Shown here in pieces: positions 1-5,271 of a stretch of 5,271 nt of DNA. The number at the start of each line of letters is the position of its first letter. Within the stretch, counting starts at the first letter, position 1. The DNA lies in the IMG/VR virus record IMGVR_UViG_2693429733_000017; one strand, 5' to 3'. Under the pieces are notes generated by a model. The model was not told the origin of the DNA, did no database searches, and saw only the letters and a list, made by a program, of their open reading frames with translations. A program made the position numbers and the translations under genes. Source of the DNA: a virus (lineage: Duplodnaviria > Heunggongvirae > Uroviricota > Caudoviricetes).

Positions 1-38
1 TAAGTGATACTGGTTGTCTGGAGATTCAGGGGGCCAGT

Positions 39-386
39 CTACTGTGTTTCTGTTAGCCATTGTCCGGCGGCTTTTTGCTGGGTAATGCTTGCCTGCACCT
101 CTCTGGCTGATCTTTGCCAATATTTAGAAGTTAAGAGGAGGTCGTCCGCTAAATCTTCCAGACGACTACCGATCTGTGCGTCGGTATAGCCCTTTTTCAC
201 CATTCCGTTGACAGCTTTTGAAATTAAACCAGCAGAGTTATTGGCAAAGTCTTTCAAATCCTTTTTAGTTAAGAATCCTTCATTCATTAAAGTGTTAATA
301 CCAGAATCACCGCCCTTCCATATGCCTTTCCCTGTTTTCTTATCAACTACATATTCAGCCTCGTCATAGCTTTTGGTAGCGCGTTC
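39..386 (-). pseudogene. 3' fragment of an unidentified protein-coding gene, N-terminal part removed by the IS911 insertion
   Basis: Minus-strand frame is open from the IS911 left end (386) to a stop at 39-41; the listed 82-aa ORF (39..287) is its internal-Met part. No family recognised from the ~116 aa remaining. Confidence 0.4.
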
Positions 387-422
387 TGAAGTGGCACACT
401 GAATTTGGCCACCTGAACAGAG
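387..422 (+). repeat. IS911 left terminal inverted repeat (IRL)
   Basis: TGAAGTGGCACACTGAATTTGGCCACC at 387 onward pairs imperfectly with the reverse complement of the right end (TGAAGTAGTCAACAAAAACTGGCCACC). Confidence 0.7.
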
Positions 423-458
423 GTGATATGCTCACCTCAGAACAACACAGGTGCTCCA

Positions 459-1635
<1,177 letters not shown>

Positions 1636-1706
1636 CCCTTGCTGGACTTGAACCAGCGACCTGGCGATTATGAGTCGCTCGCTCTGACCAACTGAGCTAA
1701 AGGGCC
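1636..1706 (-). tRNA. tRNA with anticodon CAT, tRNA-Ile2 (lysidine, AUA-reading) type, 3' end truncated by IS911
   Basis: Reverse complement reads GGCCCTTTAGCTCAGTTGGTCAGAGCGAGCGACTCATAATCGCCAGGTCGCTGGTTCAAGTCCAGCAAGGG. It folds as a cloverleaf (D stem GCTC/GAGC, anticodon loop CTCATAA, T stem GCTGG/CCAGC, T loop TTCAAGT). The 5' acceptor strand GGCCCTT needs AAGGGCC, but only AAGGG is present before the IS terminus. Resembles E. coli ileX/ileY from memory. Confidence 0.75.
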
Positions 1707-1715
1707 GAAGGCAGA

Positions 1716-1744
1716 ATAATAACCATATGTCATCACATCTGCAA
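1716..1744 (-). promoter_or_regulatory. Candidate sigma70 promoter for the tRNA gene
   Basis: Minus strand: TTGCAG (-35, plus 1739-1744), 17-nt spacer, TATTAT (-10, plus 1716-1721), about 9 nt upstream of the tRNA 5' end. Confidence 0.35.
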
Positions 1745-1792
1745 ACTCATCTGACCACCAGCACGTTTAACGTCCTGTGCCGTTTTTCAGGT

Positions 1793-1820
1793 ATAAAAAA
1801 ACCCGCATAAAGCGGGCTCT
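1793..1820 (-). terminator. Rho-independent terminator downstream of the Q-like gene (candidate tR'-type terminator)
   Basis: Minus-strand RNA: CCCGC-UUUAU-GCGGG followed by UUUUUUU (plus-strand A-run 1795-1801, stems 1802-1806 and 1812-1816). Confidence 0.6.
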
Positions 1821-1895
1821 TTCAAATGTCCATGTCTGCTATTCGCCTCGCGGTACAGCTTTGCGAAGCGTACAAGAATTGAAGCAGTTTTTACG

Positions 1896-2450
1896 TCAAA
1901 AAGCAATAACTTTTTTCTCTATACCAAAAGCCATAACCATTGGTTTGTACAAAATAAATTCTGCCACCTTTAGCCAATGCTCAATGCGTCTTTCACAGGT
2001 TCTTAAACTCCATTTCGGGTGTGCATCATTCAGCAGTTCAGCCATTTTGCGTTTGGTCATCCCCCGCCCCTCATACCGTTGCCGAAGGACGCTAATCAAT
2101 CCTGGATGCTCTGCCAGCACCTCACTTATGACCCGATCAATACATAACGCCTCTGCATCAGTACAATGCGCCAGCCAGCTCTTTTGCTTACCGTTAATCA
2201 TATCCCGCAAAAAAGCCTCAAGTTCAGACTTGTTCAGACCTGCTTTTTTCATCCTCCGGAGCGCCTCGTTAATTGCCGTTTTTGTCAGCTTTTTAGAGGT
2301 CAACATCAGGTTAAACATATTCCCCGTCTTACCGCCACCAATATACGACCAGCGCCCCCACATACGTAGTTTTCCCTGAATCCAGACACTTTCCAGCGTG
2401 GTGAGACGAAGGTGTTCTCCGCTTTTTCCTGTATTCGTTGGGTAAATCAT
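1896..2450 (-). CDS. Putative phage late-gene antitermination protein Q (Q-like)
   Basis: ATG at 2450 with strong SD (AGGAGG, 7-nt spacer); 184 aa MIYPTNTGKSGEHLRL... Shares motifs (WG.W, LxTSKxK, GMT) with my memory of DLP12/933W-type Q. Sits immediately after the YbcO-like gene and before terminator and tRNA, the Q position in lambdoid phages. The listed longer ORF to 2570 overlaps the upstream gene and lacks an RBS. Confidence 0.55.
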   Translation of the reverse strand: MIYPTNTGKSGEHLRLTTLESVWIQGKLRMWGRWSYIGGGKTGNMFNLMLTSKKLTKTAINEALRRMKKAGLNKSELEAFLRDMINGKQKSWLAHCTDAEALCIDRVISEVLAEHPGLISVLRQRYEGRGMTKRKMAELLNDAHPKWSLRTCERRIEHWLKVAEFILYKPMVMAFGIEKKVIAF

Positions 2451-2737
2451 AAATATCCCTCCTTTCTCCAGATTTCTTGTGTGCGAAAAACACCTTCTGC
2501 ATGCATCAGGCGTAATTCTTCTTTGGTGTAATCGCTGGTTTTTACCCGCCCGTCGATTAAATCGTGGCACGAGCTACAGGCAATCGCTGCCTGCATATCG
2601 TGTGGCTTTATCGCTGTTCCGCACGTTCCCGCCAGTCGGTAATGCGCCAGCACAGACGTTTCCGGATCGTGATTGCAGTAGCCAGGAATTCTGACGGTGC
2701 ACATCTGCCCCCGCGCCGCTTTACGTAAATCCACCAT
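2447..2737 (-). CDS. YbcO-like phage protein (DUF1364-type, putative Zn-binding nuclease)
   Basis: 96 aa MVDLRKAARGQMCTVRIPGYCNHDPETSVLAHYRLAGTCGTAIKPHDMQAAIACSSCHDLIDGR...; four-Cys pattern and overall similarity to DLP12 YbcO as I recall it. SD GGAG 8 nt upstream. Start overlaps the upstream stop (TAATG), stop overlaps the Q start (ATGA). Confidence 0.7.
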   Translation of the reverse strand: MVDLRKAARGQMCTVRIPGYCNHDPETSVLAHYRLAGTCGTAIKPHDMQAAIACSSCHDLIDGRVKTSDYTKEELRLMHAEGVFRTQEIWRKEGYL

Positions 2738-3336
2738 TACGCAAACTCCAGCAGCTGCGCGGCCACATTTTCGACTTGTTCCGGAGAGGAAAATTTACGG
2801 AACAGAATCCAGTTCCACAGCACATTCAGAACAGATTTATAAACCTGCTGAAACTCGGTTTCGTCCATATTCGCAAACGCGATAGATTTCGCCCGACACC
2901 CACGGCTACCGTCCGGATAAAAATGCTCGGTGTAAAATCCGGCCTGAATGGCTACCCACTCGCGGAAAGCCTCAAACGACTTTAGCAATGCCGTATCACT
3001 GGTTCTGCGTGTCGCAACTGTATTCAGATATTGCTCTGCGGCTTCGCTCAGAGCTGGCGTATGTTCCCGGCCTACTGATTCACACAGGTAATCAACGAAA
3101 CCGGACACCAGTTTTCGTTCGCGAGGCGTGATCGCCCCACCGACCGGAGTCCAGTAATCGAAACCCAGTTGCAGGAGTTTGAAAAAACGCTTGTGGAATG
3201 CGTAGTTACACACACGCTTAAAGTCTGCGTGTATCCACTCACCTATTTTGATTTGATGCAGAAAATCGCAACTCTCCGGCGTCGCCGGGAGAAGTAATCC
3301 GGAAGAGGTTTGTTTGACCAGTTGTATATGTGCCAT
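2737..3336 (-). CDS. YbcN-like phage protein (DUF1367-type, assigned from memory)
   Basis: ATG at 3336 with SD GGAG 7 nt upstream; 199 aa MAHIQLVKQTSSGLLLPATPESCDFLHQIKIGEWIHADFKRV... The listed ORF start at 3378 is a TTG overlapping the upstream stop with no SD. Confidence 0.55.
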   Translation of the reverse strand: MAHIQLVKQTSSGLLLPATPESCDFLHQIKIGEWIHADFKRVCNYAFHKRFFKLLQLGFDYWTPVGGAITPRERKLVSGFVDYLCESVGREHTPALSEAAEQYLNTVATRRTSDTALLKSFEAFREWVAIQAGFYTEHFYPDGSRGCRAKSIAFANMDETEFQQVYKSVLNVLWNWILFRKFSSPEQVENVAAQLLEFA

Positions 3337-3374
3337 CGGCTTTCTCCGGTGGCACGGTGTTACACAGCAGGAGT

Positions 3375-3662
3375 TCAATCCTGCTCAAGATTGTAGATGA
3401 GTTTATTCTTCAGCAAAAGCAGAAAACCAGCCTTAAAACCAATCTCTTTCAAAACCCGTAATGATGTGACAAATTCGTCCTCACGCAAAATAAAACCGTC
3501 CGTCAGAAGTCCATTACAAAAATAAAATAACACAGCACCGCTCTTCCTTTGTTGAGATTGCAAACATCTAATGCGGCAATGGCTGACAATCGCTCCATTC
3601 TCAACGCGCACAGCATAGAGGCCATTTTCACTAAAAATTTCACGCAATTCTTCGATTTTCAT
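3375..3662 (-). CDS. Hypothetical 95-aa protein, first gene of the nin-like operon, function unknown
   Basis: ATG at 3662 preceded by GGAAGGA; 95 aa MKIEELREIFSENGLYAVRVENGAIVSHCRIRCLQSQQRKSGAVLFYFCNGLLTDGFILREDEF... No family recognised. Occupies the position of rem in the Qin prophage (hokD-rem-ydfU-quuQ), as I recall that map. Confidence 0.5.
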   Translation of the reverse strand: MKIEELREIFSENGLYAVRVENGAIVSHCRIRCLQSQQRKSGAVLFYFCNGLLTDGFILREDEFVTSLRVLKEIGFKAGFLLLLKNKLIYNLEQD

Positions 3663-3743
3663 CTTCAGAATCCTTCCAGATAAATAGCTCTCCCCTGTTC
3701 GGGGTCCATCCCTCTTCTCCCTGCGCGCTACTTAAGTGAGTCG

Positions 3744-3771
3744 ATTCTATCTGCGAAGGTGCGCGAATCAA
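3744..3771 (-). promoter_or_regulatory. Candidate sigma70 promoter for the 95aa-YbcN-YbcO-Q operon
   Basis: Minus strand TTGATT (plus 3766-3771), 16-nt spacer, TAGAAT (plus 3744-3749), about 80 nt upstream of the ATG at 3662. Confidence 0.3.
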
Positions 3772-3789
3772 ATTCACCGGAAATAAACA

Positions 3790-3833
3790 ACAAAAAACCC
3801 GCCGAAACGCTGAGAGATCACAGCGATGGGCGG
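3790..3833 (-). terminator. Rho-independent terminator at the 3' end of the hok mRNA
   Basis: Minus-strand RNA has stem CCCGCC...GGCGGG (plus 3798-3803 / 3828-3833) with a nested CGCTG/CAGCG stem, followed by UUUUUU (plus A-run 3792-3797). Confidence 0.6.
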
Positions 3834-3839
3834 GTTAAG

Positions 3840-3855
3840 TGCGGGTGCGTTGAGG
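3840..3855 (-). promoter_or_regulatory. hok mRNA 3' fold-back-inhibition (fbi-like) element, complementary to the mRNA 5' end
   Basis: Plus 3840-3855 TGCGGGTGCGTTGAGG equals the reverse complement of plus 4226-4240 (TGCGGGTGCTTGAGG) apart from one bulged G, so the two pair within the minus-strand transcript. Confidence 0.45.
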
Positions 3856-3911
3856 ATGCCTGACACATCAGAGGTGGGCGGGGATGGGATCAGCTCCCCG
3901 CCCGGTCACTC

Positions 3912-4067
3912 TTACTTCCTGGATTCGTAGTCTACGAAGACAGCGACCTCCGTCTGGCCGGTTCGGATTCGTACCTCACAGAGGTCTTTCCTCGTTACCA
4001 GTGCCGTCACTATGACGGTTAAACAGATGACGATCAGGGCGATTAACATCGCCTTTTGCTGCTTCAT
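3912..4067 (-). CDS. hok: Hok-family type I toxin (small membrane peptide), closest to HokD/RelF and HokC/Gef
   Basis: 51 aa MKQQKAMLIALIVICLTVIVTALVTRKDLCEVRIRTGQTEVAVFVDYESRK, near-identical over most of its length to E. coli HokD/HokC as I recall them. ATG at 4067. Confidence 0.85.
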   Translation of the reverse strand: MKQQKAMLIALIVICLTVIVTALVTRKDLCEVRIRTGQTEVAVFVDYESRK

Positions 4068-4124
4068 AGCCTGCTTCTCCTTGCCTTTCGGCATGTAAGA
4101 GGCTAACCTACATGTGCAAAGCAT
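3912..4124 (-). CDS. mok: Mok-like in-frame upstream extension of hok (modulation-of-killing reading frame)
   Basis: ATG at 4124 with GAGG 8 nt upstream; 19-aa extension MLCTCRLASYMPKGKEKQA in frame with hok, the same arrangement as mokC/hokC in E. coli K-12. Confidence 0.55.
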   Translation of the reverse strand: MLCTCRLASYMPKGKEKQAMKQQKAMLIALIVICLTVIVTALVTRKDLCEVRIRTGQTEVAVFVDYESRK

Positions 4125-4188
4125 GAAATTGGCCTCAGATTAATGTTAAGCGTCTTGCCGGACGCGTAATGTTAACTGGGGCTTTTCT
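4117..4188 (+). ncRNA. sok: Predicted Sok-like antisense RNA (boundaries approximate)
   Basis: Plus-strand candidate promoter TTGCCT (4081-4086), 17-nt spacer, TAACCT (4104-4109). The transcript would be antisense to the mok start and SD (4122-4136), then an imperfect hairpin at 4141-4174 and a U-rich tract at 4182-4190. Architecture only; no direct homology confirmed. Confidence 0.3.
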
Positions 4189-4225
4189 CTATCTGCCTTT
4201 TGGTGTTCATGCCTGAAGCAGATAG

Positions 4226-4240
4226 CCTCAAGCACCCGCA
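4226..4240 (-). promoter_or_regulatory. hok mRNA 5' tac-like element, pairs with the 3' fbi-like element
   Basis: RNA 5' region GCGGGUGCUUGAGGCU...; complementary to the 3' element at 3840-3855. Confidence 0.45.
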
Positions 4241-4243
4241 GTC

Positions 4244-4273
4244 ATTCTACTTACCTCGCCAATATGAAATCAA
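4244..4273 (-). promoter_or_regulatory. Candidate sigma70 promoter of the hok/mok mRNA
   Basis: Minus strand TTGATT (plus 4268-4273), 18-nt spacer, TAGAAT (plus 4244-4249); predicted start about 4237-4239, right at the beginning of the tac-like element. Confidence 0.4.
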
Positions 4274-4294
4274 TCAGAAAGGTGCCCCATAAAA

Positions 4295-4981
4295 TCACTC
4301 CTTCTCTTCTTTACCGTAGTGGAGTTGACCAATTTTGATAAGAGGGCGTCCCTGAGATTTGCGGTGTAGATTGGTATCGCGCAGAGAATACACACAGCCA
4401 CAATATTCCTGCTGATAGAATTTTTCGCGCTTGCTGATTTCAATCATACGGGACGAGCCGCCCTGCTTGCGCCAGTTATAATCCCAGTACACCATGCCCG
4501 GATAATGCGCGACGGCTCGCCGCCCACAGTCGTTAACCTGCTGCATATTTTTCCAGCGTGAAATGCCCAGTGAACTGCTGATCACACTGAAACCATTTTC
4601 AGCGGCGTACAGCGCCGTCCGCTCAAAACGCATGTCAAAACACATGGTGCAACGGATCCCTCGTTCGGGCTCCCATTCCATTCCTTTGGCTCGTTCAAAC
4701 CAGTTGTCTGTGTCGTAATCAGCATCAATAAACGGCACGCCGTGTTGTTCAGCAAAGCGAATATTCTCATCCTTACGAATTAAATACTCTTTCTGAGGAT
4801 GAATGTTCGGGTTGTAGAAAAAGATGGTGTAGTCGATTCCCGAGGCCTGAAGCGCCTCCATCACCTCACCGGAACATGGAGCACAGCAAGAGTGCAGTAG
4901 TAGTTTGTTTGCCCCGTTTGGGAGCTCCAATTTGGGCCGTTTGAAATCAGCAACTGTCATAAATATGTTTATTGGGGTCAT
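4295..4981 (-). CDS. queH: QueH-like protein (DUF208 family, putative epoxyqueuosine reductase or related Fe-S enzyme)
   Basis: 228 aa with [48 protein letters not shown] and a C-terminal [10 protein letters not shown] Cys motif, all typical of QueH/DUF208 as I recall the family. Start uncertain: ATG at 4981 or 4960, neither with a clear SD. Confidence 0.8.
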
Positions 4982-5128
4982 AAAAATATCAAAGAGTGTA
5001 GCATTAGAACGGGGCTATCGGAAACAGATGTGTGACTGCTCCCCGCCCTTTCGGGCGGTCTCCTGATGATTTGAGGGTGCAGAAATCCCTCCGGTTAAGG
5101 ATTAAATTTTTAACAGTGCTAAATTTAA

Positions 5129-5269
5129 TTATTCAGTTCTGGATTTTGTCGCCCTGCGTATCCGCGCTTTCGCGTTACGCTCAATCTGTATCAGCTTTTC
5201 TATATTTCTCCGCCTTTCCTGTTCCTCCTGGCGCAATAGCCTTACATCATCTGCCAGTCTGGTTTCTCT
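5129..5269 (-). CDS. Possible 3' end of a gene whose start lies beyond the window (low confidence)
   Basis: Minus-strand frame is open from the window edge to TAA at 5129-5131: ...RETRLADDVRLLRQEEQERRRNIEKLIQIERNAKARIRRATKSRTE. Only 46 codons, so it could be chance; rich in AGA/AGG/ATA codons. Confidence 0.2.
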   Translation of the reverse strand, partial: RETRLADDVRLLRQEEQERRRNIEKLIQIERNAKARIRRATKSRTE

Positions 5270-5271
5270 TT

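Follow-up and report, generated by a model that had tools for sequence, protein, structure and literature searches.

Late-gene region in a defective Shigella sonnei prophage of the Rac/lambda-like type, with IS911 adjoining a truncated tRNA-Ile gene

Q cassettes of lambdoid phages, as defined earlier (bioRxiv 10.1101/651190) and as known for Q21 (6p18/6jnx) and Q933W, consist of a Q gene, a promoter, a conserved block, an intrinsic terminator and the late genes, in that order. Lambda 6S RNA and StxS are short transcripts that run from pR' to tR' in such systems (PMC7547250). Further, Stx2 converting phage I (AP004402, 933W-type) carries Q933, pR', tR', ileZ-argN-argO and stx2AB in succession. 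The region that we describe here agrees in layout with the Q cassette definition: it is the late-gene switch, on the minus strand, of a defective Shigella sonnei prophage of the Rac/lambda-like type, and as such it is ordinary. The Q gene, the terminator, the tRNA and the promoter-like site upstream of the tRNA were all found on the minus strand, at the positions where the initial annotation had placed them. The window, which is the whole stretch of DNA analysed, is an entire draft contig of 5,271 bp (CXDM01000209.1, assembly GCA_001253895.1), and both of its ends sit in repeats.

IS911 and its two flanks

Positions 387-1635 are occupied by a complete IS911 of 1249 bp on the plus strand, the right end of which abuts the remnant of the tRNA gene. 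The element is 99.8% identical over its 1249 bp to annotated IS911 (IS3 family) and has the same orfA/orfB frameshift arrangement, with orfA at 459-761 and orfB, in frame, at 788-1627, both on the plus strand; Pfam searches with these reading frames returned HTH_Tnp_1 and rve. The proposal that the sequence after the tRNA had been replaced by IS911 was thereby borne out. However, the insertion departs from the usual IS911 pattern in that its flanks are unequal, TTC at 384-386 and CCC at 1636-1638, without the 3-bp target duplication, and sequence was therefore lost. Closed genomes that carry the identical tRNA/IS911 junction likewise have unequal flanks and lack ~375 bp of the prophage, the sequence resuming ~375 bp further on in a non-coding spacer, with the holin, lysozyme and Rz genes kept. 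As judged from these alignments, the event is not a simple IS911 insertion but an insertion together with an adjacent ~375-bp deletion. An exact-match scan for the junction in a species-representative genome collection gave no match.

The left part of the window is of other origin. Its first 41 bp (1-41) are the terminal 41 bp of IS2, so placed that the contig end lies inside the repeat, and they have 100% matches beside annotated IS2 transposase genes (L002, L005 and L009). Positions 42-386, on the minus strand, hold an internal fragment of a gene of ~610 aa, assigned to an unrelated integrase-bearing (satellite or P4-like) island; the fragment shows 95.5% identity to the interior of a hypothetical gene of E. 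coli LZHX12, which has integrase, "baseplate" and capsid genes as its neighbours. By these sequence matches the segment 42-386 is no continuation of the prophage.

Whether the prophage, from 1636 on, is truly joined to the left part (1-386) is another matter, and we consider the chances evenly balanced that the join is an assembly artefact produced through collapse of the multi-copy IS911, in which case the actual chromosome would still have the holin side of the prophage after this copy of IS911. A draft contig with repeats at both ends makes up the whole window, IS911 is present at up to 25 places per genome, and closed relatives have the two flanks at separate loci, with the fragment 42-386 found near proBA/phoE in S. 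sonnei-type genomes and having no IS911 beside it. Against this, the junction 386/387 must have had read support somewhere in the source strain, and S. sonnei genomes often rearrange at IS copies, so that the join may be that of a real recombinant. A short draft contig that passes through an insertion sequence should not be taken to show what adjoins what in the chromosome.

The Q-type gene, its putative promoter and the terminator

The gene at 1896-2450 (minus strand) encodes a Q-type late-gene antiterminator of 184 aa that belongs primarily to the DUF1133 family (PF06576, E=2e-107). The assignment of a Q-like gene in the initial annotation was upheld by two further matches. The protein matches Phage_antitermQ (PF06530) with 29.4 bits, the cut-off being 26, over profile positions 19-113 of 118, and phage 21 Q (6p18/6jnx) was the sole meaningful match in the PDB (E=4e-4 when the sequence was used by itself, 2.7e-5 when a family profile was used), in an alignment that takes in the motif W..G.L..WG.W.Y in the N-terminal part as well as the last 85 residues. 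Of the 120 homologues listed, nearly all match both PF06576 and PF06530 in precomputed assignments. An hhalign comparison of the family profile with Q933 was weak (E=0.008, probability 5%) and too weak to use alone, and the AlphaFold2 model of the protein was of low confidence (mean pLDDT 56.7, pTM 0.42); a Foldseek search of the PDB with this low-confidence model gave no match with E<1. We take DUF1133 from these comparisons to be a distant branch of the Q21/Q933W family, its likeness to characterised Q proteins being marginal.

Gene order is consistent with this assignment. The Q gene shares one operon with the YbcO/DUF1364 gene (2447-2737, minus strand; PF07102, E=7.7e-45) and the DUF1367 gene (2737-3339, minus strand; PF07105, E=2.6e-95), in which stops overlap starts, the ATG of Q overlapping the stop of the YbcO gene by 4 nt. 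The order in intact relatives is DUF1367, YbcO, Q, tRNAs, holin, lysozyme and Rz, and Q is always the last gene ahead of the tRNA/lysis region. GenBank phage records name the product antitermination protein Q; a search for experimental literature on DUF1133 proteins found no paper. Family members can be treated as Q-type antiterminators, with a promoter/terminator unit that would start at the gene's own stop codon.

That unit begins with a putative late promoter, pR', at 1906-1878 on the minus strand, the -35 element of which, TTGCTT (1906-1901), overlaps the Q stop codon and is followed after a 17-nt spacer by a TG-extended -10 element, TTCAAT (1883-1878); transcription is predicted to start near 1871. 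A consensus promoter scan of the window listed 4 promoter-like sites where 5.3 were expected, which is not significant by itself, and promoter assignments were therefore made from conservation. The pattern scan did not list pR' because the proposed -10 element does not have the highly conserved A at position 2. Yet the block of -35, 17 nt and -10 is kept at the same place in 38 distinct sequences downstream of Q, while the 3' coding sequence of Q itself diverges, and in a second type of relative a near-consensus TTGACT-18-TATATT is aligned to the very place of pR'. It is on these 38 relatives that the hexamers and the start site are putatively assigned.

An intrinsic terminator lies at 1793-1820 (minus strand), where the initial annotation had called one. 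It consists of a GC core, CCCGC-UUUAU-GCGGG (1816-1802), followed by a run of U7 (1801-1795), and it folds with -18.7 kcal/mol (z=-4.5), none of 200 shuffled sequences folding as well. A simple terminator pattern scan missed it, apparently because the U residues are paired with an A tract further upstream. The relatives have a hairpin and T-run terminator at the same position in the 38 distinct sequences, with stem sequences that differ. With pR' at 1906-1878, this terminator would be tR', and a short transcript of ~77 nt (1795-1871, minus strand) is predicted, made up of a hairpin at its 5' end (1870-1843), an unpaired linker and the terminator hairpin with its U tail. The fold of 1871-1793 has -30.9 kcal/mol (z=-4.6). 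Its 5' hairpin stays a prediction, since the relatives contained no double compensatory changes in 1870-1843, only changes that preserve wobble pairs or disrupt the ends.

The initially transcribed block, TTCGCAAAGCTGTAYCGCGAGGCGAA, is kept across relatives, and we observed that it is near-invariant, with the linker and the U-tailed terminator also kept, in many prophages of E. coli, Shigella and Salmonella.

An Rfam match to isrK, a Gifsy-1 small RNA, at 1796-1869 was rejected: it scored 19.9 bits where the gathering score is 50, the Trp leader and OrzO-P scored equally there, and the match was driven by the terminator. In this prophage type the genuine isrK is found at another place (L001 20376-20452, 57.6 bits). 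The edges of the rejected match agreed with the predicted transcript boundaries.

Conservation of the short transcript could reflect a function of the RNA rather than, or besides, Q loading. That the ~77-nt RNA may be a trans-acting small RNA of the Hfq type, by analogy a DUF1133-Q counterpart of StxS, strikes us as conceivable but doubtful.

The reading of the terminator as tR' has to be weighed against another, in which the 1793-1820 hairpin does no more than close the early-right (Q) operon, late transcription starts instead from a Q-responsive element at 1745-1716, upstream of the tRNA, and tR' lies beyond the tRNAs; the late transcript would in that case open with the tRNAs. The element (minus strand) can be written as TTGCAG-17-TATTAT or TTTGCA-18-TATTAT. 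It is the only site in the region that the consensus scan listed, and in the intact relative strong terminator-like hairpins are indeed present downstream of the tRNAs (L001 11502-11483 and 11148-11122). However, Stx2 phage I, L034, L036 and L098 all carry the motifs TTGC.G and GTTATTAT unchanged ahead of ileZ. The element is thus common to phages with unrelated Q types, among them 933W-type phages in which Q is distantly related (Q933 scores 170 bits with PF06530, against 29 here) and in which pR' and a terminator are annotated upstream of it. We therefore assign it to the tRNA module rather than to a Q-specific late promoter. Moreover, the block from the Q stop codon to the hairpin accompanies the Q gene from one relative to the next, is a near-consensus promoter in one type of relative, and is kept together with the hairpin in relatives that have no Ile tRNA (683R6, APEC O1 and Rac-SA53). 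On this evidence we think it improbable that the late promoter is the tRNA-proximal element, and we continue with pR' over the Q stop codon. As for the initial annotation's proposal that the element is a promoter of the tRNA itself, the scan listed it, but not above chance; its conservation upstream of ileZ is what speaks for the proposal.

The tRNA remnant and the content of intact relatives

The tRNA gene (1636-1706, minus strand) is a 3'-truncated tRNA-Ile2 of the ileZ/ileX type with anticodon CAT, of which 71 of 77 nt are left. ARAGORN called a tRNA at 1633-1706 with anticodon cat at position 35, and the Rfam tRNA score was 59.3 bits. The last three bases of the ARAGORN call belong to the IS911 end, and intact copies can be aligned only as far as AAGGG at 1636. 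Because homology to intact relatives stops there, the tRNA has lost its last six bases, CCACCA (C71, C72, A73 and CCA), and the IS911 end TGAAGT stands in their place. A comparison of the intact homologue with the gene of the Stx2 phage, which other records name ileZ, gave 74/77 identities, and RefSeq annotates the intact copy as tRNA-Ile. In tRNA-Ile2 the CAU anticodon reads AUA after lysidine modification. TilS reportedly (Ikeuchi et al. 2005) distinguishes tRNA-Ile2 from tRNA-Met by the pairs C4-G69 and C5-G68, both of which are present in the acceptor stem here (GGCCCTT...AAGGG). The tRNA was thus of the type that had been proposed, but it is not intact, IS911 abutting position 71, and the copy in the window is probably a pseudogene.

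It might be supposed that the truncated tRNA is nonetheless made and used, IS911 supplying U71, G72 and A73 and the CCA being added post-transcriptionally. The end so supplied would give a G2-U71 wobble pair, a G1-G72 mismatch and the correct discriminator base; a full cloverleaf is still called by ARAGORN and Rfam; and the damage spares the promoter-like site, the anticodon arm and both acceptor-stem pairs, C4-G69 and C5-G68. Nevertheless, there is the terminal mismatch, CCA is not encoded, and no terminator is nearby, so that the transcript would run antisense into IS911. In addition, paralogous four-tRNA clusters are intact in other prophages in closed genomes of the group (L006, L008 and L014), and L011, from the same closed genome as L012, is likewise an intact paralogous cluster, so nothing selects for the truncated copy. 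We accordingly regard continued use of this tRNA as quite unlikely, and treat the copy as a probable pseudogene.

The initial annotation had regarded the cargo that once followed the tRNA as unknown, perhaps a toxin. In the intact prophage of FDAARGOS_944, which is 99.8% identical, tRNA-Ile is followed by three more tRNAs, Arg(TCT), Thr(TGT) and Gly(TCC), and then by a non-coding spacer of ~680 bp and the holin, lysozyme and Rz genes, and by nothing else. Between tRNA-Gly and the holin gene of the intact relative we counted 6 terminator-like hairpins, where 1.6 were expected. Related prophages thus pass from the tRNAs essentially straight to the lysis genes, without cargo. All viral-contig relatives with a Q that is 98-100% identical and with enough downstream sequence have Ile-Arg-Thr(-Gly) tRNAs and neither stx nor epl, and neither the window nor the intact and near-identical relatives contained a homologue of stx or epl. 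Toxins do occupy the slot after this same Q type (stx2AB in L034 and in at least 30 closed E. coli genomes; eplBA and eltIIa in Rac-SA53), and sequence was lost at IS911, but these toxins occur only in more distant relatives, the loss was of ~375 bp only, and the idea that a cargo gene, for instance one for a toxin, disappeared in the IS911 event is exceedingly improbable and already contradicted by the sequence data just given. A possible false lead is thereby removed, in that this S. sonnei prophage remnant has no lost toxin; the correction matters little beyond annotation.

Working of the switch and comparison with known systems

Taken together, these observations suggest the following scheme, which as a whole we consider very probable. 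Q is the last gene of the early-right operon. Transcription from pR', over the Q stop codon, would end ~77 nt on at tR' unless Q had been loaded on RNA polymerase at a promoter-proximal pause; the Q-modified polymerase would then read through tR', the four-tRNA cluster and the further terminators into the holin-lysozyme-Rz genes. The codons for the Ile-CAU, Arg-UCU, Thr-UGU and Gly-UCC tRNAs all end in A, and the host uses them seldom but the phage more often: per 1000 codons, the prophage genes have 8.6-12.2 ATA, 5.2-11.2 AGA, 11-16 ACA and 12.6-13.1 GGA, the E. coli averages being roughly 4-5, 2-3, 7 and 8, respectively. The tRNA cluster may be active in the lysogen as well, given the conserved promoter-like site that it carries. 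In the present lineage, IS911 lies against position 71 of tRNA-Ile beside the ~375-bp deletion, which took the 3' end of that tRNA, the three other tRNAs and ~135 bp of spacer, and no toxin or other cargo.

With respect to the Q21 and Q933W cassettes, the present one differs in its primary family, DUF1133, in the position of the putative promoter over the Q stop codon, and in the predicted terminated transcript of only ~77 nt. A constitutive late promoter, immediate termination and a short hairpin-rich RNA with a U tail, as in lambda 6S RNA and StxS, are predicted here, but we saw no sequence likeness between this region and the Q933-type pR'-tR' region from which StxS arises. Stx2 converting phage I shares the annotated order of -35, -10, terminator and ileZ, as well as GTTATTAT upstream of the tRNA; in contrast, its Q933 is a canonical PF06530 protein, and its pR' region and terminator are unrelated in sequence. 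Rac-SA53 (KU052037), an LT-IIa/Epl toxin prophage, has a Q of the same family (69% aa identity) and the same upstream order of hok, rem, DUF1367, ybcO and q, but differs in having the eplBA pertussis-like toxin genes and no tRNAs in the slot after Q, other holins, and eltIIa after the endolysin gene.

The Stx-phage layout that the initial annotation had recognised proved to be homologous and not merely analogous. The IMG/VR Stx2 contig L034 contains a Q with 91% aa identity, the post-Q promoter block, the terminator at the same place, the tRNA promoter-like site, a near-identical tRNA-Ile(CAU) and stx2A/B, and among the closed E. coli genomes that combine a DUF1133 Q with stx2 in one locus are O178:H19 2012C-4431 and O91:H21 FWSEC0008. 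In these Stx2 prophages ileZ, argN(TCG) and argO(TCT) are followed by stx2AB, and a DNA methyltransferase is often inserted after Q, whereas in the present prophage type Ile, Arg(TCT), Thr and Gly tRNAs lead to the lysis genes with no toxin between them. The DUF1133-type Q would be one of the Q types that control stx2 in some Shiga-toxin-producing E. coli.

Gene content and ends of the contig

The window corresponds, in reverse complement, to the complete 5,271-bp draft contig CXDM01000209.1 (assembly GCA_001253895.1), and the nearest named proteins originate from Shigella sonnei. All of its prophage genes lie on the minus strand, in the following order: QueH (4295-4981 as an ORF), an epoxyqueuosine reductase involved in tRNA queuosine modification; hok (CDS 3912-4064; Pfam E=4e-23); a Rem-like gene of 95 aa (3375-3662); DUF1367 (2737-3339); YbcO/DUF1364 (2447-2737); and the 184-aa DUF1133 protein, Q (1896-2450). 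The sok/leader RNA of hok occupies 4062-4237 on the same strand (117 bits with the Rfam sok model), and together they form a complete type I toxin-antitoxin locus, hok/sok, at 3912-4237. The QueH gene is kept in many E. coli relatives and belongs to the early region of the prophage, which also carries the tRNA cluster.

To the left of the prophage are a complete IS911 (387-1635; 99.8% identity to annotated copies), then a 345-bp piece of a gene unrelated to it (42-386) and, at the contig end, the last 41 bp of IS2 (1-41). The fragment is an internal part of a gene of ~610 codons from an integrase-bearing island of other E. coli, and in closed S. sonnei-type genomes it is located near proBA/phoE with no adjoining IS911. 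In some of those genomes another IS breaks it at 291-295; in S. sonnei 53G-type closed genomes (L016 and L017, 8730-9993) the splitting element is of the IS3 family, with a 5-bp overlap. This element is missing from the window and from a further compared locus, L018, so the window strain represents a different IS-insertion lineage.

Both contig ends lie in repeats, namely the IS2 sequence on the left and, on the right, 229 bp (5043-5271) that recur at 100% identity in a second prophage, one at the Rac site (L006-L010, L014). Such repeat-bounded ends are typical of short-read contig breakage. Because the ends are repeats and IS911 is multi-copy, how far 1-386 can be linked to the prophage depends entirely on the assembler's route across a 1.25-kb repeat. 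The join may be an assembly artefact or a true IS911-mediated rearrangement, and either way it carries no information on prophage cargo.

Q protein and the probable late promoter region

The Q-like gene of the initial annotation is real: its product matches DUF1133 (Pfam E=2e-107), exceeds the threshold of Phage_antitermQ, the Pfam model of the Q21/Q933W family (29.4 bits vs 26), and has phage 21 Q as its only meaningful relative in the PDB (E=4e-4 by sequence, 2.7e-5 with a 30-sequence profile). Profile comparison with Q933 gave a collinear, weak match, and a structure model of Q was too poor in quality for fold comparison. The protein is present in 3,743 indexed blocks of the contig collection. 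In many relatives from E. coli, such as APEC O1 and strain 042, the match to the prophage extends only rightward of window position 2057, which places a recombination boundary inside the Q gene; the last ~54 codons of Q and the downstream promoter block travel jointly as a module. In the Salmonella prophages L107-L109 (25-549, 4001-4543), the early-right region has a pair of Q-family genes, the DUF1133 Q and, ~3.5 kb upstream of it, a canonical PF06530 gene of 174 aa (116 bits).

We compared 170 bp around the Q stop codon from 83 loci, which gave 38 distinct sequences. Most of these contain a conserved block despite divergence of the Q 3' coding sequence: a -35-like hexamer (TTGCTT, TTGATT or TTGCAA) overlapping or just before the stop codon, 17 nt, a TG-extended TTCAAT and, next after it, a near-invariant GC-TTCGCAAAGCTGTAYCGCGAGGCGAA. 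In the relatives, a hairpin and T run follow ~20 variable bases further on, with stems that vary by group (CCCGC/GCGGG with different loops; CCCGT/GCGGG). A second type of relative has a hairpin at the same position with wholly different stems (ACACGC/GCGTGT, GACGCG/CGCGTC, ACCGC/GCGGT), and its near-consensus TTGACT-18-TATATT aligns exactly on the TTGCTT/TTCAAT positions. Judged by this conservation, the block at the Q stop codon is most likely the late promoter pR', with a putative -35 at 1906-1901, a -10 at 1883-1878 (TTCAAT, which is without the usual A at position 2) and a start near 1871, and the minus-strand terminator at 1820-1793 is most likely tR'. The latter had been noted earlier and proved to be strong on folding (-18.7 kcal/mol, z=-4.5). 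This layout agrees with the definition of a Q cassette, which comprises the Q gene, pR', a pause element, a terminator and the late genes (bioRxiv 10.1101/651190); the annotated -35, -10, terminator and ileZ of Stx2 phage I are in the same order.

In the mechanism that we propose, pR' would be constitutive, and polymerase would halt at tR' to give an RNA of ~77 nt. The 1871-1793 segment is predicted to fold as a 5' hairpin joined by a single-stranded linker to the terminator (-30.9 kcal/mol, z=-4.6). Q supplied by the early operon would load at a promoter-proximal pause, with a -10-like AAAGCT or CAAAAT around +10 to +15 as the candidate site. Polymerase carrying Q would then pass tR', the tRNA genes and at least 2 more terminator-like hairpins ahead of the holin gene. 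In the window lineage, the switch would be intact as far as tR', but the tRNA set beyond it is no longer complete. It seems to us improbable that the conserved short pR'-tR' RNA acts as a small regulatory RNA in the manner of StxS (PMC7547250).

The truncated tRNA and the IS911-associated deletion

The ileZ-type tRNA described earlier has the CAT anticodon assigned to it, and it is not intact. Its intact homologue, labelled tRNA-Ile in RefSeq, is identical to ileZ of an Stx2 phage at 74/77 positions; in alignment, identity to intact copies stops after AAGGG at 1636, and the final six bases, CCACCA, are swapped for the IS911 end, TGAAGT. The ARAGORN call, which reaches 1633, takes three bases from IS911. 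The anticodon arm survives in the remnant, as do the pairs C4-G69 and C5-G68; since G1 and G72 are mismatched and CCA is not encoded, the gene is probably a pseudogene. The candidate tRNA promoter did not stand above chance as a pattern, and its support comes from conservation in relatives: the motifs TTGC.G and GTTATTAT occur unchanged ahead of ileZ in Stx2 phage I and at three further loci. This element is common to phages with a canonical PF06530 Q (170 bits), and therefore is part of the tRNA module and not of the DUF1133 Q.

E. coli FDAARGOS_944 carries the same prophage (locus L001) at 99.8% identity across window 1636-5271. There, Q is followed by tRNA-Ile, tRNA-Arg(TCT), tRNA-Thr(TGT), tRNA-Gly(TCC), a ~680-bp spacer, the lysis genes (class II holin, lysozyme RrrD and an Rz-type lysis protein) and then head genes. 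The spacer (L001 11081-11761) contains no credible ORF; on its late strand we found 6 terminator-like hairpins vs 1.6 expected, including those at 11502-11483 and 11148-11122 (10 pairs). The unknown cargo that might have been lost beyond the tRNA is thus not borne out, since the intact relative shows only tRNAs, spacer and lysis genes. The four tRNAs decode AUA, AGA, ACA and GGA, codons used in the prophage genes at 1.5 to 4 times the E. coli average. At L002 7764-7835 (E. coli RMDEC332) the fourth tRNA is called tRNA-Val(TAC) and not tRNA-Gly(TCC); its anticodon loop is altered and its 3' acceptor arm has lost 1 nt, so the gene has either switched anticodon or is in decay.

Window 387-5271 is found at 99.94% identity in two closed genomes (L009, L012), with the same tRNA/IS911 junction. 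Past IS911 the prophage picks up in the pre-holin spacer, ~375 bp downstream of the break. IS911 thus inserted with loss of the neighbouring sequence, namely the 3' end of tRNA-Ile, the three other tRNAs and ~135 bp of spacer. No target duplication flanks IS911 in the window or the closed genomes. Intact paralogous four-tRNA clusters are present in other prophages of closed genomes of this group, one (L011) in the same genome as L012 and three (L006, L008, L014) from other genomes.

The window prophage lineage is riddled with IS elements. At least 3 independent IS911 insertions lie in the tRNA-to-holin interval: inside tRNA-Ile in the window type, after tRNA-Thr in L032 (4578-5782), and between tRNA-Gly and the holin gene, in opposite orientation, in L011 (12051-13303). 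From these positions, the interval looks like a local IS911 hotspot.

Elsewhere in L001, Rfam RNA matches were observed at 20376-20564 and 25312-25490; a true isrK (57.6 bits) and a C4 antisense RNA (75.7 bits) adjoin a Rha-family gene, and RalA antitoxin RNA (216 bits) is near the integrase end. A DedA-family membrane protein gene (9301-9813) separates the lysis cassette from the terminase genes; it runs on the opposite strand and is moron-like cargo in another slot of this prophage.

Comparison with Stx phages and other toxin phages

The likeness to Stx phages that the initial annotation proposed turned out to be closer than expected. In the stx2-bearing viral contig L034, Q is 91% identical to the window Q, the post-Q block is the same and a terminator stands at the corresponding position. 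The promoter-like site of the tRNA is shared as well, and after it come ileZ-argN-argO and then stx2A/B, which encode proteins 100% identical to their Stx2 phage I counterparts. In at least 30 closed E. coli genomes a DUF1133 Q shares its locus with stx2, and a DNA methyltransferase usually separates that Q from the tRNAs; none of the GenBank phage records named as Stx-converting carries this Q. The element is of a known kind and lies in a known, widely distributed prophage; the features first noted were confirmed, the reading of the architecture was right and that of a missing cargo was wrong. In the LT-IIa/Epl toxin prophage Rac-SA53, a Q of the same family is followed by the eplBA pertussis-like toxin genes. 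Since toxin operons follow the DUF1133 Q in these other phages, the slot is a genuine cargo site, which in the window lineage held only tRNAs.

Follow-up and report, generated by a model that had tools for sequence, protein, structure and literature searches.

A DUF1367 (IrsA)-YbcO gene pair adjoining a Q-like gene in a lambdoid prophage: a probable recombination module of the nin region behind a conserved RNA leader

The closest described relatives of the genes discussed here come from several, partly contrasting, settings. In the DLP12 prophage of E. coli K-12 the gene order is YbcN (Orf family), NinE, YbcO, RusA. YbcN (Orf151 of DLP12 and phage 82) is a divergent protein of the Orf family and has been reported to bind single-stranded DNA and SSB (PMC4118853). 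In DUF968 proteins, a family to which YdfU of the K-12 Qin prophage belongs, a fusion of an Orf-like N-terminal domain with an HNH domain has been described in Gram-positive phages (PMC4118853), and this HNH domain clusters with DUF1364 (PMC5714182), the family of YbcO. DUF1364 has been placed among the His-Me finger nucleases as a relative of P1 Ref (PMC4999995) and of the DUF968 HNH domain (PMC5714182), and Rap (NinG) of phage lambda is also a predicted His-Me finger protein (PMC5714182).

For DUF1367, a family of unknown function, two types of location have been reported. In Salmonella, where the gene is named irsA, it is part of a LexA-regulated dinI-antirepressor-irsA operon of the Gifsy prophages, and induction is unchanged by non-polar deletions of the gene (PMC3121763). 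It was first noted through Tn10 insertions that impair the growth of Salmonella in host cells (unpublished, cited in PMC3121763). In the Eru1 Stx phages, a DUF1367 gene beside the helicase and primase genes has been proposed to be a replication gene, and was named eru1C because of its position at the site of lambda O and P (PMC8044961).

The DNA analysed in the current study is a stretch of 5,271 nucleotides of viral DNA, referred to as the window. It carries a DUF1367 gene and a YbcO gene immediately ahead of a Q-like antiterminator gene, with the following features.

3375..3662, minus strand: rem-like gene upstream of the unit (95 aa; PHROG 340)
3390..3395, minus strand: -10-like hexamer TACAAT inside the 3' end of the rem-like ORF, a possible promoter of the unit
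3367..3384, minus strand: leader hairpin A, stem GCAGG(A)/(U)CCUGC, loop containing UGAAC
3330..3355, minus strand: leader hairpin B, 5' arm GUGCCA, 3' arm UGGCAC, with the Shine-Dalgarno sequence GGAG (3347..3344) in the loop
2737..3336, minus strand: DUF1367 (IrsA-type) gene, 199 aa, ATG at 3336, stop codon 2739..2737
2735..2739, minus strand: TAATG stop/start overlap of DUF1367 and YbcO (1 nt, read directly)
2447..2737, minus strand: YbcO (DUF1364) gene, 96 aa, ATG at 2737, stop codon 2449..2447
2447..2450, minus strand: ATGA start/stop overlap of YbcO and the Q-like gene (4 nt, read directly)
1896..2450, minus strand: Q-like antiterminator gene of the DUF1133 type (184 aa), with which the unit ends

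The two genes lie exactly where the preliminary description had placed them, and both overlaps by which it joined the three genes can be read on the minus strand. A 99.8% identical stretch is found in a sister prophage (NZ_CP065613.1), for which RefSeq has the identical three reading frames. The third gene had been taken for Q, and its product indeed matches PF06576 DUF1133 (E=2e-107), exceeds the cut-off for PF06530 (29.4 bits, cut-off 26) and falls into PHROG 753, 'anti-termination protein Q-like'. The rem-like protein encoded upstream is 68% identical to Rem of the K-12 Qin prophage and 64% identical to the 'rem' product of GenBank MN652886.1, an entry with a homologous rem-irsA-ybcO-q stretch in which the DUF1367 gene is annotated as irsA. 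This homology stops at residue 80, the remaining tail running into the leader.

It had further been proposed that all three genes are expressed from one message and that translational coupling holds their products at a fixed ratio, which raised the question of a role for the pair at the switch to late gene expression. A single message is plausible, as the genes are on the same strand and terminator-like sites within them are not commoner than in shuffled sequence, none being convincing as an internal terminator. The case for coupling is divided: the overlaps, the common strand and the lack of a terminator in between speak for it, but both downstream start codons have a Shine-Dalgarno sequence of their own (GGAG at a spacing of 8 nt for YbcO, a strong AGGAGG at 7 nt for Q), and the RNAs around the two junctions are unstructured, with folding energies like those of shuffled sequence (z = +1.06 and +0.06). 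The start codon of DUF1367 is likewise preceded by a Shine-Dalgarno-like GGAG (spacing 7 nt). The overlaps are compatible with translational coupling without being proof of it, while a fixed ratio imposed by obligatory coupling finds no support in junction RNAs at the shuffle level and in a Q gene with so strong a ribosome-binding site. Such stop/start overlaps are generic and represent the usual compact packing of nin genes. Overlaps of 1 or 4 nt occur in 6 of 27 same-strand adjacent gene pairs of the sister prophage, and the lambda nin region has 4-nt overlaps at five junctions, including the ATGA of NinI/Q.

A broader view was obtained from 80 related DUF1367 loci, which were fetched with a closer DUF1367 alignment. 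The gene after DUF1367 is YbcO in 39 of these, NinG/Rap in 23 and RusA in 6, with RusA following YbcO in 5 more. The junction between DUF1367 and YbcO is -1 or -4 in 22 of the 39 loci having this order. The Q genes at the end of the loci are of three unrelated types (DUF1133, 82 or lambda), and intervening genes occur. In this set DUF1367 adjoins nucleases and Q, behind a rem-like gene, and is not beside replication genes; on the map of the sister prophage it is the first of the nin genes, after the replication genes and ahead of Q.

These data bear on the idea that the two proteins act with Q at the late switch and that the overlaps serve to fix their ratio to Q. Wherever YbcO is followed by a DUF1133-type Q the ATGA junction is kept (-4 in 13 of 13 loci), the three genes share one strand with no convincing internal terminator, and the conserved leader described below could meter the three cistrons together. 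We nevertheless regard this role as very unlikely. The Q genes that accompany DUF1367 and YbcO come from three unrelated families, other genes may intervene, and at half of the loci YbcO gives way to NinG or RusA. The same ATGA overlap joins NinI and Q in lambda, and Q has its own AGGAGG at an unstructured junction. Lambda nin5 deletions, which remove nin genes, are viable. Finally, the irsA deletions left Gifsy induction unaltered (PMC3121763). The special tie to Q and the late switch that had been suggested for the pair finds no support in the unrelated Q families, the lambda overlap and the Gifsy deletions. Given the mosaic context and the lambda NinI/Q overlap, the pair is best read as a recombination module of the nin region and not as late-switch factors. 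We therefore favour, as the probable interpretation, that the interval represents the recombination section of the nin region in a Rac/Qin-like lambdoid prophage, the host being probably Shigella sonnei, with mediator and nuclease functions that we infer for the two proteins. Both genes would then be close to the distal end of the early rightward unit of transcription, with Q as its final gene.

The first gene of the pair had been called YbcN-like, a name that has to be given up. Its assignment to DUF1367 was borne out by the profile search, which matched residues 1-198 to positions 1-198 of the 198 of PF07105 (E=2.6e-95, 318.2 bits, cut-off 25). YbcN of K-12, in contrast, has no match to DUF1367 and a sub-threshold match to NinB; it belongs to PHROG 72 and the window protein to PHROG 319, and BLASTP between the two gives E=0.24. 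YbcN thus represents a different family, and its likeness to DUF1367 is confined to the level of the fold, besides a shared slot upstream of YbcO and Q and a shared leader, which precedes ylcH-ybcN both in K-12 and in all 18 viral contigs that were scanned. PHROG 319 is labelled 'NinB/Orf homologous recombination mediator' by PHROGs, and the same label is given to lambda Orf (NinB, PF05772; 1PC6).

Two AlphaFold models of DUF1367, which are not fully independent as both are from one protein family, have lambda Orf/NinB (1PC6) as their best match in the PDB, and for this reason the family probably shares the Orf fold, which has also been reported for YbcN. When the second model was submitted to Foldseek, the two top-ranking entries among 350,542 chains were 1PC6_B and then 1PC6_A (E=3e-3, probability 0.99), and the next match followed at E=0.16 with a probability of 0.14. 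Orf, like DUF1367, is located at the head of the nin genes, and at about 155 aa the short form of DUF1367 is as large as Orf. None of the 80 DUF1367 loci contains a NinB or a YbcN gene. The DUF1367 form of the window differs from Orf by a predicted helical insertion of about 50 residues (about 66-116), and similarity between the families is not significant at the sequence or profile level. Pfam and NCBIfam scans of the DUF1367 protein returned no NinB match, and phmmer and profile searches of the PDB sequences missed 1PC6. A diverse DUF1367 alignment compared by hhalign with an 18-sequence NinB alignment gave 35 aligned columns at 4% probability, and comparison with lambda NinB alone gave a weak result or failed. 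The weak alignment pairs the DUF1367 motif RNxxFHRKxFALL with Orf RSLDQNRKLWACL; the Orf mutants of Curtis et al. include Q45A, K48A and W50A (PMC4118853).

On the basis of this predicted fold, DUF1367 is most likely a recombination mediator of the Orf/NinB type, which would bind single-stranded DNA and SSB and would help a recombinase, either host RecA or a phage annealase, onto single-stranded DNA. We found no literature report of nuclease or DNA-binding activity for the DUF1367 or the YbcO family. Another proposal, made for Eru1C of Stx phage TL-2011c, is that DUF1367 is an accessory protein of replication, acting for example in replisome loading or restart. In that phage a 149-aa DUF1367 gene directly follows the DEAD-box helicase and Toprim genes, in the position of lambda O and P (PMC8044961). 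A replication function of this kind seems unlikely to us, as eru1C was assigned from position alone, the 80 fetched loci put the gene beside nucleases and Q behind a rem-like gene, and the best structural match is Orf. The two roles overlap to some extent, since a mediator that binds SSB could also serve the restart of replication.

The DUF1367 protein of the window keeps the family-conserved residues H48, P64, G133, G143, S151, F162 and Y166. R43, however, the most conserved residue of the family, is replaced by Cys. Of 75 diverse members 73 have Arg at this position, as do all of 78 loci and the 99.8% identical sister prophage. R43C and R113S are private substitutions of the window protein, the R43C allele being also present in Shigella sonnei entries. 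Downstream of Q the window is interrupted by an IS911-like element, and it lacks the late genes that the sister prophage has. Considering R43C, the IS911-like insertion and the missing late genes, the module in the window is probably decaying.

The assignment of the second gene to DUF1364 was confirmed as well. Its product matches PF07102 (the former DUF1364) over the full length (E=7.7e-45, 151.3 bits, cut-off 29.9) and is a member of PHROG 131, 'HNH endonuclease' (E=1.7e-42). It is 60% identical to K-12 YbcO over the full length and matches PDB entry 3G27 (E=1.4e-30), the structure of K-12 YbcO, a zinc protein of the His-Me finger type (group 7). His-Me finger nucleases have a catalytic His on the beta-hairpin, a metal-binding His or Asn on the helix and structural zinc ligands. 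Residues C13, C21, C54, C57, H32, H58 and D47 vary little or not at all among 38 distinct homologues, and all are present in the window protein, which thereby has the Cys4 and His residues of its DLP12 counterpart; their assignment to catalytic roles is that of published work (PMC4999995, PMC5714182). [quoted passage not shown] In our own comparisons the YbcO profile reached 3G27 as the only PDB sequence and did not reach P1 Ref, BLASTP against K-12 YdfU gave nothing significant, and hhalign produced non-significant, though motif-consistent, alignments with YdfU (E=0.14) and NinG (E=0.24). In the literature we found no experimental report of metal-dependent nuclease activity for any DUF1364 member.

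In genomic position the YbcO gene of the window resembles that of DLP12 in being located ahead of the Q region. In DLP12, however, ninE separates the Orf-like gene from ybcO, and rusA, ylcG and a Q of the phage 82 type follow, while in the window YbcO overlaps both DUF1367 and a DUF1133-type Q. In 23 of the 80 loci DUF1367 is followed by Rap (NinG), in lambda a branch-specific endonuclease, and in 6 by RusA, a Holliday junction resolvase; neither has significant similarity to YbcO in our tests. YbcO is most likely a small, zinc-stabilised nuclease of the His-Me finger type that would cut branched or D-loop recombination intermediates, taking the role that Rap/NinG or RusA would have in the same slot of other lambdoid phages. 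As YbcO and RusA co-occur in several loci, their roles are not identical and YbcO is not simply a substitute for a resolvase.

An HNH endonuclease might instead be engaged in defence, homing or packaging and be functionally unrelated to DUF1367. The PHROG 131 match would fit, as would weak matches to HNH effectors in PADLOC around the CxxCH motif (E about 0.002). However, no PADLOC defence family is matched at a convincing score, and in the sister prophage the gene belongs to the nin region, at a long distance from the terminase gene. The direct overlap with DUF1367 in 22 of 39 loci, the alternation with Rap and RusA in one slot, and the published classifications that tie YbcO to the recombination nucleases Ref and DUF968 (PMC5714182, PMC4999995) make it very unlikely that YbcO is such an enzyme.

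With a mediator and a nuclease as its candidate products, the window pair looks like the two activities of DUF968 distributed over separate, overlapping genes, and the pairing of an Orf-type gene with YbcO recurs in DLP12. A parallel within K-12 is YdfU (DUF968) of the Qin prophage, where the leader is located between rem and ydfU, directly before an unannotated 92-aa ORF that precedes ydfU. The DUF968 parallel is drawn from the literature and from gene position; comparison of DUF1367 with K-12 YdfU by hhalign gave nothing significant, as was the case for YbcO.

Around the junction of the rem-like gene and DUF1367 we found a conserved RNA leader with strong covariation. Its consensus was derived with RNAalifold from a structure-blind MAFFT alignment. 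In hairpin A, both partners vary at 4 of the 5 stem pairs, one of which is AU 27 / GC 25 / UA 2 / CG 2, and 97% of cells are paired; its loop has the consensus YUGAACWN with an invariant UGAAC core. Hairpin B is predicted in nearly all 80 loci, with 99.5% of cells paired and compensatory variants at several pairs (CG 60 / UA 9 / UG 3, GC 72 / AU 1, and CG 66 / UA 1 / UG 6). Hairpin B buries the start codon of DUF1367 (AUG, 3336..3334) in its stem, the 3' arm being made up of the UG of this codon, the whole of codon 2 and the initial base of codon 3. The leader model (R1) matches the window at 3408..3319 with 41.5 bits, and the window leader folds at -26.8 kcal/mol compared to -16.7 +/- 2.7 for shuffled sequences (z=-3.74, 0/200). 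The leader stands before no fewer than three kinds of first gene, DUF1367 genes, YbcN-type genes (ylcH-ybcN) and the ORF of K-12 Qin, so that two loci are found in E. coli K-12, whereas it precedes lambda-type ninB genes in 0 of 22 loci. No Rfam family matches it. In a search for a trans-acting partner of the hairpin A loop, covering the window and the sister prophage, the complementary 9-mer was present only at the site itself.

Among 73 distinct DUF1367 leaders, a TATAAT-like hexamer is located mostly (48 of 73) 13 nt before the TGAAC loop motif. All of them have an A at position 2 of this -10-like hexamer, and at least 90% have a T at position 6. A conserved -35 element upstream of it was sought but not found. 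The hexamer is a possible promoter, judged from its sequence, and this promoter function is inferred here along with the regulatory effect of the hairpins and all biochemical activities.

The stop codon of the rem-like gene in the window, a UGA (3377..3375), falls in the loop of hairpin A. A termination-reinitiation mechanism, in which the invariant UGA of the loop would act as upstream stop codon, was rejected as a general rule because in one locus (L007) some 60 nt separate the end of the rem-like ORF from the start of DUF1367, and in another (L019) the upstream ORF ends at a TAG in the stem. Only the elongated rem-like ORF of the window stops in the loop.

A possible connection of the unit to the SOS response would also suit the recombination module: irsA belongs to the LexA-regulated Gifsy operon (PMC3121763), and a LexA-box-like sequence covers the -10-like box in seven of the fetched loci. 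On another reading, the pair, or irsA alone, might serve lysogenic conversion or host fitness under SOS control and not phage development. Such a function would agree with the Tn10 insertions that impair growth of Salmonella in host cells (unpublished, cited in PMC3121763), with the LexA-regulated Gifsy operon containing dinI (PMC3121763), with the corresponding order dinI, rem-like gene, DUF1367 in L019, and with a unit that has a -10-like box of its own. We consider it quite unlikely as the main role, since no LexA box was found close to the genes in the window (two one-mismatch sites elsewhere are at chance level), the original irsA phenotype is unpublished and could be polar, and SOS expression fits a role in recombination and repair equally well. 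The window resembles Gifsy irsA in that a small rem-like or antirepressor-like gene is located upstream, but differs in having neither a LexA box nor a dinI gene; the likeness to Gifsy is drawn from the literature and MN652886.1.

Returning to the recombination module, the leader probably limits or gates translation of the DUF1367 cistron, and it may do the same for transcription of the unit as a whole, Q included. We tentatively propose that it is an as yet undescribed cis-regulatory element controlling the recombination-plus-Q unit in prophages related to Rac, Qin, DLP12 and 82, possibly under SOS control in some phages. As this unit ends in Q, the leader could take part in the timing of the late switch, a suggestion we regard as possible though less probable than the recombination module itself.

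As first noted, the finding was an ordinary one, a nin gene pair annotated in many genomes of E. coli and Shigella and packed against Q. The analysis offers a testable function for DUF1367/IrsA, as a probable mediator with Orf fold that is paired with a His-Me nuclease of the Ref/DUF968 type. It also corrects a naming error, YbcN taken for DUF1367, that could otherwise spread through annotation. Our data suggest that the Orf-HNH fusion of Gram-positive phages may also exist as two coupled genes in prophages of enterobacteria. If the proposal for the leader is true, the link to Q seen in the preliminary description resides in an RNA leader and not in the two proteins, and a leader that regulates an operon ending in Q would bear on the timing of late genes in this group of lambdoid prophages.

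The genes considered here, as read from the ORF list and directly from the sequence, are:

3662..3375, minus strand: rem-like ORF
3336..2737, minus strand: first gene, DUF1367, 199 aa
2737..2447, minus strand: second gene, YbcO, 96 aa
2450..1896, minus strand: third gene, Q-like, 184 aa

Since the ORF list and direct reading give the same positions, the coordinates and junctions in the preliminary description are exact: the DUF1367 stop and YbcO start share TAATG at 2739..2735, and the YbcO stop and Q start share ATGA at 2450..2447 (direct reading, minus strand). Each start is preceded by a Shine-Dalgarno-like motif, which for Q is a strong AGGAGG. Plus-strand ORFs within the interval are unsupported, and the opposite strand carries genes with very strong family matches.

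These overlaps are conserved yet generic. Among 80 genomic DUF1367 neighbourhoods, collected with the DUF1367 alignment and limited to one genome per species, the junction of YbcO with DUF1133-type Q is -4 in all 13 cases and that of DUF1367 with YbcO is -1 or -4 in 22 of 39. Overlaps of 1 or 4 nt also occur in 6 of 27 same-strand neighbouring pairs of the sister prophage (NZ_CP065613.1), and lambda has 4-nt overlaps at NinB/NinC, NinC/NinD, NinE/NinF, NinG/NinH and NinI/Q. It had been proposed that the three products are made from one message in a fixed ratio. Neither junction RNA folds beyond shuffled sequences (z=+1.06 and +0.06), and terminator-like sites within the genes are no commoner than in shuffles, so a single message is plausible; translational coupling is possible, while a ratio fixed by obligatory coupling is not supported, the junctions being unstructured.

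The proposed assignment of the pair to DUF1367 and DUF1364 was borne out by Pfam scans, in which the first protein matches PF07105 (DUF1367) over its full length (E=2.6e-95) and the second PF07102 (YbcO, the former DUF1364; E=7.7e-45). PHROGs places them in phrog_319, ‘NinB/Orf homologous recombination mediator’, and phrog_131, ‘HNH endonuclease’; NCBIfam has no model for DUF1367, YbcO or the Q-like protein. A search of 1.84 billion representative proteins returned 1004 DUF1367 relatives at E<=0.001, in two size classes of about 197 and about 155 aa, the latter being devoid of query residues of about 66-116.

We consider it probable that DUF1367 is an Orf-fold protein in the NinB slot. The link to Orf is invisible to sequence methods (PDB-sequence profile search, hhalign); a short hhalign alignment sets the DUF1367 motif RNxxFHRKxFALL opposite Orf RSLDQNRKLWACL, and the Orf mutants of Curtis et al. 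include Q45A, K48A and W50A (PMC4118853). In none of the 80 loci does a NinB or YbcN gene lie beside DUF1367. The name “YbcN-like” does not hold at the family level: K-12 YbcN, which has only a sub-threshold NinB match in Pfam, belongs with lambda NinB to phrog_72 and gives a BLASTP E of 0.24 against the window protein, and was therefore rejected as a sequence relative of DUF1367. According to Curtis et al., who showed that it binds ssDNA and SSB, YbcN is a divergent Orf (PMC4118853), so that DUF1367, if taken as an Orf-fold protein, would be YbcN-like in fold, the one level at which the name stands. Other names are in use. In Salmonella Gifsy prophages DUF1367 is irsA, the last gene of a LexA-regulated dinI-antirepressor-irsA operon, and non-polar irsA deletions leave induction unaffected (PMC3121763); in Stx phage TL-2011c it was named eru1C on position only (PMC8044961), and GenBank MN652886.1 labels a homologous stretch rem-irsA-ybcO-q.

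The second protein and K-12 YbcO, which has the crystal structure 3G27, share 60% identity. Across 38 distinct YbcO sequences from the loci, C13, C21, C54, C57, H32, H58 and D47 are kept, as are several Arg and Lys residues, and the window protein has all of these. For YbcO (3G27), Kaur and Subramanian reported a relationship with P1 Ref nuclease and with HNHc_6, and pointed out that the catalytic position holds a conserved His (PMC4999995). Within the His-Me finger superfamily, Jablonska et al. assigned DUF1364 together with DUF968 to group 7; they proposed a recombination role and recorded RusA and Q among the neighbours (PMC5714182). Alignments of the YbcO profile with YdfU, NinG and PDB sequences are motif-consistent, with scores that are not significant. 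No experimental nuclease assay of any DUF1364 member was found in the literature.

Genes following DUF1367 in the compared loci
YbcO, then DUF1133-type Q: 13 loci, two with an interrupted DUF1367
NinG/Rap, then lambda-type Q: about 12 loci
YbcO, then 82-type Q: 8 loci
YbcO, RusA, then lambda-type Q: 4 loci, with NinI between in one
RusA, then Q: 4 loci

The region is a mosaic: some branch-cutting nuclease lies 3' of DUF1367 in most of the 80 loci, and the Q family varies freely. The DLP12 order is parallel (YbcN, NinE, YbcO, RusA, YlcG, QuuD), and DUF968 proteins are, according to Curtis et al., fusions of an Orf-like domain with an HNH domain (PMC4118853); the pairing of an Orf-type mediator with a His-Me nuclease therefore recurs. 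This supports a joint recombination role and argues against one bound to a particular Q; the proposed link of the two proteins to the switch to late gene expression is not supported. The best description of the pair is as the counterpart, in a Rac/Qin-like prophage, of lambda ninB plus rap, and the module is of a known kind with incompletely characterised members. Two loci (L013 and L014, 3959..5866), from E. coli ECMA0423 and Shigella flexneri SFBU1023, carry a second copy of DUF1367 whose two matching parts are separated by an insertion of about 1.36 kb, probably an IS element.

The third protein is PF06576 DUF1133 (E=2e-107, Pfam scan), also matches PF06530 Phage_antitermQ (29.4 bits, cut-off 26) and falls in phrog_753, ‘anti-termination protein Q-like’. 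Window 1716..1880 (minus strand) may be the late promoter/terminator region on which Q acts. Inspection by eye shows, 3' of Q, a CCCGC-TTTAT-GCGGG hairpin with T7 after it at 1816..1795, and a promoter-like TTTGCA-18-TATTAT at 1745..1716, ahead of a tRNA gene (both minus strand). There is also a weak isrK-like Rfam match at 1796..1869 (19.9 bits, E=0.25), far under the gathering score.

Window 1636..5271 is 99.8% identical to the sister prophage, which is integrated beside ybhA/modC in E. coli FDAARGOS_944. The latter has a repressor/Cro region, ydaT, ydaV, DUF977, QueH, hokD, a hypothetical (rem-like) gene, DUF1367, DUF1364 and DUF1133, followed by four tRNA genes, holin, lysozyme, terminase, and head and tail genes. 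Such an order is that of a lambdoid phage and puts the pair in the nin region, directly before Q. In the window, QueH (epoxyqueuosine reductase; PF02677, E=1.9e-65) is at 4295..4981 (minus strand) in the prophage early region, and the QueH-bearing phage also has tRNA genes after Q. A complete hok/sok type I toxin-antitoxin locus is at 3912..4237 (minus strand; Hok family ORF PF01848, E=1e-22; sok antisense RNA Rfam RF01794, 117 bits), followed by a terminator-like hairpin seen by eye near 3790..3830 and a promoter-like site at 3771..3744, ahead of rem.

At window 387..1635 there is an IS911-like IS3-family element, with ends TGAAGTGGCAC... and ...GTTGACTACTTCA, which abuts the 3' end of the first tRNA gene (anticodon CAT, 1633..1706, minus strand), the point where the sister carries its four tRNA, lysis, head and tail genes. 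The sister's lysis, head and tail genes are absent from the window. Left of the element, 1..386 has no match to the sister, and ORF 39..287 (minus strand) shows weak similarity to a portion of a tape measure protein (PHROG 16051, E=6e-6). The left flank suggests an IS-mediated deletion or rearrangement; with the element abutting the tRNA gene and the flank unmatched, the sister's late region is missing from the window, and the late genes on which Q would act may have been lost. The window's DUF1367 protein has Cys at residue 43 (codon 3208..3210), a position at which 73 of 75 family members have Arg, as do the sister and each of the 78 loci checked; R43 is the most conserved DUF1367 residue and lies opposite the invariant R41 of the NinB family (hhalign). 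R113S (codon 2998..3000) is, like R43C, a private substitution, and partial Shigella sonnei entries carry the identical allele (C43, S113), which makes Shigella the probable source. R43C/R113S may be inactivating and the recombination function of this copy impaired; R43C, the IS911-like insertion and the missing late region together suggest a decaying, defective prophage.

Upstream of the pair, 3375..3662 (minus strand) encodes a Rem homologue 68% identical to that of K-12 Qin. In most of the loci examined a small rem-like ORF lies ahead of DUF1367, and rem is labelled a prophage antirepressor in one GenBank record. The window frame extends about 15 codons beyond the homology, its stop being the UGA in the loop of the first of two hairpins (A and B) of a conserved leader:

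3395..3390, minus strand: -10-like TACAAT
3384..3367, minus strand: hairpin A
3355..3330, minus strand: hairpin B
6295-6385 in locus L002 and 4568-4657 in L084 (K-12), and 5' of the DUF1367 start in L004-L083: leader elsewhere

The start region of DUF1367 folds at -26.8 kcal/mol vs -16.7 +/- 2.7 for shuffled sequences (0 of 200), and for nearly all of the 80 loci the same start-codon hairpin is predicted, despite protein identity down to 48%. We aligned 73 distinct leaders with MAFFT, structure-blind. The -10-like hexamer (TATAAT in 27, CATAAT in 17; A2 invariant, T6 in at least 90%) lies mostly 13 nt upstream of the loop motif. Hairpin A has five base pairs and a nine-base loop N-Y-U-G-A-A-C-W-N; hairpin B has six, holds the Shine-Dalgarno in its loop, and its 3' arm is the UG of AUG, codon 2 and the first base of codon 3. 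RNAalifold recovered both hairpins.

Pairing in the aligned leaders
Cells with standard pairs: observed 98.5%; column shuffles 84.7%, 0 of 500 reaching the observed value; slid partners 25-39%
Cells with both sides changed: observed 123; column shuffles (500) 30

In hairpin A, three or four Watson-Crick types occur at four of the five pairs, and G-U pairs point to the gene strand. No Rfam family matches the leader. A covariance model of the DUF1367 leaders locates it ahead of ylcH-ybcN in K-12 DLP12, in all 18 YbcN-type viral contigs scanned (none in the model's building set), and in K-12 Qin between rem and ydfU, ahead of an unannotated 92-aa ORF; it finds none in lambda or in 22 lambda-type ninB loci.

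The Qin ORF (L084 4307..4585; K-12 MG1655 about 1,644,306-1,644,584, minus strand), missing from the K-12 annotation table, starts at the leader AUG, and its stop comes after GGAGG, just before the annotated ydfU GTG start.

A conserved -35 was not found in the leaders. In seven loci (L030, L031, L032, L037, L042, L045 and L052) a LexA-box-like CTGT-N8-[ATC]CAG, perfect in L032 (CTGT-N8-ACAG), lies over the -10-like box, some 55-70 nt before the DUF1367 start, and this sequence pattern suggests that the unit is under SOS control in that subgroup. The simplest reading of the leader is a dedicated, probably regulated start of the unit, with the -10-like box as a putative promoter and a predicted fold that would hold back translation of the first cistron; it is the single feature that we judge worth following up.

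Follow-up and report, generated by a model that had tools for sequence, protein, structure and literature searches.

What is encoded by the 95-codon reading frame that heads a string of genes in a lambdoid prophage? The frame lies in a 5,271-nt stretch of Caudoviricetes DNA (IMG/VR virus record IMGVR_UViG_2693429733_000017), the whole of which we refer to as the window. A first-pass annotation, made from the sequence letters and a list of open reading frames, had not recognised the family of the encoded protein and had pointed to toxin, immunity, or anti-defence functions as candidates for genes in this region. The gene call itself is borne out. The ORF list places the 95-codon frame at 3375–3662 on the minus strand, with ATG at 3662 and TGA at 3377–3375, and the good start context that had been proposed is present as well: in the window sequence (minus strand) the ATG is preceded by CTGGAAGGATTCTGAAG, which contains the Shine-Dalgarno motif GGAAGGA at a spacing of 8 nt, and this motif is kept in four of five aligned loci. 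Likewise, the frame does head a gene string, with genes for DUF1367, YbcO, and DUF1133/Q-like proteins following on the same strand and a terminator-like hairpin and a promoter-like site lying upstream (table 1). Among 53 distinct homologous loci, the numbers of variable sites at codon positions 1, 2, and 3 are 41, 29, and 61, respectively, of 78 each, and dN/dS between the window gene and its E. coli K-12 counterpart, rem, is 0.19. Because of this codon-position pattern and the low dN/dS, we conclude that the window frame is a real gene under purifying selection.

The family that had not been recognised is Rem. It is represented in Pfam as PF27490 ("Rem"), phage records name the gene rem, and the K-12 homolog has been characterised (PMC10448788). 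In a BLASTP comparison covering residues 1–80, the window protein is identical to Rem of the K-12 Qin prophage (b1561) at 54 of 80 positions (68%; E = 2e-34). This is a clear match to a well-characterised phage protein, the finding that the first-pass annotation had itself set against its reading. The database protein that is identical to the window protein (P0001) carries a precomputed PF27490 match, as does every one of the 77 homologs found in a large protein database, and in PHROGs the window protein is matched by phrog_340 ("unknown function"; E = 6e-20). No significant match was obtained with our local copies of Pfam-A and NCBIfam, and the local Pfam-A is silent presumably because that copy predates the PF27490 model. 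Using tblastn, we found the matching gene to be named rem in 15 annotated phage records, including those of mEp460_ev081 and the PPompW phages, and one of the 15 labels it "prophage antirepressor". The exact 95-aa sequence corresponds to Q32IS6_SHIDS, for which the RefSeq label is still "hypothetical protein", and this allele is present on at least 999 contigs from Shigella sonnei, dysenteriae, flexneri, and boydii.

The core motif of the family (G.vL.Y..G...GF.LR.DEFVTSL..L.E...AG) is present in the window protein, and all invariant Rem columns (L45, F57, L59, E63, V65, S67, and G79) are kept. The family is small, as a profile search of 1.84 billion representatives returned 60 proteins at E of 1e-3 or less. 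Distant relatives with a length of 56–99 aa retain the C-terminal core alone (G.vL.Y..G...GF.LR.DEFVTSL..L.EA.kAGL). The short relatives P0132 and P0136 were considered as Gifsy antirepressors, and this assignment was rejected, given that in annotated phages they matched nothing but rem genes and an ORF without annotation in a Klebsiella phage. A search for a solved relative of the Rem fold found none, and prediction gives a fold that starts with an N-terminal helix and continues in beta-strands. In BFVD, Rem matched a "YwqK-like antitoxin" with a probability of 0.99 but a TM-score of 0.46. Separately, positions ~5–46 of the Rem profile (its N-terminal half, a beta-hairpin) match multiple repeats in very long proteins (P0123, which is 3023 aa, as well as P0135 and P0147), which suggests that this half resembles a common beta-hairpin repeat.

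Table 1. Positions of the features discussed in the text within the 5,271-nt window; residue ranges refer to the 95-aa window protein.
Feature	Position	Strand	Evidence or remark
IS3-family element	~386–1635	+	Two ORFs, 423–761 and 788–1627
tRNA, anticodon CAT	1633–1706	-	3' end abuts the IS3-family element
DUF1133/Q-like antiterminator	1896–2450	-	Pfam, E = 4e-107
YbcO	2447–2737	-	Pfam, E = 8e-45
irsA/DUF1367 homolog	2737–3336	-	Pfam, E = 3e-95; immediately downstream of rem
rem coding sequence, frameshifted allele	3375–3662	-	95 aa; ORF list, K-12 similarity, PF27490, dN/dS
Rem core	Residues 1–80		
Alternative-frame tail	Residues 81–95		LLLLKNKLIYNLEQD
Ancestral rem stop codon TAA, now out of frame	3403–3405	-	Repaired translation and alignment
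Frameshift site	3423–3426	-	T4 run, T5 in intact alleles; codons 80–81; single-base gap relative to L004 (DNA alignment)
Shine-Dalgarno motif GGAAGGA	3671–3677	-	8 nt 5' of the rem ATG
Highly conserved leader block	3703–3732	-	AGTAGCGCGCAGGGAGAAGAGGGATGGACC; 30 nt, -70 to -41 from the ATG
Sigma-70-like promoter candidate for rem, TTGATT-16-TAGAAT	3744–3771	-	Consensus scan
hok 3' terminator-like hairpin, CCCGCC...GGCGGG plus T-run	3792–3835	-	Separates hok from rem; sequence and alignment
hok	3912–4067	-	Upstream of rem
sok	4062–4237	-	Rfam, 117 bits
Promoter-like site of hok/sok	4273–4244	-	
QueH, epoxyqueuosine reductase	4295–4981	-	Pfam, E = 2e-65; between replication genes and hok

The window protein differs from other family members in its length. 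Most Rem homologs have a length of 86 aa and terminate in ...KAGFSAF(E/A)(D/E)E. Where intact alleles read GGTTTTTCTG, the window DNA reads GGTTTTCTG, and restoring one T at 3423–3426 yields an 86-aa protein that is exactly P0003, ending in ...KAGFSAFAEE. The window protein equals P0003 up to residue 80 and then continues as LLLLKNKLIYNLEQD, so that the short acidic tail conserved in the subfamily (SAFxEE/DE) is absent and 15 unrelated residues stand in its place. The 95-aa length is not ancestral and is the result of a 1-nt deletion after residue 80. Compared with K-12 Rem, the tail of which is SAFSGE, the window copy has this 15-residue frameshifted tail and, in addition, four extra residues (QSQQ) in the loop that follows residue 34. 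The acidic tail is a feature of the Rem subfamily that is not common to distant relatives, and across the wider family the tail beyond AG[FL] is variable in both length and sequence. A second frameshifted form, 92 aa long, was observed in the K-12-type lineage (P0044, P0045, and P0093). We compared the DNA encoding this form (L098, 340–440) with that of L003 (4630–4720) and the window (3360–3470) and found another 1-nt deletion, which is located in an A-run 9 nt upstream of the T-run site and leads into the same alternative frame. The T-run and A-run deletions are independent events.

Upstream of rem lies a complete-looking hok/sok type I toxin–antitoxin locus (3912–4237, minus strand), and beyond it QueH, a tRNA-modification gene that is prophage cargo. 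The terminator-like hairpin at the 3' end of hok has a 23-nt insertion in its loop relative to K-12, Rac442, and L004, and, its loop exceeding 8 nt, it escaped a simple hairpin scan. In the direction of the irsA homolog, the order of elements is the hok terminator-like hairpin, TTGATT-16-TAGAAT, the leader, and rem. In K-12 Qin, rem is likewise found just 3' of hok and upstream of late regulator genes; however, it is followed there by ydfU (DUF968) and a different Q, whereas in the window it is followed by DUF1367, YbcO, and DUF1133. Further downstream, a tRNA gene abuts an IS3-family element that we take to be IS911-like, and the near-identical prophage L001 has four tRNAs annotated Ile, Arg, Thr, and Gly at the same site, and the element appears to have displaced or interrupted a tRNA cluster downstream of Q. 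At 1793–1880 on the minus strand, just 3' of the Q-like gene and where the leader RNA of a Q-dependent late promoter would be expected, Rfam gave weak matches, below threshold, to isrK (19.9 bits) and Trp_leader (23.1 bits); these matches are probably due to chance, or else mark a distant relative.

How the expression of rem is controlled was addressed through the region between the hok hairpin and the start codon. The -10 element of the candidate promoter is kept in all five aligned loci, and the conserved block begins there, whereas the -35 element distinguishes the window, which has a TTGA match, from the K-12 upstream region, which has none. Among the 53 distinct loci, conservation is 0.0–0.75 upstream of about -90, 0.90 at the -10 element, and 0.88–0.98 from the leader into the rem coding sequence. 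The leader block has a mean heterozygosity of 0.047, as compared with 0.074 at codon position 2 of rem in the same loci, and its majority fraction is 0.97–0.98. Each rem locus has exactly one copy, the flanks contain no other, and no palindromes were found in the block; being single-copy and without palindromes, it was rejected as a repeated operator. A structured leader RNA was also rejected, as the MFE z-score reaches only -1.9 and a block this invariant leaves no covariation to be seen. A leader peptide starting at ATGGACCCC was rejected in turn because neither length nor frame of this uORF is conserved: it has 3 codons in K-12 and 14 in the window, and it is in frame with rem in P0049. We found no LexA box (CTGT-N8-ACAG with at most one mismatch) near rem, whereas the same pattern retrieved the perfect box upstream of Gifsy-1 dinI that served as a positive control, and SOS control of rem was rejected on these grounds. 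The leader block is a candidate control element for Rem production or, alternatively, may be a recombination linker at a mosaic boundary. A search for primary papers on rem regulation after 2023 found no further one.

The co-occurrence analysis across prophages that the first-pass annotation had proposed links canonical rem to repressors of the DicA type. For this, another 90 rem loci were taken with flanks of 10 kb from genomes in IMG/VR and GTDB and scanned by tblastn. Of the loci that encode a canonical acidic-tail Rem, 38 extend at least 8.1 kb upstream, and in 37 of these a DicA-type repressor of 127–138 aa is encoded 3–8 kb upstream of rem on the opposite strand. The window stops inside or just past QueH, short of the immunity region, and near-identical prophages with a DicA-type repressor include L001, L018, L023, and others. 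L001, which is 99.9% identical to the window over 1 kb, carries DicC-like and YdaT genes as well as a gene for a 135-aa repressor with 62% identity to DicA; in related prophages, the type of 135-aa DicA repressor lying upstream of rem is the same as in K-12 Qin. Among loci with the frameshifted allele, 6 of 12 have a clear DicA-type repressor within 10 kb, and in some of the remainder the immunity region is present but has diverged or been swapped. Some frameshifted copies may be orphans in decaying Shigella prophages. Two loci with the frameshifted allele (L010 and L014) encode, at the repressor position ~4.8–5.1 kb upstream, an HTH protein that is only 29% identical to DicA, which amounts to an immunity-region swap beside an otherwise conserved rem module. 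In a further variation, a 127-aa database protein (P0106) joins, in frame, ~48 N-terminal residues of DicC to Rem starting at ~residue 5, and it would be a deletion that places Rem under the DicA-repressed dicC promoter.

We then compared the identity matrices of Rem and DicA for 43 distinct Rem/DicA pairs and found them to be uncorrelated (Pearson 0.056; Mantel 144/2000). Co-variation of Rem with the DicA immunity type was, therefore, rejected; within the largest Rem cluster, each of the four DicA types occurs as a partner. The four types have different N-terminal HTH regions, a common CSPTW[IL][LM]FGDEDK segment, and a near-invariant C-terminal LP.SEQ...RARV.NFN.LF.E.L.AR segment. Because Rem variants do not co-vary with the four immunity types, the sequence comparison suggests that Rem likely contacts the conserved linker and C-terminal part of DicA. 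Such a contact agrees with the cross-reactivity of the Gifsy antirepressors, which can target heteroimmune repressors (PMC3121763) and whose tolerance in this respect parallels the missing co-variation of Rem and DicA. An alternative reason for the absent correlation is recombination that shuffles the modules.

For the activity of the family we draw on the literature on its homologs, in which antirepressor activity is described for K-12 Rem and the binding mechanism for GfoA and GftA of the Gifsy phages. K-12 Rem was found by PSI-BLAST starting from GfoA of Gifsy-1 and FsoA of Fels-1, and PSI-BLAST intermediates are the sole link between these proteins in that study (Ragunathan et al., J Bacteriol 2023, PMC10448788). 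Ectopic expression of K-12 Rem raised dicBp-lacZ activity 165-fold and caused filamentation and growth arrest, which require dicB/dicF or the Qin prophage; derepression that arises spontaneously or is induced by urea or heat does not depend on Rem; and Rem was termed a putative antirepressor of DicA on genetic evidence (PMC10448788). In the Gifsy phages, the repressors stay undegraded (Lemire et al., PLoS Genet 2011, PMC3121763). Binding of GftA makes the Gifsy-2 repressor let go of DNA, gel-filtration sizes of GfoR and GfoA fit an A2B2 complex, and DicA and RacR have been placed in the same repressor group as the Gifsy repressors (PMC3121763). Over 80 residues, we find 37.5% identity between GfoR and DicA, and the targets of the Gifsy antirepressors and of Rem belong to the same class of short, non-cleavable DicA/GfoR-type repressors.

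The genomic position of rem also corresponds to that of the Gifsy antirepressor genes. The Gifsy unit has the order terminator, LexA box/promoter, dinI, antirepressor, irsA (PMC3121763), and Gifsy-1 irsA (STM2620) is 53% identical to the window DUF1367 gene. GfoA, GftA, and GfhA (of Gifsy-1, -2, and -3, respectively) thus occupy the same slot as rem, after a terminator and a promoter and directly 5' of irsA. However, the Gifsy antirepressor genes are LexA-controlled with dinI as the first gene, whereas rem has no LexA box, has hok with its own terminator upstream, and is not accompanied by dinI. Searching all Gifsy-1 and Fels-1 ORFs with a broad Rem profile that includes distant relatives, we obtained no match with the Gifsy-1 ORF between dinI and irsA, which is the gfoA position, and a match with a Fels-1 ORF (L097 3494–3730; STM0898.2n; E = 2e-6). 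This match covers the Rem core (profile residues ~36–84), with ~30% identity over 40 residues. fsoA has been mapped between STM0896 and STM0897 (Lemire et al. 2011, PMC3121763), and the matched ORF sits at this position. FsoA resembles Rem in being a small protein that is not LexA-controlled but differs in lacking the N-terminal helix and hairpin of Rem and in being encoded not upstream of irsA but in the left operon of Fels-1, which is controlled by the CI-like repressor FsoR. The same logic, in which the repressor is inactivated by binding and not by cleavage, applies to Tum of phage 186, AntC of N15, and Ant-type proteins such as P22 Ant (PMC3121763). Tum and AntC differ from rem in being LexA-controlled, the sizes and domains of Tum, AntC, and the large Ant-type proteins differ from those of Rem, and the window protein did not match any other domain family in Pfam or NCBIfam. 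P22 Ant is a large protein with domains of its own.

We consider it highly probable that the window rem encodes a Rem-family antirepressor that acts by binding on non-cleavable repressors of the DicA/GfoR type, and that the frameshifted allele probably still binds the repressor. By homology, window Rem would bind the repressor dimer, the bound repressor would release its operators without being degraded, and the early lytic promoters of the Qin/Rac-like lambdoid prophage would be derepressed as a consequence. Because there is no dinI gene and no LexA box, the trigger for rem would be something other than the SOS response. The gene is a self-contained module, in which an invariant leader and the coding sequence follow a -10 element of its own. 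Family membership, the frameshift, and synteny were computed here, as were the purifying selection and the linkage of rem to DicA-type repressors; from these and the homolog literature, we infer that the window allele is active, that Rem shares the Gifsy binding mechanism, and which part of DicA is contacted.

The frameshift raises the question of whether this copy is still functional. The rem gene of the window could be a pseudogene, an inactivated remnant in which the frameshift abolishes antirepressor activity and which is kept passively in an IS-ridden, uninducible Shigella prophage. The loss of the subfamily-conserved acidic tail would fit this, as would the presumed IS911-like element ~1.7 kb away within the window and the half of the frameshift-allele loci without a clear DicA-type repressor, and the independent 1-nt deletion of the K-12 lineage, having the same effect, fits repeated loss or selection against a toxic expressed gene. 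Nevertheless, the ORF is still open, with 80 of 86 ancestral residues intact and all invariant core positions among them; the allele has hardly decayed any further on its 999 or more contigs in four Shigella species (P0002 is 98% identical); and the candidate promoter, leader, and Shine-Dalgarno motif are all intact. Moreover, C-terminal additions are tolerated in related systems, since 3xFLAG tags at the C-terminus left GftA and FsoA unimpaired (PMC3121763). We, therefore, regard an inactivated remnant as rather unlikely, though to be reckoned with. Because the invariant core is spared, the tails of the wider family are variable, and C-terminal tags are tolerated, the analogy makes the frameshifted allele more likely active or attenuated than dead, and window Rem is probably still able to bind the repressor, possibly less effectively.

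The toxin, immunity, or anti-defence role put forward in the first-pass annotation would make rem an accessory (moron) gene unrelated to repressor control. The region between the replication genes and Q does host accessory genes here, with hok/sok and QueH just upstream, and overproduction of Rem is growth-inhibitory in K-12 (PMC10448788); however, that toxicity is abolished altogether once dicB and dicF, or Qin, have been deleted (PMC10448788), no PADLOC family matched the window protein at E of 1 or less, and both the linkage of canonical rem to DicA-type repressors in 37 of 38 loci and the slot shared with the Gifsy antirepressors speak for a role in repressor control. An accessory role is very improbable, and because the K-12 toxicity vanishes on deletion of dicB/dicF or Qin, we conclude that Rem is a lysis–lysogeny regulator rather than a toxin. 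Even harder to credit is an action of Rem on RNA as an Sm/Hfq-like protein instead of on a repressor. It would be in line with the predicted N-terminal helix followed by beta-strands and with a weak NCBIfam match to TIGR02383 (residues 38–70; E = 0.12), but this match falls far below the cut-off and comes without structural support, and the Hfq/Sm resemblance was rejected.

The window gene is already explained as rem, and it occupies the conserved slot for antirepressors in a lambdoid prophage of the Qin/Rac-like kind; its family is already known, being named in Pfam and having a type member that was characterised in 2023. The minor new points are the Shigella-wide C-terminal frameshift and its parallel event, the absent co-variation of Rem and DicA, the absence of SOS control despite a Gifsy-like position, and the invariant leader. 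It is conceivable, although we give this proposal a low probability, that the leader and the recurrent 1-nt deletions that rewrite the tail constitute an unrecognised control layer, in which the leader senses the inducing signal and the frameshifted tail is an attenuated allele that has been selected and lends stability to lysogeny or to cryptic prophages in Shigella.

For annotation, the analysis turns a widespread "hypothetical" protein of Shigella and E. coli into a Rem-family antirepressor with a frameshifted C-terminus. The absent co-variation of Rem and DicA predicts cross-talk between heteroimmune prophages. For switches built on DicA-type repressors, rem fills the slot of the Gifsy antirepressors without SOS control, and the invariant leader is a concrete place to seek the signal that induces it.

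Follow-up and report, generated by a model that had tools for sequence, protein, structure and literature searches.

The minus strand of the 5,271-nt stretch of phage DNA analysed here (hereafter the window) carries, from position 4273 to 3790, a type I toxin-antitoxin locus of the hok/mok/sok family that is complete and belongs to the hokD/hokW lineage. This confirms the initial annotation, which had proposed such a locus with paired 5' and 3' ends: Rfam and Pfam matches, covariation and about 91% identity to hokW/mokW/sokW agree on it, and the end pairing is of the tac/fbi type. The Rfam sok model (RF01794) matches positions 4237-4062 of the minus strand over its full length (model positions 1-157), at a score of 117 bits (gathering score 59; E = 4.6e-27). 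Three weaker Rfam matches were rejected, as they lie outside the locus and below their gathering scores: Plastid-ycf2 corresponds to the reverse strand of a tRNA, and Trp_leader and isrK rest on a terminator hairpin. The sequence elements, the alternative pairings and the covariation among relatives were computed for this locus. We consider it very probable that this is an intact member of the hok/mok/sok family working by the mechanism of R1 and hokW.

This locus is already known, widespread and annotated, and is therefore not novel; it is a close kin of the characterised hokW-sokW of Shiga-toxin phages. Two RefSeq E. coli genomes contain the exact region (100% identity) and name its toxin hokD; weaker matches, mostly with 80-95% identity, were found in 4713 out of the 5426 complete genomes of this species. 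The best phage matches were the nin-region copies of HannyBb, mEp460_ev081, Evi and Tritos, and hokW/mokW/sokW of 933W, VT2-Sakai and other Stx phages (about 91% identity). Since RefSeq labels the toxin alone ('HokD') and omits mok and sok, we supply the full element map for this allele; the locus has little importance beyond this annotation, and would add one more example but no new principle if the copy is active.

The toxin gene hok (3912-4067, minus strand; 51 aa plus stop, MKQQKAMLIALIVICLTVIVTALVTRKDLCEVRIRTGQTEVAVFVDYESRK) starts at an ATG at 4067 and is preceded by a Shine-Dalgarno (SD) sequence, AAGGAG (4082-4077, minus strand). Its product matches the Pfam family HOK_GEF (PF01848) with 79.9 bits against a cut-off of 22 (E = 9.8e-23). 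In the list of open reading frames, Hok forms the last 51 aa of a 70-aa frame (mok; 3912-4124, minus strand; 70 codons plus stop, including hok), and Mok is thus an in-frame extension of 19 codons, as first read. The mok frame itself matches PHROG 251 ('MokW-like host killing', E = 3e-32). Its own SD sequence, GAGG (4133-4136, minus strand), lies 8 nt 5' of the mok ATG, and the aligned relatives conserve it. We ruled out an in-frame mok as an unusual trait of this copy, since it is the norm of the family: the locus of 933W and that of an IncFII plasmid (L053), in which an ATG and 18 codons stand ahead of hok, are arranged alike. The Hok of this plasmid is 100% identical to the sequence taken here for the Hok of plasmid R1.

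Upstream of mok, the candidate mRNA promoter of the initial annotation was recovered at 4244-4273 (minus strand). This sigma-70-like site combines a -35 box TTGATT (4273-4268), an 18-nt spacer and a -10 box TAGAAT (4249-4244), at the right distance from the start of the Rfam model. A consensus scan gave 9 matches out of 12 for this promoter, and the -10 box is invariant in the copies of 933W and HannyBb. We infer that this element serves as the mRNA promoter. Transcription would likely start at G4237, 7 nt past the -10 box, where the Rfam model also begins. With +1 deduced from this spacing and model start, and the 3' end from the terminator, the predicted full-length mok-hok mRNA covers positions 3790-4237 of the minus strand (about 448 nt).

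The intrinsic terminator (3792-3834, minus strand) was recognised from its fold, with a stem CCCGCC...GGCGGG followed by U6. Whereas relatives display the simple form CCCGC-TTCG-GCGGG-T5, a loop insertion of about 23 nt with its own 5-bp hairpin is present here. A terminator scan of positions 3700-4400 returned no match, because this internal stem insertion defeats a simple pattern; the absence of a terminator in this interval was rejected, as the fold gives a stem and a U-run at 3834-3792. Between the hok stop codon and the terminator, a G+C-rich stem-loop (3876-3903, minus strand; 9-bp stem in the fold) is presumed to protect the 3' end of the processed mRNA, a role taken from the mutational study of R1 (PMC9841398). 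Both 933W and HannyBb retain this stem in another sequence, and the element is 7 nt longer in this locus.

The two ends of the predicted mRNA are complementary. The translational activator tac (4226-4237, minus strand; GGGUGCUUGAGG) forms the 5' end and pairs with the fold-back inhibitory element fbi, CCUCAA(C)GCACCC (3843-3855, minus strand). At the DNA level, tgcGGGTGCTTGAGG (4240-4226) is complementary to CCTCAAcGCACCCgca (3855-3840) over 6 + 9 bp with one bulged C. The 9+6 bp complementarity with one bulge reported at first is therefore present in the DNA, but three pairs out of the nine (4238-4240) precede the likely +1, so that the helix in the RNA is probably 6+6 bp (12 bp, one bulged C) instead of 9+6. 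Tested against the 170 nt past the stop codon, tac gave a duplex of -21.1 kcal/mol, while shuffled sequences had a mean of -13.4 (sd 1.9). Folding of the predicted transcript of about 450 nt, the check initially suggested, has been carried out and joins both ends: the minimum-energy fold of the 448-nt RNA (4237 to 3790) reaches -191.2 kcal/mol (z = -7.96), and in this unconstrained fold the 5' end closes on 3855-3843 while the mok GAGG is buried against a CCCC box (ucb).

Alternatively, the complementarity might be a chance match, in which case the transcript would not be end-closed and Sok alone would regulate it. The helix is indeed short (12 bp in the likely RNA), dinucleotide shuffling of the 3' region produced an equally good duplex in 2 of 2000 trials, and the transcript ends are predicted. 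Against this, the unconstrained fold of the whole RNA adopts the tac/fbi pairing by itself, and the fbi site is fixed among relatives. From 33 non-identical loci with a tac motif, 31 have their best complement 45-56 nt past the stop codon, including those of Photorhabdus, Pantoea and the IncFII plasmid. In addition, transcript position 4 shows compensatory change with its fbi partner (U-A in 18 loci, C-G in 12, out of 32). In R1, moreover, the tac/fbi interaction is experimentally established (PMC9841398). Overall, a chance match appears extremely improbable, and we retain the end-closed transcript.

We then considered the pairings of shorter transcripts. For the first 30-56 nt, the fold is a local hairpin of positions 3-13 with 19-29 (about -17 kcal/mol), i.e. 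of tac with 4219-4209; this early (metastable) hairpin, whose 3' arm occupies 4209-4219 on the minus strand, sequesters tac in the nascent transcript. In folds of 62-140 nt, tac pairs with AAGCCCC (ucb, an anti-SD; 4178-4184, minus strand), a box that pairs with the mok SD region when the RNA is closed and with tac when it is open. The 140-nt fold contains the tac/ucb stem, the Sok-target hairpin and the pairing of the mok SD region GAGGC with dcb, GCCUC (4099-4103, minus strand), and corresponds to the Rfam consensus structure, tac/ucb being its first helix and SD/dcb its third. On the opposite strand, dcb overlaps the spacer of the Sok promoter. When tac/ucb was forced in the full-length RNA, the energy was -178.0 vs. 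-191.2 kcal/mol, and the closed form is thus favoured by 13 kcal/mol. With the RNA truncated at position 370, a point between the 3' stem-loop (335-362) and fbi, the open form had -142.4 kcal/mol and the optimum -144.3, a gap of only 1.9 kcal/mol. As the optimum of the truncated mRNA (ends 366-384) keeps the early hairpin and does not choose the open tac/ucb form, constrained energies were compared instead, and the switch rests on near-equal energies and homology and not on the optimum. These energies fit what the closed-to-open switch of R1 would predict (PMC9841398).

To these folds we added the covariation of relatives. Our scan of one genome per species yielded 49 loci; those of 933W, phage HannyBb and the IncFII plasmid were included as well. 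The alignment used here comprises 32 loci from Escherichia, Shigella, Kluyvera, Photorhabdus, Pantoea and this plasmid. For the full-length structure, 84.1% of the cells of this alignment are paired, vs. 36-44% when the partners are slid by 1-3 columns, and 40 pairs change on both sides. The early hairpin is paired in 94.6% of cells, with compensatory changes at pairs 4:28 (U-A in 18 loci, C-G in 12) and 12:20 (G-C in 13, A-U in 11). Position 4, which is bulged in the tac/ucb stem, therefore tracks its fbi and early-hairpin partners together, and the 5'/3' pairing carries the coupled covariation of the family. Such coupled covariation was reportedly described by Gultyaev, Franch and Gerdes in 1997 as a hallmark of hok mRNAs. 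The tac/ucb stem (99.1% paired) is invariant in the 32 relatives, and covariation consequently neither supports nor contradicts this part of the model; each of the five SD/dcb pairs is conserved in 29-32 of the 32 loci. Because loci that have the bulged C and loci that lack it are shifted against each other in the aligned 5' half of fbi, the pairing is undercounted at pairs 7-12 (helix 1), and per-sequence duplexes were used for these tac/fbi pairs.

The antitoxin is encoded on the plus strand. The antisense promoter and hairpin announced over the mok start are both found at the sequence level: a promoter (4081-4109, plus strand) with a -35 box TTGCCT (4081-4086), a 17-nt spacer and a -10 box TAACCT (4104-4109), as read from the sequence, and a 71-nt Sok antisense RNA (4116-4186, plus strand), whose coordinates were transferred through the alignment from the sokW misc_RNA of AF125520 (phage 933W). 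This GenBank entry annotates mokW, hokW and the 71-nt sokW RNA. At its 5' end, the predicted Sok has an unpaired 15-nt tail that is complementary to the mok start; a long hairpin and CUUUU follow. The RNA folds with -28.6 kcal/mol (z = -4.66 for the surrounding 91 nt), is covered by the Rfam sok match and is co-linear with the annotated sokW; its hairpin has about 17 nt more than the Rfam consensus. On the mRNA, the loop of the SD/dcb hairpin that Sok would target, CUUUGCA (4121-4115), contains UUUG, in agreement with the YUNR (U-turn) motif that Franch et al. are said to have described in 1999 in this loop. At the same site, 933W has CUGA and HannyBb CUAG. More generally, the block 4131-4112, which is both the mok start and the recognition target of the Sok 5' tail, is among the most variable stretches of copies that are otherwise about 90% identical, and the copies compared include three from a single Shigella flexneri genome (L005, L006 and L009). 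Given this variable block, each copy may own a private antitoxin specificity, and the allele studied here may be a distinct Sok specificity type.

By homology with R1 hok/sok and the phage hokW-sokW, this locus would function as follows. A constitutive promoter would produce a stable mRNA of about 448 nt, in which tac is held in the local 5' hairpin as long as the RNA is nascent. In the finished mRNA, tac would pair with fbi at the 3' end, and ucb would lock the mok SD, so that neither translation nor Sok binding could occur. Slow 3' trimming would then take off fbi, and tac would move to ucb, which would free the ribosome site of mok and the loop targeted by Sok. At this stage, the short-lived 71-nt Sok would pair across the mok start, and RNase III would cut the duplex. 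Once the Sok supply stops, mok would be translated, as would hok by coupling, and the 51-aa Hok peptide would damage the inner membrane. For slow 3' processing, RNase III cleavage of the Sok duplex, an unstable Sok and a stable mRNA, hokW-sokW provides partial evidence (PMC8621323). For transcription, 3' processing, RNase III decay, toxicity and biological role, we infer the behaviour of this copy from these relatives.

The locus is surrounded by phage genes. Its neighbours on the minus strand are, in order, queH (4295-4981), hok, a 95-aa phage ORF, DUF1367, YbcO and a DUF1133/Q-like gene, and together they mark the nin region of a lambdoid prophage riddled with IS elements. Farther along are a tRNA, a copy of IS911 and a fragment of a tape-measure (tail) gene, with IS911 abutting the phage tRNA and the fragment. 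The presence of IS911 and a tape-measure fragment beside the Q region indicates a rearranged and probably defective prophage. Between queH and the hok promoter, no terminator was detectable. Early rightward transcription after induction might read through the locus, collide with Sok transcription and so time the release of Hok. Taken jointly, the two ideas raised here, a private Sok specificity for each copy or a nin read-through that ties Hok release to induction, are speculative, and we consider it rather unlikely that one of them holds.

Is the copy still functional in such a prophage? It could be a silent relic, complete in appearance but no longer expressed or killing, that persists by hitch-hiking in a prophage remnant. 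In line with this, the host prophage is decaying (the IS911 junctions mentioned above), and pseudogenes and copies of IS1, IS2 and IS600 crowd a near-identical locus (L001). Several relatives are themselves decayed: one lost the tac motif (L017), four have disrupted hok frames (L043, L047, L050 and L052), and K-12-type hokD lacks the whole 5' half. Moreover, the insertions in the 3' stem-loop (7 nt) and in the terminator loop (about 23 nt) are private to this allele. The locus itself, however, is uninterrupted by any frameshift, stop codon or IS, and both promoters, both SD sequences, tac, ucb, dcb, fbi and the Sok hairpin are intact at the sequence level. The two differences from 933W in the 5'-UTR (positions 21 and 24) both preserve the pairing of the early hairpin. 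Furthermore, the toxin differs by a single residue out of 51 (R50 here, E50 in 933W) from HokW, which arrests growth (Takada et al. 2021, PMC8621323). We therefore regard a silent relic as improbable and keep the intact locus as our reading.

The biological role of this copy can be approached from its nearest homologue. The one role with direct evidence in this lineage is that of hokW-sokW in lysis, and not the prophage stabilisation or abortive infection proposed at first for the present locus. In Sp5, mitomycin C makes sokW vanish and HokW appear in a RecA-dependent manner; hokW-sokW hastened lysis and doubled phage release after induction, and its deletion delayed lysis and halved phage release (PMC8621323). 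By analogy, in an inducible phage, the most likely role would be to help lysis on induction. As the prophage surrounding this copy is defective, the lysis-helper role of Sp5 cannot apply here as such, and selfish retention is the most likely role in this decayed prophage. Genes of the hok family are enriched in prophages, and post-segregational stabilisation and phage defence have been discussed as possible roles, which would be putative for prophage copies (bioRxiv 10.1101/2025.08.07.668861). As the same preprint summarises, the chromosomal hok loci tested earlier displayed no post-segregational killing.

Compared with known systems, the locus is closest to hokW/mokW/sokW of 933W and Sp5, sharing about 91% of its nucleotides between the -10 box and fbi. 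933W has its elements in the order found here and shares with this locus the sequences of tac, ucb, dcb, fbi, the Sok hairpin and the Sok -10 box. Both copies are prophage-borne, but this one is placed between queH and the Q-like gene of the nin region, whereas that of 933W lies near the right end of the genome with other neighbours. They also differ in the -35 region, in the Sok 5' tail and mok start (CCAAUUUCAUGCUUUG here vs. CUCAAUCCAUGCUGAA in 933W) and in the terminator after fbi, which is clear here while none is evident at that place in 933W. Experimentally, sokW expressed from its own promoter neutralises HokW, and RNase III and Hfq contribute (PMC8621323). In the same study, the 'Pro-less' primers YO-421/422 altered the sokW TAACCT and abolished the antitoxin activity (PMC8621323); this mutated -10 box is identical to TAACCT at 4104-4109.

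The similarity extends to plasmid R1 (parB), the founder of the family. As here, R1 has an in-frame mok of 70 codons, and its fbi lies about 54 nt past the stop codon and is followed by a terminator. The sequence taken here for R1 Hok was found by tblastn to be only 42-45% identical to close relatives of this Hok. A similar identity (44%) was reported between HokW and R1 Hok (PMC8621323). The architecture is shared, and the pairings are alike for tac/fbi, tac/ucb, SD/ucb, SD/dcb and the early hairpin (PMC9841398). The tac sequence is GGGUGC here vs. GGCGC in R1, and fbi is changed to match. Since this copy is prophage-borne and not plasmid-borne like R1, post-segregational killing in the plasmid sense is at most a putative role for it.

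Finally, we compared the locus with hokD (relF) of the K-12 Qin prophage. The NCBIfam scan had left the name 'HokD' unsettled, as the Hok subfamily model scored 55 bits, under its cut-off of 73, and the HokA match was also sub-threshold; hence this direct comparison with a K-12-type locus (L018). The first 44 residues of the two toxins are identical, and the 3' stem-loop, fbi and the terminator are homologous, while the C-termini differ (FTAYEPEE in K-12 hokD vs. FVDYESRK here). The name given in RefSeq reflects toxin similarity only. In the K-12-type locus, tac, ucb, mok and sok are absent, and the two ORFs directly upstream of hok are presumably relB and relE. The present gene is not a hokD in the K-12 sense, i.e. 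the third gene of a relBE operon, as it has a full 5' UTR, mok and sok, with queH upstream. Homology between the two loci begins only at the hok SD, which indicates that the window holds the complete form, and that K-12 hokD is a truncated remnant of it.

The Tyr47 codon of hok lies within the heptamer CUACGAA, which includes a UACG context (window 3924-3930, minus strand). In the alignment of 32 related loci, the TACGA at this codon is invariant or nearly so. The same heptamer makes up the anticodon loop of tRNA-Arg(ACG). This tRNA is the natural substrate of TadA. In hokC, hokD and hokE, the corresponding codon is recoded from Tyr to Cys by A-to-I editing, which raises toxicity, as described in a preprint survey of Hok (bioRxiv 10.1101/2025.08.07.668861).

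The block around the mok start (window 4112-4131, minus strand) corresponds to the single-stranded 5' recognition tail of Sok, encoded on the plus strand. It is among the most variable stretches between copies of the locus that are otherwise about 90% identical. Moreover, a single Shigella flexneri genome holds three differing versions of this block (L005, L006 and L009 among the related hok loci of our genome scan). The variability of the Sok tail and the co-residence of several versions would fit an avoidance of cross-talk.

We also compared the 3' end of the hok mRNA with that of its relatives. The loop of the mRNA terminator (3792-3834, minus strand) carries an insertion of about 23 nt with its own 5-bp hairpin, and the 3' stem-loop (3876-3903, minus strand) exceeds that of 933W (a Stx2 phage), phage HannyBb and other relatives by 7 nt. 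In L004, a near-identical copy of the locus, a T-to-C change disrupts a single base pair of the inserted hairpin, and no compensating change restores it. Just past this terminator, the promoter consensus scan detected a second promoter-like site (TTGATT-16-TAGAAT; 3744-3771, minus strand), both hexamers of which are the same as those of the hok promoter. This site is upstream of the 95-aa ORF (3375-3662), which belongs to PHROG 340, a family of unknown function.

Five near-identical hok loci (L010, L012, L036, L041 and L046) were found in assemblies labelled as a Veillonella parvula MAG, Xanthomonas pisi, Acinetobacter idrijaensis, 'Candidatus Scatousia' and an uncultured Haemophilus MAG, and one further near-identical locus is present in an 'Actinobacillus phage' record. 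Being about 90% identical to DNA of E. coli phages, and often lying on short contigs, these loci appear to stem from contamination or mis-binning and not from true hosts.

Downstream of the DUF1133/Q-like gene, we identified a strong terminator hairpin, GAGCCCGCUUUAUGCGGGUUUUUUU (1796-1880, minus strand), whose Rfam matches to isrK and Trp_leader are weak and sub-threshold. Its position presumably fits a short Q-controlled transcript of the tR' type of lambdoid phages. tRNA gene detection gave a tRNA with anticodon CAT (1633-1706, minus strand). It is the first member of a cluster of phage tRNA genes located downstream of the Q-like gene; the remainder of this cluster is absent from the window. 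This tRNA gene is directly adjoined by an IS911 copy of the IS3 family (387-1632, plus strand; orfA 459-761, orfB to 1627). Immediately past the IS911 copy lies an 82-aa ORF (39-287, minus strand) that has a match in the central part of a tail tape-measure protein (PHROG 16051, E 6e-6). This direct adjacency suggests that an IS-mediated deletion fused the Q region to the tail genes, with loss of the lysis and head genes. In the otherwise near-identical L001, by contrast, IS1A and four tRNA genes are found at the place of the window's IS911, and the counterpart of the CAT tRNA is annotated there as tRNA-Ile, i.e. the lysidine-modified type.

Follow-up and report, generated by a model that had tools for sequence, protein, structure and literature searches.

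The stretch of prophage DNA analysed here, 5,271 nucleotides that we refer to as the window, carries an intact gene whose product belongs to QueH by every sequence and fold criterion. With moderate confidence, we read it as a working and probably self-expressed enzyme that would give lysogens a B12-independent route from epoxyqueuosine (oQ) to queuosine (Q); we infer its activity, expression and benefit. The identity of the enzyme as QueH is much more certain than this B12-sparing reading. The family, its reaction and its structure are already known, and RefSeq names the protein QueH. What seems to be undescribed is the setting: a queH cassette that recurs, is under selection and probably drives its own expression, carried by lambdoid phages and plasmids of Enterobacteriaceae that have QueG. 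In the literature on QueH, DUF208 or epoxyqueuosine in phages or prophages we found no description of a phage-borne QueH.

The queH reading frame and its product

The gene is an uninterrupted minus-strand ORF of 228 aa at positions 4295-4981. This longest frame reaches seven codons beyond a second ATG at 4960, which is probably the true start and gives a protein of 221 aa. PGAP picks the equivalent start in the E. coli FDAARGOS_944 gene, which is 99.9% identical, the N-termini of the chromosomal homologues of Providencia, Photorhabdus and Pantoea fall at the equivalent position, and the distance from this start to a promoter-like motif upstream is conserved.

The initial annotation, made from the sequence without database searches, had placed the protein in the QueH/DUF208 family on account of its Cys-rich motifs and had proposed a profile search as the check. 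The search gave a significant, full-length match to Pfam PF02677 QueH (E=1.9e-65; 220.6 bits, the gathering score being 23.5; positions 1-174 of the 175 in the profile). The product also matched the crystallised QueH of T. maritima by sequence (PDB 7lc5, E=5e-22) with about 30% identity. An NCBIfam HMM search of the product returned no match, although PGAP names the protein QueH.

All seven family cysteines were kept. In the 228-aa numbering these are C32 and C33, followed by Ala-Pro and C36, then C111-x2-C114 and C194-G-C196. Six of them (C32, C33, C111, C114, C194 and C196) align with C9, C10, C87, C90, C169 and C171 of T. maritima QueH. The seventh, Cys36, occupies the position of Asp13 in T. 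maritima QueH, the residue mutated in PDB 9dco. The motifs CCxP[C/D], CxxC and CxC presumably hold the ligands of the [4Fe-4S] cluster and of the iron next to it, as Li et al. 2021 reportedly assigned the metals. We aligned 56 full-length representatives, taken from the best 150 matches of an exhaustive search and 37-77% identical to the query. In this sample, which is skewed to relatives of the query, the seven columns held Cys in 48-56 of the 56 sequences and five positions were near-invariant. The C194 column was Cys in 48/56 and the C196 column in 52/56 representatives; the Cys36 column was Cys in 54/56, the sole Asp being that of T. maritima itself.

The AlphaFold2 model of the product had a mean pLDDT of 75 and a pTM of 0.77. 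When it was compared with the PDB by Foldseek, the top five matches were all T. maritima QueH (E 6e-12 to 2e-10, TM 0.83-0.85 on the target, rmsd 2.5-3.4 Å), the best of them being 7lc7 and 7lc5 (TM 0.84-0.85 on the target, rmsd 2.5-2.8 Å). The next matches were other adenine-nucleotide alpha-hydrolase-like tRNA enzymes, with E of 7e-5 or worse. The phage protein therefore has the profile, the fold and the six cysteines in common with T. maritima QueH (PDB 7lc5, 7lc7, 9deu; IPR003828), and differs from it by about 20 extra N-terminal and about 25 extra C-terminal residues, which are common to the proteobacterial homologues. Unlike T. maritima QueH, it is borne by a temperate phage whose host already has QueG.

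In PHROGs the product corresponds to phrog_3217, listed as 'unknown function' (E=1.7e-138). The phrog_3217 profile, 188 positions long, begins at residue 34 of the product and thus omits the CCAPC motif. This suggests that truncated gene calls in phage records lie behind the short profile.

Genomic setting, distribution and mobility

The prophage setting proposed for the gene was confirmed: downstream of queH come DUF1367, YbcO and a Q-like antiterminator of the DUF1133 family (Table 1), and the same block is found inside an annotated prophage at ybhA/modC of E. coli FDAARGOS_944, where the order of the nin-type genes is the same. The neighbouring hok toxin locus noted earlier was likewise borne out by the Pfam and Rfam matches given in Table 1. 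The Hok toxin is encoded by the C-terminal 51 codons of the mok/hok frame and is called hokD in relatives. Between hok and DUF1367 lies a 95-aa ORF (3375-3662, minus strand) that belongs to phrog_340, of unknown function, and accompanies hok-DUF1367 in many loci; it had no Pfam or PADLOC match. PADLOC was run on QueH, this ORF, DUF1367, YbcO and a further ORF of 82 aa, and with zero matches among the five proteins tested a role in a defence system found no support.

Table 1. Features located in the window, with the evidence for each
Feature	Position	Strand	Basis and remarks
IS911 (IS3 family)	381..1635	+	99.5-99.8% identity to annotated IS911 copies; HTH_Tnp_1, rve
tRNA, CAU anticodon (Met/Ile2 type)	1633..1706	-	ARAGORN, Rfam; alignment to the intact FDAARGOS_944 copy
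nin-type genes: orf95, DUF1367 (YbcN-like), YbcO, DUF1133 Q-like antiterminator	1896..3662	-	Pfam; PHROGs; early-right operon
mok/hok frame	3912..4124	-	Pfam HOK_GEF E=9.8e-23; hokD annotated at the equivalent place in the FDAARGOS_944 prophage
hok/sok regulatory RNA (type I toxin-antitoxin)	4062..4237	-	Rfam RF01794 sok, 117 bits (gathering 59), E=4.6e-27
queH CDS, 221 aa	4295..4960	-	Pfam, PDB, Foldseek, PGAP start, homologue N-termini
Putative extended -10 element TGCTACACT	4995..5003	-	34 nt upstream of the 4960 start; comparative conservation
GC-rich hairpin CCGCCC-GAAA-GGGCGG	5043..5058	-	Perfect, upstream of queH, no T-run

The tRNA gene of the prophage had been taken as a sign that the phage manipulates host tRNA together with queH, and this link did not hold. 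PGAP calls the equivalent gene of the FDAARGOS_944 prophage tRNA-Ile, and in that intact prophage it heads a cluster that continues with Arg(TCT), Thr(TGT) and Gly(TCC). Since the anticodon is CAU, the cluster lacks the GUN-anticodon tRNAs that carry queuosine, and IS911 has clipped the 3' end of the gene, the tRNA offers no support for queuosine manipulation. Its 3' acceptor strand AAGGGCCA reads AAGGGTGA in the window, where the IS911 terminal repeat takes the place of the last bases. The insertion severs the prophage right behind the Q-like gene and the tRNA. From 1636 on, beyond IS911, the window is homologous to the intact prophage, and the Arg, Thr and Gly tRNAs as well as the lysis and structural genes of the intact relative are missing from the window. 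Because of the IS911 insertion and these absences, the prophage of the window is probably defective. On the other roles suggested at first, protection from anticodon nucleases or a different reaction, the analysis yielded no evidence. On the far side of IS911, the 82-aa ORF (39-287, minus strand) gave a weak match to an internal stretch of a tail tape-measure protein (phrog_16051, E=6e-6, positions 357-436 of the 660 in the profile) and is possibly the remnant of an IS-mediated deletion.

The assumption that E. coli-type hosts use QueG agreed with the genomes: K-12 queG DNA was present in 5426/5426 complete E. coli genomes. The queH sequence was found in 995 of the 5426 (~18%), nearly always as a single chromosomal copy annotated 'epoxyqueuosine reductase QueH', and each queH-positive strain therefore has both enzymes. 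That queH is horizontally acquired cargo, as had been supposed, is upheld by its presence in 995/5426 genomes, by a constant prophage slot wherever we examined it and by nearest relatives on chromosomes and plasmids of other Enterobacteriaceae.

IMG/VR contained 188 viral contigs with near-identical queH, and 80 of these were covered by our comparison of the phage slot. The slot was constant in 80/80, with queH between the replication module and the nin/Q region. The replication module upstream consisted of O-like, DnaC-like YdaV and DUF977/Ren-like genes, and downstream there was either DUF1367-YbcO-Q or an HNH protein and Q. The genes around queH were all co-oriented, with hok directly downstream in most contigs. 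The flanking modules were mosaic and the slot remained unchanged; queH stands in phage genomes as a discrete insert between functional modules with sharp homology boundaries. The isolated and viable Escherichia phage HannyBb also carries queH, with 95.6% nucleotide identity and annotated as hypothetical. Its gene order places queH in the same slot; the sequence after the stop differs and hok lies ~550 nt farther downstream. The recurrence at the same position in other lambdoid prophages, which had been put forward as a check, was thus seen in 80 viral contigs, one isolated phage and one annotated prophage. A prophage that appeared to have hok and to lack queH (match ending at 4292) was discarded, as it is truncated by IS911 right after hokD.

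Outside Escherichia, the closest relatives were those of Scandinavium (92% aa identity), Kluyvera (91%) and Enterobacter (89-90%); with Klebsiella included, the overall range is 89-93%. The copies of Scandinavium, Kluyvera and Enterobacter have no phage neighbours: the gene is near rluE and icd in Enterobacter and among metabolic genes in Scandinavium. More distant homologues of Erwinia, Providencia, Photorhabdus and Pantoea (80-86%) stand alone in chromosomal surroundings that are not of phage type; those of Erwinia and Providencia have core housekeeping genes as neighbours. The same queH clade is present on 296 plasmids, 99 of Klebsiella and 62 of Escherichia, as a lone gene in accessory regions, and the plasmid homologues of Klebsiella, Salmonella and E. 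coli showed 90-99% identity. When a Salmonella IncFII plasmid was compared with the phages, the block in common was limited to ~795 bp, reaching from -96 to +30 around the ORF. Given the occurrence on chromosomes, plasmids and phages and the extent of this shared block, queH travels as a small self-contained unit among these replicons of QueG-containing bacteria.

Expression signals around the gene

The TGCTACACT motif upstream of queH occurs once in the window, where 0.01 occurrences are expected. In copies from phages, plasmids and chromosomes, TGCTACA(C/A)T or a near variant of it precedes the Met8 start by 34-35 nt, and the position of the motif was identical within 3 nt in 12/14 of the closest loci. 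The upstream sequence of these motif-bearing copies is otherwise unalignable. A TACACT-like hexamer is retained in the upstream regions of Erwinia and Pantoea. Among the phage copies, several unrelated types of upstream junction occur, and these converge ~75 nt before the start codon. From the comparative conservation of the motif at a fixed distance, we infer that TGCTACA(C/A)T is a putative native queH promoter that was carried along with the gene.

A generic promoter and terminator scan of the window yielded no promoter or terminator assignable to queH, and no Shine-Dalgarno sequence was evident before either ATG. In close homologues the leader runs for ~34-35 nt from the -10-like motif to the ATG, also without a Shine-Dalgarno or a conserved sequence. 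An Rfam search of the queH leader, at the gathering score and also with E up to 5, returned only a 13-bit chance match. The leader fold was unremarkable (z = -2.0), and we found no riboswitch or other known RNA element there.

The GC-rich hairpin listed in Table 1 is confined to the upstream-junction variant of the window, and the scan calls no terminator there; the hairpin may be what is left of a nin-region terminator. A different hairpin-forming tail follows the queH stop in HannyBb (L002, 11547-11576) and in Klebsiella and Salmonella plasmids, for example CACGCC-ctcggt-GGCGTG. In the variant of the window, the hok/sok locus takes the place of this tail, which may be the native terminator of the queH cassette.

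Since queH is co-oriented inside the early-right operon, it could also be expressed mainly after induction, which is equally compatible with its position.

Proposed queuosine completion in lysogens and competing readings

The reading that we favour would run as follows. A unit of ~0.8 kb, consisting of the ORF with its native promoter and a short tail, would have been captured from an Enterobacteriaceae chromosome or plasmid. In lambda-like phages it now has the replication genes on one side and the hok/nin/Q region on the other. Transcription of queH in the lysogen would probably start at an extended -10 promoter of the gene's own and would not depend on the phage early-right promoter, pR. 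The enzyme would remove the epoxide oxygen of oQ at position 34 of tRNA-Asp, -Asn, -His and -Tyr, giving Q without cobalamin. E. coli QueG needs B12, which E. coli cannot make de novo, so that under B12 scarcity the prophage copy would rescue the last step and let the lysogen finish queuosine synthesis. For this reason queH would count as a lysogenic-conversion ('moron') gene. Zallot and colleagues are said to have complemented an E. coli queG mutant with queH from other bacteria in 2017. We know of no phenotype and of no translational or decoding difference between oQ-tRNA and Q-tRNA.

Among lambdoid phages, lambda bor and lom are moron, or lysogenic-conversion, genes. The phage queH resembles such genes in being a single host-type gene with an apparent promoter of its own, placed between phage modules, variably present and of no obvious use in replication. 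It differs from them in that it encodes a tRNA-modification enzyme and not a surface or virulence factor, and its transcription in the lysogen is putative. The stand-alone, single-gene organisation of the phage queH is that of its chromosomal homologues.

The biochemical background fits this reading, and its most concrete point, the differing need for cobalamin, was missed by the initial annotation. QueG is cobalamin-dependent, QueH is iron-dependent, and the two are redundant for one step (PMC13443448). Frey et al. 1988 reported that E. coli depends on B12 to reduce oQ to Q, and an E. coli queG mutant is cited as accumulating oQ. E. coli QueG (b4166) carries out the same reaction on the same substrate as QueH (PMC5372724) and coexists with it in the same cells. 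The two enzymes are not homologous: QueG uses B12 and a [4Fe-4S] cluster, whereas QueH uses an iron-sulfur cluster and iron, and QueG is core chromosomal while queH is mobile. In Staphylococcus aureus, QueG and QueH likewise form a redundant pair with differing cofactors, which has been interpreted as an adaptation to cofactor availability (PMC13443448). In bacteria with both enzymes, such as S. aureus, both genes are chromosomal, whereas here the second enzyme is on a prophage in ~18% of E. coli, or on a plasmid in Klebsiella. Acinetobacter baylyi reportedly also has both QueG and QueH, being one of the bacteria of this kind that Zallot et al. are said to have named in 2017.

If the enzyme is active, the E. 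coli carriers and, through plasmids, many Klebsiella would bypass their dependence on scavenged B12. Pairs of strains with and without the prophage queH would then be a natural test of what the last queuosine step is worth. Activity would also give phrog_3217 a function and correct the published picture of viruses as having no enzymes of the queuosine-specific branch, since the 2019 survey by Hutinet et al. reported that homologues of QueA, QueG and QueH were absent from the viruses analysed (PMC6884629). If queH only duplicates QueG without measurable effect, it would be ordinary accessory cargo. The system is a clean and testable case of mobile, cofactor-independent redundancy, and its mechanism is in itself unsurprising.

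The main rival reading, unlikely if well conceivable, is that QueH serves the phage in lytic growth. In this case queH would be a delayed-early gene transcribed from pR after antitermination and would raise the Q/oQ ratio of host tRNA, either for better translation of phage genes or to pre-empt a Q-dependent host response. At all loci that we examined, queH lies between the replication genes and Q in the orientation of both, which speaks for such a role, as does its presence in a viable phage, HannyBb. In Shewanella, according to a preprint, queG expression rises on phage infection and oQ is shifted towards Q, with effects on biofilm formation and resistance of the host (10.64898/2026.03.05.709803). 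However, the phage gene has kept the promoter-like motif of the chromosomal and plasmid copies, and plasmids carry the same gene without having a lytic cycle. Many carriers look like defective prophages (the window because of its IS911), yet their queH is intact and under strong purifying selection. Moreover, no documented translational difference between oQ and Q is known to us. The lytic role and the completion of queuosine in lysogens are mutually compatible.

A bolder proposal, to which we give rather little credence, is that queH is spread by temperate phages and plasmids of Enterobacteriaceae because the conversion of oQ to Q is a switch with physiological meaning. A prophage that frees this step from B12 supply would then reprogram the translation of NAU/NAC-rich genes, either in the lysogen or upon induction, with effects on the outcomes of phage-host encounters. 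If true, QueH would be the first enzyme of the queuosine-specific branch to be borne by a virus and to act on host tRNA.

We consider it improbable that queH is a neutral passenger that hitch-hikes with the hok/sok addiction locus and has no function for phage or lysogen. The position of hok directly downstream in most loci would suit a passenger, and no phenotype is known. Nevertheless, all of the phage-borne copies examined (84/84) were intact and full-length. Among the phage alleles dN/dS was 0-0.03 at dS of 0.12-0.23, and it was ~0.016 between phage queH and the nearest chromosomal genes. This combination of intact copies and low dN/dS with substantial synonymous divergence argues strongly that queH is under strong purifying selection and is no decaying passenger. 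The association with hok is also incomplete: about 15 of the 80 viral loci had no match to our Hok panel beside queH, some of them ending near the gene, HannyBb departs from the common arrangement right after the stop, and plasmids and chromosomes keep queH without hok.

A substrate other than oQ in tRNA, such as a modified base of phage DNA or a small molecule used in modification or counter-defence, is very improbable: 7-deazaguanine chemistry on DNA is on record for phages (PMC6884629), but at the level of annotation the FDAARGOS_944 prophage and HannyBb have no DpdA/TGT-like transglycosylase, no preQ0 genes (FolE, QueD, QueE, QueC) and no other queuosine or 7-deazaguanine genes, PADLOC gave no match for QueH, and with 80-92% identity to the stand-alone chromosomal QueH of many Proteobacteria and every conserved residue present there is no sign of neofunctionalisation.

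Two further observations concern the clade and its surroundings. The QueH clade is unusually conserved, with copies of Sphingomonas, Paracoccus, Acetobacter, Stenotrophomonas and Neisseriaceae at 75-80% protein identity to the E. coli phage copy, and synonymous sites are saturated within Enterobacterales (the dS estimate fails or is >1). The pattern points to very strong constraint or to frequent transfer from class to class, or to a combination of the two.

IS911 was also met beside queH in unrelated settings. On the Salmonella IncFII plasmid it lies immediately downstream of the gene (L176, 7699-8832) and is 97.8% identical to the IS911 of the window. In two viral contigs (L013 and L022) its insertion point is the place of the GC-rich hairpin, ~75 nt before queH. 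These places are possibly an insertion hotspot, or IS911 is possibly a vehicle that moves the gene.
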